Source of the DNA: Thermoleophilaceae bacterium
GTDB lineage: Bacteria > Actinomycetota > Thermoleophilia > Solirubrobacterales > Thermoleophilaceae
Direction of reading: 5' to 3'
DNA length: 64,000 bases
Assembly: GCA_036406475.1 (NCBI GenBank)
Contig: DASXBA010000006.1
Location: forward strand, 1,564-65,563
Part shown: positions 1-64,000 of the stretch, one piece after another
Numbering within the stretch: the first letter of the stretch is position 1
How the letters are laid out: each line of letters begins with the position of its first letter
The notes under the pieces: model-generated
What the model saw: only the letters and a program-made list of their open reading frames with translations
What the model was told of the DNA's origin: nothing
Databases searched by the model: none
Program-made: the position numbers and the translations under genes

Positions 1-195
1 ATGGAGCTGCTGGAGCAGGCCGAGTCCCTCGGGGCCGTCGGCGCGACGATCTCGGGCGCCGGCCCCGCCGTCCTCTTCTGGTGCCACTGGCAGCAGACCG
101 GCAACCTGATGGACGCGCTCAAGTCGGCCGCGGACGACTGCGAGGTCAAGCGCGTCCAGTTCGCCCCGGGCGGGGCGGACGTTCGCGAGCTCTGA
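1..195 (+). CDS. thrB: homoserine kinase, C-terminal fragment (5' end lies outside the window)
   Basis: The ORF runs off the left edge. It has a GHMP-kinase C-terminal motif (GATISGAGPAVLFW) and high GC3. Confidence 0.5.
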   Translation: MELLEQAESLGAVGATISGAGPAVLFWCHWQQTGNLMDALKSAADDCEVKRVQFAPGGADVREL

Positions 196-214
196 CGGGC
201 TGGCTCCGCTAGCA

Positions 215-260
215 CCGAACGTCCCGCGCAGCCGCCCCTGGGCGGCACCCACGGACGTTC
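215..260. repeat. divergent copy of the CCGAACGTCCC...GGACGTTC palindromic intergenic repeat
   Basis: It starts CCGAACGTCCCGCGC, identical to the first 15 nt of the copy at 20493, and ends GGACGTTC. It contains an internal GCCGCCC/GGGCGGC hairpin and lies between convergent genes. Confidence 0.5.
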
Positions 261-277
261 ATCGCGGCCGGGCGCCG

Positions 278-2659
278 CTAGCGCCTGAAGAACCCGCGCA
301 GGAAGCGCTTCTGCTTGCGCCGCGTAGAGGTCAGGCGGCGGTCCGCGACTCCCAGGGAGCGGACCTTGCCGCGGCGGGTCTTGAACACGAGCGTGCTGCT
401 CTTGGCGCGGGCCAGGTACCAGACGTTGCTGCCCACGCGGTAGCGCTTCTCCTTGTGCAGGCGGCGGCGCACGCTACGGCTGCTCGAGCCCACGCGCAGC
501 TTCCGCATGCGGAGGTGGGTGCTGGTCGTGAGCAGCAGCACGGCGCGGCCCTTGACCCGGCGGCGCTCGCGGCGGCCGATCCCGCGGCGCAGGCGCGCGC
601 TCGGGTAGCCGGCGCCCACTACGCGGCCGTCGGCCAGGCAGAAGTAGTCGAAGCTGCCCTTGGCTCGGCGGCTCGGGTAGGCGCGGCGGATCGTGCTGCG
701 CTTGCGGCCGAGGCGCGCGCGGTGGAGGCGCTTGCCGGAGATCGACCCGCGCAGGGAAGCGCAGCGGCGCCCGTTGCCTCCGGGCTCCAGCGGGTTGCGG
801 CGCGGGTCGCCCACGAGCAGCTCGACGTTGCGGTCGTCGGGGTCGCCCTCGCCGTGCTTGCCGCCGCGGAACGGGTTGGAGCCCACCTGGAGGTCGTTGT
901 AGGACATCGTCCGCGCGATCGACGCCAGCTGGAAGGGGCTGAACGAGGCCGCCGAGGTGCCGGAGGGCGGCGTCGCGGCCGGCGAGGAGTGATCGAGGAT
1001 CGTTCCGAAGATCGAGAGCGTGCCGTCGCGGTTGTCCATGAGGTCGACCAGGCGCTGCTGCTGAGGCCAGTCGGCCTCCGCAGCCAGGCGGATGCTCCAG
1101 AAGCCGCCGCCGTGCGCGGCGGGGAAGGGCTCGACGTTGTTCACGTGCGAGTGGCCCGCCACCCAGGCCACCACGTGCGGGTACTTGTGCAGTAGCGCAG
1201 TGAGGTCGGCGCCCAGGTGGATCGGCCGCGAGTCGCGCGGGTCGACGTCACAGCCGGGATTGGTGTCGTGCGATCCGCTGCCCGAGTCGGGCGGCGCCTT
1301 CTGCACGCCCGTGCAGGGCGCGGCGTCCTCGTCGGGCACGTTCGCGGTCAGGCTCTCGATCGCGTGATGGCTGAAGATCACCACCAGCTCGTCGCGCTGG
1401 GTCGCCTTCTTCAGCTCGCCGTCGAGCCAGCGGAACTGCGGGTCGTCGACGTTGCCGTCTGCGGACGGTCCCACAACGCCGCCCTCCGACACGGTGTCGA
1501 GGCCGATGAAGCGGATGCCGGGCTTGGGGCTCCACGAGTAGTAGCCGGCGGCGCCGTTCGAGGCCGCGAGCTGGGACGGGTCGATCAGGCCGAAGCCGTG
1601 GGCGTCCGCCTGGCGGCCCGTCTTGTGCAGCGCCTTGTACTGGGCCTTGCTCACGAACTGCCGGCGCGGGTCCGGCGGCACCAGCATGACCTTGTTCGGG
1701 TCCGTGACCGCCGCCAGCAGGGCGGTCGGCGTGAGCGACTGGAGCGTGCCGGCGAGGTTGCGCGGGTCGCCCACGAACGAGGTCGGCTTGATGCAGCCGG
1801 TGGCGACGGACTCGAACGCGCCGTTGGCGCTCTCGTTGCCCTGGACGAGCCCGTCGTGGTTGCCGAAGACGACGTACGAGGGCACCTTGAGCCCCTCGGC
1901 GCTGAACGGCTGCTCGGCCCGGTCGAGCAGGCCCGGGTACTTCGGCCAGGCCGAGAAGTTCGCCCCGCGCGGGTCGTTCGGGTCGTAGAAGTAGGGGTCC
2001 GCGCCCTCGGTGTAGTCGTTGTAGTCCTGGACGCCCGTGTACTTCTTGGCCTCCGCCGTACCCGGCGTGCCCGGCGGGCAGGACCCGTAGTCCGCGGCCT
2101 TGGAGCTGCCGCTGTTCGGGTCGAGCGTCCCGCCCTCGAGCAGGCGAACCACCCACTGGACCTCGTTGCGCTGCTGGTTGTCGGCGGAGTCGCCCGTGGT
2201 CATGGCGAAGTCCATCTGGGCGCGTTTGCCGCGGCCGTCGCGCACGGGGCTGCCGCCGGCCCATTCGTTCACCGCGTGGATGCCCGCGTCCACGGTCTGC
2301 GGCATCAGCGCCTCCCAGGGGCGCCAGGCCGCGTCGAACGGAGCCGGGTTCGTGGCCGGGTCGAGGAACTCGACCCGTGCCGGCGATTCCTCGTCGGCCA
2401 GCTGGAAGTCGCTCAGCTGGCCGAAGTAGACGAGCGACCGGCGCCTGCCCGAGCGCCCGAGCTGCGCCTTGCCGACGCCGCTCTCGCGGACGATGTAGTG
2501 CTCACCGGGCGCGTCGGTCAGCCGCTGGTACGGGCCCGGCGGGCCGGTCGGCACGATCCGCCGGCTGAGGGTGGAGCGCGGATCGGCCGTCGCCGACGAC
2601 ACGGCGAGGAGGGCGAGCGCCGCCAGGGCGAGTCCGGCAAGTTGCCTCGAGAACTTCAC
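278..2659 (-). CDS. secreted metallophosphoesterase (TIGR03767-like) with an Arg-rich C-terminal module
   Basis: Signal peptide KFSRQLAGLALAALALLAVSSATA. Phosphoesterase motifs TGDSADN, VFGNHDG and AGHSHVNN. The last ~165 aa are homologous to the C-terminus of the 20634..25124 protein. Start is GTG 2659, or TTG 2674 as an alternative. Confidence 0.8.
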   Translation of the reverse strand: MKFSRQLAGLALAALALLAVSSATADPRSTLSRRIVPTGPPGPYQRLTDAPGEHYIVRESGVGKAQLGRSGRRRSLVYFGQLSDFQLADEESPARVEFLDPATNPAPFDAAWRPWEALMPQTVDAGIHAVNEWAGGSPVRDGRGKRAQMDFAMTTGDSADNQQRNEVQWVVRLLEGGTLDPNSGSSKAADYGSCPPGTPGTAEAKKYTGVQDYNDYTEGADPYFYDPNDPRGANFSAWPKYPGLLDRAEQPFSAEGLKVPSYVVFGNHDGLVQGNESANGAFESVATGCIKPTSFVGDPRNLAGTLQSLTPTALLAAVTDPNKVMLVPPDPRRQFVSKAQYKALHKTGRQADAHGFGLIDPSQLAASNGAAGYYSWSPKPGIRFIGLDTVSEGGVVGPSADGNVDDPQFRWLDGELKKATQRDELVVIFSHHAIESLTANVPDEDAAPCTGVQKAPPDSGSGSHDTNPGCDVDPRDSRPIHLGADLTALLHKYPHVVAWVAGHSHVNNVEPFPAAHGGGFWSIRLAAEADWPQQQRLVDLMDNRDGTLSIFGTILDHSSPAATPPSGTSAASFSPFQLASIARTMSYNDLQVGSNPFRGGKHGEGDPDDRNVELLVGDPRRNPLEPGGNGRRCASLRGSISGKRLHRARLGRKRSTIRRAYPSRRAKGSFDYFCLADGRVVGAGYPSARLRRGIGRRERRRVKGRAVLLLTTSTHLRMRKLRVGSSSRSVRRRLHKEKRYRVGSNVWYLARAKSSTLVFKTRRGKVRSLGVADRRLTSTRRKQKRFLRGFFRR

Positions 2660-2700
2660 GGATCCCGGGGCCAACGTAGCCGTGATGTCAGCATTGCGCC

Positions 2701-3084
2701 ATGACCGAGCCCGAAGTCCTGGCCGCCGGCGGCGTCGTGAAGCGCGACGGGCGGGTGGCCGTCGTGCATCGGCCGAAGTACGACGACTGGTCGCTTCCCA
2801 AAGGGAAGCTCGATCCCGGCGAGAGCTTCGAGGAGGCCGCGCTCCGCGAGGTGGAGGAGGAGACGGGGCTGCGCGCAGAGCTCGGGAGGGAGCTCCCGAG
2901 CACCGAGTACACGGACAACAAGGGCCGGCCCAAGCTGGTCCGCTACTGGGAGATGGAGCCGCTCGAGGGCGAGTTCACGCCCAGCGGCGAGGTCGACGAG
3001 CTGCGCTGGCTCGAGCCCGACGCGGCCGAGGCGATCCTCAGCTACGAGCACGACAAAGAGCTTCTTCGGGCTCTGGCCCGGTAG
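2701..3084 (+). CDS. NUDIX hydrolase
   Basis: Nudix box GKLDPGESFEEAALREVEEETGL. Confidence 0.85.
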   Translation: MTEPEVLAAGGVVKRDGRVAVVHRPKYDDWSLPKGKLDPGESFEEAALREVEEETGLRAELGRELPSTEYTDNKGRPKLVRYWEMEPLEGEFTPSGEVDELRWLEPDAAEAILSYEHDKELLRALAR

Positions 3085-3086
3085 CC

Positions 3087-3662
3087 GTGCGCGACCTCGC
3101 GCTCGCGCTGCTCGTGGCCTACGGGCTCGTCGCGTTCGTGCTGCGGGCCCTGATCCAGGTGAGGCTCACCGGCTCGACCGGGCTCAAGGGGATCAGCGGC
3201 AGCCCGGGATCGCTCGAGTGGCTCGGCGGCGTCCTCTTCGCCGGCTCGATCGCCGTGTCCGTGGTCGGGGCGGTGGTCGGCGGCGGCGACGGCGTGCCCG
3301 TAGCGGGCGCGGTGCTCGCGGTCGGGGGGCTGCTGGCCACCGCCGGGGCCCAGCTGGCGATGGGGGAGTCCTGGCGCGTCGGGGTCGATCCCGGCGAGCG
3401 GACCGAGCTCGTGACCGCCGGGCCGTTCGCGCTCGTCCGCAACCCGATCTACGCGGGGATGATCCCGTTCTTCATCGGCATCGCCCTGCTCGTGCCGAAC
3501 GCGCTGACGATCGCCGGCGCCGTGCTGCTCGTGGTGGCCCTGGAGATCCAGACGCGGCTCGTGGAGGAGCCCTACCTGCGCGGCGTGCACGGAAGCGCGT
3601 ACGCGGACTACGCCGCCCGCGTGGGGCGCTTCCTGCCCGGCGTCGGCCGGCTCAGGCGCTGA
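3087..3662 (+). CDS. isoprenylcysteine carboxyl / phospholipid methyltransferase family membrane protein
   Basis: In-frame GTG 3 nt after the Nudix stop. Multi-TM protein with the motif LVTAGPFALVRNPIYAG. The upstream part of the 2571 ORF overlaps other genes and was trimmed. Confidence 0.7.
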   Translation: MRDLALALLVAYGLVAFVLRALIQVRLTGSTGLKGISGSPGSLEWLGGVLFAGSIAVSVVGAVVGGGDGVPVAGAVLAVGGLLATAGAQLAMGESWRVGVDPGERTELVTAGPFALVRNPIYAGMIPFFIGIALLVPNALTIAGAVLLVVALEIQTRLVEEPYLRGVHGSAYADYAARVGRFLPGVGRLRR

Positions 3663-5076
3663 CGAGGTCCGGCCGGCGCTCGGCCCAGGGCCGCGCCGCC
3701 TCGAGCTGGGCGCCGAGCGAGAGCAGCACGTCCTCGCGCGCGGGCGCGGCGGCGAGCTGGATCGCGAGCGGCAGCCCGTCCTCGCCGTGGAAGAGAGGCA
3801 GCGAGATCGCGGGCTGGCCGGTGACGTTGAAGATCGCGGTGAAGGGCGTGAAGCGGCCGGAGCGGCGGAAGTCCTCCCAGGGGTCGTCGCTGCAGGCGTC
3901 GATCTCCCCGATCGGCACCGGCCGCTCGGCGAGCGCCGGGGTCAGCAGCACGTCGATCCCGCTCCACATCGCGACGACTTCACGTGTGTGGGCCTCGAGC
4001 CGGAGCTTGGCGAGCGGGTAGTCGAGGCCGCCGTAGTCGTTCACGCCGCGCCAGATCTGCCAGGAGAGCGGCTCGACGAGCTCCTCCGACGGCTCGCGGC
4101 CGCTGACCATGCCGCCGAAGTAGCAGGCCATCGCGACGCCGGTGCAGAAGACCCTGGTGAAGACAGGCAGCAGGTCCTCGCCGCCCCAGGGCGGGTGCAC
4201 CTCGCTCACCTCGTGCCCGAGCTCGGTCAGGAGGTCGGCGGCGTCGCGGACCGCCCGCTCGGCGAGCGGGTCGAGCGGCGCCTCGATCGGCGCCCTTGTG
4301 GTCACGCCGACGCGCAGCTTTCCGGGGTCACGCGCGGCCGCGGCAGCGAACGGCTCGGCCGGGGGCGGCGGCCAGTTGGCGTCGCCCGGCTCGTAGCCGG
4401 CCAGCAGGTCGAGCACCTGGGCCGTCTCGCTCAGGGTCCGGCTGAGAACCCCGTCCTGGATCAGGAAGTCGTCGCCGACCTCGGGGCCGCGGGAGACGCG
4501 CATGCGGGTGTTCTTGAGGCCGACCAGGCCGCAGCAGGCCGCGGGGATGCGGATCGAGCCGCCGCCGTCCGAGCCGTGCGCGATCGGCACCATCCCCGCC
4601 GCGACCGCCGAGGCGGCGCCGCCGGAGGAGCCCCCCGGCGTGCGCCCCGTGTCCCACGGGTTGCGGGCCGGGCCGTGGCGGCGCGACTCGGTGACGGGCA
4701 GGATCCCGAACTCCGGCAGGTTGGTCTTGCCGACGGGCACGAATCCCGCGTCGCGGAGACGCCGGACCACGAAGGCGTCGTGCTGGGGCACGAAGTCGCC
4801 GAACAGGTCGGAGCCGGCGGTCATCGGCCAGCCCTTGGCCGGCGCGCCGTCCTTGATCGCGATCGGCACGCCGGCGAACGGCCGCTCGTCGTCCTTGCCG
4901 ATGGCCTCCGCGCCCGCGAGCGCGCCGTCCGGGTCGACGTGGACGAACGCGTTCAGCTCGCCGCCCAGCTCCTCGATCGCGTCGAGCGAGGTCTGCACCA
5001 GCTCGCGCGAGCTGACCTCGCCCGACCGCACCATCGCGGCGAGCTCGGTCGCCGGCCTGAACATGAGCTCTCTCAC
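3652..5076 (-). CDS. amidase (amidase-signature family)
   Basis: AS-family motif GGSSGGAASAVAAG and KDGAPAKGWPMTAGS. Start is GTG 5076, or ATG 5064 as an alternative. Confidence 0.85.
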   Translation of the reverse strand: MRELMFRPATELAAMVRSGEVSSRELVQTSLDAIEELGGELNAFVHVDPDGALAGAEAIGKDDERPFAGVPIAIKDGAPAKGWPMTAGSDLFGDFVPQHDAFVVRRLRDAGFVPVGKTNLPEFGILPVTESRRHGPARNPWDTGRTPGGSSGGAASAVAAGMVPIAHGSDGGGSIRIPAACCGLVGLKNTRMRVSRGPEVGDDFLIQDGVLSRTLSETAQVLDLLAGYEPGDANWPPPPAEPFAAAAARDPGKLRVGVTTRAPIEAPLDPLAERAVRDAADLLTELGHEVSEVHPPWGGEDLLPVFTRVFCTGVAMACYFGGMVSGREPSEELVEPLSWQIWRGVNDYGGLDYPLAKLRLEAHTREVVAMWSGIDVLLTPALAERPVPIGEIDACSDDPWEDFRRSGRFTPFTAIFNVTGQPAISLPLFHGEDGLPLAIQLAAAPAREDVLLSLGAQLEAARPWAERRPDLVSA

Positions 5077-5882
5077 TAGGCCGGCACCAGCTCGCTGCGC
5101 AGCGCGGCCACGCGCTCGCGCTCCTCGGCGTAGCCGAGGCGCTCGAGCAGCTCCTCTGCCAGGGCAAGGTAGTCGGCGCCCAGATCGGGCGCGTAATCGA
5201 TGATCGAGACGCCGCGCTCGGCGGACTCGGCGTAGCGGACGGACCGCCGGATGACGGAGGTCAGCAGCTTGTCGCCGAAGCGGTCCTTGAGCTGCTCGAG
5301 CGCCTCGCGCGCGTGTACGAGCCGCATGTCGGCGATGTTGAGCACCACGCCGAGCCAGTCGAGCTCGGGATGCAGCGACTCCTTGGCGAGCTCGACCACT
5401 TCCAGCGCCTGCTCGACGCCCTGGAGCGAGAAGTACTCGGCCTCGCTCGAGATGAGGGCGTGGTCGGCGGCCACGAGAGCGTTGACGGTCAAGAGGCCGA
5501 GCGAGGGCGGGCAGTCGACCAGGATCAGGTCGTGCTGGCGCTTGACGTCGCGGAGCGCGCGCCGCAGCGTCAGCTCGCGGCCCATCTTGCCGCCGAGGAT
5601 CAGCTCGGACTCGGCGAGCCCGAGGTTGGCCGGGAGCACGCCCTCATGGATTGCGTCGACCGCCCGTGCCTGGCCGGCGAGCACGTCGGCGACGGTGGGC
5701 GAGGCGTCGGCGGGGACGTCGAAGTAGTCGGAGAGGTTGCCCTGCGGGTCGAGATCGACGCAGAGCACGTTGAGCCCGATCCGGCGGTAGACGTCGGCCA
5801 GGCTCCTCACCGTCGTGGTCTTCCCGGTCCCGCCCTTCTGGGACAGGACGGTGATCGTGGTGGCGGTGGGGAGCATTGCCAT
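5076..5882 (-). CDS. ParA/Soj-family ATPase (no adjacent parB)
   Basis: Deviant Walker A SQKGGTGKTTT, then LVDCPPSLG. The stop overlaps the amidase GTG by 1 nt. Confidence 0.85.
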   Translation of the reverse strand: MAMLPTATTITVLSQKGGTGKTTTVRSLADVYRRIGLNVLCVDLDPQGNLSDYFDVPADASPTVADVLAGQARAVDAIHEGVLPANLGLAESELILGGKMGRELTLRRALRDVKRQHDLILVDCPPSLGLLTVNALVAADHALISSEAEYFSLQGVEQALEVVELAKESLHPELDWLGVVLNIADMRLVHAREALEQLKDRFGDKLLTSVIRRSVRYAESAERGVSIIDYAPDLGADYLALAEELLERLGYAEERERVAALRSELVPA

Positions 5883-5995
5883 TGGGCGCCCGCAGACTAC
5901 CTGAGGGCGATCGGCCGGAACTGCCTTTATAGTTGCCGCTCCCTACCCGTCGCGCGCCCGCTCGAAGCAAGGCGCGGATCCCGAGGAGGCGCCCG

Positions 5996-8900
5996 TTGGA
6001 ACCCCGCTACTCGCCCACGCAGGCCTATCGTCCGCGGAGGGCTCCGCTCACTGTCGAAGACCGCGACGCGTGCGCGCTCTACGCGGCGGTCAACAAGCAG
6101 GCGCAGCCCACTCACGAGGCGATCGAGACCGCCCTCGTCGCGCTCGAGAAAATGCTCCACCGCGCCGGCAACGTCGATGGTGAGGGCGACGGCTGCGGCG
6201 TCCTGATCGACATCCCGCGCGAGATCTGGGCCGAGGCGATCCGCGAGGGCGGCCACGCCTCCAACCTGGCCCTCGACGACCGCTTCGCGGTCGCCCACAT
6301 CTTCATCCCGCGCCGCGCCGGCAACGTCGCCGAGGTGCAGAAGCAGGCCCGGGAGATCATGAGCAGGATCGGCTTCCGCGTCCTGGCTGAACGGGAGAAC
6401 GTGGTGGACACGACCGCGCTCGGCCCCCAGGCCCGCGAGGAGGAGCCGGTCTTCTGGCAGCTCGGCGGCTTGATCGAGCAGCCCCGCCTCTGCTTCGAGC
6501 TCGCCGTTCAGCTCGAGGCCGAGCTCGAGCTCCACGTCGCGTCGCTGTCCGCGAGCACGGCCGTCTACAAGGTGCTCGGCGCCCCGGCCGCGCTCGGCCG
6601 CTACTACCCCGACCTCCACGACGGCCGCGCCAAGACGGCCGCCGTCTTCGGCCACAACCGCTACTCCACCAACACCTGGCCGAGCTTCAAGCGCGTCCAG
6701 CCGTTCGGCATCCTCGGGCACAACGGCGAGATCAACACGATCGCCCGCTTGCGCCAGGAGGCGCGGATGCTGGGCGTCCCGATCACCGAGGACGGCTCCG
6801 ACTCGCAGGACCTGAACCGGACGGTCGAGTCGCTGATCAACCGCGAGGGGCTGTCGCTCGTAGAGGCGACGGAGCTCGTGCTGCCGCCGATCGTCAACGA
6901 GATCCGCGGCATGCCCGGGGAGCTGCGCGGCTTCTACATGTACCTGCGCCAGGCCTTCGGCCCGTTCTCGCAGGGACCGGTCGCCCTCCTCTCGCGCCAC
7001 GGCGACGAGTGCATCTTCTCCACGGACGCCCTGGGCCTGCGCCCGCTCTGGCACGTCGAGACCGGCGACTCGCACGTCTTCTCCTCGGAGCCGGGGGTCG
7101 CGTCGGTGTCCGAGACCGTCTCGGAGCCCAAGCCGCTCGCACCGGGCGAGAAGCTCCTGGTTCAGATCGACCGCAGGAAGGGCGAGTCCCGGCTGCGCGG
7201 CCACCACGAGCTCCAGCAGCTCTGCGCGCGCCGCTGGCACGAGCGCACCGGCGTCGAGTCGGACGGCACCTACGCCGGTGCCATGCTCACCGGCGGCCCC
7301 ACCACGGGCGCCGAGATCCCCGGCTACACGAGCGCCGGCCCGTCGGAGCCGATCAAGGTCGAGGACCGCGTGCTCGGCGGCTTCGGCTGGCAGCGCGAGG
7401 ACATGAAGCTCGTGCAGCAGATGGCCAACACCGGCGCCGAGCCGATCGGCTCACTCGGCTACGACGGCCCGCTCGCCTGCCTGTCTCCCGAGCGCCAGAA
7501 CCTGGCCGACTACTTCAAGGAGTCGGTCGCGGTGGTCACCAACCCGGCGATCGACCGCGAGCGCGAGGTGGAGCACTTCTCCTGCCGCGCCGTGATCGGG
7601 TCGCGGCCCGGCATCCACGGCATCCCCGACGAGGCCAGCACGATCGAGACCTCGTTCCCGATCCTGCTCGGCGGCCACGACGGCCTCGCGCCGCTGTCCG
7701 ACCAGAGCTACCGCGCCGTGGCCCGCGAGCACAGGACGTTCCTGCTCGAGGACCTCTGGGAGGCCTTCCGCGGCCGCGCCAAGGTGCTCGACCTCTCCAG
7801 CCTCGAGTCGGAGACGACCCAGGGCGCGATCGAGCGGCTCAAGCAGGAGGCCACGACCGCCGTGCGCGACGGCTGCGAGCTGCTCGTGCTCTCCGACCGC
7901 ACGGTCTACGAGGGCGATCGTCGCTACCTCGATCCGCACCTGGCCCTCGCGGCCGTGGACCTCGCGCTGCGCGAGCACTACGTCCAGGGCGGCGAGACCA
8001 ACCTGCGCCGGCGCTGCGGGATCGTGCTCCGCTCGGCGGCGCTCCGCAACGTGCACGACGTGATGGTCGCGCTCGGCCTCGGCGCCGACGGCGTCTGTCC
8101 CTACGTGATGATCGAGGTCGCCCTCATGGACGACTACGAGGACGACATCTCCAACCTCTGCTCGGCGCTGCGCAAGGGGATCGAGAAGGTCATCTCGACG
8201 ATCGGCATCCACGAGGTCCGCGGCTACGCCCGCCTCTTCTCCTGCATCGGGGTCAAGCCGGAGCTCACGGAGATCTTCGACACACCGGCGTATTTCGGCT
8301 CCGAGAAGGGCGGCACGGGCTTCGCGCAGCTCGACGCCGACGGCGACGAGCGCCAGCGGATCCTGTCCGGCGACGAGGACTCCAAGCCGGCCAAGACCTT
8401 CCGCTTCTACCCCAAGGTCTACAAGGCGGCTGTGGCCGCGGCCAACGGCGCCGCGAGCTACGAGGACTACTCGGAGAAGGTGCGCCAGCTCGAGCTCGAG
8501 AACCCGATCTCGCTGCGGCACATCCTCGACCTCAAGTCCGACCGCGAGCCGGTCGCGGAGGCGAGCACGGATGTCGGCCTGCACTCGTACCCGATCGTGA
8601 TCTCGTCCATGAGCTTCGGCTCGCAGGGCGAGGTGGCCTATCGCGCCTACGCCGAGGCCGCCAAGCGGGTGAACATCATCGCCATGAACGGCGAGGGCGG
8701 CGAGATCCAGGACATGTACGGCCAGTACCCGCTCTGGCGCGGCCAGCAGGTCGCCTCGGGCCGCTTCGGCGTGACCAGCGAGATGATCAACTCGTCCTAC
8801 CTGGTCGAGATCAAGATCGGTCAGGGCGCCAAGCCCGGCGAGGGCGGCCACCTGCCGGCAAAGAAGGTCACCGACAAGGTCGCCCAGGCCCGTAACGCCA

Positions 8901-10621
8901 CCACCGGCACGGACCTGATCTCGCCCTCGAACAATCACGACCTCTACTCGATCGAGGACCTGGCGGAGCTGATCGACGAGCTCAAGACCGCCAACCCGGA
9001 CGTGCGCGTCTCGGTCAAGGTCCCGGTGGTGCCGAACATCGGCACGATCGGCGTCGGCATCGCCAAGGCGGGCGCCGACATGATCACGCTGTCGGGCTTC
9101 GAGGGGGGCACGGGAGCGGCGCGTTCGCATGCGCTTCGCCACGTCGGCCTGCCGTCGGACATCGGCACGCGAGCCGTGCACCTGGCGTTGATGGAGGCGG
9201 GGATCCGCAACCGCGTGGAGATCTGGGCGGACGGCGGCTACCGCCACGCCCACGACATCGTCAAGCTCCACTGCCTCGGCGCCAACCGCGTCGGCTTCGG
9301 CACGCTGGCGATGGTCTCGCTCGGCTGCACGATCTGCCGCGGCTGCCAGCTCGACACCTGCCACGTCGGTATCGCGACCCAGATCGAGTCGAAGGAGGAG
9401 GCCGACCTCAAGGGGCTCAAGAAGTTCACCCCGCAGGAGTTCGAGCTCGCCTCCGAGAACTGCGCCCGCTTCTTCCAGTCGATGGGCGAGGAGGTGCGGC
9501 AGCTCACGGCGGAGCTCGGCTTCGAGCGCGCGCAGGACCTCGTCGGCCGCTCGGACCTGCTGGTGCAGGCGCGCCAGCCCGGGGGCGTCGACGTCGACGA
9601 GCTGATCAAGCCGATCGACCAGATGCTCGATCTCGAGCCGATCGACCTGCCCGGTCCCGAGGACGAGCGCGAGGCCGCCGGCCTGATCGTGGCGCGGCCG
9701 ATTCGGATGAAGGCCAAGGCGGCCTCCGCCAAGATCGCCGCGCTGGCGGGCAACATCTCGCCCGGCAAGGTGATCGAGGAGGAGTGGGACGTGGGCGACG
9801 GCGGCCCCGTCGACGCCGACGACCGGGTGCTCGGCACGGAGCTGGCCGGGGAGATCGCGCGCATGCGCATCTTCAAGGGCGGCCCCGAGGCCACCGACGA
9901 CACGCTCGCCCGGCTCCATTTCAATGGCGGCTCGGTCGGTGGGCAGGGCCTGGGCGCCTTCAACGTCTACGGCGTGGACATCACCGTCGAGGGCGGCGCG
10001 CAGGACGGCGTTGCCAAGACGATGCTCGGCGGCAAGGTCGCGATCATGAAGGGCAGGAACCGCTTCGGGAAGCGGGTCAACGGCTCGGTGGGCAAGTCCT
10101 TCGCCTACGGCGCCCAGCGCGGCCGGCTGTTCGTGCAGGGCGACGCCGACTCACGCTTCTGCATCCGGCTCTCGGGGGCCGACGTGGTGATCGCCGGCGA
10201 GCCGCAGGAGCCGCTCGACGACTCGCTCGGCTGCCTCGCCAACCGGGCCAACATCAAGGGCTTCGCCTTCGAGTACATGACCAACGGCCGCGCCGTGGTC
10301 CTCGGCGACCCGGGTCCCTGGTTCTGCGCCGGCCAGACGGGCGGGCGGGTCTACCTCCGCGTCAACGAGGACTGGAACCTCACCCGCGAGGCGCTCGAGC
10401 TGCGCAAGGGCAAGGGGGCCAAGATCAGCCTCGAGGACCTCGACGCCCAGGGAGTGCTCGACGTGCAGGAGCTGCTCGGCCACTACGCCGACGAGCTCCG
10501 GGCCACAGACCAGGACGACGAGGCGGACCGCATCGGAAGGCTGGCCGCTGAGCCGCAGGCCAACTTCATCGTGTCGGTGCCGATGAAGGAGCAGACGGAC
10601 CCGAGCATTTCGACGGAGTAG
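5996..10621 (+). CDS. gltB: glutamate synthase large subunit
   Basis: Ntn amidotransferase Cys (DA|CALYAAV) after a short propeptide, followed by FMN and GXGXG domains. GAGGAGG lies 6 nt upstream of TTG 5996. The longest ORF would start at TTG 5933, which overlaps a TATAGT hexamer. Confidence 0.9.
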   Translation: MEPRYSPTQAYRPRRAPLTVEDRDACALYAAVNKQAQPTHEAIETALVALEKMLHRAGNVDGEGDGCGVLIDIPREIWAEAIREGGHASNLALDDRFAVAHIFIPRRAGNVAEVQKQAREIMSRIGFRVLAERENVVDTTALGPQAREEEPVFWQLGGLIEQPRLCFELAVQLEAELELHVASLSASTAVYKVLGAPAALGRYYPDLHDGRAKTAAVFGHNRYSTNTWPSFKRVQPFGILGHNGEINTIARLRQEARMLGVPITEDGSDSQDLNRTVESLINREGLSLVEATELVLPPIVNEIRGMPGELRGFYMYLRQAFGPFSQGPVALLSRHGDECIFSTDALGLRPLWHVETGDSHVFSSEPGVASVSETVSEPKPLAPGEKLLVQIDRRKGESRLRGHHELQQLCARRWHERTGVESDGTYAGAMLTGGPTTGAEIPGYTSAGPSEPIKVEDRVLGGFGWQREDMKLVQQMANTGAEPIGSLGYDGPLACLSPERQNLADYFKESVAVVTNPAIDREREVEHFSCRAVIGSRPGIHGIPDEASTIETSFPILLGGHDGLAPLSDQSYRAVAREHRTFLLEDLWEAFRGRAKVLDLSSLESETTQGAIERLKQEATTAVRDGCELLVLSDRTVYEGDRRYLDPHLALAAVDLALREHYVQGGETNLRRRCGIVLRSAALRNVHDVMVALGLGADGVCPYVMIEVALMDDYEDDISNLCSALRKGIEKVISTIGIHEVRGYARLFSCIGVKPELTEIFDTPAYFGSEKGGTGFAQLDADGDERQRILSGDEDSKPAKTFRFYPKVYKAAVAAANGAASYEDYSEKVRQLELENPISLRHILDLKSDREPVAEASTDVGLHSYPIVISSMSFGSQGEVAYRAYAEAAKRVNIIAMNGEGGEIQDMYGQYPLWRGQQVASGRFGVTSEMINSSYLVEIKIGQGAKPGEGGHLPAKKVTDKVAQARNATTGTDLISPSNNHDLYSIEDLAELIDELKTANPDVRVSVKVPVVPNIGTIGVGIAKAGADMITLSGFEGGTGAARSHALRHVGLPSDIGTRAVHLALMEAGIRNRVEIWADGGYRHAHDIVKLHCLGANRVGFGTLAMVSLGCTICRGCQLDTCHVGIATQIESKEEADLKGLKKFTPQEFELASENCARFFQSMGEEVRQLTAELGFERAQDLVGRSDLLVQARQPGGVDVDELIKPIDQMLDLEPIDLPGPEDEREAAGLIVARPIRMKAKAASAKIAALAGNISPGKVIEEEWDVGDGGPVDADDRVLGTELAGEIARMRIFKGGPEATDDTLARLHFNGGSVGGQGLGAFNVYGVDITVEGGAQDGVAKTMLGGKVAIMKGRNRFGKRVNGSVGKSFAYGAQRGRLFVQGDADSRFCIRLSGADVVIAGEPQEPLDDSLGCLANRANIKGFAFEYMTNGRAVVLGDPGPWFCAGQTGGRVYLRVNEDWNLTREALELRKGKGAKISLEDLDAQGVLDVQELLGHYADELRATDQDDEADRIGRLAAEPQANFIVSVPMKEQTDPSISTE

Positions 10622-10829
10622 CCGCCCAGCCTCGGGCGACCACGCCGCACTCGCCCGAGGGGGTACGCTCGCTTCGCTCGCTCAAAGAGCCCCCCTCGGT
10701 CGACCGCGCCGTGGTCGCCCTCGGCGTCGCGCCGGGTCCGTCGCACGCCCGGGTTGGGAGAGCAAGGATGGATTGGGGGTGCATAGGACCCCCAATCGAT
10801 CTTTGCTTCGGGATTCGGAGAGGGAGCGG

Positions 10830-11267
10830 CTAGGCCGCGGTTGCGTCCGCGTCGGTCGCCATCTGCCAGGCCTCGTAGCCGCCGGTGCGGTTCCAGATCG
10901 AGGTCAGGAGCTCGGAGAGCTGTTCGCGCTCGGCGGGCTCGAGGTCGTCGAGGAGGTCCTGCTCGACGCCGTCCATCACCTCGGAGACCTTGTCGATCAC
11001 CGCGAGGCCCTTCTTCGAGACCTCGACCAGGTGGCGCCGGCGGTCCTCGGGATCGCGGCGGCGGGTGGCGTAGCCGCGCTGCTCGAGCTCGTTGAGGATC
11101 GCGACGAGGTTGGTGGGGTCGAGGTGGAGCTGGCCGCAGAGGGACTGCTGGGTGAGCTGGCCGCGGTCTCGGAGCTCGATGAGGGCGGCCACGTGGCGAG
11201 GGCGGATTCCGAACGGCTCGAGCGCCTCGGAGAAGCGGTGCACGGTGATCCGGCCGAGCTTGATCAT
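10830..11267 (-). CDS. MarR-family transcriptional regulator
   Basis: wHTH region QLTQQSLCGQLHLDPTNLVAILNELEQRGYATRRRDPEDRRRHLV. The 36 codons upstream of ATG 11267 have low GC3 (gtt, cgt, gga, caa, tta, aca...), so I chose the shorter start. Confidence 0.8.
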   Translation of the reverse strand: MIKLGRITVHRFSEALEPFGIRPRHVAALIELRDRGQLTQQSLCGQLHLDPTNLVAILNELEQRGYATRRRDPEDRRRHLVEVSKKGLAVIDKVSEVMDGVEQDLLDDLEPAEREQLSELLTSIWNRTGGYEAWQMATDADATAA

Positions 11268-11392
11268 CAGCAGCGTCGGCCACTGCCGGGCGATTCCCGG
11301 CGGTGGGGTCTCGGTTGCTCCCTTTGGCACGGGCAGAAAGTTAGCACCTGTTAACCGTTGGTGTCCACGAACCATTTGCTAGGGTCCAGCCC
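11268..11392. promoter_or_regulatory. divergent marR / MFS promoter-operator region
   Basis: Locally AT-richer intergenic region with an imperfect palindrome GTTAGCAC.CTGTTAAC at 11340..11355. Confidence 0.35.
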
Positions 11393-12832
11393 TTGCAGCG
11401 AGCCCCCTCGTCAAGCCCCCGCGTCATCCTCACCGTCCTCTCGCTGGGCGGCATCTCCTATGCGCTCCTCCAGTCGCTGGTCGTCCCGGCGCTGCCGCAG
11501 ATCCAGGAGTCGCTCCACACCAGCGAGAGCGCGGTCGGCTGGGTTCTCACCGCCTACCTGCTGAGCGCCTCCGTGGCCACGCCGATCCTCGGTCGCCTCG
11601 GCGACATGTACGGGAAGGAGCGCCTGCTCATGATTGTGCTGGCGATGCTCGCCTTCGGGACGCTGATCTCGGCGGTCGCCTCGTCGCTGTGGCTGATGGT
11701 CCTGGGCCGTGTGATCCAGGGCGCGGGCGGCGGCATCTTCCCTCTCGCCTTCTCGATCATCCGCGACGAGTTCCCCAACGAGCGCGTGCCGGGAGCCATC
11801 GGCCTCGTGTCGGCGCTGCTCGGCATCGGCGGCGGCGCAGGCGTGGTCTTCGCGGGCATCATCATCGACCACCTCTCCTACCACTGGCTCTTCTGGTTCC
11901 CGCTGGCCGCGATCCTGGCCACCGTCTACCTCACGTGGCGCTACATCCCGGAGTCGCCGGTCAAGACGCCGGCCGAGATCAACTACCGGGCGACCGCGCT
12001 GATGACGGTCGGCCTCTCGGCGGTCCTGCTGGCGATCACCGAGACGAGCACCTGGGGCTGGGGCTCGGCCAGGACGCTGGGCCTGCTCGCCTTCGGGACG
12101 CTCGTGATCCTGGCCTGGATCCGCGAGGAGCTCCGCTCGCGCGAGCCGCTGGTCGACATGCGGATGATGACCATCCGCGGCGTCTGGACGACGAACACGG
12201 TCGCGTTCCTGATCGGGATCGGGATGTACTCGTCGTTCATCCTGCTGCCGGAGCTGGTGCAGGAGCCGACGAGCACCGGCTACGGCTTCGGCGCCTCGGT
12301 CACGGTCTCGGGACTGTTCCTGCTGCCGGCGACGATCGCGATCGTGGTCGTCGGGCAGATGGCCGGCGTCCTCGAGCGCCGGATCGGCTCGCGCGGGTCG
12401 CTGATCGGCGGCGTCGTGTTTGCGCTGGCCTCGTACACGATGCTCGTGATCGACCGGACCGCCGAGCTCGAGATCTACATCGCCGCCGGCCTGCTCGGCA
12501 TCGGTGTCGGCCTTTCCTTCGCCGCGATGGCGAACCTGATCGTGCAGAACGTGCGCCAGGAGCAGACCGGCGTGGCGACCGGGATGAACGCCGTCATGCG
12601 AACGCTCGGCGGAGCGTTCGGAGGCCAGGTGGCCGCGACGCTTCTCGCGAGCAACGTGGCCGCCGGCGGGCTACCGACCTCGTCCGCCTTCACCAAGTCC
12701 TTCCTGATGTGCGTCATCTCGCTGGGGGCGGCGCTCGTGTTCGCGCTCGCCGTGCCACGGCGGAACGGCAAGCACGAGAGCTCCGAAGCACCGCTTCTCC
12801 AGCGGGCGGAGTTCGAGCGCAGCGCCGCCTAG
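11393..12832 (+). CDS. MFS transporter (DHA2/EmrB-like, about 14 TMS)
   Basis: 479 aa and highly hydrophobic. MFS motifs GRLGDMYGKERL and GAGGGIFPLAFSII. Divergent from marR. Confidence 0.85.
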   Translation: MQRAPSSSPRVILTVLSLGGISYALLQSLVVPALPQIQESLHTSESAVGWVLTAYLLSASVATPILGRLGDMYGKERLLMIVLAMLAFGTLISAVASSLWLMVLGRVIQGAGGGIFPLAFSIIRDEFPNERVPGAIGLVSALLGIGGGAGVVFAGIIIDHLSYHWLFWFPLAAILATVYLTWRYIPESPVKTPAEINYRATALMTVGLSAVLLAITETSTWGWGSARTLGLLAFGTLVILAWIREELRSREPLVDMRMMTIRGVWTTNTVAFLIGIGMYSSFILLPELVQEPTSTGYGFGASVTVSGLFLLPATIAIVVVGQMAGVLERRIGSRGSLIGGVVFALASYTMLVIDRTAELEIYIAAGLLGIGVGLSFAAMANLIVQNVRQEQTGVATGMNAVMRTLGGAFGGQVAATLLASNVAAGGLPTSSAFTKSFLMCVISLGAALVFALAVPRRNGKHESSEAPLLQRAEFERSAA

Positions 12833-12845
12833 TGACCCTGAGTCG

Positions 12846-13265
12846 TTAGACGCGCGGCTTGCTCTCCGGAAAGCGCTCGAGCCCGTCGTCGGGGACGGGC
12901 GCCCAGTCCGGCGCGTAGTCGACCCAGGTGTGCCAGCTCGGGCGCACGCCCGGGTCCTCGTCGAAGGCGCCGAAGCGGACGCTCATCTGGGCCGGGTCGT
13001 CAGGGTCGCGGCTGAAGAGCTGGGCTCCGCACTCGCGGCAGAAGCACTTCTCCCAGCCGCCCTCGAGGTGGCGCCAGGCGCGCACGTGCTCCTCGCCGGC
13101 CGTGATCCGCAGGGCGGTCCCGTCGATCGACGCCTGCACGGAGTAGCCGACTCCGGTCCGGCGCTGGCAGCGCGTGCAGTGGCAGTAGCCGGCCGCCTTC
13201 GGCGCCTCCCTCAACTCGAAGCGGACGGCCCCGCACAGGCAGCCTCCGGTGATCGGCCGGCTCAT
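12846..13265 (-). CDS. GFA-family (glutathione-dependent formaldehyde-activating / CENP-V-like) Zn protein
   Basis: GGCLCGAVRF, CHCTRCQRRTG and CFCRECG cysteine motifs. Trimmed from the 250-aa ORF to ATG 13265. Confidence 0.75.
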   Translation of the reverse strand: MSRPITGGCLCGAVRFELREAPKAAGYCHCTRCQRRTGVGYSVQASIDGTALRITAGEEHVRAWRHLEGGWEKCFCRECGAQLFSRDPDDPAQMSVRFGAFDEDPGVRPSWHTWVDYAPDWAPVPDDGLERFPESKPRV

Positions 13266-13289
13266 CGCGGTGAGAGTAGTCTGCGCCGC

Positions 13290-13691
13290 GTGCGGATCTC
13301 GGTGCTCGTTCTGGTCGCCTCGCTCGTCGCCCTGGCGCTCCCGGACGCGGGCCTCGCGGCCAAGCACACCAACATCCTCTGCCTCGACAAGGCCGGGGCC
13401 AAGTACGTGGTGCGCTACCGGCCGCGGACCTGCGCGCACTTCGGGCCGGGGGGTGCCTTCGCCGGCGGCGTGTTCCTGAAGCACATCCGCTGGCACTCGT
13501 GGAACCGCTCGTCGGTGACGGGCCGGGCTCGTGAGTGCGGCTTCCACCTGCCCTGCGAGAACGTCAAGGTCAAGATCCGCGCCTACCGGCGGCGCCACGC
13601 CTGCGGCCGGATCGTCTACACGCGGCTCAAGGCCAGGAGCACGTTCGGGACGACCGTGGTCCGCCTCAAGCGCTGTCCCGGCGCCGCTTGA
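13290..13691 (+). CDS. hypothetical secreted Cys- and Arg-rich protein
   Basis: GTG start, signal peptide ISVLVLVASLVALALPDAGLAA, six Cys, high GC3. Confidence 0.5.
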   Translation: MRISVLVLVASLVALALPDAGLAAKHTNILCLDKAGAKYVVRYRPRTCAHFGPGGAFAGGVFLKHIRWHSWNRSSVTGRARECGFHLPCENVKVKIRAYRRRHACGRIVYTRLKARSTFGTTVVRLKRCPGAA

Positions 13692-14050
13692 TCGAGGACT
13701 GGATAGAGCGCTACGAGCGGGCCTGGCGGACCGCCGGCACGGAGCCGCTGCGCGCGCTGTTCACGGAGGAGGCGGTCTATCGGATGTCGCCGTACGAGGA
13801 GCCGTTCGTCGGACTCGAGCGGATCGCCGAGATGTGGGACGCAGAGCGCGAGGGACCGGATGAGGCCTTCGACATGACGAGCGAGGTCGTTGCGGTCGAC
13901 GGCGACACCGCCGTCGCCCGCGTCGAAATCCACTACGGCGCCCGCGAGTACCGCGACCTCTGGGTGATCAAGTTCGCCGAGGACGGCCGCGCGACGGAGT
14001 TCGAGGAGTGGCCGTACTGGCCGGGGCAGCCGCTCGCCGCGCCCCGGTGA
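13688..14050 (+). CDS. SnoaL/NTF2-like fold protein
   Basis: The TTG start overlaps the upstream stop. N-terminus is IEDWIERYERAWRT...LFTEEAVY. Confidence 0.55.
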   Translation: MIEDWIERYERAWRTAGTEPLRALFTEEAVYRMSPYEEPFVGLERIAEMWDAEREGPDEAFDMTSEVVAVDGDTAVARVEIHYGAREYRDLWVIKFAEDGRATEFEEWPYWPGQPLAAPR

Positions 14051-14436
14051 GCCGCCACGCGCTGCTCTACGACAACGACTGCGGCTTCTGCCGCTGGGCG
14101 CTCGGCTGGATCCTGCGCTGGGACAGGAAGGGAGAGCTGCGGCCCGTCGCCCTCCAGGACCCCGAGGCCGACCTGCTGCTGAAGGATGTCCCGGATCGCA
14201 TGTCGTCGTGGCATCTGGTGGACCCGGACGGCGGCGTCAACTCGGCCGGGCCCGCGCTCGCGCCGCTGTTCCGGCTGCTGCCGGGCGGAGCGCCGCTCGC
14301 CGCCGTGGCCGATCGGTTCCCGGGGGCCGCCGGGCGTGGCTACCGCTGGGTGGCGGACCACCGCAGCTGGTTCGGCAAGCCGGTCACGGCGGCCGCCAAG
14401 CGCCGGGCCGACGCCCTGATCGACGAGCGCCGCTGA
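14047..14436 (+). CDS. thiol-disulfide oxidoreductase DCC family (DUF393)
   Basis: GTGA overlap with the upstream gene. N-terminal LLYDNDCGFCRW motif. Confidence 0.75.
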   Translation: MSRHALLYDNDCGFCRWALGWILRWDRKGELRPVALQDPEADLLLKDVPDRMSSWHLVDPDGGVNSAGPALAPLFRLLPGGAPLAAVADRFPGAAGRGYRWVADHRSWFGKPVTAAAKRRADALIDERR

Positions 14437-14440
14437 ACGA

Positions 14441-14467
14441 CGAAGGGCCCGCGCTGCGGGCCCTTCG
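14441..14467. terminator. bidirectional hairpin terminator between convergent genes
   Basis: 12-bp perfect stem CGAAGGGCCCGC / GCGGGCCCTTCG with a 3-nt loop. Confidence 0.6.
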
Positions 14468-14490
14468 ACTCACTCCTTCCCTCAGCCGGC

Positions 14491-15048
14491 TCAGCCGACC
14501 GCGGTCTCGACAGCCTCCGTCTCCCGCTCGCCCGTGAGCGAGACGAAATAGAGCCGGTAGCGCCCGAGCGCGATCTCGTCGCCGTCATCCAGCTCCGCGT
14601 GGTCCACGCGCTCGCCGTTGCAAAAGACGCCGTTCAGGCTGCGGTCGTCCAGGATCCGCGCCCCGGTGTCGTCCCGGTAGAGCAGCGCATGCCGCCGCGA
14701 GACCGTGGGGTCGTCGAAACGGACGTGGGCGGACAGGCTCCGGCCGACGCGAGTCCAACCATCCTGCAGCGGGATCACCCGCACACGCTTGTCGTCCTCG
14801 AAGGCGAGGTAGTCACCGTTGGAGACGAGAGCGCCGCGTGCATCCTCGAGCCAATGGGGCGGACCCTCCACGGCGGGACTCACCGGGCCCGGCTCGCGCG
14901 TGAACAACGACGCGCGGCTGAACGTGGTGCCCCCGCACTCGGGGCAAGTCGGGACTTCGTCCAACTCGTGTAGCGCGATCCCGAATCCACAGGTGTCGCA
15001 GCTAAACGAGCCGGCCCCTGCCAAAGTCCCGGCGTTGAAGGCTTCCAT
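14491..15048 (-). CDS. FHA-domain protein with N-terminal zinc ribbon
   Basis: CDTCG...CPECGG followed by FHA motifs (TRVGRS...VSRRHALL...DDRSLNGVFCNGERV). GAGGAG SD before the ATG. Confidence 0.85.
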   Translation of the reverse strand: MEAFNAGTLAGAGSFSCDTCGFGIALHELDEVPTCPECGGTTFSRASLFTREPGPVSPAVEGPPHWLEDARGALVSNGDYLAFEDDKRVRVIPLQDGWTRVGRSLSAHVRFDDPTVSRRHALLYRDDTGARILDDRSLNGVFCNGERVDHAELDDGDEIALGRYRLYFVSLTGERETEAVETAVG

Positions 15049-15228
15049 CGAAATCTCTCCTCAATGCCTGGGGTTGTGCAGATGGTAACGATGGGCTGTG
15101 GGCCGTGGGAAGAATTTGCCGCTAATTGCACGGACTTCCACGGAAACGACGCAGCGGCGATACCCGTCTCCTGCGATTCCCAACCACCGGCCAAGAGGAT
15201 TGTCCGGTGGTGGCCCGAAACTGGAGCC

Positions 15229-15471
15229 ATGCCAGACCTCGGCTCCATGCTCCTCAGGCGGAGCCTCGGCACCCTCACCGGCGGTGGCTCGAGCTGCTCG
15301 TCCTGCCGGCGCACCCCCCTCGCGGGTGAGCGCCTGCACGAGCTCGACTCGGGCGTGCTGCTCTGCGACCTCTGCTTCGGCGAGCTGCCGGAGGAGCACC
15401 GCCTCGCGGTGCGCTCCCAGCGCGTCGGCGCCAGCGAGCGCCCGCTCGCGGTCGTGCCCAAGGCCGCCTGA
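15229..15471 (+). CDS. small CxxC...CxxC zinc-ribbon protein, hypothetical
   Basis: 80 aa, with CSSC and CDLC pairs and high GC3 throughout. Divergent from the FHA gene. Confidence 0.45.
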   Translation: MPDLGSMLLRRSLGTLTGGGSSCSSCRRTPLAGERLHELDSGVLLCDLCFGELPEEHRLAVRSQRVGASERPLAVVPKAA

Positions 15472-15507
15472 GGAACCCGCGGCTGCCCCGCATAGAATCC
15501 CGGCGCG

Positions 15508-16080
15508 ATGCGCCAGGTAACGGTCGACGTGCACATCTCCGCGCCGCGCGAGGAGGTGTTCGACTTCGTCGCGGACCTGGCGGGCCGGCCCGCGTGGACC
15601 GACCACTACCTGAAGGACTACCGCCTGGCTCGCCCCAACCCCTACGGCCTCGGCGCGGCGGCCCGCTTCATCATCCGGGCGCCACTGGCCAAGGAGTACG
15701 TCGAGATCGCGATCGTCGAGTGCGACCGGCCGCGGCGGATCGTCGAGGAGGCCCGGGTCGGCCGTCGCGGGCGCAACCGCTCGGTGGCCGTCTACGAGTT
15801 CGCCCAGGAGCCCGGTGGGCTCACCGAGGTCGAGCTGACCACCTACAGCGAGCCCGCGACCCTGATCGACCGGGTCAGGGAGCTCGGGGCCCCCGGTTGG
15901 ATCAGGCGCAGCACGAAGATGGCGCTGGAGCGCCTGCGGCTCGTGTTCGAGGATCCGCCCGAGCGCCCGCTCGCACGGGCGAGCGTGGCCGGCTACGAGC
16001 CGCTCAAGGCGGCGCGCTTCGGCGCCCGCACCGGCATGGACCCCTCTCGGCCCAGGCGTCCCGGGCGCGAGCGCGCCTAA
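15508..16080 (+). CDS. SRPBCC (START/polyketide-cyclase-like) family protein
   Basis: N-terminus VTVDVHISAPREEVFDFVADL..W is typical of the SRPBCC fold. Confidence 0.7.
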   Translation: MRQVTVDVHISAPREEVFDFVADLAGRPAWTDHYLKDYRLARPNPYGLGAAARFIIRAPLAKEYVEIAIVECDRPRRIVEEARVGRRGRNRSVAVYEFAQEPGGLTEVELTTYSEPATLIDRVRELGAPGWIRRSTKMALERLRLVFEDPPERPLARASVAGYEPLKAARFGARTGMDPSRPRRPGRERA

Positions 16081-16096
16081 TAGGATTCGCGCCCGC

Positions 16097-16660
16097 ATGC
16101 GCCTCCCCGCCAAGACGATCGCGGCCGCCTGTGCGCTGGCCCTGGCCGCCGGCCTGAGCGCCTGCGGCAGCACGGGGCAGGGCACCAAGGAGCCGGCCCG
16201 CGAGGGGCTCTCCCTCGGGCTGGCGGGCATCGACTACAACGTCTTCATCACGAGGGAGCTCAACCCGCAGATTCCGCCGGACAGCGCCTACTACAAGGGG
16301 CCGCTCGCTGGGAAGGGCCAGGCCCTCTACGGCGTCTTCCTCCAGGCCTGCAACAACGGGAAGAGGCCGCTGCCCACCGCCAGCCACTTCACCGTGGTCG
16401 ACAACCAGGGCAACGAGTTCCATCCGACCGCGCTGCCGCAGGACGACGACTTCGCCTACCAGCCGACCCGCCTCGATCCCCACGAGTGCGAGCCGGAAGC
16501 CGGCAGCGTCGCGCAGCTCGGCCCCACCGCGGGATCGATGCTGCTCTTCAGGCTGCCGATCTCGAACACGGACAACCGCCCGCTCGAGCTCGAGATAAAG
16601 GCGCCGGCGACGATCGCGAATCCGAAGCCGGACAAGCTGACGTTCACGCTGGATATCTAG
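16097..16660 (+). CDS. hypothetical lipoprotein
   Basis: Lipobox LAAGLSAC after a signal peptide. Confidence 0.65.
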   Translation: MRLPAKTIAAACALALAAGLSACGSTGQGTKEPAREGLSLGLAGIDYNVFITRELNPQIPPDSAYYKGPLAGKGQALYGVFLQACNNGKRPLPTASHFTVVDNQGNEFHPTALPQDDDFAYQPTRLDPHECEPEAGSVAQLGPTAGSMLLFRLPISNTDNRPLELEIKAPATIANPKPDKLTFTLDI

Positions 16661-16664
16661 CCAA

Positions 16665-16747
16665 GGCAGTAGGCGTTAGGCATTAGGCGGTAGAGAACGG
16701 CCTGAGGCTCTACGGCCTACTGCCTACTGCCTACCGCCTACCGCCTA
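16665..16747. repeat. inverted arrays of the heptamer GGCNNTA / TACNGCC (imperfect long hairpin)
   Basis: Four units (GGCAGTA GGCGTTA GGCATTA GGCGGTA), a 12-nt spacer, then five units (TACGGCC TACTGCC TACTGCC TACCGCC TACCGCC). Lies between convergent genes. Confidence 0.8.
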
Positions 16748-18424
16748 GAGGCCCGCTGCCAGCACTACGCGCGCCGCTGGCGCAGCCGTCGCCCCGCCGG
16801 CGCCCGCCTTGACGAACATCACGCCGACCGCCAGCTTCGGCCTGCCCACCGGGGCGTAGGCCGCGAACCAGGCGTCGGTGTTGTTCGGGTCGCTCTCCTT
16901 GTCGGCGTTCGGCCCGCGCGTGTCCTCGAGCTCGGCGGTGCCGGTCTTGCCGGCCACCTTCACGCCGGGCAGGGCAGCCGCGGTCCCGGTCCCGAACGCC
17001 ACGACGTCGACCATCAGCCGCTCGAGGGTCTTGGCCACGCGCCTCGTTGTGACGCGCACGGGCGCGGGGCGGGGGGTCCCGGGCCGGAGAGTCGGTGTCA
17101 TGCGCACGCCGCCGGTCGAGACCGTCTGGGCGATCGACGCCATCTGGAGCGGCGTTGCCAGCGTCTTGAACTGGCCGATCGCGGTGGAGCCGACCTCGAG
17201 CGGGGTGTCGATCTGGCGCGCAGGCGGCAGAGTGCTCGGCAGCACGCCGGCGAAGGGAGGTGGGCCGTTGAAGCCGTAGCGCTGGGCGGCCGAGACGAGC
17301 TGCCTGGCGCCGATCTTGACGCCGAGCGGCGCGAACACCGAGTTGCACGAGTGGGCGAAGCTGGCCTCGAAGCTGCCGCCGCAGGACTCGCCGTTCGCGT
17401 TGTTGAGGTCGACGCCGTCGATGACCGCGTGGGTCTCGACGGGAAACTGGTCGTCGAGCTTGACCTTCCGGGCCTCGAGCGCGGCGGTCGTGGTCACGAT
17501 CTTGAACGTCGAGCCGGGCGGCTGCGGGGCGGAGAAGGCCACGCCCGCCAGCGCCCGGACGGCGCCGGTGCGGGCGTCGAGTGCCGCGATCCCGCCGAAG
17601 CGGCCGGCCAGTGCGGTGACCGCCGCCTCCTGGACCTTGGTGTCGATCGTGGTCCGGACCGTCTTGCCGTCCACCGCCCGTGAGCGGGCGAGGAGACGCT
17701 TGCCGGCGATGAGCTGTCCGCCCGGCTTGCCGGCGAGGTCCCCTTCGAAGACCCGCTCGAGGCCCGACTGCCCCACTGGCCAGTCGCGCGGGAACCCGCG
17801 GCGGTAGGCCACCTCGCGCTCGGCCGCCGTTCCGCCGGGCTCCACGCGACCGGAGATCGAGGCGGCGAGGGTGCCGAGGTCCGAGGTCCGCGCGCCCGCC
17901 GGCCCCTCCGCGAGCACCTTGCCGTTGCGCGCGAGGAGCTTGCCCCTCGCGGGCGTGTCGGTAGTGCGGGTGAGCTTCTCGCCGGGCTTGAGGCCGGGGA
18001 ACACCATCGTCGGGTCCCAGTCGATCCTGTCGTCCTTCACCGGAACCAGGACCTCGCCCCGGACGACGCCGAAGACGCGGGTCCGGATCTCCACCGGCAG
18101 TCGTACGGCGCCGTCCTTCTCGCCGCGCGGGTTGCCGGCGCGGACGGCGATGGTCGTCGCCGTCCCCGCCGCCGCGGAGTACTCGTGCCTGAGCTGGCCG
18201 CGGCTCCAGCGGGCCTTGGAGTCGTCCGTGAAGAGGCGGCGCATCGCCGTGTAGTCGTCGCGCTCCCAGGCGCGCCCGAACTTGGCGGCAGTGCTCTTGT
18301 CGCCGGAGTCGACGCTCGCGCCGACGATCAGACCAGCCACCAGCGCAGCCGCCGCCAGCCCGCCGAACACGGGGATCGCACGGTGAGTCAGGCGCCAGCG
18401 CCGATCGGTCGTCAGCTCATTCAC
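16745..18424 (-). CDS. class B penicillin-binding protein (transpeptidase)
   Basis: Motifs STFK, SCN and KTGTAE, with an N-terminal membrane anchor. Confidence 0.9.
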   Translation of the reverse strand: MNELTTDRRWRLTHRAIPVFGGLAAAALVAGLIVGASVDSGDKSTAAKFGRAWERDDYTAMRRLFTDDSKARWSRGQLRHEYSAAAGTATTIAVRAGNPRGEKDGAVRLPVEIRTRVFGVVRGEVLVPVKDDRIDWDPTMVFPGLKPGEKLTRTTDTPARGKLLARNGKVLAEGPAGARTSDLGTLAASISGRVEPGGTAAEREVAYRRGFPRDWPVGQSGLERVFEGDLAGKPGGQLIAGKRLLARSRAVDGKTVRTTIDTKVQEAAVTALAGRFGGIAALDARTGAVRALAGVAFSAPQPPGSTFKIVTTTAALEARKVKLDDQFPVETHAVIDGVDLNNANGESCGGSFEASFAHSCNSVFAPLGVKIGARQLVSAAQRYGFNGPPPFAGVLPSTLPPARQIDTPLEVGSTAIGQFKTLATPLQMASIAQTVSTGGVRMTPTLRPGTPRPAPVRVTTRRVAKTLERLMVDVVAFGTGTAAALPGVKVAGKTGTAELEDTRGPNADKESDPNNTDAWFAAYAPVGRPKLAVGVMFVKAGAGGATAAPAARVVLAAGL

Positions 18425-18439
18425 GCAAGCCCGAAAGCG

Positions 18440-19618
18440 ATGGTAGTCGCGTCTGTACCGTTCGCCCGCGTGACCTCCGTCGACTGGATAATCGTCGGCT
18501 TCACGCTCCTGATGGCGATCTGGGGCTACATGCAGGGCCTGATCGTGGGGGCCTTGTCATTGGTGGGCTTCGGGGTCGGCGCCTTCGCCGGCTCGCGCCT
18601 CGCGCCGCTGCTCCTGTCGGAGGGATCGCACTCGGCGTACGCGCCCGTGTTTGCGCTCGTGGGCGCTCTCCTGCTCGGCGGGATCCTCGCCTCCGGGCTG
18701 GAGGTGCTCGGCTTCCACCTGCGCTACCGGCTCGGGCATGAGCTCGGGCTGCTTGACGGAGTGGGAGGCGCGGTCCTGCTCGCCTGCCTGGGGCTGGGCC
18801 TGGCCTGGATCGTCGGCGCCGTTGCGCTCCAGACGCCCGGGGCCCGCGAGCTGCGCGAGCCGATCCAGGCCTCGGCGATCCTCCAGAAGCTCAACGACGT
18901 CCTTCCGCCATCGGGCCCGATCCTCCAGGCGCTCGCGCGGTTCGACCCCTTACCCCAGATCTCGGGGCCGCAGGCGCGTGTGGCCCCGCCCAACTCGGCG
19001 ATCGCCCGGGACCCTCAGGTGCAGGCCGCCGGCGGGAGCGTGGTGAAGCTGCTCGGCACGGCCTGCGGGCTCGGCGTCGAGGGCAGCGGCTGGGTGGCGG
19101 GCGACAGCCTGGTCGTGACGAACGCCCACGTCGTGGCGGGCCAGGACGACACGACTGCGCAACTTCGAGGTCAGGGCCCGCGTTATGACAGCGACCCCGT
19201 CTGGTTCGACTCGAAGAACGACGTGGCGATCCTCCGCGTGCCGGCCCTGTCCAACGTCCCCGCCCTCCGTCTCCACGTGTCCGCGAAGCCGGGCACCTCC
19301 GCCGCGATCCTCGGCTTTCCCGAGAACGGCCCCTTCGACGTCGAGCCGGGCAGGCTCGGCGAGACGAGCACCACATTGACGCAGGACGCCTACGGCAACG
19401 GGCCGGTGCGGCGCCTGATCACCTCGCTGCGCGGGCTGGTGCGGTCGGGCAACTCCGGCGGCCCGATGGTGGACGCGAGCGGCCGCGTGGTGACGACGAT
19501 CTTCGCCGCCAGCGTGTCGGACAACGGACGCACAGGTTTTGGCGTGCCCGACTCGGTGGTAAGGGATGCGCTGTCGCGCGTCAGGGGCACAGTCGACACC
19601 GGGCCCTGCACGCGCTGA
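18440..19618 (+). CDS. CvpA-family membrane domain fused to a trypsin-like serine protease (MarP-like)
   Basis: Four N-terminal TM helices. Catalytic motifs TNAHVV, DVAILRV and GNSGGPMV. Start is ATG 18440, or GTG 18470 as an alternative. Confidence 0.8.
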   Translation: MVVASVPFARVTSVDWIIVGFTLLMAIWGYMQGLIVGALSLVGFGVGAFAGSRLAPLLLSEGSHSAYAPVFALVGALLLGGILASGLEVLGFHLRYRLGHELGLLDGVGGAVLLACLGLGLAWIVGAVALQTPGARELREPIQASAILQKLNDVLPPSGPILQALARFDPLPQISGPQARVAPPNSAIARDPQVQAAGGSVVKLLGTACGLGVEGSGWVAGDSLVVTNAHVVAGQDDTTAQLRGQGPRYDSDPVWFDSKNDVAILRVPALSNVPALRLHVSAKPGTSAAILGFPENGPFDVEPGRLGETSTTLTQDAYGNGPVRRLITSLRGLVRSGNSGGPMVDASGRVVTTIFAASVSDNGRTGFGVPDSVVRDALSRVRGTVDTGPCTR

Positions 19619-19625
19619 GCCTCGA

Positions 19626-20480
19626 ATGACCCGACCCGTCCGGACAGCCCTCCTGCTCGCGCTGGTCGCGATCCCGGTCGGCGGGGCCGCCGCCCAGCAG
19701 CCGCCGCCCGCGCCGCCGCCGCCGCCCCCGAACCCGCCCGCGGTGGTGACCACCAATCCCTGCCCGCTCGCCAAGCGCTGGCACATCCGCTGCCCGGACA
19801 TCGAGATGAAGCGGCCGTTCGACCTCTACGTGCAGCGCTCACACGGCCGCACGCTCCTGCGCGCCGGCAACTCGGTCGACAACGTCGGAAGCGGTCCCCT
19901 CGAGCTGCGCGGACGCCGCACCAGCCGCATCTTCATGCACGCCACGCAGCGGATCTACCGCAGCGGCCGCGGCCACATCACGGCCAAGACCGGCGCGCGC
20001 CTGCGCTACACGCTCGGCCACCAGGGCCTGCACTACTGGAAGTTCTACCGGGCGGCCCGCTTCGAGCTCTGGCGCCTCGACAAGCAGGGCAAGCGCAGGA
20101 AGCTGGTCCGGCGCGGTGCCAAGATCGCCTACTGCCTGCGCGACCTGCGCCGCAGCTATCCGCGCCTCGAGCGCTCGCCCCGGCACCGCGTCTACCCCGC
20201 GTGCAACACGAACGCGCGCCAGCGCCACGAGGTGATCGGCACCTCGGTCGGCTGGTCCGACATCTACCCGTCCACCTACATCAAGCAGTGGGTGAACATC
20301 ACCGGCCTGCGTGGCTGCTTCGCGCTCAGGCACCTCGCCGACCCGGGCAACTTCGTCTTCGAGAAGAACGAGCGCAACAACAGCGCGCAGGTGGTGCTGC
20401 GCCTGCCGTTCCGCCGCGGCAAGCAGCACTGTCCGGGTCACAGCACCGGCGAGATCAACCACGAGACCGGCCCCTACTAG
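19626..20480 (+). CDS. secreted lysyl-oxidase-like protein
   Basis: Signal peptide plus a Pro-rich linker. Segments align to the LOX catalytic domain: GAKIAYCLRD (LOX GHKASFCLED) and GWSDIYPSTYIKQWVNIT (LOX GCYDTYGADIDCQWIDIT), ending with the ERNNSAQV segment. Confidence 0.65.
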   Translation: MTRPVRTALLLALVAIPVGGAAAQQPPPAPPPPPPNPPAVVTTNPCPLAKRWHIRCPDIEMKRPFDLYVQRSHGRTLLRAGNSVDNVGSGPLELRGRRTSRIFMHATQRIYRSGRGHITAKTGARLRYTLGHQGLHYWKFYRAARFELWRLDKQGKRRKLVRRGAKIAYCLRDLRRSYPRLERSPRHRVYPACNTNARQRHEVIGTSVGWSDIYPSTYIKQWVNITGLRGCFALRHLADPGNFVFEKNERNNSAQVVLRLPFRRGKQHCPGHSTGEINHETGPY

Positions 20481-20492
20481 CCCGGGGCCACG

Positions 20493-20540
20493 CCGAACGT
20501 CCCGCGCTACCTCCCATAGGGGCAACTGAGGGACGTTCGG
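20493..20540. repeat. 48-bp palindromic intergenic repeat
   Basis: CCGAACGTCCCGCGCTACCTCCCATAGGGGCAACTGAGGGACGTTCGG. Has 11-bp terminal inverted repeats and is near-identical to the reverse complement of 51551..51598. Confidence 0.8.
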
Positions 20541-20633
20541 CCAGGTCGGGCGGTGTCCTACCCAGCCGTCGTTCGAGGAGCCGAATCCGCCCACCGGCGA
20601 GGCCGTGGCCCGTTTGAGGGAAAATCCCCGCCG

Positions 20634-23600
20634 ATGCGGGGGAGCTGCGTGGCTTTGGTGCTGGCGCTGACGGCGCTGACGGCTGCGCCCGCGCAGGCCG
20701 CCTTCCCGTACGGCGACCACACGGCCGGGCAGCTCGACTACCACCTCCCGACCGGGCCGAACCACGGGCCGAACGACCTCACCGGCAACGTCGAGTGGAT
20801 GTACTCGGCCACGGCCGACCCGGCCAACCTGACCAACAACGCGCGCTCGTACGAGCTGGGCGGCGTGCGCGGGGCACACATCGTGGACAACGCGGACGTG
20901 CCCACTGCCTGGCAGGCGACAACCGGGCGTCCCGACGTGAACATCTCCGTGCTCGACTCCGGCATCGAGTGGGACAACCACGACGCCATGGTCGACCTGC
21001 GCAAGAAGATGCGCCTGAACAAGGGCGAGCTGCCGGAGCCGAACGCCGGCCGCTCGACGGCGCTCGAGGCCGGGGTCGACTGCTCGACCTACACGGGCTC
21101 GGGCTACGACTTGAACGGCGACGGCGTCTTCAACGTCATCGACTACGCCTGCGACACGCGTGTCGAGCGCGACCCCGCCGTGCGCACGTCCCAGGGCAAG
21201 CCCGCGGGCCAGGGGCCCGCCGACCTGCTCGACCCGCAGGACGTGCTGATCGCCTTCTCGAACGGCGACGACGCCGACCACAACGGCTTCAAGGACGACA
21301 TCGTCGGCTGGGACTTCCTCGACGACGACAACGATCCCTACGACGACGTCCAGTACGGCCACGGCACCGGCGAGGCGCGCGACTCGAGCTCCGAGGCCGA
21401 CAACGGCGGCTCGCTCGGCGCCTGCCCGAACTGCATGGTCGTGCCGCTGCGGGTGGGAACGTCGTTCGTCGCCGACGTGAACCACTTCGCCGAGGCGGCG
21501 ATCTACGCGACCGACAACGACATCGACGTGATCCAGGAGGCGCTCGGCACGCTCAACAACTCGCCGCTCGCCCACGAGGCCGTGGACTACGCCTACGACC
21601 ACGGCGTGACGGTGATCGCCTCCGCGGCCGACGAGGCCGCGCAGCACAACAACTGGCCCTCGAGCCTGCCGCACGTGATCGTCGTGAACTCGGTGACGCA
21701 GTTCGACTCGACGTTCACGCCGGAGCCGAGCTCGTACCTCCAGTTCAACGGCTGCACCAACTTCAACTCCAAGATCACGGTCGCGATCCCGAGCGTCAGC
21801 TGCTCCTCCGACGCCACCGGCCGGGCATCGGGGATGGCCGGGCTGATCATCAGCGCGGCCCGCAACGCGGGCTACGACGCGACCCCGAACGAGGTGCGCC
21901 AGCTGATGGCGTCGGGCGAGGTCGACGGGACCGAGCAGGCCGACGACGTCGACTTCGCGAAGAACCCCGCGACCGGCACCGAGACGGAGCTCACCTGTCC
22001 AACCCCCGGCTGCACCGACCCGTTCCTGGGAGCGCCGCCCCAGCGGCCGGTCGTCTCGCCGCTGATCACCACGCAGAGCTACCCGGCCCGCTTCGGGCAT
22101 GACCAGTTCTACGGCTACGGCCGGGTGAACATGCGCAACGCGGTGGTCGCGGCTGCGGGTCAGCCGCCCCCCGAGGTCGAGATCACCTCGCCGCAGTGGT
22201 ACGAGATGGTCGACCCGCACCGGACGAGCGTCGACGTGCGCGGCCAGATCTACGCGCGCGGGGACTCGTACACGTGCCGCGTCTACGTCGCTCCCGGCGC
22301 CTATCCCAACGACCACCTGCCGGGCGGCGACTTCCAACCGGTGGCGAGCGGCCCCTGCGACGGCAGCGCTGCCCACAGCGGCCGGCTCGACGGGGTGATC
22401 GGGACCATCGACGTCGCTGCGCTCAAGGCGCGCTTCCCGCCCGAGACCACCGGCACCAACTTCACCGGCCCGGAACCGGGCGGCCTGCCCGCCCAACTCC
22501 ACTCCGGCAGGCCGAACGACGCTCCCTACGGCTTCGTGATCCGCGTGGAGGCCACGACCACCGGGGCCCACCCGCGCGTGGGCCGCGACCGCCGCCAGCT
22601 GTACCTGCACCGCGACCAGGACATGCTCGACGGCTTCCCGCGCCAGCTCCCCGGCGACGGCGACTCGTCGCCGCTGCTCGCCGACCTCGACGGCGACAAC
22701 CGCAACGAGCTGATCCTGGCCGGCTCCGACGGCTTCGTCCACGCCTACCGCCGCGACGGCTCGGAGCTGCCGGGCTGGCCCGTCCGCGGCGACAAGCCGC
22801 CCTTCCACACCGGCGGCCACGCCTTCGCGAGCGGAGAGGTCTCCTCGAATTACGGCGGCGCGATCGTCGGCTCGCCGGCAGTTGGCGACCTGGACGGCGA
22901 CGGCGTGCCCGAGGTGGTTGCGGCGGACATGGAGGGCAAGGTCTACGTCTGGTCGGCCGGCGGCAAGCGCCTGCACACGATGCACGCCAACCCCGACTAC
23001 TCGGGTCACGCGCTGTCGCCGTTCGTGCCCGAGCGGCACGGCAACCAGGACCGGGTCGAGCACGGCTTCCTCGCCTCGCCGGTGATCGCCGACCTCGATC
23101 CCGGCAAGGACGGCGGCCGTAAGGAGATCGTCGCCGCCGGAACCGACCGCCACGTGTACGCCTGGAACGACGACGGCTCGGACGTCGGCGGCTTCCCCGT
23201 GCTCGTGGTCGACCACTCGAAGGTGCAGTCGATCGACTCGACCTCGGACGCGGTGACATTCGACCCGGCGAAGGTGCCGGAACCGCTCAACCAGGGGGCC
23301 ATCGTCGACACGCCGGCGGTGGCGAACCTGGTGGGCGACGGCGACTCTGCGCCCGAGATCCTCGTGGGCACCAACGAGGAGTACAGGGCCGGCGCCGGTA
23401 CCGAGCCCGCCCTGAACGCGTCGCCGCTGAGCGCCGCCGCCGCCAACCTCCTCAGCCAGACCGGGCAGCTCTCGCTCGCCAACGGGCGCCTGTACGCGAT
23501 CCATCCCGACGGCAACGACCACGCCGGCGGGGCCTTCGTGGACCACTGGCCGGCCAAGGTGGGCATCCTCGAGGCCGAGCTCCTGCCGCTCGTGGGCGAG

Positions 23601-25124
23601 GGGATCAACGGCTCGCCGGTCGTGGCGAAGCTCCGCTGCGGCGGCTCCGATCCGGCCCCCGCCGTGGGCGTGATCCCCGCGGCCGGCCTGGGCTACGTCT
23701 TCAAGGCGGATGGCACTTCCTGCTTCGGCCAGGACAGTGGAGTCGACCGTGCGCTCGCCTCCGACGCCGGCGGGCAGGGGGTGGACGCCACCAAGCTGAC
23801 CGCGGTCGGGCTACCCGCCTTCGGTCAGGTGGGGAGCGGCGAACCGGCGCTGATCGCGCCGGTGGCCGGCGTCATCCGCGCGCTCGACGCCGCGGTCAAC
23901 GAGTACCAGGGCGGAGCCGACGGCCTCGGGCTCTGGGAGACGGACGCGAACGGCCAGTTCCGACCCGGCTGGCCGACCCAGATGAACGACCTTCAGTTCC
24001 TCACGGGCCCCGCGGTCGGCGACCTCGACGGGTCGAGCGGCGAGGAGGTGCTCGAGGGCTCCGCGAGCATGGACCTCCAGGCCTTCACCGCGGCGGGCAC
24101 GCGGCTCAACGCGCGCTGGCCCAAGCTCACCGCGGACTGGATGGTGTCGACGCCGACCATCGGCAGCTTCGGCTCGCTCGACACGGACTCGAGTGCCCGA
24201 AAGGCGGTCCTCGCCGTAACCCGGCGCGGCACGATCCTCGCCTACCGCACCGACGCGCCGGCCTGCTCGCCGTCCTCGTCACCGCGCTTCCACCACGACA
24301 ACGACAACAGCGGCGACTTCGACCGCGACGCGATCGCCCCCGGGAAGCCGACCGGTCTCCAGCTCAGCGGCAGGGCCCTCAGCTTCACCGCGCCTGGCGA
24401 CGACCTGCTCTGCGGCAAGGCCGCGAAGTACGAGGTCTCGGGAGGCCTCGGCGCCCCGCCGGCGCCCGCCGAGGCGGGCACGCGCCAGAGCGTCAGCCTT
24501 GCGGCGAGCGCGGGGCCGATCCTGCGGATCCGGGCGGTCGACGAGCAGGGCAACCGCGGGCGCGTGGCGATACTCGATCTGCGGCGGGCCGCCCCCGGCG
24601 GGGGCTCCGGCGGTTCCGGTGCGAGCAAGGGGTGCCTCAACAGCCGCGGCGGCGCGGGCGGCAAGCGGCTGGGGCCGGCGGTCCTCGGCCGCCAGAAGGC
24701 CACGCAGCGGCGGCACTTCCGCGGCAAGCGCCTGCACTCGCGCGGCGGCATCGACCGCTACTGCGTGAGCGGCGGCGGGAGCTTCCGGATCGGCTACACG
24801 AGCGGCCGCCTCAGCCGCCACCTGAGCAGGCGGACCCGCAGGCGCGTCCGCGGCCGGACGATCCTGATCCTCACCTCCAGCAAGCGCTACTCCGTCAAGC
24901 GCATCAAGGCGGGCACCAGCGTCCGGACGCTGCGGCGCCGGCTGCACGGCGAGCGGCGCTTCCGCGTGGGCGGGAACACCTGGTACCTGGCCGCCGGCAG
25001 CCGCGCCCGACTGCTGTTCAAGACCCGTCGGGGGCGCGTTCTCGAGGTGGGCATCGGAGACAAGGGCCTGACGCGGACCCGCACCGCCTCGCGGCGCTAT
25101 CTCCGCGCCTGGCAGCAGGGTTAG
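20634..25124 (+). CDS. secreted S8 subtilase with FG-GAP/VCBS-like repeats and an Arg-rich C-terminal module
   Basis: Signal peptide ending AQA. Asp motif VLDSGIEW, His motif HGTGEA, divergent Ser motif SCSSDATGRASGMAGL. Repeats include LADLDGDNRNELI, VGDLDGDGVPEVV and VGDLDGSSGEEVL. The C-terminal ~170 aa are homologous to the 278..2659 protein. Confidence 0.85.
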   Translation: MRGSCVALVLALTALTAAPAQAAFPYGDHTAGQLDYHLPTGPNHGPNDLTGNVEWMYSATADPANLTNNARSYELGGVRGAHIVDNADVPTAWQATTGRPDVNISVLDSGIEWDNHDAMVDLRKKMRLNKGELPEPNAGRSTALEAGVDCSTYTGSGYDLNGDGVFNVIDYACDTRVERDPAVRTSQGKPAGQGPADLLDPQDVLIAFSNGDDADHNGFKDDIVGWDFLDDDNDPYDDVQYGHGTGEARDSSSEADNGGSLGACPNCMVVPLRVGTSFVADVNHFAEAAIYATDNDIDVIQEALGTLNNSPLAHEAVDYAYDHGVTVIASAADEAAQHNNWPSSLPHVIVVNSVTQFDSTFTPEPSSYLQFNGCTNFNSKITVAIPSVSCSSDATGRASGMAGLIISAARNAGYDATPNEVRQLMASGEVDGTEQADDVDFAKNPATGTETELTCPTPGCTDPFLGAPPQRPVVSPLITTQSYPARFGHDQFYGYGRVNMRNAVVAAAGQPPPEVEITSPQWYEMVDPHRTSVDVRGQIYARGDSYTCRVYVAPGAYPNDHLPGGDFQPVASGPCDGSAAHSGRLDGVIGTIDVAALKARFPPETTGTNFTGPEPGGLPAQLHSGRPNDAPYGFVIRVEATTTGAHPRVGRDRRQLYLHRDQDMLDGFPRQLPGDGDSSPLLADLDGDNRNELILAGSDGFVHAYRRDGSELPGWPVRGDKPPFHTGGHAFASGEVSSNYGGAIVGSPAVGDLDGDGVPEVVAADMEGKVYVWSAGGKRLHTMHANPDYSGHALSPFVPERHGNQDRVEHGFLASPVIADLDPGKDGGRKEIVAAGTDRHVYAWNDDGSDVGGFPVLVVDHSKVQSIDSTSDAVTFDPAKVPEPLNQGAIVDTPAVANLVGDGDSAPEILVGTNEEYRAGAGTEPALNASPLSAAAANLLSQTGQLSLANGRLYAIHPDGNDHAGGAFVDHWPAKVGILEAELLPLVGEGINGSPVVAKLRCGGSDPAPAVGVIPAAGLGYVFKADGTSCFGQDSGVDRALASDAGGQGVDATKLTAVGLPAFGQVGSGEPALIAPVAGVIRALDAAVNEYQGGADGLGLWETDANGQFRPGWPTQMNDLQFLTGPAVGDLDGSSGEEVLEGSASMDLQAFTAAGTRLNARWPKLTADWMVSTPTIGSFGSLDTDSSARKAVLAVTRRGTILAYRTDAPACSPSSSPRFHHDNDNSGDFDRDAIAPGKPTGLQLSGRALSFTAPGDDLLCGKAAKYEVSGGLGAPPAPAEAGTRQSVSLAASAGPILRIRAVDEQGNRGRVAILDLRRAAPGGGSGGSGASKGCLNSRGGAGGKRLGPAVLGRQKATQRRHFRGKRLHSRGGIDRYCVSGGGSFRIGYTSGRLSRHLSRRTRRRVRGRTILILTSSKRYSVKRIKAGTSVRTLRRRLHGERRFRVGGNTWYLAAGSRARLLFKTRRGRVLEVGIGDKGLTRTRTASRRYLRAWQQG

Positions 25125-25127
25125 CTC

Positions 25128-25148
25128 CGCGGGGCTTCCCGCCCCGCG
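25128..25148 (+). terminator. hairpin downstream of the S8/FG-GAP gene
   Basis: CGCGGGGC ttccc GCCCCGCG, starting 4 nt after the stop, with no U-tract. Confidence 0.4.
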
Positions 25149-25225
25149 TCCCGATGCTGTCCCTCGACCTCCGGTCTCGGTAACCAAGGAATCCTGCGTC
25201 GGGGCTAACCTGACGTGGGATTCGC

Positions 25226-27505
25226 ATGGCCAAGACGCTCGTCATAGCCGAGAAGCCGTCGGTCGCCCGCGACCTCGCGGGCGCCCTTCCGGGTTCCTTC
25301 AAGCAGGCAAAGGACAAGACCAATCTGGTGGGCGACGACTACGTCGTCACCTGGGCGGTCGGCCATCTGGTCGGCCTCGCGGAGCCCGACGCCTACGACC
25401 CGAAGCTGAAGAAGTGGCGCTTCGCCGACCTGCCGATCATCCCGGACAAGTTCAAGCTCGTCCCCAACGACTCGAAGTCGGAGAAGCAGCTCAAGGCCAT
25501 CCACCGGCTGATCAAGGACGACGAGGTCGAGACGGTCATCAACGCCTGCGACGCCGGACGCGAGGGCGAGCTGATCTTCGACTACATCTACCAGACGTCC
25601 AAGTCCACGAAGCCGGTCCAGCGGCTCTGGCTCAGCTCGATGACGAAGAGCGCGATCGCCGAGGGTTTCCAGCACCTGCGCGACGGCTCGGAGATGGAGA
25701 CCCTCGAGGCCGCCGCGCGCTCGCGCTCGGAGGCCGACTGGGTGGTGGGCATGAACGCCACGCGCGCCGCGTCGATCCGCCTGCGCGCGGCCTTCGACGG
25801 CGCGGTCTCCCTCGGCCGCGTCCAGACGCCCACGCTGGCGCTGATCGCCCGCCGCGAGGAGGAGATCCGCAACTTCAAGCCGGAGCCCTACTGGCTCGTC
25901 GAGGCGCATTTCGCCGCTCCCGAGGAGCGCCTCTACTCCGGCCGCTACATGGGCGGCAAGCGGATCGCCGAGGACGAGGCCGCCAAGGTCGTCGAGGAGG
26001 CCACCGGCAAGCCCGGCGAGATCACCAAGCTCGAGAAGAAGGAGGAGCGCGAGCGCCCGCAGCTCCTCTACGACCTCACCTCGCTCCAACGCCACGCCAA
26101 CACGCGCTACGGCTTCTCCGCCCGGCGCACCCTTGCCGCCGCGCAGCGGCTCTACGAGGAGCACAAGGCGATCACCTATCCCCGCACCAACTCGCGCTAC
26201 CTGACCGGCGACCTGGTCGCGGAGATCAAGCCCACGGCGGAGCTGGTCGGGCACAACGCCCAGTACGCCAAGGCCGCCGAGTACGTCACCTCGCTCGACA
26301 AGCTGCCGCTCCAGCGGGTCGTCAACGACAAGAAGGTCGAGGACCACCATGCCCTCATCCCGACGCGCTCGGAGCACGACCTCTCGCGGATGGGCCAGGA
26401 CGAGCTGAAGGTCTACGACCTCGTCGCCAGGCGCTTCCTGGCGATCTTCCACCCCGACGCCGTCTTCGAGCGCACGCGCGTGGAGACCACGGTCGCGGAG
26501 CACGTCTTCCGCACCAGCGGCCGGCGGCTGATCGAGCCCGGCTGGAAGGCGGCCTACGGCGAGGAGGCACAGGGCGAACGGGCCGAGGAGGACTCCGGCG
26601 GCGACCAGCTGCTGCCCAAGCTGGAGAAGGGCGAGACGGTCGAGACGCGCTCGGTCGAGTCGCTGCGCAAGGAGACCCAGCCGCCGCGGCGCTTCTCGGA
26701 CGCCTCGCTGCTGGCCGCGATGGAGACAGCCGGCAAGGACATCGACGACGACGAGCTGCGCGAGGCCATGAAGGACTCCGGGATCGGCACGCCGGCCACC
26801 CGTGCCTCGATCATCGAGCGCCTGATCACGGTCGGCTACATCGAGCGCGAGGGGCGTGCCCTCCACGCCACCGAGAAGGGGGTGCAGGTGATCCGCCTGC
26901 TCGGTGAGCACGACCTCACCTCGCCCAAGCTCACCGGCGACTGGGAGCGGCGGCTCGGCCTGATCGAGCAGGGCGAGGACTCGCGGCCGGCGTTCATGCG
27001 CGACATCGCCAAGTTCACCGAGGAGACGGTGCAGGAGCTCGACAAGCTCAAGGGCGTCCGCATCGAGCGGGCCAAGCTCGGCCCCTGCCCGGTCTGCGGC
27101 CGCGAGATCGTCGAGAACCGCAAGGGCTACTCCTGCTGGTCGCGCGACGATCCGGGCTGCGGCTTCGTGATCTGGAAGCGCAAGGCCGGCAAGTCGCTGC
27201 CGGTGGCGGTCGCCAAGGAGCTGATCGAGTCGCTGCGCGCCTCGCGCGAGCGCGGAGAGGACCCGGGCGTCGGCCGAACCGAGAAGGCGGTCACCGGCTT
27301 CCGCAGCCGCAACGGCCGCAACTTCCGGGCCAAGCTCAAGCTCGAGCAGGACGACGAGGCCAAGTGGCGCGTGGACTTCGACGAGGAGTGGGCGCGCCAG
27401 CCGCGCCCGCAGCCGCCGGCCGAGGAGGACGGCGGCGACGGCGCCACGGCCTCTGACGATGAGGCCGCCGCCGAGCCTACGCGCGAGCGCGCACGCACGG
27501 GCTGA
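25226..27505 (+). CDS. topB: DNA topoisomerase III (type IA)
   Basis: Toprim N-terminus LVIAEKPSVA, active-site segment ITYPRTNSRYL, and C-terminal Zn ribbon CPVCG...CGF. Confidence 0.9.
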   Translation: MAKTLVIAEKPSVARDLAGALPGSFKQAKDKTNLVGDDYVVTWAVGHLVGLAEPDAYDPKLKKWRFADLPIIPDKFKLVPNDSKSEKQLKAIHRLIKDDEVETVINACDAGREGELIFDYIYQTSKSTKPVQRLWLSSMTKSAIAEGFQHLRDGSEMETLEAAARSRSEADWVVGMNATRAASIRLRAAFDGAVSLGRVQTPTLALIARREEEIRNFKPEPYWLVEAHFAAPEERLYSGRYMGGKRIAEDEAAKVVEEATGKPGEITKLEKKEERERPQLLYDLTSLQRHANTRYGFSARRTLAAAQRLYEEHKAITYPRTNSRYLTGDLVAEIKPTAELVGHNAQYAKAAEYVTSLDKLPLQRVVNDKKVEDHHALIPTRSEHDLSRMGQDELKVYDLVARRFLAIFHPDAVFERTRVETTVAEHVFRTSGRRLIEPGWKAAYGEEAQGERAEEDSGGDQLLPKLEKGETVETRSVESLRKETQPPRRFSDASLLAAMETAGKDIDDDELREAMKDSGIGTPATRASIIERLITVGYIEREGRALHATEKGVQVIRLLGEHDLTSPKLTGDWERRLGLIEQGEDSRPAFMRDIAKFTEETVQELDKLKGVRIERAKLGPCPVCGREIVENRKGYSCWSRDDPGCGFVIWKRKAGKSLPVAVAKELIESLRASRERGEDPGVGRTEKAVTGFRSRNGRNFRAKLKLEQDDEAKWRVDFDEEWARQPRPQPPAEEDGGDGATASDDEAAAEPTRERARTG

Positions 27506-27763
27506 ATGGACGTCCCGGGTCCGGTTTCCCGCACTCGGCCCGACAGCATCACGCTGTGGCCGACGGAGGCCGGCAGCTACGGGATCCAGGTGCGCTGGGG
27601 AGGGCCCGAGGGGCTCGGCCAGGCGACCAGCGTGCGCGATGCCGTGCGCTCGAGCGGAATGCAGGCGAAGCTGATCCAGGAAGGTGACGCGGGCTGGGCG
27701 GTGAACGTGGGCCCCTTGGCCCGCGACCAGGCCAAGCGGGTCGTCGACACGTTCCTCGTCTAG
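27506..27763 (+). CDS. hypothetical 85-aa protein translationally coupled to topB
   Basis: The ATG immediately follows the topB TGA. High GC3 throughout, with no recognisable motif. Confidence 0.5.
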   Translation: MDVPGPVSRTRPDSITLWPTEAGSYGIQVRWGGPEGLGQATSVRDAVRSSGMQAKLIQEGDAGWAVNVGPLARDQAKRVVDTFLV

Positions 27764-28851
27764 CGCGCCGGCTGCAGCTCGATGTCCGGCAGCAGGTTCT
27801 CGAGCTCGGGCGGGCCCTCGTCGCCGATCCAGGCGCAGGTGCCGGGCCAGTAGGGGCTCTCGTGGGCGCGGGCGCCCAGGAAGACGGTCTCGTGGTACCA
27901 GGTGCCGGTGTTCCAGAGCTGTCCGCCGCCGGGCAGCTTCCACTCCGACAGGTCGTCGCCGGGCAGCGGGCCGGCACGGTGCGTGTGGCCGAACAGCACG
28001 TGCTCGGCGTCCACGCCGAGGCCGCGGACCACGTCGGCCATCGCGCGCAGCCCCGAGCGGCGGAGCTCCTCGCCGCTCAGGGTGGGGCTGAAGGGGCCCA
28101 GGCCGAGCCCGTTGAGCGCGGCCACCGCGCCCGGGATGGTCAGCCGGCCGATCAGGAAGCGGGCCAGGGCCGGGCCGTCGGGGTCGGTGGCGCGCTTCCA
28201 GACGGCGCGCGACATCGAGCCGGTCTGGGCCTTGGCCGTGGCGCTCTGAGCCAGACCGTGGTGGAAGGCGTAGAGCGGCGAGAGCACGGCCTCGTAGTCG
28301 GCCACCGAGCGGCAGTCGCGGCTGCGCCCGGTTACGCGCGCGAGGCCCACGGCCGCCAGCGTCTCGAGCCGGGGGACCGTGAGGTGCAGGTCGAGGTAGT
28401 GCCCGTGGGTCAGGTAGACGCCGGGGCGCAGCTCGAGGCCCGGGTAGGCCACCGTCAGCTCGCTCTCCGAGAGCCACTCGGCCAGTCGACCGGCGATCCC
28501 GTCGCCCGGCTGCACCGGCCATTCGCGGTCCCTCGCCTGGGCGTCCCCGTTGAGCTGCGAGCGCAGCAGGTAGGGCTCGGCGAGCACGTGGTCGTGGTTG
28601 CCCGGCACCAGCGTGACCCGCTTGCCGGCCAGCGGCTCGGCGGCCTCGCGGAAGAAGGGCTCGAATCGGCGCACGACATCCGGGACCGGCAGCTCGCGCA
28701 GCTCGACCAGATCACCCAGGAAGACCACGCGGTCGGCCGCGGCCAGCGCCTCGAAGAGGCGGTCGCGGGCCGCAGGCAGCCGGGCCACGTCGGCGCGGGC
28801 CTCCACCCCCAGGTGGAGATCGGAGACGACAATCGTCCGCACCGCGCGCAT
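27760..28851 (-). CDS. metallophosphoesterase
   Basis: Motifs VVSDLHLG, FLGDLVE, PGNHDH, THGHYLD and FGHTHR. Trimmed to ATG 28851. Confidence 0.8.
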   Translation of the reverse strand: MRAVRTIVVSDLHLGVEARADVARLPAARDRLFEALAAADRVVFLGDLVELRELPVPDVVRRFEPFFREAAEPLAGKRVTLVPGNHDHVLAEPYLLRSQLNGDAQARDREWPVQPGDGIAGRLAEWLSESELTVAYPGLELRPGVYLTHGHYLDLHLTVPRLETLAAVGLARVTGRSRDCRSVADYEAVLSPLYAFHHGLAQSATAKAQTGSMSRAVWKRATDPDGPALARFLIGRLTIPGAVAALNGLGLGPFSPTLSGEELRRSGLRAMADVVRGLGVDAEHVLFGHTHRAGPLPGDDLSEWKLPGGGQLWNTGTWYHETVFLGARAHESPYWPGTCAWIGDEGPPELENLLPDIELQPAR

Positions 28852-29455
28852 GTTGGCATGCGAGGAGCGGAGCCCGGCGAGCGATACGCTCAGGGTCCTG
28901 TCCGTCTTCTGCCGCCACAACCGCTTCGAGGCCGACTGCCCGATCTGCTCGAAGGGCACTGTGCTGGACAGCTCCCGTCCCGCCCCGCGCCGGCCGGCGT
29001 CGCGGGCACGGGGGGCGAGGAAGCAGCCCGGGGCGACTCCCGCGTACAAGGGCCCGCACGCGAGCGCGGGGCCGTACACGGATGACGAGGGCAGCTACGA
29101 GGTGCGAATCGAGAAGGTGCCGGGCGGCCTGCGGATGGCCTCCTGGATGGCGGGCGCGATCAGGCGCACGGCACCGGTTCTCCGGGCGGAGGACCTGCCC
29201 GGGCTGTTCGAGCGGGCGGCGGAGGCCGGCGTGGTCGAAGCTGCCCTGGTCGGGGCGGTGCCGACCGGGGAGGGCACCAGTCCCGGCCGCGCAGGCGATC
29301 TGCGGGAGGAGCTGCGGGTCGAGGCGCTCGGCGACGGCCGCGTCCGCGTGGCGCGCTGGATCCTCCGGCCCAATCGCGGCTGGGAGCTCCAGGAGGCGCC
29401 TGTGATGCTGCCGGCCTCCCGCTACGCCGAGGCATTCCAGCGCGCGTCAGGTTGA
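28850..29455 (+). CDS. hypothetical protein with an N-terminal C-x-H...CxxC motif
   Basis: FCRHNRFEADCPICSKG near the N-terminus and high GC3. The start is uncertain because ATG 28850 overlaps the divergent ATG. Confidence 0.45.
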   Translation: MLACEERSPASDTLRVLSVFCRHNRFEADCPICSKGTVLDSSRPAPRRPASRARGARKQPGATPAYKGPHASAGPYTDDEGSYEVRIEKVPGGLRMASWMAGAIRRTAPVLRAEDLPGLFERAAEAGVVEAALVGAVPTGEGTSPGRAGDLREELRVEALGDGRVRVARWILRPNRGWELQEAPVMLPASRYAEAFQRASG

Positions 29456-29480
29456 CCGACCGCGTCACGACAATCGACGG

Positions 29481-32393
29481 GTGCCTCTAACACTCGTCAC
29501 GGGCCCCGCCAACGCCGCCAAGGCGGGCGAGGTGCTGGGCGGGCTCAGGGACCGGCTGGCCGAGGAGCCGATCCTGGTGGTGCCGGCATTCTGGGATGTC
29601 GAGCACAACCAGCGCGAGCTGGCCGAGCGAGGAGCCGTGTTCGGCGCGCGGGTGCTGCGCTTCGAGTGGCTCTTCCGGCTGATGGCCGAGCGCGGGGGTT
29701 ATGCCGAGCCGGTGGCCTCGGAGGTGCAGCGCGAGCTGATCCTCGAGGAGGCGGTGCGCTCTGCCGGGCTGCGCGAGCTGGAGAGGTCGGCCGGCCGGGC
29801 CGGCTTCGTCAAGGCCGCGCTCCGCTTCGTCACCGAGCTCGAGCGCTCGATGGTCGAGCCCGCGCGGTTCACGAGCGCCATGCAGGCGTGGGCCGGCGAC
29901 GGGCCGCGCGCGGCCTATGCCCGCGAGGTCGCGGCTGTGTATTCCCGCTACCGCGACGGCCTCGAGCGCGCCGGGCTGGTCGACCGTCCCCTGTTCGAGT
30001 GGCGGACTCTCAACGCGCTGCGGCGGGAACCGGCCGGCTGGAGACGGACCCCGGTCTACGTCTACGGCTTCGACGACTTCACCCCGCTCGAGGTCGACGC
30101 TCTCGACACGCTGGCCGGGCGCTGCGAGGCGGACGTGATGGTCTCGCTCCCGTTCGAGACGGGGCGCGCCGCCTTCCGCGGGGTGGCGGAGATCCGCTCG
30201 CGGCTGCTGGAGCTGGGTGCCGCCGAGCACGAGCTCGGGGCGCAGGACCGCTGGTACGACGACGACTCGCGAGCCGCCCTCAACCACCTCGAGCGCAAGC
30301 TGTTCGAGCTCGAGCCGGGTCCGTCCATGGACCCCGGTCCGGCCGTGCGGCTCCACCAGGCCGGCGGCGAGCGCGCCGAGGTCGAGCTGGTGGCTGCCGA
30401 GGTCCTCGACCTGCTTCGGGACGACCACGTCGCGCCCGGGGACGTCGCCGTCGTCTTCCGCGACCCGGGCGGGTACGCGACGCTCGTCGAGCAGGTCTTC
30501 GACGCCTACGGCCTCCCGTTCTCGATCGACAGGTCGGTGAAGCTGCGCCAGACGGCGCTCGGCCGCGGTCTCCTGGCACTGCTCCGCTGCGCGCGTCTGA
30601 ACGGCACCGCGGAGGACCTCCTGGCCTGGCTCAGGACGCCCGGCAAGCTCGAGCAGCCCGCCCTTGCCGACCGTCTCGAAGCGAGGGTCAGGCAGGCGGG
30701 CGCGAGGACCGCGCCGGCCGCCCGCGAGATCTTCGAGGACCGGGGCGAGTGGAAGCTCGAGGAGCTCGACCGGCTCGCGGAGGCCAGGGACCTCCTGGGT
30801 CTCCTGCGTGAGCTGGACTTCCAGCTGCGGCGGCTCTTCGCCGGGCCCTACCGCCGGAAGGCGCCGGTCCTGGCCGGTGCAGAGCTGGAGGACGCCCGCG
30901 CCTTCGACGCGGCGCAGAAAGCCCTCGCCGAGCTCTACGCCGTCGTCCGCGCGGATCCGCGGGTGGCACTCGACCCGCAGCGCGTGCACGACACCCTCGC
31001 CGAGCTGGACGTGCACGTGGGGGAGAACCCGCAGCCCGACCGGGTCCAGGTGGCGAGCCCGCTCGAGGTCCGGGCCCGGCGCTTCAAGGCGGTGTTCATC
31101 TGCGGCCTCCAGGAGGGCGAGTTCCCGCGCGGCTCACGGCCCGACCCGTTCCTCCCCGACGCGGACCGGCGCGAGCTCGCCATGGCGAGCGGGCTGCTGC
31201 TGCCGCTCAGGGAGGACGTCCTCGAGCGCGAGCGCTACCTGTTCTACGTCTGCGCCTCCCGTGCCGAGCGCCTGCTCGTCCTCAGCTCGCGCTACTCGGG
31301 CGAGGAGGGCGAGCCGCAGGCCGTCTCGTTCTTCGTGGAGGACGTGAGCGACCTGTTCGAGGACCTGCCCCTGCGAAGGCGGTCGCTCTCCGACGTGACC
31401 TGGCCGGCGGAGCGGGCGCCCACCTACGCGGAGTACGAACGCTCGGTCGCCCTGGCGGGCCCGCGGGAGGAGCCGCCGGAGCCGAGCTCCCTCACGGCGG
31501 AACCGGTGCTGCGCTGGCTCGGCGAGCGCCCGGCCGTTGCGGCGCGAGCGCTCGAGGACTACGCGGACTGCCCGGTCAAGTGGCTGGTCGACGACGTCCT
31601 CAAGCCGCAGAAGCTGGAGCCGGACCCGGAGGCTCTCGTCCGGGGGCTCTACGCCCACGAGGTGCTGCGGGGCACGTTCGAGGCGCTGCGCGAGGCCACC
31701 GGGAGCGCGCGGATCACCGACGCGACGCTTCCCACCGCTGAGCGCCTGCTCCTGGAGGAGCTGAGGACGCGCCGGTCCGAGTTCCAGATCTCGCCCGAGC
31801 GGACGCGCGTCAAGGCCGCGATGCGCCGTCTCGAGTTCGATCTCCTGCGCTTCATCCGCTTCGAGGCCCAGGCCGACGGCGCCTTCGAGCCGTGCGAGTT
31901 CGAGCTCGACTTCGGCATGAACGGAGAGGAGCCCGTGGAGATCGCCCGGGGCGTCCGGGTGCGCGGCAAGATCGACCGCGTCGACCGCTGCGGCGAGATG
32001 GCGGTCGTGCGCGACTACAAGAGCAGCAAGTCCGCGGGCGCCTACAAGGTTGCGAGCTGGGAGTCGGAGAACCGCTTCCAGGCGGGGCTGTACATGCTCG
32101 TCGCGCGCGAGCGACTCGGGCTGGAGCCGGTCGCCGGGGTCTACGTGGCCCTGGGCAGCGACGACCGGCGCCCGCGCGGCGTCGTCCTCGCGGGAGTCGA
32201 GGAGCTCGGCGCCGGCTTCCACAAGAACGACACGCTCGACCCGGACGAGTTCGAGCGGCAACTCGACTGGGCGCGCGAGCAGATCTGCAGGACGGCCGCC
32301 CGGATGCGCGGCGGCGAGCTCGGCCGGAGCCCGGAGACGTGCCGCTTCGACCACGTCTGCGCCTATCCCTCGATCTGCCGGAGCGAGACATGA
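29481..32393 (+). CDS. addB: AddB-type helicase-nuclease subunit (PD-(D/E)XK nuclease, degenerate ATPase)
   Basis: N-terminal GPANAAKAG in place of a Walker A. C-terminal nuclease motif VRDYKSSK. Cys residues at DCPVKW and CRFDHVCAYPSIC. ATGA overlap with addA. Confidence 0.8.
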   Translation: MPLTLVTGPANAAKAGEVLGGLRDRLAEEPILVVPAFWDVEHNQRELAERGAVFGARVLRFEWLFRLMAERGGYAEPVASEVQRELILEEAVRSAGLRELERSAGRAGFVKAALRFVTELERSMVEPARFTSAMQAWAGDGPRAAYAREVAAVYSRYRDGLERAGLVDRPLFEWRTLNALRREPAGWRRTPVYVYGFDDFTPLEVDALDTLAGRCEADVMVSLPFETGRAAFRGVAEIRSRLLELGAAEHELGAQDRWYDDDSRAALNHLERKLFELEPGPSMDPGPAVRLHQAGGERAEVELVAAEVLDLLRDDHVAPGDVAVVFRDPGGYATLVEQVFDAYGLPFSIDRSVKLRQTALGRGLLALLRCARLNGTAEDLLAWLRTPGKLEQPALADRLEARVRQAGARTAPAAREIFEDRGEWKLEELDRLAEARDLLGLLRELDFQLRRLFAGPYRRKAPVLAGAELEDARAFDAAQKALAELYAVVRADPRVALDPQRVHDTLAELDVHVGENPQPDRVQVASPLEVRARRFKAVFICGLQEGEFPRGSRPDPFLPDADRRELAMASGLLLPLREDVLERERYLFYVCASRAERLLVLSSRYSGEEGEPQAVSFFVEDVSDLFEDLPLRRRSLSDVTWPAERAPTYAEYERSVALAGPREEPPEPSSLTAEPVLRWLGERPAVAARALEDYADCPVKWLVDDVLKPQKLEPDPEALVRGLYAHEVLRGTFEALREATGSARITDATLPTAERLLLEELRTRRSEFQISPERTRVKAAMRRLEFDLLRFIRFEAQADGAFEPCEFELDFGMNGEEPVEIARGVRVRGKIDRVDRCGEMAVVRDYKSSKSAGAYKVASWESENRFQAGLYMLVARERLGLEPVAGVYVALGSDDRRPRGVVLAGVEELGAGFHKNDTLDPDEFERQLDWAREQICRTAARMRGGELGRSPETCRFDHVCAYPSICRSET

Positions 32394-35300
32394 AGTTGAC
32401 CGCCGAGCAGCAGCGCGCGATCGACCGGCGCGACGGGGGCCTCCTCGTCCGCGCCGGCGCGGGCACCGGCAAGACCACCGTGCTCGTGGAGCGCTTCGTC
32501 CGCGCGGTGGTCGACGACGGGGTCGCGGTCGACTCGATCCTGGCCATCACCTTCACCGAGAAGGCGGCGGCGGAGATGAAGGGACGGGTGCGCAGGCGCT
32601 TCGTCGACCTCGACCGCCGCGAGGAGGCCCGCCAGGCGGAGGCAGCGTGGATCTCGACGATCCACGGGTTCTGCTCGCGGGTCCTGCGCACGCATGCGCT
32701 CGCGGCGGGAATCGATCCCGAGTACCACGTGCTGGACGAGCTGGAGGCCGAGCGCCTCGGCCTGGAGGCGTTCGACGCCGCCCTCGAGGCTTTCCTCCCG
32801 GAGGACGCCCCGAGCGAGCGCGTCGAGCTGGTCGCCGCCTACACGCCGGACAAGCTGCGCGACATGACGCGGACCACCTACTCCCGTCTGCGCAGCCGCG
32901 GCGAGTCGCGCCCCGAGCTGCCGGTGGCCGATCCGCCGGCCCCGCGCGACGAGCGCGAGCGCCTGGACGCAGCCGCCGCGGCGGGGCTGCGCGTGCTGGC
33001 GGGCGTCGAGGGGGTCACCGTGGCCAAGGCCGTCGCGGCCCTCGAGGCCTGCCAGGGACTGGCCCCGGGCGCCGTCGTCGAGCCGGGCGGGCTGGAGGCC
33101 CTCGAGCTCAAGCGGGGGCGGGTCAAGGCGCTCGCCATCCCCGAGTGCGACGACTACGAGGAGGCGCTCGCCGCCTACGCCGCGCTCTGCAAGGCGCACG
33201 GAGCCTGGCGCGACCAGGCGATGCTGCGCGAGCTCCTCTCGCTCTACGGCGACCGCTACGCCGAGCGCAAGCTCGCCCGCTCCGCTCTCGACTTCGAGGA
33301 CCTTGAGCTGTTGACGCGCGATCTGCTCGCTTCGCAGCCGGGTCTGCGCGCCCAGTACCGCGAGCGCTTCAGCCACGTGCTGGTCGACGAGTTCCAGGAC
33401 ACCAACCGGCTCCAGAACCAGCTGCTGGAGCTGCTTGACGACGACACTCTGTTCCGGGTCGGCGACGAGAACCAGTCGATCTACGGCTTCCGCCATGCGG
33501 ACGTGGAGGTCTTCCGCGAGCACTGGAGGCAGGCGGAGGAGGCCGGCCGGACCGAGTCGCTCACCACCAACTTCCGCAGCCGCGGCGAGGTCTTGGACGC
33601 GATCGACATGGCCTTCGGTCGACTGTGGGAGGGGGACTTCGACCCACTGAAGGAGGCCGAGGGCTCGCGCGGGCGCGCGCCCGCGGTCGAGCTGTTCGTC
33701 ACGGACAAGTCCAAGCAGCGCTGGGAGCAGGCGCTCGGCGACGAGCCGTTCGGCGACGCCATGCGGCCCGCTGCCCTCTGGCGGGCGGCCGAGGCGCGGC
33801 TGCTGGCCAAGCGCGTGAGGGAGCTGCTCGAGGTGGGCCGCTGGGAGCGGCGGGACGTGGTGCTGCTGTTCCGGGCGACCACCCACATGGTCGTGTACGA
33901 GCGCGCCCTCGAGGAGCGCGGCGTCTCCACGTACGTGGTCGGCGGTCGCGGCTACTGGAGCCAGCAGCAGGTGGGCGACCTGCGCCACTGGCTATCGGCG
34001 CTTGCCAACCCTCTCGACGAGTTGGCCGTGTACTCGATCCTGGCGTCGCCCCTCGTGGGGTTGTCGCTCGACGCCGTCGCCTTGCTGGGCGTCGCCGCGC
34101 GCCGGACGGGCCGCGACCCCTGGTGGCTCGCGACCGAGCCCGACGAGGAGCTGGCGGGAGCGCTGCCCGACGAGGACCGGCGGCGACTCGACCGGTTCGT
34201 CGCGATCTTTGCGGACGAGCGCCGAGCCGCGCCGCGGCTGTCGCTGGAGACGCTGATCGACCGCGCAGTCACCGTCACCGGCTACGACCGGCGCGTGCTG
34301 GCTCTGCCGGCGGGCGACCGGCGCATGGCCAACGTGCGCAAGCTGATGCGGATGGCGCGCGAGTACGAGGCGGACGAGGGCCGCGACCTGCGCGGCTTCA
34401 TCGACTTCGTGGCCGAGCGCGACCTGATCCAGGAGCGCGAGGGGGAGGCCCCGCTCGAGGCCGAGCAGCTCGACGCGGTGCGGCTCATGACCGTGCACAG
34501 GGCCAAGGGGCTCGAGTTCCCGGTGGTCTGCGTTGCCGACCTGGGCAAGGACGGCAAGGAGGACTACGGCTCGCTGCGGGTGTCGGACGACGGCCGCACC
34601 GGCATTCGCCTCGCCCAGATCGGCGGTGGCTCGGTGAAGAGCGACGAGCTCGAGCGGATCGAGGAGGAGGATCGCCTCGCCGCGGAGGCCGAGGAGCGGC
34701 GGATCTTCTACGTGGCGGTCACCCGCGCTGAAGACCACCTCGTCCTGAGCGGCGCCACCGACCTCGACAAGCGGCCCGAGCCCAAGCCCCTGTCCGAGCC
34801 GATGCGCTGGGTGTGGCGCTCGTTCTGCCGCGAGCTCCCCGACGAGGGCGCGAGCGGTGTGGCGACGGACGAGTACGAGGGCCGTGAGGTTCAGGTGCGC
34901 TGGACGAGGCTCGTCCCGGACACGGCCGACGAGCTGCTCGGCGAGGCGGATCGCGCGCCCGTCCGCGCGCCCAGCGAGGTGTCCGCGAACGGCTCCGCCC
35001 AACCCGAGCTCATGGAGCTCCCTCCGCCGCGCGCCCTGCCCGTCAGCCGGCTCAGCTACTCGGGCCTCGAGGCGTACAAGCGCTGCTCCTACCGCTTCTA
35101 CCTGGAGAAGGGGCTCAAGCTCTCCGCGCGCGAGCTCGAGCCGGACGCGCGGGACCTGGCGGGCCCGCCGGAGGCCGTGATCGAGGGCGAGGAGCCTCGT
35201 GCCGGCGACGAGCTGCCGGCCCTGCTGCGCGGGACGATCGTGCACGAGCTGCTCGAGGGGCTCGACTTCTCGCGCCCGCGGCCACCCGGCGCCGCGGAGG

Positions 35301-35893
35301 TGACCGCGGCGATCGAGCGCCACGGCGCGGTCGTCGAGGGGTCTGACGTAGACGACATCGAGGGGCTCGTGGCCGGCTTCGTCGGCACGCCGCTCGCGGA
35401 GCGCATCGCCCGTAGCGGCCGCGCCCGGGCCGAGCTGCCGTTCGCCTTCACGCTCAAGCCGCCCGACGCGGGCGGCCGGAGCCTGCTCGTGAACGGAGTC
35501 GTCGACGTCCACAGCGAGGAGGACGGCGGCACGTTGATCGTCGACTACAAGAGCGACCGGCTCGAGGGCGCGGATCCGGTGGCCTACTGCGAGGACAGGT
35601 ACTCCGTGCAGCGCCTCGTCTACGCCCTGGCGGCGCTGCGCTCGGGTGCCGAGCGGGTCGAGGTCGCATACGTCTTCCTGGAGCGGCCGGATGCCCCGGT
35701 GGTGTCGCTGTTCGAGGCCGGCGACGCCGACCGTCTGGAGCGCGAGCTGCTCGAGCTCGCGCGCGGGGTGGTCGAGGGCCGCTTCGTTCCCACGGACGAG
35801 CCGCATCTGGAGCTCTGCAGGGACTGCCCGGCCCGGCCCGCGCTCTGCACCTGGGACGAAAAGCGGACCCTCGCGCCCAGAGCCCCCTGCTAG
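32390..35893 (+). CDS. addA: AddA-type UvrD-like helicase / RecB-family nuclease subunit
   Basis: Walker A AGAGTGKTT, then DEFQDTN and VHRAKGLEF. C-terminal nuclease IVDYKSDR with Cys residues in KRCSYRF and CRDCPARPALC. Confidence 0.9.
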   Translation: MKLTAEQQRAIDRRDGGLLVRAGAGTGKTTVLVERFVRAVVDDGVAVDSILAITFTEKAAAEMKGRVRRRFVDLDRREEARQAEAAWISTIHGFCSRVLRTHALAAGIDPEYHVLDELEAERLGLEAFDAALEAFLPEDAPSERVELVAAYTPDKLRDMTRTTYSRLRSRGESRPELPVADPPAPRDERERLDAAAAAGLRVLAGVEGVTVAKAVAALEACQGLAPGAVVEPGGLEALELKRGRVKALAIPECDDYEEALAAYAALCKAHGAWRDQAMLRELLSLYGDRYAERKLARSALDFEDLELLTRDLLASQPGLRAQYRERFSHVLVDEFQDTNRLQNQLLELLDDDTLFRVGDENQSIYGFRHADVEVFREHWRQAEEAGRTESLTTNFRSRGEVLDAIDMAFGRLWEGDFDPLKEAEGSRGRAPAVELFVTDKSKQRWEQALGDEPFGDAMRPAALWRAAEARLLAKRVRELLEVGRWERRDVVLLFRATTHMVVYERALEERGVSTYVVGGRGYWSQQQVGDLRHWLSALANPLDELAVYSILASPLVGLSLDAVALLGVAARRTGRDPWWLATEPDEELAGALPDEDRRRLDRFVAIFADERRAAPRLSLETLIDRAVTVTGYDRRVLALPAGDRRMANVRKLMRMAREYEADEGRDLRGFIDFVAERDLIQEREGEAPLEAEQLDAVRLMTVHRAKGLEFPVVCVADLGKDGKEDYGSLRVSDDGRTGIRLAQIGGGSVKSDELERIEEEDRLAAEAEERRIFYVAVTRAEDHLVLSGATDLDKRPEPKPLSEPMRWVWRSFCRELPDEGASGVATDEYEGREVQVRWTRLVPDTADELLGEADRAPVRAPSEVSANGSAQPELMELPPPRALPVSRLSYSGLEAYKRCSYRFYLEKGLKLSARELEPDARDLAGPPEAVIEGEEPRAGDELPALLRGTIVHELLEGLDFSRPRPPGAAEVTAAIERHGAVVEGSDVDDIEGLVAGFVGTPLAERIARSGRARAELPFAFTLKPPDAGGRSLLVNGVVDVHSEEDGGTLIVDYKSDRLEGADPVAYCEDRYSVQRLVYALAALRSGAERVEVAYVFLERPDAPVVSLFEAGDADRLERELLELARGVVEGRFVPTDEPHLELCRDCPARPALCTWDEKRTLAPRAPC

Positions 35894-35903
35894 CTTGATC
35901 CTC

Positions 35904-36428
35904 GTGGAAGGGGGGCGATCCAGGCGCCCACTGGTCATCGGGCTCGTGATCCTGGCTGTCGCGGCGGGGATCGTCCTGGCCCTCGTGCTGAGCGGGGGCG
36001 ACGACAACGACAAGACGGCCTCGAGGGCCCCTGCCCGGACGACCGAGAGCAGCACCACCAGCGAGCGGACGGCGACGGAGCGGACCGGGACCACGACCGC
36101 CGCCAAGCCGAAGCCGCCGCGACGCGACGCGGCCGGGATCGAGCAGACGGTGACGACCTTCATCGAGTCCGCCGAGCAGAGCGACTCCGCGACGGCCTGC
36201 GCGCAGGTCAAGGGCGGCGCCGGCAAGCAGATCGAGGACTGCGCCGCGGGCGTCGGCATCAACCTGCGCCAACTCCCCAGCTCCGACGAGCTCGAGGTCG
36301 ACTCGGTGAGCGTCTCCGGCAGCACGGGTACCGCCAAGCTCTCGAACGGCGGCGTCTTCTCGCTCGAGAAGTCAGGCGGCAAGTGGCTGATCAGCGGATT
36401 CAAGCCGGGGCCGGTGGCCGGAGGCTGA
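35904..36428 (+). CDS. membrane-anchored hypothetical protein
   Basis: GTG start 11 nt after the addA stop. One TM helix (LVIGLVILAVAAGIVLALVL), a Thr/Ser-rich linker and a small globular C-terminus ending GKWLISGF. Confidence 0.5.
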   Translation: MEGGRSRRPLVIGLVILAVAAGIVLALVLSGGDDNDKTASRAPARTTESSTTSERTATERTGTTTAAKPKPPRRDAAGIEQTVTTFIESAEQSDSATACAQVKGGAGKQIEDCAAGVGINLRQLPSSDELEVDSVSVSGSTGTAKLSNGGVFSLEKSGGKWLISGFKPGPVAGG

Positions 36429-36429
36429 G

Positions 36430-38361
36430 GTGACGCTCGGCGCCCGCATGGCCCGTCGCGACCGCGAGGCGTTCGTCGGCCGCACGCGGGAGCTGGCCGA
36501 GCTCGGCAAGCTGTTCGTGGAGGACCCGCCGGCGAGCGTCGTCCTGCTCCACGGGCCCGGGGGCATCGGCAAGAGCACGCTCCTACGCGAGCTCGAGCGC
36601 CGCGGCCGCGAGGCGGGCTGGACGCCGGTGTCGGTCGAGGGGAGGGACCTGCCGCCCGTTCCCGACGCGCTCGAGGCGGCCCTCGCGCCCGCGCGCGCGG
36701 CCGAGCGCCCGCTCCTGCTGCTCGACACCTACGAGCGCATGACCGCCCTCAGTGGCTACCTGCGCCGAGACCTCCTGCCGGCGCTCCCCGACCGCGCCGT
36801 CGTGGTGATGGCGGGCCGCGGCGCTCCGGACCCGGGCTGGTTCGAGGGCGGCTGGGAGACGCTTGCGATGGAGCTCGAGCTGGGGCCGCTGTCCGGCGAC
36901 GAGGCACGAGAGCTGCTCGCCGTTCACGGCGTGCGTGGCGAGCGGGCCGACGAGCTCGTGTCCTGGTCGGGAGGGTCGCCGCTCGCCCTCAGCCTGGCCG
37001 CGGACACGGCGGAGCTCGACGCCAACTGGTCGCCGGCGAGCGGCGAGGAGTCGCCGGAGCTGGTGCGCACGCTGGTGCGGCGGCTCGCGGAAGCCGAGCT
37101 CGACGAGCTCCACCGCGACGTGCTCGGCGTCGCCTGTATCGCGCGCGTGACGAACATCGACCTGCTCCGGTCCGTGCTTCCCGACGTCGCCGCCGAGGAG
37201 GCTCTCGACTGGCTCGGCCGGCGCACGTTCGCCGAGCCGCTGGCGGACGGCGTGACGTTGCACGAGCTCGTCAGGCGCGCGCTGCGCGCCGACCTCCGCC
37301 AGCGCGAGCCCGAGCGCGAGCGCGAGCTGCGCCGGCGGATCGCCGACAGCATCCACGCCCGCGCGGTCCAGGCCCGCCGCCTGCTGCTCACGGTCGACCT
37401 GGCCGAGCTGGTCGAGAACCCCGCGATCCGCAGCTTCTACGGCTGGGACGGCAGCATTCGCAACCGGGTCGACGTCGTCCGGCCGGGCGACGCCCAGCAG
37501 GTGGCGCTGCTCCTGTCGAGCCAGGGCGACCCGGACTGGTGGCCGCTCAGCCGGGCGTTCTTCCGTGAGGCGCCCGAATGCATCGACATCGCCCGGGACG
37601 CCGGCGACGCCCTCTGCGGCTACTCGATCTCGGTTACGCCTTCCTCGGCCCCGAAGCTGGCGAAGGACGACCCGCTGCTCGGCCCCTGGCTCGAGCACGC
37701 CCGCGAGCACAGCCCCGACGGCAACGCGATCCTCTGGCAGTCGGCCATCGACTTCACGCGCGACCCGAAGCTCCACGTGCAGGCGATGGTCTGCATGGCC
37801 GGGGTCCTTCGCTCGGGCCTCGACAACCCGCGCTACGCGTACCTGCCGATCGACTCGCGTCACGCGGGCGCGCACAGGTTTGCCCAGGCGGTGGGCGCAC
37901 GGCGCATCGCGGAGCTGGACGTCGAGGCCGGCGGCCACCTCACCGAGTGCCACCTGCTCGACTACGGCCCCGGGGGCCTGCTCGGCATGCAGCGCGAGTA
38001 CGTCTATCGAGAGCTGGGGCTCGCGCTCCCAGCGCCGGACGCCGGCGCCGTCCGCGACGCGCTGCGCAACCTGCGCACGCCCCACCTGCTCGCGTCCAGC
38101 CCGCTCGCGCGGGGCGAGGGCGCCGACGAGCGCGCCGCCTCCGTCCGGGCCCTGCTCGAGGAGGCCTCCGAGCACGCCTTCGGCGCAACCGAGAACGAGC
38201 AGCTCCTGCGCCGCGTCCTCGTGCGCGGCTACCTCGACCCCGCGCCGAGCCACGAGCAGGCGGCGCGGGAGCTCAACCTCAGCCGCGCGGCCTACTTCAG
38301 GCGCCTCAAGCAGGCCTCGGAGCGCGTCGCCGGGTACCTGGCGCACTCGGTTTCCCCCTAG
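36430..38361 (+). CDS. AAA/STAND-like ATPase with a C-terminal helix-turn-helix
   Basis: FVGRTRELAEL then Walker A GPGGIGKST and LLLLDTYE. C-terminal HTH QAARELNLSRAAYFRRLKQA. The GTG lies 1 nt after the upstream stop. Confidence 0.7.
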   Translation: MTLGARMARRDREAFVGRTRELAELGKLFVEDPPASVVLLHGPGGIGKSTLLRELERRGREAGWTPVSVEGRDLPPVPDALEAALAPARAAERPLLLLDTYERMTALSGYLRRDLLPALPDRAVVVMAGRGAPDPGWFEGGWETLAMELELGPLSGDEARELLAVHGVRGERADELVSWSGGSPLALSLAADTAELDANWSPASGEESPELVRTLVRRLAEAELDELHRDVLGVACIARVTNIDLLRSVLPDVAAEEALDWLGRRTFAEPLADGVTLHELVRRALRADLRQREPERERELRRRIADSIHARAVQARRLLLTVDLAELVENPAIRSFYGWDGSIRNRVDVVRPGDAQQVALLLSSQGDPDWWPLSRAFFREAPECIDIARDAGDALCGYSISVTPSSAPKLAKDDPLLGPWLEHAREHSPDGNAILWQSAIDFTRDPKLHVQAMVCMAGVLRSGLDNPRYAYLPIDSRHAGAHRFAQAVGARRIAELDVEAGGHLTECHLLDYGPGGLLGMQREYVYRELGLALPAPDAGAVRDALRNLRTPHLLASSPLARGEGADERAASVRALLEEASEHAFGATENEQLLRRVLVRGYLDPAPSHEQAARELNLSRAAYFRRLKQASERVAGYLAHSVSP

Positions 38362-38403
38362 CGAAGCGGTTCCGTCGGGGACCGGTCCTACTCTGCGGGC
38401 GTC

Positions 38404-38859
38404 ATGCCTCTCTGCTTCATAGAGCCTCACGAAGCCATCCGTGTCGTAGCCGAGACCGTGGGCCGGGAGGCCCGCCGGCAGCTGCTCAGCGAGGTGGTGC
38501 GCGCCTGGGTCGACGACATTCCCGACGACGAGCTCGCGCAGCACTACGCCAAGGCCGTGGAGGACCTCGACGACGACGACCTCTCGATGCTCGCCGCCTG
38601 GCACGCCTCGCTCGAGGTGGGCCAGCCGATCGCCAACAAGGAGTTCCTCCTGGGTGCGTTCTCGCACCTCGGCGAGCACCGCCGCGAGGCGCTCCGGATC
38701 GCGGCGGGCTTCCGCGGCGACGAGGCCTTCGAGGCCGGCATCAGCGAGGAGCAGGCCCTGGACACCGTCCTGCCGTGGCTCTCCGAGGAGCGGCTGATGG
38801 AGCTGGCGGCGGAGGCGCTCGACCTGTACTGCTGGGACCGCCTCGGCAGCGACAACTAG
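38404..38859 (+). CDS. hypothetical acidic protein
   Basis: 151-aa ORF with high GC3 after the first ~15 codons. No motif recognised. Confidence 0.45.
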   Translation: MPLCFIEPHEAIRVVAETVGREARRQLLSEVVRAWVDDIPDDELAQHYAKAVEDLDDDDLSMLAAWHASLEVGQPIANKEFLLGAFSHLGEHRREALRIAAGFRGDEAFEAGISEEQALDTVLPWLSEERLMELAAEALDLYCWDRLGSDN

Positions 38860-38968
38860 CCGGCCGGCTGCAAAGCGTCGCCTGGCTGCGTCATCGGTCG
38901 CGCGCGTGCTAGCGCACGCCACGCTCCCTTCTTCCTTGCCAGGCTCGCTTTTCGCTCGGCTGGGCTGC

Positions 38969-39024
<56 letters not shown>

Positions 39025-39038
39025 GTTAGATTTCCCCC

Positions 39039-40004
39039 GTGACCGCCAGCCTGCCCTCCGACGTCCAGGCCGTCTTCGATCGCTTCATCACGACCGAGTA
39101 CACGACGATCGACGGGCGGGGGCAGCCGATCACGTGGCCCGTGACGCCGTACTACCGGCCCGGAGATCCGTGCGTCGACGTCACGACGGGCGTCGGCTAC
39201 CCGAAGAAGGCGCGCGACGCCGAGGCGAACCCCAGGGTCGCGCTGCTGTTCTCGGACCCGACCGGCTGCGGGATCGAGGAGCCGCCGCAGGTGCTCGTGC
39301 AGGGCACGGCCCGGATCGACGACGGGGACCTGGATGCGAACGCGGAGCGTTACGCGCGGGAGTCGGGCGAGAAGCTGCCGGCCACCAAGTCGATGATGCC
39401 GCCCAAGCCGATCCGGGGCGTGTTCGGCTGGTACTTCAAGCGCCTCTACGTGCACGTGCGGCCGGAGCGCGTCTACCTCTGGCCGGATGGCGACCCGGCG
39501 GCCGAGCCGCAGCTGCTCGACGCGCACATGGAGGAGGTTCGCTCGGGGCACGACGAGGAGCCGGCGGGCGACCATGCGGGGGCCGGCGGGGGCGATGCGG
39601 TTTGGGACGACCGGATGGAGGAGCTCGGCGAGCGCTACACGAGCGCGGTGCTGTCGCTGGTGGCGCCCGACGGCTTCCCCTTCTCGCTGAGGCTTCCGAT
39701 CGAGGTCGACCGCGGCGCGCGGCGGGTGAGGTTCGGCGGCTCGCCGCTCGGCGTCCCGCTCCAGCCGGGACTCGCGTGCGTCACCGCGCACGACCACGCT
39801 CCCGACTTCACCTGGCAGCGCAACTTTCAGGTCCGGGGCGACCTTGTACAGGAGGATGGTGCCTGGGCGCTCATCCCGCACAAGCTCGTCGGCGGCTTCG
39901 AGCTGCCGCCCGCGTCGATGCTGGCGCGCTACCGGCTCAACTTCCAGAAGGTGCGCCGCTTCCGGAAGATCGCCAAGCGCGAGCTCGCGCGGCGGAACGG
40001 CTGA
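39039..40004 (+). CDS. pyridoxamine 5'-phosphate oxidase-like (split-barrel) family protein, two domains
   Basis: N-terminal TIDGRGQPITWPV...NPRVALLF...VLVQGTA pattern is typical of the PNPOx-like fold. Confidence 0.6.
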   Translation: MTASLPSDVQAVFDRFITTEYTTIDGRGQPITWPVTPYYRPGDPCVDVTTGVGYPKKARDAEANPRVALLFSDPTGCGIEEPPQVLVQGTARIDDGDLDANAERYARESGEKLPATKSMMPPKPIRGVFGWYFKRLYVHVRPERVYLWPDGDPAAEPQLLDAHMEEVRSGHDEEPAGDHAGAGGGDAVWDDRMEELGERYTSAVLSLVAPDGFPFSLRLPIEVDRGARRVRFGGSPLGVPLQPGLACVTAHDHAPDFTWQRNFQVRGDLVQEDGAWALIPHKLVGGFELPPASMLARYRLNFQKVRRFRKIAKRELARRNG

Positions 40005-40241
40005 GCCCTCCCTTTTCACGCAAGGAGCGGGCTCGGTCCCCGAGGAGGCCTTGACCGGCCCGAACGGCGGCTGGTCTACTCGCCCGCAGAGACGCGGACT
40101 AGCGCGAAGAGCGAGGCCGTGAGGTGTGAGGCCCGCCGCGAAGCCGTGTCGACCCCGGTCGGCACAGGCGCGCTCCTCAAGCGCGACCTCCGCGTCTCGA
40201 CTTTTTTGCGGCGGCTCCCGCTGTTACCGTGGCGACCAGCG

Positions 40242-41597
40242 ATGCGGACCCGCGGATTCCTAGTCGTCGGCCTCGCCCTTCTGCTGCTGCCGGCGTCGGC
40301 CGGCGCGGCGGTCACGCCGAGCCGAGACGCGAACGCGGTGGCCGGCGCAATGGACTCCTTCGGCGGCGCCGGCTTCACCGTGATCCCGCCCGCCCCGAGT
40401 CGCCCCGCGGGATTCAGCGGCTCGCTCCAGGCGGGCTTCCCGACCAGGGGCTCGAACTACGCCCTCTTGAGCACGGGCGACGCGGTGGCCGCCGACACCC
40501 CCAACAGCGCCGGCAACACCAGCACGAACAACGGCGGCGGCCCCGGCCCGCACGGCACCTCGGTCTACGACCTCGTCCAGATCAAGGTGAACTTCAACGT
40601 GCCCAAGGGCGCCAACTGCGCCGGCTTCGATTTCCGCTTCCTGTCCGAGGAGTACCCGGAGTTCGTCGGCTCCCGCTTCAACGACGGCTTCATCGCGGAG
40701 CTCGACACCTCCGACTTCAACGTGGCCGCGACCGGAATCACCGCGCCCCACAACTTCGCCTTCGACGACAGCGGTCACGTGATCAGCGTCAACACCACGG
40801 GCTTCTCCGCGCCCAACGCCGCCGGCACCACCTACGACGGCGGCACGCCGCTCCTGCACGCCTCCACGCCGGTCTCGCCGGGAGCGCACTCGATCTACCT
40901 GTCGGTCTTCGACCAGTCCGACCCGACTTTCGACTCGGCCGCGATCCTCGACAATGTCCACGCCTTCAGCGCGGCCGGCGGCTGCCACACCGGGGCGACC
41001 TCGGTCGGGGCGCCGGTGGCGGGCAAGTCCTTCGATGCCGAGCCCGTCAGCGGCAAGGTCTACTTCAAGTGCCGCGGCGACCACGGCCGGACCAGGCTCA
41101 GCCAGGCGGTGAACCTGCCGGTCGGCAAGCGCTGCACGGTCGACGCGCGCGCCGGCAAGCTAAGGGTCGTGTCGGCGGCCAACGGCTCGTCGACCAACAC
41201 CAAGGCGTCGGTCTTCTTCGACGGCCAGTTCCAGATCAGGGAGAAGAAGGCGAAGAAGCCGCTGACCGAGGCGCGCCTGGTGGGCAAGCTCGCCGGCTGC
41301 GGCCATACGTCGACGGCGGCGAGTGGCAAGGTCCAGGACGCGAAGCGCAAGAAGCGCCGCGGCCGGCGCCTGTGGTGCAAGGGCAAGGGCCGCTTCCGCA
41401 CCCGCGGCCGGCACAGCACCGCGACGGTGCGCGGCACCACCTGGCTCGTCTACGACCGCTGCGACGGCTCGACCTACAACAAGGTCACGAAGGGCGTCGT
41501 GACCGTCCACGACCTGGTGCGCCACAAGAACATCCGGATCCGGAACAAGAAGGGCCACAGGGTCTACATCGCGCGGCCGCGCAGGCACCGGCGCTAG
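40242..41597 (+). CDS. secreted choice-of-anchor-L domain protein with a basic FecR-like C-terminal region
   Basis: Signal peptide. FDFRFLSEEYPEFVGSRFNDGFIAEL is typical of choice-of-anchor L. C-terminal VRGTTWLVYDRCDGSTYNKVTKGVVTVHD resembles a FecR-type beta domain. The protein ends RPRRHRR. Confidence 0.65.
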   Translation: MRTRGFLVVGLALLLLPASAGAAVTPSRDANAVAGAMDSFGGAGFTVIPPAPSRPAGFSGSLQAGFPTRGSNYALLSTGDAVAADTPNSAGNTSTNNGGGPGPHGTSVYDLVQIKVNFNVPKGANCAGFDFRFLSEEYPEFVGSRFNDGFIAELDTSDFNVAATGITAPHNFAFDDSGHVISVNTTGFSAPNAAGTTYDGGTPLLHASTPVSPGAHSIYLSVFDQSDPTFDSAAILDNVHAFSAAGGCHTGATSVGAPVAGKSFDAEPVSGKVYFKCRGDHGRTRLSQAVNLPVGKRCTVDARAGKLRVVSAANGSSTNTKASVFFDGQFQIREKKAKKPLTEARLVGKLAGCGHTSTAASGKVQDAKRKKRRGRRLWCKGKGRFRTRGRHSTATVRGTTWLVYDRCDGSTYNKVTKGVVTVHDLVRHKNIRIRNKKGHRVYIARPRRHRR

Positions 41598-41602
41598 CCG
41601 CC

Positions 41603-42970
41603 TTAGCGCCGGCGGACCTTGATCGTTCCCGTCATCGCGACGGGGTGCAGCGCGCAGAAGAGCTGGTAGGTGCCCGGGGTGCGCAGCTTCTTGCGGTAGC
41701 TCCGCCCGCTGGTGAGGTTCACGGACGCGAACCCGCGCGGCCCGTTGGCCACCGTGACGTTGTGGATCTCGCGGCCCTTGAACAGCCAGCGCAGCGTCGT
41801 GCCGCGCCGCACCGAGATGTTGCGGTGGCGGAAGAACAGGTCCCCCACGGTGATGGTGCCGTGCCGGCCCAGCCGCACGCGGCGGCCCCTGGGCCTCGCG
41901 ATCGTGCGCGCCACCCCGTTCCTGATCCCGACGATCGGGACCTTGAAGCGCGGCGCGACAGTGCGCCCGGGTTCCGTCGAGCGCAGGGACACCATGTCAC
42001 TCGGTAACGGCCCGCATGAGGAGCGAACGGTCGAGTCCGGCGCCATGTAGACGATCATGATCCCCATCACCCTCGTGTGGACGAGGGAGTCGTCGTAGTT
42101 GGCGTCCAGCCTCAACCGCTCGCCCTTCGCCACCGGGATTCCCTGCTGCGTGTTGAAGCCGCTCATGAAGATCGGCCCGGGCTCGTGCAGGATCGGGCGC
42201 ACGTGGTAGAAGGGGTGGTCGGGTTCCCCCCAGAGCGGCCGCGAGGTGTAGATCTTCGAGCCGCCGCAGTCCTTTCGGCGCAGGGTGAGGTTCTTGGCGC
42301 CGCCATGCACGTGGCCGCCGCCGGCCACGAGGCGGCCCGCCTCGGGCGCGGTCCAGGTGGTCGAGCGCCGGTAGGTCGAGCCTCGGCGCTTGCCGCCGGG
42401 GACGTTGAAGACGGGGTCGGCCAGGCAGTTCTCCACATCGAGCCAGTACGGCTTGACCTCGGTCTGCGGCGTCGTCTCGTAGGTCACGTGGTAGCGGATC
42501 CACGCCTTGTCGGTTCGGCTCTTGTGGTTCATGAACATGTAGAGGAGCGCCCACGGCTGGGTTGGCGAGAACTGGTAGCCGTACCCGCTCGGCAGGGCGA
42601 GCTTGGCCCCCTCCTCGCCCCGCGCGTAGAAGCGCTCGGCTGCCGGGAGGCTCGTCTTGGAGTCGAAGTTGGTGAAGTTGCTACAGGTGCCGTCGCGGCG
42701 TGCCAGGTTCACGAACACGATGTGGTGAAGCATCAGCCGCCTGATCGGGACGTGCTTGGCATCCGGGCCGGGGCCGTCGACCACGTCGACGTCCATGTGG
42801 GTGATCCAGCCGGTGCCCGGCGGGTGGGGCGCGCCCAGGTAGGCGTACTTGACCTGGTAACCGCCGACGGTCACAGGTCCCACCGTGATGGTCTTCGACT
42901 TGGTCGCCGCCGACGCTGACGCCGGCAACAAGAGGCAGCAGGCGAAAGCTGCCGTAAGTGCTCGCTTCAC
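41603..42970 (-). CDS. secreted PHM/DBH-like copper monooxygenase domain fused to a C-terminal cupredoxin
   Basis: GTG 42970 and signal peptide ALTAAFACCLLLPASASA. Candidate Cu ligands are LHHIVF, FMNH, GGHVHGG and VMGIMIVYM. Cupredoxin motifs are EIHNVT and FCALHPVAMTG. The 883-aa ORF was trimmed. Confidence 0.65.
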   Translation of the reverse strand: MKRALTAAFACCLLLPASASAATKSKTITVGPVTVGGYQVKYAYLGAPHPPGTGWITHMDVDVVDGPGPDAKHVPIRRLMLHHIVFVNLARRDGTCSNFTNFDSKTSLPAAERFYARGEEGAKLALPSGYGYQFSPTQPWALLYMFMNHKSRTDKAWIRYHVTYETTPQTEVKPYWLDVENCLADPVFNVPGGKRRGSTYRRSTTWTAPEAGRLVAGGGHVHGGAKNLTLRRKDCGGSKIYTSRPLWGEPDHPFYHVRPILHEPGPIFMSGFNTQQGIPVAKGERLRLDANYDDSLVHTRVMGIMIVYMAPDSTVRSSCGPLPSDMVSLRSTEPGRTVAPRFKVPIVGIRNGVARTIARPRGRRVRLGRHGTITVGDLFFRHRNISVRRGTTLRWLFKGREIHNVTVANGPRGFASVNLTSGRSYRKKLRTPGTYQLFCALHPVAMTGTIKVRRR

Positions 42971-43072
42971 TCCTTGGCCCGGACTCCGTTCCGCGCCTCC
43001 CTCGGCCGCCGGCCAGCGCTCACTATACAAGAGTTTGCACTTGGACTGCGAAAAGTTGGGATACTCCGGCGC
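42971..43072. promoter_or_regulatory. divergent promoter/operator region (Cu-monooxygenase gene / tetR)
   Basis: Locally AT-rich stretch CACTATACAAGAGTTTGCACTTGGACTGCGAAAAGTTGGGATACT. GATACT lies 7 nt before the tetR ATG, so the transcript may be leaderless. TATAGT is present on the opposite strand. Confidence 0.35.
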
Positions 43073-43651
43073 ATGGAGGCGACGGCCGCAAGGGACGGTC
43101 GCAGCGTGCGCGCCGAGCGCACGCGCGACGCCGTGGTCGACGCCCTGCTCGAGCTGCTCGACGAGGGCGACGTGCGTCCCACCGCCGAGCGCATCGCCGA
43201 GCGGGCCGGCGTGTCCGAGCGCTCCGTCTTCCAGCACTTCGGCGACCGCGAGGCGCTGTTCGAGGCGGCGGCCCAGCGCCAGTACGAGCGGATCGTGCCG
43301 ACGCTGCGGCCTGTCGACCCGGCGCTCCCGCTCGCGGAGCGGATCGACGAGTTCACCGCCCAGCGCGCCCGGCTCTACGAGAAGGTGAGCGGGGTCAGGC
43401 GCGGGGCGATCCTGATCGAGCACGAATCGGCCACCGTCGCGGACCGCCTCCAGCGGGTCCGCCGGGCAAAGGTCAGGGAGGTCGAGAAGGTGTTCGCGGC
43501 CGAGCTCGCCGGCCGCGATCAGGCTGTGCGAGACGCGCTGACCGCGGCCTGCGCCTGGACGAGCTGGCAGAGCCTGCGCTTCCACCAGGGCCTGAGCGCC
43601 GCCCGCGCGCGCGAGGCGATGCGCGCTGCGATTCGCGGGCTGCTGGGCTAG
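43073..43651 (+). CDS. TetR-family transcriptional regulator
   Basis: HTH TAERIAERAGVSERSVFQHFGDREAL. Confidence 0.85.
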   Translation: MEATAARDGRSVRAERTRDAVVDALLELLDEGDVRPTAERIAERAGVSERSVFQHFGDREALFEAAAQRQYERIVPTLRPVDPALPLAERIDEFTAQRARLYEKVSGVRRGAILIEHESATVADRLQRVRRAKVREVEKVFAAELAGRDQAVRDALTAACAWTSWQSLRFHQGLSAARAREAMRAAIRGLLG

Positions 43652-43671
43652 AGCGGGCGACCGCCCGACGA

Positions 43672-45144
43672 CTAGTTCTCTCCGGCCGCAAGCGGGCGGC
43701 CAAGGAGGGCGACGCGGACGTTGTGCAGGTTCCAGACTCGCAGGACGCGCCGTCTGCCCAGGGCGCGCAGGGGGACACGGTTGTCGAATCTGTTCCCCGG
43801 CGCGGCCTGGACGAGCCAAACCCGCGGCATCCTGTGGAACGAGAGCAGCTCCGCTTCGTCGTCGATACTCCTGGCTCGCCACTCCGCCCCTGGGCCCGGC
43901 ACGTTCGGAGTGCGCCCGAGGTACCAGGCGACCGTCGAGTTGCCGCCGGGGTCGCTGACGATCGCATCCTCCCAGCGGGCGTGGGCGCGGAGAACTGCCG
44001 CCGCGCCACGAAAGTCCGGCCCCTGGCCCCGGTACCAGTCGGACAGCCCGCGCGTGTGAACAAGGCAGAGCGCGACGAGCGCGGCCACCGCCAGAGGAAG
44101 CGGGATCCGCGCCAATGCCCCCGCTGCCATCACCGCGAGCCCCGGCACGGCCACGATCAGGTAATAGGCCAGGAACGCGGGCTGGACGACCGAGAACAGG
44201 CCCACGAGCACAACCGGCACGGCAAAGCACAGCACCGCGAGCAGTGTCCGCCACGCTGCCTCACCACGGCGCGGTCGCATCATGAGCGCCCCCACCAGAA
44301 GCACCAGCCCAAGGCACAGGTACAGCTCGAGCAGCAACGGATGGTTCTCCGCACCCGCCACCTCCTCCAGGACGTTCCAGACGCGACCCGCCTCCAACGG
44401 TTGAACCCAGTCGATCCGGCTCGTGTTCCCGGTAGCGAGCAGGACGATTAGCGGCGCGACGACCACCGTGAGGGGCGCCGCCGCGACGGCAGCCTTACGC
44501 CAGGGGATGCGCGAAGACGGAAGCCACGCGAGAGAGATCGCCTGGGCGGCCACGACGAACAGGGCGAATGGGTGGGCGTACGCCGCGAGCGCCGAGACCG
44601 CAACCCAGATCGCCCAGCGACGAGCTGTCGGCCGCTCCACCGCCAGGATGAAGCACAGCGTCGACGCCGCCACGAGGGCCATCAGCCAGGAGTAGGCCCG
44701 AGCGTTCTGCGCGTGGTGAAGCGCCAGGGCGTTGAGGGCGAGCAGCAGACCGGCAACAACACCCGCGGCCCGCCCGAAGCTGCGCCAGGCGATAGCCGCC
44801 GTGAACGCGACGGCGACCGGGAACGCCGTGAGCGACGGCACCCGCAGAAAGGCATCGCTCGAGCCGAGCTTCTCCCAGAAATGCAGGAACCCGAAGTAGA
44901 GGATGTTGTTCGGCTCTACGTAGTGCACGTAGTACAGGAGCGAAGACATGTGCCGGTGCCCGATCTCCGCCGAGACTCCCTCGTCGTTCGCGAGCGAGCG
45001 TTCCCCGAGCTGGATCAGACCAAGCACGAGCGCCAGCACCGCCGTCAACGCCACCGCCACAAGCGCAACCGTCCGACCGCCAAGCTTGCGCCCCAGCCGG
45101 GCGGCGACAGCCCCCCTCGAGCTGAGCCTAGCTCCCTGCGCCAC
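43672..45144 (-). CDS. GT-C fold membrane glycosyltransferase (family 39 / PMT_2-like)
   Basis: About 11 TM helices, with a DE motif in the first loop (SLANDEGVS). The start is uncertain. GTG 45144 overlaps the upstream gene by 17 nt, and the longest ORF begins at TTG 45255. Confidence 0.6.
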   Translation of the reverse strand: MAQGARLSSRGAVAARLGRKLGGRTVALVAVALTAVLALVLGLIQLGERSLANDEGVSAEIGHRHMSSLLYYVHYVEPNNILYFGFLHFWEKLGSSDAFLRVPSLTAFPVAVAFTAAIAWRSFGRAAGVVAGLLLALNALALHHAQNARAYSWLMALVAASTLCFILAVERPTARRWAIWVAVSALAAYAHPFALFVVAAQAISLAWLPSSRIPWRKAAVAAAPLTVVVAPLIVLLATGNTSRIDWVQPLEAGRVWNVLEEVAGAENHPLLLELYLCLGLVLLVGALMMRPRRGEAAWRTLLAVLCFAVPVVLVGLFSVVQPAFLAYYLIVAVPGLAVMAAGALARIPLPLAVAALVALCLVHTRGLSDWYRGQGPDFRGAAAVLRAHARWEDAIVSDPGGNSTVAWYLGRTPNVPGPGAEWRARSIDDEAELLSFHRMPRVWLVQAAPGNRFDNRVPLRALGRRRVLRVWNLHNVRVALLGRPLAAGEN

Positions 45145-45769
45145 GGCCGGCGAGCATATCCTCGACGGCCGCGATCGCCTGCTCGGTGTCCTCGAAGCGG
45201 ACCGCGCGCATCCCGAGCGAGGTCGCGCCGTCGCAGTTGACCTGGATGTCGTCAACGAGCAGGCAGTTCTCGAAGCGGAGGCCGTTGCCCAGCCGGTCGA
45301 GCGTGATCTCGAAGATGCGCGCCTCGGGCTTGCGCGAGCCCACGAAGGCCGAGTCGACCACGACGTCGAAGATCTGGTCGAGCTGCGGGAGCTTGGCGCG
45401 CCAAAGCGGCTCCCACTCGCGCACGTTGTTGGTGCAGAGGGCCATCCGCAGACCGCGGCCGCCCAGCTGGCGCATGAACTCGATCATCCGCGTGTTGGGG
45501 CTGAGGCGCTCGAAGTAGACGTCGCGCAGGGCGTCGAGGTCGAACTCGTGGGGGAGGCCCTCCTGGAGGCGCCGGCCGAACTCCTCCTCGCTGATCTCGC
45601 CCCGCTCGAGCTCGAACAGGGGGTGCTCGCCGTACTTCTCCTGGGCCGCTGCCATCGCCCGCCCGAGGTCCTCGGGCCTGACGCCGCTCTCCTCCTGGTA
45701 GCCGCGGAACGCCTCGCTCAGCGGGGTGGTCAGCACACCGCCGAAATCGGAGACGATCGCGCCGATCAT
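45128..45769 (-). CDS. HAD-superfamily hydrolase
   Basis: Motif I IVSDFGGVL and motif IV LLVDD. ATGA overlap with the upstream gene. Confidence 0.75.
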   Translation of the reverse strand: MIGAIVSDFGGVLTTPLSEAFRGYQEESGVRPEDLGRAMAAAQEKYGEHPLFELERGEISEEEFGRRLQEGLPHEFDLDALRDVYFERLSPNTRMIEFMRQLGGRGLRMALCTNNVREWEPLWRAKLPQLDQIFDVVVDSAFVGSRKPEARIFEITLDRLGNGLRFENCLLVDDIQVNCDGATSLGMRAVRFEDTEQAIAAVEDMLAGRGAGS

Positions 45770-46476
45770 GCCGCCGCCGACGGGTCGTCGCGGACCATCA
45801 GCTCGTAGGCGCCGACGCCCTCGCGACCCTCGACCCGCCACTCGAACACCGCGACGTGAACGGTGAGCCCTTCCAGCTCGAGCGATGACCCTGCCGCCAC
45901 GGTTCCGGAGCCGCGGCGTGGGAAGTCCTCGCCGGGGAGCCAGAGCTCTAGCCCGGCACTGCGCTGGCGGCCCTCGCCGTCGTAGACGGTCGAGATGCGG
46001 GCGTCCTCGACGGCCAGCGGCTCGCCGCCGTCGATCAGGAAGGCCTTGACCGCTTCCTCGTCATGCCCGCGCGCGCCGCGCGGCCGGCGCGCGAGCGCGA
46101 GCATCGCGTGCTCGTCGTCGAGCAGGGCGGACAGCGAGCGCAGGGCGTCGAGCTCCTCCCACTCGGGCGCAACCGTGGTCTCGCTCACCGTGCCGAGGCA
46201 GTCCACGTGGGTACCGCCTACATCGCCGCTCACGTGGCAGGTCCTGGCGAGCACGCCGCCCAGGTCGAGCTCTTCCGAAATCGGGTCGACCTCGAGCGAG
46301 AAGCGGCCCTCGAGCTCCGCCTTGAGCTTGCCGCGGCGCCCGCTCTCGATCTCGGGCCCCTCCGGTATCGCCGTGGGCGACTGCCCCTCGAACAGCACCG
46401 TGGTCCCCGACCGGGCCGTGCCGTGGACGCTGCGGGCCGGGTCGAAGAAGGCGATCGAGAGCGCTGCGCCGGTCAC
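45766..46476 (-). CDS. hypothetical protein
   Basis: GTGA overlap with the fxsA stop, high GC3, no motif recognised. Confidence 0.45.
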   Translation of the reverse strand: MTGAALSIAFFDPARSVHGTARSGTTVLFEGQSPTAIPEGPEIESGRRGKLKAELEGRFSLEVDPISEELDLGGVLARTCHVSGDVGGTHVDCLGTVSETTVAPEWEELDALRSLSALLDDEHAMLALARRPRGARGHDEEAVKAFLIDGGEPLAVEDARISTVYDGEGRQRSAGLELWLPGEDFPRRGSGTVAAGSSLELEGLTVHVAVFEWRVEGREGVGAYELMVRDDPSAAA

Positions 46477-46931
46477 CGCTCGAGCCGCTCTTGCGGCTGC
46501 TCGGTCGCCGTGCCCTCGACGTCGTAGTCCTCGCCGGAGATCGGTCCCGTGCCGCCGATCCGGATCGCGAAGCGCCTGCCGACCGCTCGCATCCCGTAGC
46601 GGCGGACCAGGCTGCGCGTGGGCGGCAGCAGGAGCAGCAGGCCAAAGACGTCGGTGATGAATCCGGGCGTGATCAGGAAGGCGCCCCCGAAGATCACTAG
46701 CACGCCGTCCTGCACCTCGCGGTGGGGCATGCGGCCCTCCGCGAGCGTCTGGTTGAAGCGCCTCCACACCGCTCTGCCCTGCGAGCGCAGGAGCATCGAG
46801 CCGGCCACGGAGTCGGCCGCGAGCAGCAGGATCGTCCAGATCACGCCGATGGCGTCGCCGACCTTGAGGATCACGTACAGCTCCGCCAGCGGGAGCAGGA
46901 TGAACAGCGCGATCAGTGCGAGCAGACGCAC
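46473..46931 (-). CDS. fxsA: FxsA-family membrane protein
   Basis: LLPLAELYVILKVGDAIG... and GGAFLITPGFITDVFGLLLLLPPTR are typical of FxsA/UPF0716. Confidence 0.8.
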   Translation of the reverse strand: MRLLALIALFILLPLAELYVILKVGDAIGVIWTILLLAADSVAGSMLLRSQGRAVWRRFNQTLAEGRMPHREVQDGVLVIFGGAFLITPGFITDVFGLLLLLPPTRSLVRRYGMRAVGRRFAIRIGGTGPISGEDYDVEGTATEQPQERLER

Positions 46932-46958
46932 CGGCGTGACCCTACTAACCTTGGTCCC

Positions 46959-47255
46959 ATGCCAAGCGTCGACGACGTCCAGGACGCCCTCACCAACGTG
47001 ATCGACCCCGAGCTGGGGCTCGATTTCGTGGAGCTCGGGCTCGTCTACGAGGTCGAGGTCGACGACTCGGACGTGTACGTGACCTTCACGCTCACCTCGC
47101 CGGGCTGCCCGATCGGGCCCCAGGTGAGCGAGCAGATCGAGGAGTTCGTCTCGGAGCTCGACGGCGTCGAGCGCGTCTATCCGAAGATGGTCTTCTCACC
47201 GCCGTGGACGCCCGAGATGATGAGCGAAGAAGCCAAATTTGCACTTGGCTTCTAG
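46959..47255 (+). CDS. DUF59 / SufT-like metal-sulfur cluster assembly factor
   Basis: VIDPELGLDFVELGLVY...TLTSPGCP motif. Confidence 0.8.
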   Translation: MPSVDDVQDALTNVIDPELGLDFVELGLVYEVEVDDSDVYVTFTLTSPGCPIGPQVSEQIEEFVSELDGVERVYPKMVFSPPWTPEMMSEEAKFALGF

Positions 47256-47749
47256 CCGCTGACCTCGCGCACTCGCCCGCTCTCCACCTCGTAGACGAAG
47301 CCGCGGACCGCGTCGGTGTGCGGCAGGAACGGGCTCTCGCGCACTAGCCCCATCGAGCGGCGCACGCTCTGCTCGACGTCCGCGAAGCCGCCGACCTCCC
47401 AGTCGCGCTCGGCGCCGCCGGTCTGCTCGTCGAGCTCCCGGGCGAAGCCTTCGTTGTCGAGCCCCTCGAGGCCGCAACGGGTGTGCTGGATCAGGACGAC
47501 CTCGCGGGTGCCGAGCTTGTGTTGTGAGAGCGAGAGCGAGCGGATCACCTCGGGCGTCACGACTCCGCCGGCGTTGCGGATCACGTGCGCCTCGCCCTCG
47601 CTCAGGCCGAGGATCCGGTGGAGGTCGAGCCGGGCGTCCATGCAGGAGACCACGGCTACCTGGAGCGACGGAGGGGCGGGCAGGTCGCCCGCCTGGAAGT
47701 CGCGGGCGTAGCCCTCGTTGCGCTGGAGCAGCTCGTCGATCGCGGCCAT
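47252..47749 (-). CDS. beta-class carbonic anhydrase
   Basis: Motifs SCMDARLD and QHTRCGL. Trimmed from the 423-aa ORF. An alternative ATG lies at 47764. Confidence 0.8.
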   Translation of the reverse strand: MAAIDELLQRNEGYARDFQAGDLPAPPSLQVAVVSCMDARLDLHRILGLSEGEAHVIRNAGGVVTPEVIRSLSLSQHKLGTREVVLIQHTRCGLEGLDNEGFARELDEQTGGAERDWEVGGFADVEQSVRRSMGLVRESPFLPHTDAVRGFVYEVESGRVREVSG

Positions 47750-47782
47750 GGGCCGTTTATACATGCTGCGGACCCCTGTAGC

Positions 47783-48454
47783 GTGGGCGCCCTGCGGCTG
47801 ATCACGGACTCGTTCCCGGATGAGCCCGCCCTCGACGCGGCGGCGGCGCGGGCGCTGCTCGAGCGCGTGGCCGCCGGCGAGCTCCCGGAGACGGTTCGGC
47901 TCGCCCGCACCGGGCGCGCCGTGGCCTTCGGGCGCCGGGACGAGGTCAGCCCGGGCTATCAGGCCGCCGTGCGGGCCGCGGCGGACGCCGGCTTCGAGCA
48001 CTTCGTCCGCCTGGGCGGCGGCCGGGCGGCCGTCTTCCACGAGGGCACGCTGGTGACCGGCCATGCGATCCCCGATCCCGACCCGCGGCCGGGCATCCAG
48101 GCACGGTTCGAGCGCGAGGCCGCGCTGATCACGGGCGCGCTGCGGGGGCTGGGCGTCGACGCCCGGGTGGGCGAGATCCCGGGCGAGTATTGCCCCGGCG
48201 GCTTCAGCGTCAACGCTCGCGGTACGGTCAAGCTCGCCGGCCTCGGTCAGCGCCTGGTGGCCGGTGCGGCCCACGTGGGCGCGGTGATCGTGGTCGACGG
48301 GGCCGATCTCGTCAGGGAGGTGCTCGACCCCATCTACACCGCTCTGGAGCTGGACTGGGACCCGGCGACCGTGGGCGCTGTTGGCGAGGAGGCGCCCGGC
48401 GCCACCGTGGACGACGTGTTTCGCTCGCTGCGGGCGGCGTACGAAAAGACTTGA
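47783..48454 (+). CDS. lipoate-protein ligase family protein (BPL/LplA/LipB fold)
   Basis: GTG start. RRDEVSPGY, GGGRAVFHE and KLAGLGQR segments are typical of the short actinobacterial LplA-like family. Confidence 0.6.
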   Translation: MGALRLITDSFPDEPALDAAAARALLERVAAGELPETVRLARTGRAVAFGRRDEVSPGYQAAVRAAADAGFEHFVRLGGGRAAVFHEGTLVTGHAIPDPDPRPGIQARFEREAALITGALRGLGVDARVGEIPGEYCPGGFSVNARGTVKLAGLGQRLVAGAAHVGAVIVVDGADLVREVLDPIYTALELDWDPATVGAVGEEAPGATVDDVFRSLRAAYEKT

Positions 48455-48479
48455 GATTTCCGCCCCCGTGTCGATTAGG

Positions 48480-48647
48480 GTGGTGACGGACTCGCCCCCG
48501 ATCCACTGGCCCGTGGAACCCAACGACTCGCGACACGACTATCTAGACGTGCTGGCCGGCGAAGCCGGAATCTTCATGCGCCTGTACGCGCTGGGAGGCA
48601 CCTGCCTCCTCGTATTCCTGCTCGCGCTGGCCCTCTTCACCCTCTAG
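48480..48647 (+). CDS. possible small membrane protein
   Basis: 55 codons from a GTG start, with a C-terminal TM helix LLVFLLALALFTL. GC3 is only moderate. Confidence 0.25.
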   Translation: MVTDSPPIHWPVEPNDSRHDYLDVLAGEAGIFMRLYALGGTCLLVFLLALALFTL

Positions 48648-48669
48648 CTCGCGGAGTAGCCTGGTCGTC

Positions 48670-48894
48670 GTGCTGATCGACGACCGGCCGCACCCCGACG
48701 CAGAGCCCCGGCCCATCGATCCGAACTGGGCCGTCGTCCGCTGGCTGGCCGTGGCCGGGATCCTCGGCTTCGCGGGCGCCCACGCCGGCGGCTTCGTGGG
48801 CTACCTGATCCTCTGCGCGGTCGTCTACGCGGTCTGCCGCGCGCTGGTCACGCTGGTCGACTACGGCGACGGGCTGCGCGAGTGGCGCCAGTAG
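48670..48894 (+). CDS. small two-TM membrane protein, hypothetical
   Basis: GTG start, strong GC3, two hydrophobic helices. Confidence 0.45.
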   Translation: MLIDDRPHPDAEPRPIDPNWAVVRWLAVAGILGFAGAHAGGFVGYLILCAVVYAVCRALVTLVDYGDGLREWRQ

Positions 48895-48908
48895 GCGCCC
48901 GCGGGCCG

Positions 48909-49802
48909 CTAGCCCGCGGCGGGCTCCGGGACGCGCTCCGCGTTGCGCGCCACCGCGTCGACGATCCGCGGCCAGACCTCGCGCGGGAGGTCGTGGCCCA
49001 TGCCCTCGACCTCGATCAGCTCCGCCGCGGGAATGGCGCGCGCGGTGGCGCGGCCGGCGCGGACCGGAAGGAGCGGGTCGTCGGTCCCGTGGATGACCAC
49101 GGTCGGCAGGCTGAGGCCTGCCAGGGCGCGCGTCCGGTCGCCGGAAGCCTGGATGGCCACGAGCTGGCGGGCGGGGCCGCCGCGGTCGACGCCCCGGTCG
49201 TAGCTCTGGCGGCCGAGCTCCCTCACGAGCTCGTCGTCGCGATCGAAGCCCGGGGAGCCGATGATCCGCCACGTCCGCACCAGGTACTCGGCAAAGCCCT
49301 CGCGATCCTGCGGGGCGCGCCGCAGGAGCACGCCGAGCGCCTTGACCCGGGGCAGCCCGGCGCGTCGGTTGCCGGTGGTGGACATGATCGACGTGAGCGA
49401 GAGGACGCGCTCGGGGTGTTGGATCGCCATCGTCTGGGCGATCATCCCGCCCATCGAGGCGCCGGCCACGTGGGCCTCCTCGATGCCCAGGTGATCGAGG
49501 AGCCCGAAGGCGTCCTCGGCCATGTCCTCGAGCGTGTACGCCGGATCCTTGGTGACGCCCGCGAGCGCGCGCAGCACCTTGGGCTTGGGACCGCCGCGGA
49601 TGCGCGTCGAGCGGCCGACGTCGCGGTTGTCGAAGCGGACCACGTGGAATCCGCGGTCCGCGAACGCCCGGCAGAGGTCCTCGGGCCAGCCGAGCATCTG
49701 CGTCGCCAGGCCCATCACGAGCAGCAGGGCGGGGTCGCTCTCGTCCCCGAAGGTCTCGTAGGCGAGCTCGATGCCGTTGACTTCCGCCGTCCGTTCGGCC
49801 AT
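48909..49802 (-). CDS. alpha/beta hydrolase
   Basis: Nucleophile elbow GASMGG. N-terminus is NGIELAYETFGD...LLLVMGL. Confidence 0.8.
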   Translation of the reverse strand: MAERTAEVNGIELAYETFGDESDPALLLVMGLATQMLGWPEDLCRAFADRGFHVVRFDNRDVGRSTRIRGGPKPKVLRALAGVTKDPAYTLEDMAEDAFGLLDHLGIEEAHVAGASMGGMIAQTMAIQHPERVLSLTSIMSTTGNRRAGLPRVKALGVLLRRAPQDREGFAEYLVRTWRIIGSPGFDRDDELVRELGRQSYDRGVDRGGPARQLVAIQASGDRTRALAGLSLPTVVIHGTDDPLLPVRAGRATARAIPAAELIEVEGMGHDLPREVWPRIVDAVARNAERVPEPAAG

Positions 49803-49867
49803 CGCGTCGCGGAAAGCTACCGGGAACCGCGACCTTGAACCCCCAGCGGCGTTCAAACTGGGTGACG

Positions 49868-51544
49868 ATGAAGCGGGTACGTGTCCTGACACTCCTTGCG
49901 CTGGCCGTCGCCCTCCTGGCGGCGGCGCCGGCGCAGGCGGCCGAGCAGGCCAGGCCTACCGGTCGCTGGCTCGTCGTCTTCCGCCATTCGAGCAGCGTCC
50001 GCTCCTCGGCCACGTTCTCGTCGGTGCTCGCCCGCGCCGGAGCGCGGCAGGCCGGCCGGGTCGTGCCCAAGCTGGGCGTCGCCACCGTCAGCGGCTCGCC
50101 GGCGGCCATCGCGGCGCTCAAGCGCGATCCGCGCGTCGAGGGGGTCGACCGCGAGTGGTACCGCGTGCTGCGCCGGGTGCCCAACGATCCGGCGCTGCAC
50201 ACGCCGGAGTCCGCCGCCGAGTGGCCGGGCACCGCGCCCGGGACGATGCTCCAGTGGGCGCTTCAGCGAGAGGGCTTCTACGGCGCGTGGGACGTGACCA
50301 CCGGCAGCGGCGCACGGGTGGCGGTCCTCGACACTGGCATCGACGGCTCGCACCCCGAGTTCAGCGGCAAGGTCGCGACGGCCGACGCCGTCGGCACGAG
50401 CAGCCCGCTCACGGACCCCGACGGCCACGGCAGCCATACCTCGGGGCTCGCGTGCGCCAATACCAACAACGGGCTCGGGATCGCGGGCGCGGGCTACAAC
50501 TGCAAGCTCAGCGTCGTCAAGCTCGGGTTCACCCAGTTCGGCATCCCCGACGACGAGATCGTCGCCGCGATCCAGCTGGCAGCCGACCGCGGAGCGAAGA
50601 CGATCAGCATGAGCTTCGGCGGCGGGGGGCCGAGCCTGGCCCTCGACCATGCGATCACCTACGCGATCTCCAGGGGAGCTGTGCTCGTCGCGGCCGCCTC
50701 CAACGACGCGGACTCGGACCAGGGCGCGCCGGCCTCGCAGCTCCAGCCGGGCAACGCGCCGGACATCAACGCCGGGCGCGGGCTCGTGGTGACGGCGGCG
50801 GACCACGACGACACCCGCGCCGGCACCGGCTTCGGGGGCCAGATCTCGCTCGCCGCGTACGGCTTCTACGACGACGCGCCCGAGGGGCCGCCCGGCCTGA
50901 TCTCGACCTACCCGCCGATGAACGGGCTCACCTACGAGTGCGACAGCCCGCTGTTCGCCTGCCGCCACGCGGTGGCCGGGGACAGCCGCTACGCCTATCT
51001 CCAGGGCACCTCGATGGCCACGCCCCAGGTTGCCGCGCTCGCGGCCCTGGTGGCCGATCTCAACCCCTGGCTCACCGTGCACGACAGGCTCCACCTCATC
51101 AAGTCGAGCGCGCGCCGCTCCGGCGGCTGGAGCCCCGACCTGGGCTGGGGGATCATCAACGCGGGCGCCGCCATATCGGCCGCGCGGCGGGTGGACCGGA
51201 ACGCTCCGAGGTCGCGCGCCCGGGCCAAGAAGCGGGTCCGCATCCGCCGCCACCACAAGAAGATCAAGGTGCGAATCAAGTGGTCGGGATCCGACCGGGC
51301 CGGCCGGGCCAACCTGATCCCCTCCGGCGTCCGCTCCTTCGACCTCTACATGCGCCGCGGCCGCGGCCATTACAAGCGCGTCCGCAAGAGCACGAGGAAG
51401 CACTCGGCGGTCCTCAAGCTGCGCTCCGGCACCTACCGCTTCTACACGCGCGCCAAGGATAAGGCGGGCAACCGCGAGGCCGCGCCGCGCAAGGCGGACG
51501 CGCGCCTCGTGGTCAAGCGCCCGCGCAAGACGCGGCGGCGCTAG
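49868..51544 (+). CDS. secreted S8 subtilase with I9 propeptide and a very basic C-terminal beta domain
   Basis: Signal peptide. Catalytic motifs VAVLDTGID, HGSHTSG and GTSMATPQVAA. The protein ends KRPRKTRRR. Confidence 0.9.
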   Translation: MKRVRVLTLLALAVALLAAAPAQAAEQARPTGRWLVVFRHSSSVRSSATFSSVLARAGARQAGRVVPKLGVATVSGSPAAIAALKRDPRVEGVDREWYRVLRRVPNDPALHTPESAAEWPGTAPGTMLQWALQREGFYGAWDVTTGSGARVAVLDTGIDGSHPEFSGKVATADAVGTSSPLTDPDGHGSHTSGLACANTNNGLGIAGAGYNCKLSVVKLGFTQFGIPDDEIVAAIQLAADRGAKTISMSFGGGGPSLALDHAITYAISRGAVLVAAASNDADSDQGAPASQLQPGNAPDINAGRGLVVTAADHDDTRAGTGFGGQISLAAYGFYDDAPEGPPGLISTYPPMNGLTYECDSPLFACRHAVAGDSRYAYLQGTSMATPQVAALAALVADLNPWLTVHDRLHLIKSSARRSGGWSPDLGWGIINAGAAISAARRVDRNAPRSRARAKKRVRIRRHHKKIKVRIKWSGSDRAGRANLIPSGVRSFDLYMRRGRGHYKRVRKSTRKHSAVLKLRSGTYRFYTRAKDKAGNREAAPRKADARLVVKRPRKTRRR

Positions 51545-51550
51545 ATCCCG

Positions 51551-51598
51551 CCGAACGTCCCTGAGTACCGCCTATAGGGGGTAGCGCGGGACGTTCGG
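51551..51598. repeat. 48-bp palindromic intergenic repeat (inverted relative to 20493..20540)
   Basis: CCGAACGTCCCTGAGTACCGCCTATAGGGGGTAGCGCGGGACGTTCGG, between convergent genes. Confidence 0.8.
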
Positions 51599-51600
51599 CA

Positions 51601-52323
51601 CTAAGGGAGGAGCGCCGCCGCGGCCCGTACCAGGTCGCCGTTCCCCTCCGGACGGCTGCCGTCCGGCAGGACCGTGGTGTCCTCCAGCCCGACGCGGATA
51701 CCGTGCCCGCGCTCGAGGCCGCGGCTCATGACGTGCCAGGTGGCGGCGCCGTCGCCGTGGTGGACCTGCTCGAGCTCGATCCCGGCTTGGGCCACCAGCT
51801 GCTCGATCTGGGCGGCGTCCGCCAGCGCCGCCTCCGGCTCGTCGCCGAGCGGCTCCACCAGGAGCCGGGTGCAGCGCCCGGCGATCCCGGCGGCGGCGAA
51901 GCGGCGGGCGCCCTCGACCTCGAGCAGGCCCGCCTCGATGCCCACGCCGCGCTCGAGCAGGTGCTCGCAGAGCTCGACGATGCCGGCCTCGTCCTGGTTG
52001 GCGGTCACCAGCTCGGGCAGCTCGGTCCAAGCGGCGACGAGTGCCAGACGGCGCTCCGGGTCAGCCTCGATCTCGGCCGACGTGCTGAGCGAGATCGGGA
52101 CGCCCGGGCAGGCGGCCCGTACAGCGCGCAGCGCGTCGGCGCAGGGCTCGGCGGCCAGCGTCTCGACGCCCGACGAGTCATAGGGGTGCAGGTGCAGGAC
52201 GCGGGCGCCGGCGTCGACGGCCGCGCGCGCCTCGGCCGCGAGCTCCTCGGGAGTGTGCGGCACGGCCGGGTGCTCGTCGCGCGAGCGGCTGCCGTTGAGG
52301 CAGGCCTGCAGAAGCCGGGCCAC
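51601..52323 (-). CDS. 3-keto-5-aminohexanoate cleavage enzyme family (BKACE/DUF849)
   Basis: ACLNGSR...HPAVPHTPEELAAEA..AGA..LHLHPY. The GTG directly abuts the upstream stop. Confidence 0.7.
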   Translation of the reverse strand: MARLLQACLNGSRSRDEHPAVPHTPEELAAEARAAVDAGARVLHLHPYDSSGVETLAAEPCADALRAVRAACPGVPISLSTSAEIEADPERRLALVAAWTELPELVTANQDEAGIVELCEHLLERGVGIEAGLLEVEGARRFAAAGIAGRCTRLLVEPLGDEPEAALADAAQIEQLVAQAGIELEQVHHGDGAATWHVMSRGLERGHGIRVGLEDTTVLPDGSRPEGNGDLVRAAAALLP

Positions 52324-53754
52324 TCAGGTCTTGGCCGGAGCCGGAGCCGGAGCGGCGTCACGGGCCGCGGCCAGCAGCTCCTCGAGCGACTCCTCGACGA
52401 GGCCGGCGAGGTCCTCGAGGTCCGGGATGGCGTCGTAGTCCGCGAGCAGCCCGAACTCCAGGTTGCCGTTGTAGCTCATGACCGCCACCGCCAACGCCTG
52501 GTCCTCGGGCAGGAAGGCGATCGGCACCAGCTCCAGCATCTCCCGGCCCTGCAGGTAGAGCGGGAACTGCGGCCCGGGGACGTTCGTGACGATCAGGTTG
52601 AACAGCCGCGTGGAGAAGTTGAGCCGCGAGGCCATCGCCAGCAGCGTGGGCGGCGCGAAGCGCTCGAGGCCCGAGATGACCTCGGCACCGAGCGCCTGCT
52701 TCGACTCCTTCAGCCCCTCCATCGCCCCTCTCACGATGCGCAGGCGCTCCACCGGGTCGCGCACGTAGACCGGCAGCGGCGCCCTCATCGCGGCGATCCG
52801 GTTGCCGAGTGTCTCGTGCTCGTGCTCCGCCCGGATCGACACCGGCACCAGGCCGCGCAGCTCGAGGCCCTCGCGGCGGACGCCGCGTTCCTCGAGCCAG
52901 CGCCCCAGGGCGCCCGCCACGACCGCCAGCACCACGTCGTTGACGGTCCCGCCCAGGGCGTTCTTGATCCCCTTGAACTCGTCGAGCGAGCGCTGGATCC
53001 ACCAGATGCGGCGGTGGGTGCCGATGGGCACGTTCAGGGGGATGTCCGGCGCCGGGTTGAGCCCCGCCCAGAGGACCTCCCCGATCCCCTCCGCGGCCTC
53101 GCGCAGCTCGCCTGCGGCCCGGCCGGGGCTCTGGAGCGCGCCGGCGGCGCGGCCGGCAAGCTCGCCGGGCGTGCGCACCAGCCCCTTGATGCCCTCGGCC
53201 ACGAGCTGCGCCTGCGAGGGCTCGGGCTCTGCGACCCACTCGTCCAGTTCCTCGGGCTCGGGCGGGACCGGCGTTAGGTCGAAGAGGACGGTCGAGAGGT
53301 CCACCCCGGCGACGCCGTCGACCATCGAGTGATGCGTCTTCGAGATCAGCGCGAAGCGGCCGTCCTCGAGGCCCTGCACGAGCCAGACCTCCCAGAGCGG
53401 CTTCGAGCGATCGAGCCGCTGGGAGAAGATCCGGCCGACCAGCGTGCGCAGCTGCTCCATCGACCCGGGCGACGCCAGGGCCGTGTGGCGCACGTGGTAG
53501 TCGACGTTGAAGCGCGGATCGTCGACCCAGAACGGGCGGCCCATCTCGAAGCGCGGGAAGGCAAGCTTCTGCCGGTAGCGGGGGACGAGGTGCAGCCGCG
53601 ACTCGATCCCGTCCACGAAGTCCTCGCGCGTGGGGGGCGGGCCTTCGAAGACCACGAGCGCCCCGACATGCATGTGGGAAGCCCTGCCCTCCTGGTGCAG
53701 GAACGAGGCGTCGACAGGGCTCAGTCGGTCGAGGTGACCCTGCTTCTGCGCCAT
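52324..53754 (-). CDS. wax ester synthase / diacylglycerol acyltransferase (WS/DGAT)
   Basis: Active-site motif HHSMVDGVAG. Start is ATG 53754, or GTG 53763 as an alternative. Confidence 0.85.
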   Translation of the reverse strand: MAQKQGHLDRLSPVDASFLHQEGRASHMHVGALVVFEGPPPTREDFVDGIESRLHLVPRYRQKLAFPRFEMGRPFWVDDPRFNVDYHVRHTALASPGSMEQLRTLVGRIFSQRLDRSKPLWEVWLVQGLEDGRFALISKTHHSMVDGVAGVDLSTVLFDLTPVPPEPEELDEWVAEPEPSQAQLVAEGIKGLVRTPGELAGRAAGALQSPGRAAGELREAAEGIGEVLWAGLNPAPDIPLNVPIGTHRRIWWIQRSLDEFKGIKNALGGTVNDVVLAVVAGALGRWLEERGVRREGLELRGLVPVSIRAEHEHETLGNRIAAMRAPLPVYVRDPVERLRIVRGAMEGLKESKQALGAEVISGLERFAPPTLLAMASRLNFSTRLFNLIVTNVPGPQFPLYLQGREMLELVPIAFLPEDQALAVAVMSYNGNLEFGLLADYDAIPDLEDLAGLVEESLEELLAAARDAAPAPAPAKT

Positions 53755-53773
53755 CGCGTTCACACTACCCGCA

Positions 53774-54625
53774 ATGCGTCAGCTCGCGCTCTCGCTCGCC
53801 GCCGCCGCCGCCACGGCGGCGCTCGTAGCCTGCGCCGACTCGCCGGGCGCCGCCGGAAAGCCGAGGGTCGACCACTTCGACTCGCACGCTGCCTGGCGGC
53901 TTCTGAAGAGCCAGGTCGCGCTCGGCCCACGCCCCGCCGGGTCGCCCGCGTCGCGGAGGCTGGCGAGGAAGCTCAAGCGACTGCTCCCGCACGGCCGCTA
54001 CCAGGCGGTCCCCGGCGGGCTGCGCAACGTCGTGGGGCGAGTCCCCGGTCGCGGCCGCGGCTACCTGGTGGTGGGCGCCCACTACGACACCAAGGACCTG
54101 CCCGACTTCGTCGGCGCCAACGACGGAGCCTCCGGCACGGCGGTCGTCACCCAGCTCGCGCGGACGATCAAGCCCCACCGGCTCCGCCGGACGGTCGTGT
54201 TCGTCCTCTTCGACGGCGAGGAAAGCCCGGCAGGCACGCCCGACGACGAGTTCGAGGCCAAGGGGCTGCGGGGCAGCAGGGTCGCCGCGCGCCGCTACCG
54301 CGAGGCCCGCTCGATGGTGCTGCTCGACTTCGTCGGCAACCGCCACCTGCGGATCCCGCGCGAGGAGTTCTCGAGCTTCCCGCTCTGGAGCAAGCTGCGC
54401 CGGGCGGCCCGCCGCGTTGGCGCCGGCCCGGCTTTCCCGCCCCAAGCCTCCGGCGGCGTCCTGGACGACCAGATCCCGTTCGCGCACCGCGGCGTCCGAT
54501 CGATCGACCTGATCGACTTCGACTTCGACTGCTGGCACCGCACCTGCGACGACCTGGGCGCGGTCTCCGAGCGCAGCCTGGAGCTGGTGGGGGAGACGAT
54601 GCTGAGGTACCTAGCTAGCCTCTAG
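53774..54625 (+). CDS. M28-family peptidase / glutaminyl-cyclase-like lipoprotein
   Basis: Lipobox LVAC. Motifs [18 protein letters not shown] and FDGEE. Confidence 0.7.
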
Positions 54626-54630
54626 GGGCT

Positions 54631-55590
54631 GTGCCAGCTGCCCCCGAAAAGCTGCTGCTCGCGGCCCCGCGCGGCTACTGCGCGGGCGTCGACCGGGCCG
54701 TCCAGACCGTCGAGCGCGCGCTCGAGCTGTACGGCCCTCCGGTCTACGTGCGCAAGGAGATCGTCCACAACAAGCACGTGGTGGAGCAGCTGCGTGAGCG
54801 CGGGGCGATCTTCGTCGACCAGGAGACCGAGGTGCCCGAGGGCGAGACCGTCGTCTTCTCGGCCCACGGCGTCGCTCCAAGCGTTCACGCCAACGCCGAG
54901 GCGCGCGGGCTCCAGAAGATCGACGCCACCTGCCCCCTCGTCACCAAGGTGCACGTCGAGGCCAAGAAGTTCGCCACCCAGGGCTACACGATCGTCCTCA
55001 TCGGCCACGAGGGCCACGAGGAGGTCGAGGGAACAATGGGCGAGGTTCCCGACCACATCGTCCTGATCGAGACCGAGGCCGACGTCGACGAGCTGGAGGT
55101 GAAGGACCCGGATCGCGTCGCCTACCTCACCCAGACCACGCTCTCGGTCGACGAGACAGACCGCATCATCCGCCGCCTCCGCGAGCGCTTCCCGAGCATC
55201 ACCGGGCCCCGTACCGACGACATCTGTTACGCCACCACCAACCGCCAGCTCGCGGTGCGCCAGATGGCGCGGGAGTGCGACCTGGTGCTGGTGATCGGCT
55301 CGCGCAACTCGTCGAACTCCAACCGGCTGGTCGAGGTCGCGCGCGACCACGGCGCCGATTCCTACCTGATCGACAACGAGTCGCAGGTCGAGGAGGGCTG
55401 GCTCGAGGGCAAGCGCGTCGTCGGGATCAGCTCCGGCGCCAGCGCCCCCGAGGAGCTGGTTCAGCGGCTGGTGGGTTTCTTCCGCGAGCGCGGCACCGAG
55501 GACGTGTCGGAGTTCGAGGTGGTCCAGGAGGACGTCCGCTTCATGCTCCCCAAGGAGATCCGCAAGGAGCTCGCAGCCCGCGCGTCGTAG
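54631..55590 (+). CDS. ispH: 4-hydroxy-3-methylbut-2-enyl diphosphate reductase
   Basis: [28 protein letters not shown] and SSNSNRL motifs. Confidence 0.9.
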
Positions 55591-55650
55591 AGGCGTCCAC
55601 GCAGCCGCCGCTCGCTGGAGGCGCCGCGGCGCGGCGCCGACACCCGAAGC

Positions 55651-55836
55651 GTGGACGTAGTGCTCGTCATCGCCGTCGCCTCGGGGCTCCTCGCGCTGGT
55701 GGGCCGCTTCCTGATGGCGGCCGCCGCCAAGGGCGAGCGCTCCGCGAAGCGGTCGGAGCCCCGGCGGCTTCGTCTCACGACGATCGAGCGCCGGCCCGGG
55801 CGCGGCGCCCGTACGCACAGCCGCGTGCTCAACTAG
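55651..55836 (+). CDS. possible small single-TM protein
   Basis: GTG start, one TM helix (VVLVIAVASGLLALVGRFLMAAAA) plus a basic tail, and high GC3. It overlaps the convergent gene's 3' end by 8 nt. Confidence 0.3.
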   Translation: MDVVLVIAVASGLLALVGRFLMAAAAKGERSAKRSEPRRLRLTTIERRPGRGARTHSRVLN

Positions 55837-56620
55837 GCGGCAAGGGCGCGAACTGCACGCCGTGAAGCCGTAGGCCCGGCGACTCGGCCACCACCCGTCC
55901 CTCGGCCTCGTAGACGCCGGGCTCGGTGTCCGCCCCCGAGAGCACCGCGAAGGCCCCGCCCGCCCGGTAGCTGAACTCGGCGGCCGCTCCCGCGTCCGAG
56001 GCCTCGATCCAGTCGTCGCCGTCGGCCCAGTCGCGGATCAGCTCGAGGCGCTCGCGATCCCGCGGCAGCGCGATGTCGGCGGTCTGCGGCTCGAGCATCG
56101 CGCCCGGTTCGTCCTCCGGACGCAGAGGTTCGAGCGGCTCCGGAAACGAGACCCCGGCATCGATCTCCCGCAGGCACTCCTGGATCGCCAGCTCGGATCC
56201 CGCGTAGTCGCCCTCCCCGTAGTGCATGTAGCGCAGGAGCCCGCGGCGGTCGAACAGGTAGCGGCCGGGCCAGCCGCGATTGCCGTAGATGCGCCAGATC
56301 TCTAGCTGTGCGTCGAGCGCCACCGGATAGGGGATCTCGAGCCGCTCGACGGCCCGCTCGACGTTCTCCGGCTCGCGGCCGAAGCTGTAGCCCGGCGAGT
56401 GGACGCCGACTATCTGCAGCCCGGCCTCGGCATAGCGCCGGTGCCAGGCGAGCAGGTAGGGAAGGGTCCGCAGCGAGTTGATCCGCGCGAAGTCCCAGAA
56501 CTCCACGAGGAGGGCGTGGCGCCCCAGCAGCCGGTCCACCCGCAGGAGCGGTACGTTCAACCAGGGGGTGCCGGGCGGGAACTCCGGGGCGGGGATGTCC
56601 GCATCCTCGGGCGTGCGCAT
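55829..56620 (-). CDS. thioredoxin-fold protein resembling the DipZ C-terminal domain, lacking the CxxC
   Basis: LLVEFWDFARINSLRTLPYL...VGVHSPGYSF...GWPGRYLFD...YGEGDY. The usual C-x-x-C position reads R-I-N-S. Confidence 0.6.
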   Translation of the reverse strand: MRTPEDADIPAPEFPPGTPWLNVPLLRVDRLLGRHALLVEFWDFARINSLRTLPYLLAWHRRYAEAGLQIVGVHSPGYSFGREPENVERAVERLEIPYPVALDAQLEIWRIYGNRGWPGRYLFDRRGLLRYMHYGEGDYAGSELAIQECLREIDAGVSFPEPLEPLRPEDEPGAMLEPQTADIALPRDRERLELIRDWADGDDWIEASDAGAAAEFSYRAGGAFAVLSGADTEPGVYEAEGRVVAESPGLRLHGVQFAPLPPS

Positions 56621-56667
56621 GGCCGGTTAGGATGGCGCACTTCGCCGCCGATCAAAGGGGACTCGCG

Positions 56668-57261
56668 ATGGACTTCTTCGACCGCCTTGAGGCCGTCCGC
56701 TGCCGCTGGAACGTTCTTGAGCACTCGTTCTACGTGCGCTGGACGAACGGGGAGCTGAGCGCCGACGAGCTCGCGCTCTACGCCGGCCAGTACCGCCACG
56801 CCGTGGTCGCGCTGGCCGACGCGGTGGCCGCCACCGGGTCATCCGAGCACGCCGCGGAGGAAGCCGAGCACGTCGACCTCTGGGACGACTTCGCGCGCGC
56901 CGCCGGCGCAACCGCCGCCTCCGCGCCGCTCCCGGAGACGCGCGCATGCGTCGAGGCCTGGACCGCCGGCCGCGACGAGCTCGAGGCCCTGGTCACGACC
57001 TACGCGGTCGAGTCGGGGCAGCCGGCGATCTCGCGCACCAAGCTCGAGGGGCTCGTGGGCCGCTACGGCTACGAGGAGGGCCCGGCGACCGAGTACTTCA
57101 GCCTCCACTCGACGCTCGACGAGCGGCACGCGGCGGAGTCGCGCGCGCTGATCGAGGAGCGCCTCGAGAGCGCCGACGAGGAGCGGCTTCTGGCGCTCGC
57201 CGAGGGCGCGCTGCGCGGGAACTGGACGCTGCTCGACGGGGTCGAGCGCGCCGGGGGCTGA
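56668..57261 (+). CDS. heme-oxygenase-like fold protein (TenA/PqqC family)
   Basis: HSFYVRW.NGELS...L..YAGQYRH and EE.EH..LW pattern. Confidence 0.55.
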   Translation: MDFFDRLEAVRCRWNVLEHSFYVRWTNGELSADELALYAGQYRHAVVALADAVAATGSSEHAAEEAEHVDLWDDFARAAGATAASAPLPETRACVEAWTAGRDELEALVTTYAVESGQPAISRTKLEGLVGRYGYEEGPATEYFSLHSTLDERHAAESRALIEERLESADEERLLALAEGALRGNWTLLDGVERAGG

Positions 57262-57400
57262 GCGCAGCACCGCAACTCTGCGTTGCGCGCCGGGTTGGCG
57301 CTCCCGTAGGCTATGGGGGGGACCTGTCCCCCCTCGGGCGTACTCCGCCGCTCGCTTGGTCGTGTGCGTCCGCCCCAATTTTCCCTGTCAGGAGGAGTAC

Positions 57401-58117
57401 GTGCGAAAGAAGTATCTACTCGGCGCGGCTGTGAGCGTGCTGGCGCTGGCCTTCGCCGCGATGGCGTTTGCCAGCCCCCAGTTCAAGCAGACCGACAAGG
57501 TGAAGTACACGAAGAACAAGGGCAAGGTCTCGGCCGGGATCTCAACGACCCTGGAGAGCACGGATCCGGGGGCCCAGCCGCCCGGAAACCAGCCCGCCGC
57601 GGACAAGGCGGTCCTCAAGTTCAAGGGCGCCAAGGTCGACAGCAAGGGCGCGCCGCAGTGCTCGTCGGGCAAGGCCCAGGCCGCACAGTGTCCGTCGAAC
57701 TCGAAGGTCGGCACCGGCTCGGCCGAGGCGAACATTGTCGGCACCAATCCGACCACGGGCGTGACGACGGTGACGCCGCTCCACAACCTCCACGTGACCG
57801 CGTTCAACGGCAAGGGCAAGCTCTACCTCCTGATCAAGGAGACCGGCACCCTCCTGAAGGCGTCGCTCACAAAGAACGGCACCCTGACGACCAACGTCAA
57901 GAGGGACACTCCCCCGCTGCCGGGCGGAAACAAGGTCGTCCTCACGAAGTTCCAGCTCAAGACGAAGGCCAAGAGCAGGAAGATCCACGGCAAGAGGCAC
58001 ATCATGATCCGGACGCCGAAGTGCCCCAAGAGCAAGAAGTGGAAGATCAGCGTGGCGTTCACCTACAGCGACGGGACCAGCGACAAGCAGACGCTCACCC
58101 AGAAGTGCAAGAGATAG
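57401..58117 (+). CDS. secreted Lys-rich hypothetical protein
   Basis: GGAGGA SD 4 nt before the GTG. Signal peptide LLGAAVSVLALAFAAMAFA. Many Lys residues, and four Cys that could form two disulfide pairs. Confidence 0.65.
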   Translation: MRKKYLLGAAVSVLALAFAAMAFASPQFKQTDKVKYTKNKGKVSAGISTTLESTDPGAQPPGNQPAADKAVLKFKGAKVDSKGAPQCSSGKAQAAQCPSNSKVGTGSAEANIVGTNPTTGVTTVTPLHNLHVTAFNGKGKLYLLIKETGTLLKASLTKNGTLTTNVKRDTPPLPGGNKVVLTKFQLKTKAKSRKIHGKRHIMIRTPKCPKSKKWKISVAFTYSDGTSDKQTLTQKCKR

Positions 58118-58147
58118 AAACCACCGGATGGATCCGGAGGTGAAGGG

Positions 58148-58178
58148 ACGGCCCCGCTTCGGCGGGGCCGTTTCTTTT
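58148..58178. terminator. intrinsic terminator
   Basis: ACGGCCCCGC ttcg GCGGGGCCGT followed by TTTCTTTT, between convergent genes. Confidence 0.8.
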
Positions 58179-58179
58179 C

Positions 58180-58839
58180 CTAGGTGAGGAGCTGGAGCAG
58201 CCGCGGCGAGACCCAGAGCTCGACGGCGGCGCTCGCAAGCAGCACCGGCACCGCGACGGCGACGGTCACGAACGTGGCGGCCAGCAGCTCGTCCCAGCGG
58301 TCGTGGCGGCTGGCGATGATCCAGGCCGCCAGCGGCAGGAAGAGCGCGGTCAGCTCGGGCAGCGCGTGGGGGAGCAGGGCGAGGAGCAGCAGGCCCGGCG
58401 TGATGTGAAGCTCGTGGGAGACGGTGGCGACGCCCGAGCCGATCAGGTACGCCTGGGTGGTGAGCGAGAAGCCCGTCGCGCAGATCACGAAGCCGATCGC
58501 GAGTGGGCCAGCCTTCTCGTGCACGAAGCGGGAGAGGCCGTGGCGCTTGGCGGCCGAGAGCGGAAGCGAGCTGCCGGCGATGAAACCGGCCACGCAGGCC
58601 ATCGCGTGCAGGGCGAGCACGAGCGAGTTGCGGTAGAGGACCGCGAGGTAGTCGTCGAGGCTCGCTGGGGAGTGGAAGCCGGCGATCAGGAACGGCGTCG
58701 AGTCCGGCGTGGACACCTTGGCCACGACGTAGACCGCGCACAGCAGCGCCGCGGCGATGCCCACGCTCAGGCTCAGCCAGGGGGCGAGGATGCCGGGCTC
58801 GCGGTTCCAGCGCGCCAGCGCGCGCCGGGTGTCCGACAT
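58180..58839 (-). CDS. SpoIIM-like (DUF95) integral membrane protein
   Basis: Six TM helices. HALPELTALFLPLAAW is typical of the stage II sporulation protein M family. An alternative GTG lies at 58872. Confidence 0.6.
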   Translation of the reverse strand: MSDTRRALARWNREPGILAPWLSLSVGIAAALLCAVYVVAKVSTPDSTPFLIAGFHSPASLDDYLAVLYRNSLVLALHAMACVAGFIAGSSLPLSAAKRHGLSRFVHEKAGPLAIGFVICATGFSLTTQAYLIGSGVATVSHELHITPGLLLLALLPHALPELTALFLPLAAWIIASRHDRWDELLAATFVTVAVAVPVLLASAAVELWVSPRLLQLLT

Positions 58840-58889
58840 CCCCTGGACCAGGACCAGATCGTTGACGCTCACCCAGAGCGCATCGGCAC

Positions 58890-59402
58890 TCAGGCAGCCG
58901 AGGTTGAGGCGACCGGCGATCCGAGGCGACGCTCGTAGCGCTGGTAGGTCACCGCGGTCCGGCTCCAGCGCGGCCTGGTGTCCTCCCACACGAGCTCGAA
59001 GCCGTGCTCGCGGTAGAGGTGGGCTGCGGCGGCCAGGTCGCTGAAGGTCTCTAGCGTGATCCGCTCGTAGCCGTTTCGCTCGGCCTCCGCGAAAAGCTCG
59101 GTGAGCAGGCGCCGCCCGAGCCCGCGGCCGCGGAGGTGGGGCTCGAAGACGAACCAGCGCAGGCGCGCCTCGCCGTCGCCCTCGTCGGTGAGCCCCAGGC
59201 AGCCGACGAGGCTCCCGTCCTCCTCCACGATCCAGATCCCCTCGCGCTCGCGCGGGAAGCCGCGCGCGCCGGGGCCGGCGAAGCTCTGGGCGACCATCGC
59301 CTCGAAGGTCGCGTCGTGGCCCCACTCCTCGGAGTAGATGCGGCCGTGAAGGGCGATCATCTCGCCCACGTCTCCCGGCCGAAGGTTGCGGCGGATTTCC
59401 AT
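58890..59402 (-). CDS. GNAT-family N-acetyltransferase
   Basis: Acetyl-CoA motif RGRGLGRRLL. Start is ATG 59402, or GTG 59420 as an alternative. Confidence 0.8.
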   Translation of the reverse strand: MEIRRNLRPGDVGEMIALHGRIYSEEWGHDATFEAMVAQSFAGPGARGFPREREGIWIVEEDGSLVGCLGLTDEGDGEARLRWFVFEPHLRGRGLGRRLLTELFAEAERNGYERITLETFSDLAAAAHLYREHGFELVWEDTRPRWSRTAVTYQRYERRLGSPVASTSAA

Positions 59403-59479
59403 GGCGTCAGTCTCCGCCACCGCGCCGATCTATGCAACATGTAGTTGCCAACAGATCAATCGCGATTTACGATCAATCC

Positions 59480-60349
59480 GTGGAGTTGCGACAGCTCCGA
59501 TATACCGAGGCGGTCGTCCGGCACCGGCACTTCACCCGCGCCGCCCAGGAGCTCCACGTGGCTCAGTCGGCGCTCTCCCAGCAGGTGCGCCGGCTCGAGG
59601 CCGAGCTCGGCGCAGACCTGTTCGAGCGGACCAGCCGCAGCGTGGCGCCGACCGAGGCGGGCGAGGCCGTGGCCGCGCGCGCCCGGCGGATCCTCGCGGA
59701 GGTCGACGGGATCCGCGGCGAGATCGACGAGCTGCGCGGGCTGGTGCGGGGCCGAGTCTCCGTGGGCGCTCTCCTCCCGGCCGGTCCACTCGACGTGCCC
59801 CGGCTGCTGGCGCGCTTCGCCGAGGCATTCCCGGGGATCGAGGTGCGCCTGCGCGAGGGGACGGCCGGCGACATGCTCCGCTACCTCGAGGCCGACGAGG
59901 TCGACGCCGCCTTCACCCTCCAGCCGGAGCTTCCCGACGAGCTCGAGTCCGAGCGCATGGGGGAAGAGGAGCTCGTGGCCGCCTTCCCGCCCGGCTCGGC
60001 GCCCGACCGCAAGTTCGCGGGAGCGGCAGAGCTCGCGCGCATGCCGGTCGTGACCCCGCGCTCCGACTCGGCGATTGCCCAGGCGGTGGCCGCCTTCTTC
60101 GCCCGCGCGGGCGAGCCGCTCCAGGTGTCGCTCGAGAGCGGCGATCCGTTCCTTCTGCGCTGCCTCGTCTCCACCGGCTTCGGCGCCTCGGCGCTGCCGC
60201 GCTCGATGATCGAGCGCGACGGCCCGCCCGTGGAGGTGCGCCCGCTGCGGCCCGCCGTCCGGCTGCCGGTGTCGCTCGTGTGGAGGCGCGGCCGCCACCA
60301 GGCGCCGGCGGCCAGGGCCTTCATCGACTTCGCGCGGGGAGGCTCGTGA
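59480..60349 (+). CDS. LysR-family transcriptional regulator
   Basis: N-terminal HTH LRQLRYTEAVVRHRHFTRAAQELHVAQSALSQQVRRLE. Confidence 0.85.
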   Translation: MELRQLRYTEAVVRHRHFTRAAQELHVAQSALSQQVRRLEAELGADLFERTSRSVAPTEAGEAVAARARRILAEVDGIRGEIDELRGLVRGRVSVGALLPAGPLDVPRLLARFAEAFPGIEVRLREGTAGDMLRYLEADEVDAAFTLQPELPDELESERMGEEELVAAFPPGSAPDRKFAGAAELARMPVVTPRSDSAIAQAVAAFFARAGEPLQVSLESGDPFLLRCLVSTGFGASALPRSMIERDGPPVEVRPLRPAVRLPVSLVWRRGRHQAPAARAFIDFARGGS

Positions 60350-60810
60350 GGAACGCCGCGGCCATCGTCTACGGGCAGATCCTGGTCACGGCGATCGTCG
60401 CCACGCTGTCCGAGGACGAGGGCCTGTCCGCCGGCCAGCTGGAGTTCTGGGTGGTGGTGACGATGGGCGTGTTCTGGCTCGCGCACGTGTACGCGGAGGG
60501 CTTCGCCCGGCGCCTCGAGCGAGACCGGGACCTCGGGCCGGCGGACCTGCACGAGCTCGCCCGCGACGAGCTGCCCGAGCTCTACCCCGCGCTGCCCGCC
60601 GTGCTCGCGCTCGGGCTCGGCTGGGTGGGGGTGCTGTCCACGCACGCGGCGGCGAACCTGGCGATCGGCCTCGGGGTGGCGGCCCTGGCAGCCACCGGAT
60701 TCGTCGTTGCGCGCCGCTCACGGCTGTCGCCGCGGGCGACCGTGACGGCGGTGGTGGTCAACGCCGCCTTTGGCCTGGCGATCGTGGCGCTGAAGGTCTT
60801 TATCGACTAG
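60346..60810 (+). CDS. hypothetical integral membrane protein
   Basis: GTGA overlap with the lysR stop. Four hydrophobic helices. Confidence 0.5.
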   Translation: MRNAAAIVYGQILVTAIVATLSEDEGLSAGQLEFWVVVTMGVFWLAHVYAEGFARRLERDRDLGPADLHELARDELPELYPALPAVLALGLGWVGVLSTHAAANLAIGLGVAALAATGFVVARRSRLSPRATVTAVVVNAAFGLAIVALKVFID

Positions 60811-61051
60811 CCGGGTGCACCACTCGCACCTCGACCCGGGTGGGGCGCGGCGGGCTCGCCATCGAGAGGAAGTCGCGTAGCGGGGCGTGGTGGTCGCAGT
60901 AGGGGCAGCCGAGCTGGTGTGCGGGCGAGAGCGGGCCGGGCGGCGGCGATACCGGCGCATCGCAGCGCGCGCAGGCGAGCGTTCCGGTGCCGAGCCGGTC
61001 CGTGCGTCGCGGCCGGCGCTCCTCCTCGTGGAGGAAGTTGCGCTCAGGCAT
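60800..61051 (-). CDS. small CxxC...CxxC zinc-ribbon protein, hypothetical
   Basis: 83 aa with CARC and CPYC pairs. The ATG lies 2 nt downstream of the esterase stop. Confidence 0.4.
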   Translation of the reverse strand: MPERNFLHEEERRPRRTDRLGTGTLACARCDAPVSPPPGPLSPAHQLGCPYCDHHAPLRDFLSMASPPRPTRVEVRVVHPASR

Positions 61052-62081
61052 CGGCCAGCCCTCTCCGCAGGTCCGCGGCGATCTCGCGCATGGCGGCGAC
61101 GGGGCTGCGCCCGACGGCGGTGGCGTTGACGAATCCGTGCACCAACCCCCAGTAAACACGTAGCGAGACCGGAACTCCGGCTTCCTCGAGGCGCTCCGCG
61201 TAGGCGATGCCCTCGTCGCGGAGCGGATCGAAGCCCGCCACCGCCACGCAGGCGGGCGCGACTCCGCCGAGGTCGTCGGCAAGGAGCGGGGACGCGCGCG
61301 GGTCGTGGGCATCCCCGTCAGCCTCGAGGAAGCGCTCGCGGTACCAGTCCATGTCGGCTTCGGTGAGGAAGAAGCCCTCGTGGAACAGGCGGTACGACCG
61401 GCTCTTCCGCGACCAGTCGGTGACCGGGTAGATCAGGAGCTGGAAGGCCGGCGCAGGCCTCTCCTCGCGGGCGAGCAGGGCCAGCGAGGCGGCGAGGTTG
61501 CCGCCGGCGCTGTCGCCGCCGACGGCGATCCTCGCCGGATCGGCGCCCAGGTGCTCGGCCTCCCGGACGGCGAAGCGGAACGCCTCGAGCCCGTCCTCGA
61601 CCGGAACCGGGAAAGGGTGCTCGGGCGCCATCCGGTAGTCCACCGAGAGCACCCGCAGCGCCGCCTCGCGAGCGAGAAAACGGCAGGCGGAGTCATGCGT
61701 GTCGAGGTCGCCGCAGACGAAGCCGCCGCCGTGGAAGTAGACGAGCAGGGGCGAGGGCTCGCCGACCCCCGGCGGCACGTAGAGCCGGGCCGGCAGGCCG
61801 CCGGCGGTAAGGTCCTCGACGGCGCTCATCGGCAGCGGCGTCCCGGGGGCGACGAGAGCGGCATTCGCGCGCGTCGTCTGCCGCGCCTCCTCCACGGTCC
61901 CCTTGTCGAGCGAGTGCTCTCCGACGAGGGCGAAGGCACGCAGGAGCAGCTGGACCTCGGGCTCGAGGACCTGCCCGTCGAGCCGCAGCGGCCGCCCGCC
62001 GGCGAGCAGGAGCTGGACTGGGGCGGGGAGCGCAGCGAGCAGCCGCACACCCGCCCGGGCCGCGCGGACCTTCGTGCTCAT
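61044..62081 (-). CDS. alpha/beta hydrolase, hormone-sensitive-lipase-type esterase
   Basis: Motifs HGGGF and GDSAGGNL. Confidence 0.85.
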   Translation of the reverse strand: MSTKVRAARAGVRLLAALPAPVQLLLAGGRPLRLDGQVLEPEVQLLLRAFALVGEHSLDKGTVEEARQTTRANAALVAPGTPLPMSAVEDLTAGGLPARLYVPPGVGEPSPLLVYFHGGGFVCGDLDTHDSACRFLAREAALRVLSVDYRMAPEHPFPVPVEDGLEAFRFAVREAEHLGADPARIAVGGDSAGGNLAASLALLAREERPAPAFQLLIYPVTDWSRKSRSYRLFHEGFFLTEADMDWYRERFLEADGDAHDPRASPLLADDLGGVAPACVAVAGFDPLRDEGIAYAERLEEAGVPVSLRVYWGLVHGFVNATAVGRSPVAAMREIAADLRRGLADA

Positions 62082-62082
62082 C

Positions 62083-63783
62083 TCAGCGCTGAGCGTACGA
62101 CCCGGCTTCGGTACGCGAGTCCGACACGGCGTCCTTCGTCCGGCCGTGGGAGTGCTCGTAGCCGGCGGCCTGCACCCGGGGACGGTCGGAGTACTCGCCC
62201 TGCCGGTCGAGCGTGTGGCCGCGGCTCTCGAGCTCGGCCAGCACCGCGGGGTCGATCCGGCCGTCCTCGACGATCAGCGGGCCGCCGGGCTCGCCCTGGG
62301 CGTCGATCCGCTCCGCGTCCACTGCGTGGGCGAGGTCGAGGCCGTACTCGATCCTGTTCAGCACCGAGAAGAAGGCGCCCATGATGATCCGGGATCCGCC
62401 GGCGCCGCCCGTGACGTCGATCGGGCGCCCGTTCTCCACCGCGATCATCGGGCTCATAGACGAGCGCGGCCGCTTCCCCGCCAGTGCCTCGTTCGCCGTG
62501 CCGGGATCGCCGAAATCGGTCATCTCGTTGTTCAGCAGGAAGCCGGTGCCGGGAGCGACGACGGTCGAGCCGAACTCCTGCTCGATCGTGCAGGTGAGCG
62601 AGACCGCGTTGCCGCCCTTGTCGATCACCGCGATCTGGGTGGTCGAGCCCTTCTCCGTGTTCGCTTCGCCCGGCCCGTAGCTGCCCGCCTGGTCCGGGTC
62701 GATCAGCGCGCGGCGCTGCGCCGCGTAGCGCTTCGAGATCAGCGTCCGGGTGGGCACGTCGACGAAGTCCGAATCGCCCACGTACTCGTTGCGGTCGGCC
62801 CAGGCGAGCTTCTGCGCCTCGGCGATCTGGTGCAGGGCGTCGGCGGAGGACTGGCCCTCGCCGCGCAGGTCGAAGCCCTCGAGGATGTTGAGCATCTCGA
62901 TCACGGCGATTCCGCCCGACGTGGGTGGCGGCATCGCCACGATCCCGCGCCCGCGGAACGAGCCGCGCAGCGGCCGCCGCCACTTGGCGCGGTAGGAGGC
63001 AAGGTCGCGGCGGGTCATCACGGCGGCGTCGCCGGGGATCGGGTTCGCCGCGGCCCGCCTCATGTCGGCCACGATCCGCCGCGCGATCGGGCCGTCGTAG
63101 AAGGCCTTCGTCCCCTCGCGGCGGATGAGATGCAGCGTCCGGGCGAGACGCGGCTGCCTGAGCACCGAACCGGCGGGGTACGGCGTCTGCCCGTCGACCA
63201 GGTACTGGCGGGCGGCGGTGGGGAAGAGCTTGAGCCGATCCGCGTTCTCCTCCATCGACTTCGACAGCGCCGGTGTGACGACCACGCCCCGGCGCGCCAT
63301 CCGCTCGGCGGGCCGGATCGCGCGCGACAGGCTGATCGTTCCGAAGCGCCGCAGCGCCGCGCGCATGCCCGCCAGGGTGCCCGGCACCCCGACGGTGAGG
63401 TGGCCGGTGAAGGTCTTGTGCAGGCCCGGCCCCTGAAGCGTCTGCGGCGTGAACGCGGCTGGCGCGGTCTCGCGGAAGTCGAGGGCGGCAGTGCGCCCGC
63501 GCCGGCTGCGATAGACCAGGAAGCCGCCGCCGCCGATCCCGCAGGACTGCGGCCGCGCGGCGTTGAGGGCGAAGACGGTGGAGACGGCGGCGTCGACCGC
63601 GTTGCCGCCGCGCTCGAGGACCCGGCGGCCGACGCGGCCGGCCGCGGGAGATTCCGTGGCCACCACACCCCGCTGCCCGGTGACGGCCGGACGGAACTTC
63701 GAGCCCTGCTTGGCGTCGGCCGTGCCGAGCCCACCCAGCAGGGCAAGCGCCAGGACACAGGGAACTACAGCGAAGCGCCTCAC
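62083..63783 (-). CDS. ggt: gamma-glutamyltransferase
   Basis: Signal peptide. Autoprocessing and nucleophile region GSTTQIAVIDKGGNAVSLTCTIEQEFGS. Confidence 0.9.
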   Translation of the reverse strand: MRRFAVVPCVLALALLGGLGTADAKQGSKFRPAVTGQRGVVATESPAAGRVGRRVLERGGNAVDAAVSTVFALNAARPQSCGIGGGGFLVYRSRRGRTAALDFRETAPAAFTPQTLQGPGLHKTFTGHLTVGVPGTLAGMRAALRRFGTISLSRAIRPAERMARRGVVVTPALSKSMEENADRLKLFPTAARQYLVDGQTPYPAGSVLRQPRLARTLHLIRREGTKAFYDGPIARRIVADMRRAAANPIPGDAAVMTRRDLASYRAKWRRPLRGSFRGRGIVAMPPPTSGGIAVIEMLNILEGFDLRGEGQSSADALHQIAEAQKLAWADRNEYVGDSDFVDVPTRTLISKRYAAQRRALIDPDQAGSYGPGEANTEKGSTTQIAVIDKGGNAVSLTCTIEQEFGSTVVAPGTGFLLNNEMTDFGDPGTANEALAGKRPRSSMSPMIAVENGRPIDVTGGAGGSRIIMGAFFSVLNRIEYGLDLAHAVDAERIDAQGEPGGPLIVEDGRIDPAVLAELESRGHTLDRQGEYSDRPRVQAAGYEHSHGRTKDAVSDSRTEAGSYAQR

Positions 63784-63961
63784 ATAGGCGGGCTACCCGG
63801 GTGCCGAGCCGCGCAAAACGGCGTCGTAGACGGCATCGCTGGGGGCGCGCATCGGCTAGCCGCCCCCGGAACGCCCCGTTCGATCGTGGTGAGCCGGCGA
63901 GGAGCCCGTCAGGCAAGGAAGCAGGGAGCGACGCCTGCTCTGCAGGCGAGCGACCGATGAC

Positions 63962-63988
63962 GCCGCCTGACGATGCTCCGCAGGCGGC
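63962..63988 (-). terminator. hairpin downstream of a minus-strand gene that ends near 63989
   Basis: GCCGCCTG, an 11-nt loop, then CAGGCGGC, adjacent to a TCA (reverse-strand stop) at 63989..63991. The gene body lies outside the window. Confidence 0.25.
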
Positions 63989-64000
63989 TCAGCCGATCGA

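Follow-up and report, generated by a model that had tools for sequence, protein, structure and literature searches.

Animal PHM and DBH make amidated peptide hormones and noradrenaline, respectively. Both are non-coupled dicopper monooxygenases in which the crossing of electrons from CuH to CuM is still argued (PMC12164859), and their active species is debated as either an open mononuclear or a closed binuclear site (PMC12164859, PMC4846438). Their copper ligands are found at positions 107/108, 172, 242/244 and 314 of PHM and at positions 262/263, 333, 412/414 and 487 of DBH (PMC4846438). Copper enzymes which carry a tethered cupredoxin have been described among the nitrite reductases, e.g., the NiR of Hyphomicrobium denitrificans and the NirK of Thermus scotoductus, 6HBE (PMC7201279, PMC6400189). 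Another group with relevance here are the plant and fungal Nod19/MtN19 proteins (PF07712), since the copper microRNA miR398 ties plant Nod19 to copper status (PMC3882225), while the function of Nod19 is called unknown or elusive in literature up to 2026. Two matches for “MtN19” in papers on Pseudomonas turned out to be plasmid names (MTN1907) and are irrelevant.

The window analysed in this study is a stretch of 64,000 nucleotides from Thermoleophilaceae bacterium; the host is a soil actinobacterium. All coordinates are those of the window, and all features lie on its reverse strand, except for the regulator gene mentioned below. The gene (41,603–42,970) encodes 455 amino acids plus stop and joins a SURNod19/PHM-like domain to a cupredoxin in one predicted secreted protein. 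Its N-terminus, VKRALTAAFACCLLLPASASA|ATKS, reads by eye as a Sec-type signal peptide (aa 1–21, 42,908–42,970) with a probable AxA cleavage site, no twin-arginine motif or lipobox was seen in the same reading of the N-terminus, and homologues have comparable hydrophobic N-terminal segments with AxA at the end. The NCBI copy (P0001, [quoted passage not shown]) is 100% identical to the gene product, but is 441 aa long and starts 14 codons downstream of the start of the 455-aa frame, so that the signal peptide would be lost; GTG at 42,970 is our preferred start codon. The original prediction of a secreted 455-aa protein agrees with this reading, and all motifs quoted in it were found in the translation where it had placed them, namely LHHIVF (residues 81–86), FMNH (146–149), GGHVHGG (218–224), VMGIMIVYM (301–309), EIHNVT (401–406) and FCALHPVAM (438–446).

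The C-terminal part (aa 371–455, 41,606–41,860) is a type-1 (blue) copper cupredoxin domain, as that prediction had suggested. Pfam family PF00127 (plastocyanin/azurin) is matched with 31.7 bits (cut-off 21.2), sequence searches of the PDB returned plastocyanin and amicyanin for this domain, and Foldseek gave 1pcs (TM 0.74, rmsd 2.2 A) and 5fc9 (TM 0.77), with 6hbe, 9cck and 2xu9 as further structural neighbours. In the HMMER alignment, H403, C439, H442 and M446 coincide residue for residue with the plastocyanin ligands: H403 (41,762–41,764) is on the His of the plastocyanin HN motif, and C439-A-L-H442-P-V-A-M446 (41,633–41,656) corresponds to the C-x2-H-xn-M loop with the Cys, His and Met ligands. 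All four residues are invariant in the close-family alignment A1 (103 sequences).

For the N-terminal part, the results by sequence and by structure have to be read together. The match looked for with the Pfam families Cu2_monooxygen (PF01082) and Cu2_monoox_C (PF03712) did not appear in Pfam hmmscan at E ≤ 10, where PF07712, PF00127 and PF13473 were the only families listed, and both were likewise absent from the NCBIfam scan. Instead, PF07712 (SURNod19) was found with 35.0 bits (cut-off 25, E 9.3e-9), as a partial match of aa 195–310 to profile positions 267–375 of 377; the relative P0130 matches the same family elsewhere, at profile positions 2–70, and the precomputed label PF07712 is present on 120 of 120 homologues among the matches listed. 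By sequence, the gene product is a distant SURNod19 member. Against PDB sequences, neither phmmer with the single sequence nor hmmsearch with the 103-sequence profile gave a match to the N-terminal domain, PHM and DBH included, and only cupredoxins were retrieved.

Two AF2 models were built, one of the full length (pLDDT 93.4, pTM 0.90) and a separate one of the N-terminal domain with another, deeper alignment (pLDDT 91.9, pTM 0.91). When either was compared with the PDB by Foldseek, human DBH (4zel) and about 30 rat PHM entries came first (probability 1.00, E 1e-8 to 1.4e-9, 317–337 aligned columns). The best 31 PDB matches of the N-domain model were all PHM or DBH, with query-normalised TM-scores of up to 0.60 at 12–14% identity; double jelly-roll capsid proteins followed as the second fold class, with matches 1000 times weaker and rmsd >12 A, and PNGase F was absent from the best 50 structural matches. 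By TM-score, the models fit closed PHM/DBH conformers best (4zel chain A, 6ALA). The two models and the exclusive DBH/PHM top matches support a core of two beta-sandwich subdomains, a CuH-like one (about aa 22–170, an approximate boundary from the AF2 models, Foldseek and the family HMM; 42,461–42,907) and a CuM-like one, which is the part that matches SURNod19 (about aa 171–311, 42,038–42,460). The PHM/DBH-like nature originally proposed for this domain is therefore kept as regards predicted fold, while the domain lies outside the PHM/DBH sequence family and is SURNod19 by sequence. None of the observations that had been named as refuting the prediction was made.

Distant sequence similarity to PHM was also seen at the level of profiles. 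Alignment of A1 to a single PHM sequence with hhalign was meaningless (Neff 2.3, probability 0.7%), and improved once diverse representatives had been added and a PHM family profile had been built; the family profiles then aligned to PHM with P of 4e-4 to 7e-4, although with a probability of only 26–35%. Among 270 sequences searched with the family HMM, 8 PHM-family proteins were retrieved (E 8e-5 to 1e-3), with LHH, C96 and LxLPxGYGY placed on VHH, Cys and LELPKGVGF of the PHM family.

Conservation of the proposed ligands was determined on 258 sequences from two subfamilies (142 fusion-type and 116 stand-alone) which are about 30% identical to each other. H82 is present in all 258, H83, H220 and H222 in 257 each, and M302 in 253 (the remaining five have 4 gaps and 1 Leu); on a set of 91 sequences from the two subfamilies, these five residues are among the 27 invariant columns. 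Within the family, conservation of His and Met is highest at the proposed ligands, and of the 13 His in the N-terminal domain, four are almost invariant in the set of 258, precisely those that correspond to HH and HxH of PHM. H82-H83 (42,722–42,727), the proposed CuH pair, falls exactly on PHM H107/H108 in both hhalign and hmmsearch, and H220-V-H222 (42,305–42,313), the proposed HxH of CuM, exactly on PHM H242/H244 in hhalign. The proposed CuM Met, M302 (42,065–42,067), is set by hhalign on I306 and not on its suggested counterpart M314, because the PHM loop 305–313 is missing here; the final strand of the subdomain (E303-311) begins right after it, just as CNLYIMYY follows M314 in PHM, and it is 80 residues past the HxH, where about 70 is the distance taken for a CuM Met.

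The third CuH ligand is a more delicate matter. H149 (42,524–42,526), the tentative counterpart of PHM H172, is 66 residues past the His pair (about 65–70 being taken for a third CuH His). Counted without gaps from the L-P anchor common to both proteins, it misses H172 by 1 residue, and in the HMM and hhalign alignments by 4. Position 149 is His in 134 of the 142 fusion-type sequences, and in the stand-alone subfamily it is either His (75/116) or Met (38/116), an alternation that would be expected for a copper ligand. In addition, M80, M145 and M147 are highly conserved, and the surroundings of H82-H83 and H149 are rich in Met. The claim that all six PHM copper ligands have counterparts in the right order is thus supported for the aligned HH and HxH pairs and for the order itself (82/83, 149, 220/222, 302); M302 is a conserved candidate placed by its position before the last strand, and H149 is the less certain member.

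The survey of the distribution, which the original prediction had called for, showed that at least 210 species genomes carry the fusion. All 80 loci among the matches listed are from Thermoleophilia, apart from one apparently mislabelled record, and cultured carriers exist (Svornostia abyssi J379 and Conexibacter sp. CPCC 206217). Of the two paralogues in S. abyssi J379, one is accompanied by tetR. Bacterial stand-alone SURNod19 proteins of about 300 aa (e.g., P0261, P0267 and P0420, “Actinobacteria bacterium”) share the two-subdomain core with the fusion type (about 30% identity), as well as HH, HxH, VMG, C96 and C182, but are without the linker, the cupredoxin, the LHEPGP loop and C235; Met is found at position 149 in a third of them, and there is an additional conserved His within an SD.H..W motif. 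This large subfamily does without any cupredoxin, so the chemistry of the core does not depend on the fused domain. P0261 and P0267 have a PC..CYIT motif in common, which is missing from the 455-aa protein, and when their profile was used to search for plant Nod19, solely bacterial stand-alone proteins were among the 120 matches listed.

Core and cupredoxin are connected by an ordered linker (aa 312–370, 41,861–42,037; pLDDT 92–97) with the conserved residues P323, R336, P340, V344, P345 and G362. The high pTM and the pLDDT of the linker speak for a cupredoxin that packs onto the core in the predicted structure, and against a loose tether. C319 of the linker is found together with C235 only in the fusion-type subfamily, and the two may form a disulfide; C96 and C182 are an invariant pair with one Cys per subdomain.

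On the forward strand, the gene is divergent from a TetR-family regulator (43,073–43,651; probable start ATG 43,073, MEATAARDG...; PF00440 TetR_N, E 9e-10). Between them is an imperfect palindrome, ACTTTTCGCAG-TCCAA-GTGCAAACTC (43,031–43,056), a candidate TetR operator over the -35 region, for which alignment of 24 tetR-target intergenic regions gave the family consensus AGTTCTTGCAG-N5-CTGCAAGAAC. Directly downstream of the palindrome, TATACT or TATAGT is kept in all aligned intergenic regions; here, the -10-like hexamer of the target gene is TATAGT (43,022–43,027). Since a strict regular expression missed half of the sites, a position weight matrix was used for the scan, and across 84 loci, scores of at least 25 were confined to the tetR-target intergenic region, usually on both strands; the scores of the sites from which the matrix had been built are circular. 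One tetR-bearing site (L029) scored 16.9, no better than the four scattered matches of 14–17 in tetR-less loci, none of which is upstream of the target gene.

An orthologous tetR is divergent and adjacent (within 400 bp) in 23 of the 84 loci, and this pairing recurs even where the neighbours are otherwise unrelated. The idea from three loci that tetR is an insertion specific to this window was overturned by the 84-locus survey; the sole neighbour specific to the window is a PMT_2 glycosyltransferase. The divergent tetR, from which substrate regulation had been proposed, is accordingly confirmed as a recurrent arrangement with a conserved palindrome, but three quarters of the loci are without it. 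Judging from these intergenic sequences, a divergent TetR repressor probably controls transcription here and in about a quarter of the relatives. Clustering of gene neighbourhoods found no conserved redox partner (reductase, cytochrome or other) beside the gene and no biosynthetic operon. The recurrent neighbours (FxsA, DUF7064, HAD, a PNPOx-like gene, AddAB-type helicases and an SNase-like gene) reflect synteny and are uninformative on function.

Taken together, the conserved putative ligands and the predicted fold suggest that the product is probably a secreted three-copper redox enzyme of Thermoleophilia. Going beyond fold and conservation, we infer the following course of events. The mature N-terminal 290 residues would form the two beta-sandwich subdomains of a PHM/DBH catalytic core, with H82, H83 and H149 as an electron-transfer site like CuH, and H220, H222 and M302 as a site like CuM for binding of O2 and substrate, and the ordered linker would connect this core to the plastocyanin-like type-1 domain (H403, C439, H442, M446). 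Single electrons from an external donor would enter at the type-1 copper and pass intramolecularly to the CuH-like site, so that the type-1 copper would replace the ascorbate of animal PHM/DBH. The CuM-like site could then activate O2 and oxidise a small-molecule or peptide substrate outside the cell, while TetR would sit on the conserved palindrome that covers the promoter, with a small organic ligand as the suggested inducer. As a whole, this account of a PHM-like core which is secreted, fed by a type-1 copper, O2-activating and TetR-controlled is the one we favour, with reasonable though far from full confidence. A bolder version, in which the enzyme is permanently closed (its subdomains perhaps stapled together by C96-C182), near-binuclear and type-1-fed, and the whole SURNod19 superfamily including plant MtN19/Nod19 consists of copper oxygenases, is doubtful. 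To our knowledge, two structures have shown the closed arrangement so far, DBH chain A and the PHM H108A-citrate crystal.

The same architecture could also serve an oxidase or dehydrogenase, with the electrons running in reverse or with the type-1 site itself oxidising the substrate as in laccases; the type-1 copper would then take electrons directly from phenolic or other small reductants, or the cupredoxin would export electrons from the core to an external acceptor. The lack of a conserved partner gene able to reduce the cupredoxin in the neighbourhood clustering would fit with this, as would the multicopper enzymes containing a type-1 site (9cck, 2xu9) that came up as structurally similar to the C-terminal domain. 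The predicted extracellular location points the same way, since we know of no soluble cytochrome c or ascorbate as donors in the Thermoleophilia lineage. However, O2 activation in PHM/DBH is defined by the His2Met site, which is strictly conserved here, the tethered cupredoxins of NirK are donors, and in every characterised enzyme of the fold the His3 site receives electrons (PMC12164859), which is why we consider such an oxidase or dehydrogenase unlikely.

Still less probable, in our opinion, is a non-catalytic role in the sequestration, buffering or delivery of extracellular copper, where the His and Met residues would bind Cu(I)/Cu(II) and the cupredoxin would be an extra module. It would suit the Met-rich surroundings of the HH pair and H149 (M80, M145, M147), the fact that no substrate or pathway context was found around the gene, and plant Nod19, whose transcripts go up in copper excess and down in deficiency via miR398 (PMC3882225). 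On the other hand, type-1 sites with the full Cys/His/His/Met set usually serve electron transfer and not storage, and the PHM-type pattern of His3 and His2Met is kept between sequences of only about 30% identity. Moreover, the regulator is of the TetR type, members of which usually sense organic ligands, while copper genes are under CsoR, CopY, CueR or CopRS, and no copper sensor was spotted among the recurrent neighbour families, whose annotation was not systematic. That the N-terminal domain is a metal-free beta-sandwich (glycan-binding, or hydrolytic like PNGase F, a non-copper enzyme that shares the PHM fold) with a coincidental His/Met pattern would agree with the low identity to PHM and the unassigned Pfam copper monooxygenase families, but is hardly credible given that PNGase F is missing from the best 50 structural matches, that the almost invariant His sit exactly at the PHM HH and HxH positions, that a fifth position (149) alternates between His and Met, and that the neighbour to which it is fused is a genuine copper domain.

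If the favoured account of a type-1-fed PHM-like oxygenase is right, it would be of use for the debate about PHM and DBH, because this bacterial relative is small, comes from cultured organisms and would have its own type-1 copper as a spectroscopically distinct entry point for electrons, so intramolecular electron transfer would become measurable directly without ascorbate. Should the closed-like geometry of the models be real, the protein would also be a stable example of the closed state. For the SURNod19 family, a copper oxygenase would be the first concrete biochemical hypothesis.

When compared with known systems, the C-terminal domain has the same fold and the same His/Cys/His/Met ligands as plastocyanin and amicyanin (1BXU, 1PCS, 1AAC), which are free-standing soluble carriers, whereas here it is the C-terminal domain of a probable enzyme. 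At C-x2-H-x3-M, its ligand loop is longer than that of amicyanin (x2, x2) but shorter than that of plastocyanin (x2, x4). The plant and fungal Nod19/MtN19 family is the only Pfam family matched by the N-terminal part, and these proteins are also secreted, but plant Nod19 has no cupredoxin, unlike the fusion protein. As for the arrangement of domains, the tethered NirK is a precedent, since it is a catalytic copper enzyme fused to a type-1 cupredoxin as a built-in donor; its trimeric two-cupredoxin core binds a type-2 copper where subunits meet and has no relation to the PHM fold, and its chemistry is nitrite reduction, other than that proposed here.

The closest resemblance is to PHM (the rat PAM core: 1PHM, 1SDW, 6ALA) and human DBH (4ZEL), with which the models share the two-subdomain beta-sandwich core. 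The HH ... H ... HxH ... M order is the same with near-identical spacing, the LxLPxGxGF/Y motif and one Cys are common to PHM and the fusion family, and PHM and DBH are also secretory-pathway or extracellular proteins. In contrast to PHM, the fusion family is without the loop 305–313 ahead of the Met ligand; in contrast to both enzymes, it has an LHEPGP insertion with invariant H262 and E263, a different pattern of cysteines and a bacterial host, and its models are nearer to the rare closed conformers than to the usual open form. Lastly, the fusion protein has no DOMON or PAL domain and has a type-1 cupredoxin in place of reliance on ascorbate; as a variant of the PHM/DBH type, this combination of core and cupredoxin is uncharacterised so far, in line with the original prediction.

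The minus-strand open reading frame 41603-42970 encodes 455 residues, and on this level the original prediction proved accurate, as the reading frame, every quoted motif and their positions were found where stated, with codon coordinates checked. The N-terminus of the protein (positive charge, then a hydrophobic stretch, then PASASA/A) is read from the sequence as a Sec signal peptide, with neither a twin-arginine motif nor a lipobox. The identical deposited protein, P0001, is named [quoted passage not shown], and its NCBI annotation starts 14 codons downstream of the reading used here (GTG 42970); the G+C content of the window is about 70-74%.

Regarding sequence families, Pfam PF07712 (SURNod19) matches aa 195-310 with 35 bits (cut-off 25), covering profile positions 267-375 of 377, and PF00127 (Copper-bind) matches aa 373-452 with 31.7 bits (cut-off 21.2). 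The families Cu2_monooxygen and Cu2_monoox_C, which the original prediction had named for a search, gave no Pfam match even at E <= 10. The NCBIfam scan returned only plastocyanin and amicyanin models, both sub-threshold, while PDB sequences, searched with either the protein alone or a profile of 103 sequences, yielded cupredoxins and no other match. These results place the N-terminal part as a distant SURNod19 member, outside the PHM/DBH family (peptidylglycine alpha-hydroxylating monooxygenase and dopamine beta-hydroxylase) as judged by sequence.

The predicted fold is a different matter, and here the claim of a PHM/DBH-like fold was borne out by both AlphaFold2 models. The best PDB match in Foldseek of the full-length model (pLDDT 93.4, pTM 0.90) is human DBH 4zel_A (E 1e-8); about 30 rat PHM entries come after it, and all of these matches have probability 1.00 over 305-337 columns. 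A second model, of the N-domain alone (pLDDT 91.9, pTM 0.91), was built from A5, a separate alignment mixing fusion-type and stand-alone relatives, and its top 31 matches, reaching E 1.4e-9, are all PHM/DBH. Double jelly-roll capsid proteins come next as a fold class, with matches weaker by a factor of 1000 or more and an rmsd greater than 12 A; PNGase F is absent from the top 50 structural matches.

The original prediction also paired six residues with the copper ligands of PHM, and this correspondence stands in part. Ligands are spaced 82/83-149-220/222-302 in the target, 107/108-172-242/244-314 in PHM and 262/263-333-412/414-487 in DBH (PMC4846438). When the N-domain family profile was compared by hhalign with a PHM family alignment of 41 sequences (P 7e-4, probability 26%; with the merged alignment P 4e-4, probability 35%), the pairs H220/H222 and H82/H83 coincided exactly with H242/H244 and H107/H108, respectively, numbered on a rat PHM core reference identical in sequence to PDB 4e4z_A (residue 1 = N45). 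In a 270-sequence search, the N-domain HMM finds eight PHM-family proteins (E 8e-5 to 1e-3), pairing LHH with VHH, C96 with a PHM Cys, and LaLPkGYGy with LELPKGVGF. The remaining two ligands are displaced in automatic alignments. H149 lies one residue off H172 when aligned ungapped from the common L-P anchor and four off automatically, and the hairpin loops near it differ in length between the two proteins. M302 stands directly before the last subdomain strand, like PHM M314, but hhalign puts it on I306 because PHM loop 305-313 is missing from the target protein.

All six proposed PHM-type ligands and the four type-1 ligands are invariant in 103 close homologues; since that set is at least 55% identical, two more were added, namely 50%-cluster representatives (847 clusters at E <= 1e-3) and a separate stand-alone SURNod19 subfamily of about 300 aa (at least 818 proteins). 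In the merged alignment of 258 sequences (142 fusion type, 116 stand-alone), H82 is conserved in 258, H83, H220 and H222 in 257 each, and M302 in 253, the exceptions being four gaps and one Leu. Counted over 258 sequences, 4 of the 13 N-domain His are invariant, and these are the ones at the PHM HH and HxH ligand positions; in A5, 27 of 324 columns are invariant, five of them being H82, H83, H220, H222 and M302. Position 149 is His in 134/142 fusion-type proteins, and His in 75 and Met in 38 of the 116 stand-alone ones, a His/Met swapping that a copper ligand site would show.

Three more Met flank the proposed CuH ligands. M80 (42729-42731, minus strand; 246/258) and M147 (42528-42530, minus strand; 253/258) are kept in both subfamilies, and M145 (42534-42536, minus strand) only in the fusion type (137/142), with Asp/Glu in stand-alone proteins. 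Such Met-rich surroundings are a feature of the target family, unlike PHM, and could tune or extend the CuH-like site. A distant relative of 707 aa without the cupredoxin, P0254, carries an N-terminal extension of about 380 residues, in which membrane segments are predicted and long His/Gly/Asp-rich repeats (GHGHDGSGSHGHGAG...) occur; this extension may be another metal-binding accessory for the shared core.

In both Foldseek runs the TM-score tracks the conformational state of the template. For the N-domain model, TMq is 0.60 for closed DBH chain A (4zel) and 0.54 for closed PHM H108A-citrate (6ALA), then 0.48 for open DBH chain B, 0.47-0.50 for open PHM entries (about 11 A) and 0.43-0.47 for the fully open 8dsl, 8dsn and 8dsj (about 14 A); the full-length model orders the templates in the same way. 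Because the scores favour the closed conformers, whose modelled Cu-Cu distance is 4-5 A (PMC12164859, PMC4846438), the models suggest that the two subdomains lie in a closed arrangement. Apart from the ligand C439, the mature protein contains four Cys: C96 and C182, one per subdomain, are each found in 255/258 sequences of both subfamilies, while C235 and C319 occur in the fusion type only, and we infer disulfides C96-C182 and C235-C319.

The predicted C-terminal cupredoxin was confirmed by the PF00127 match, by a HMMER alignment of H403, C439, H442 and M446 with the plastocyanin His, Cys, His and Met, and by the Foldseek match of this part of the full-length model to plastocyanin 1pcs (TM 0.74, rmsd 2.2 A; also 5fc9). 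Across the 60-residue linker pLDDT is 92-97 and several residues are invariant, which, together with the pTM of 0.90, argues for a cupredoxin docked rigidly and fixed in place against the core in the model.

With regard to regulation, the proposed link to a divergent tetR gene holds for part of the family: in 23 of 84 homologous loci (tblastn) a tetR orthologue is found in divergent orientation no more than 400 bp away, together with a palindrome, and the remaining loci lack tetR. Five of the 23 (L030, L034, L038, L056, L061) have otherwise different neighbourhoods. The tetR-target intergenic regions contain an imperfect palindrome, AGTTCTTGCAG-N5-CTGCAAGAAC, that is immediately followed by a TATACT/TATAGT hexamer; in the window this candidate operator (43031-43056, minus strand), at the same relative position in loci L004-L072, adjoins the -10 hexamer (43022-43027, minus strand). 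When both strands of about 1 Mb were scanned with a PWM, scores of at least 25 were confined to this intergenic position of tetR-bearing loci, usually on both strands, although absolute scores are circular because the PWM was trained on those same sites; what we regard as informative is the lack of strong matches elsewhere and the two-strand symmetry. The site of tetR-bearing L029 scores just 16.9. Loci without tetR give four scattered matches scoring 14-17, all of them outside the upstream region of the target gene, and in that region of these loci the scan of the 84 loci found no comparable palindrome. In many orthologues (L017-L045 and others) a GTG start follows about 7 nt past the TATACT hexamer, which suggests leaderless transcripts, whereas in the window and L004 a GGGAGG-containing leader of some 50 nt precedes the start.

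When one genome per species was scanned with a pattern, 210 genomes proved to encode a relative; a search of metagenome proteins gave more than 1486 matches. The 80 loci listed from the pattern scan belong, with one exception, to Thermoleophilia or to Actinomycetota with a less precise label (Thermoleophilaceae, Solirubrobacterales, Conexibacter, Paraconexibacter), and the cultured carriers among them include Conexibacter sp. CPCC 206217 and Svornostia abyssi J379, the latter with two copies. The exception, L064 (CAMCUD010000001.1, a 417 kb contig), is a MAG labelled "Bifidobacterium breve" with a 50%-identical copy; the gene is otherwise restricted to Thermoleophilia, and the assembly is probably mislabelled or contaminated. 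The S. abyssi paralogues (NZ_CP088295.1; L059 and L061, at about 1.58 Mb and 0.95 Mb) differ in that only L061 has the divergent tetR and operator. Of 89 representatives in which the C-terminal end of the N-domain is intact, 47 carry the cupredoxin; the others are mostly truncated or frameshifted, a minority being genuinely short.

By tblastn of the window's neighbour genes against the 84 loci, the same-strand upstream neighbours HAD (48), DUF7064 (37) and FxsA (35) recur, which we read as lineage synteny, and neighbourhood clustering revealed no conserved reductase, cytochrome or biosynthetic partner gene. Between the HAD gene and tetR (43073-43651, plus strand) lies a PMT_2-family membrane glycosyltransferase gene (43672-45255, minus strand, 527 aa); the absence of a counterpart at this position in 83 related loci suggests that it was inserted recently into a conserved FxsA-DUF7064-HAD-(tetR)-target gene order. 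The convergent long reading frame 40119-41597 (plus strand), beside the target in only 3 of 84 loci, gave no Pfam match; its product has a segment resembling a signal peptide, and its C-terminal third is rich in Lys/Arg and extremely basic. In locus L001 the 80% identical counterpart (tblastn) is annotated as a "choice-of-anchor L" domain protein (PF26766). The gene at 36430-38361 (plus strand), for a 643-aa STAND-type NTPase (AAA_16 and nSTAND matches) with a C-terminal regulator-like region, is kept downstream in L001 and is unrelated to the target finding.

As far as computation reaches, the interpretation of the protein as a PHM/DBH-like copper protein fused to a cupredoxin is, after these corrections, supported. 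Full-text searches, in which subscription journals are thinly covered, found no paper on Nod19/MtN19 together with PHM or DBH, nor any on a PHM-like enzyme fused to a cupredoxin; the SURNod19-PHM fold link may already be on record in databases (Pfam/InterPro clan), and their domain annotations already show the architecture itself. As late as 2026, plant and fungal papers describe the function of Nod19 as "unknown" or "elusive". The copper microRNA miR398 has bean Nod19 among its validated targets, and bean Nod19 tracks copper supply (PMC3882225). The finding is of value for copper-enzyme specialists, and offers a testable function for Nod19. In comparison with known systems, the fold and the logic of the metal sites follow PHM and DBH, and a covalently tethered type-1 cupredoxin as electron donor has its precedent in NirK, the three-domain copper nitrite reductases (PMC7201279, PMC6400189). 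What is uncharacterised is the combination, the SURNod19 sequence family, the apparently closed geometry and the extracellular setting in a bacterium.
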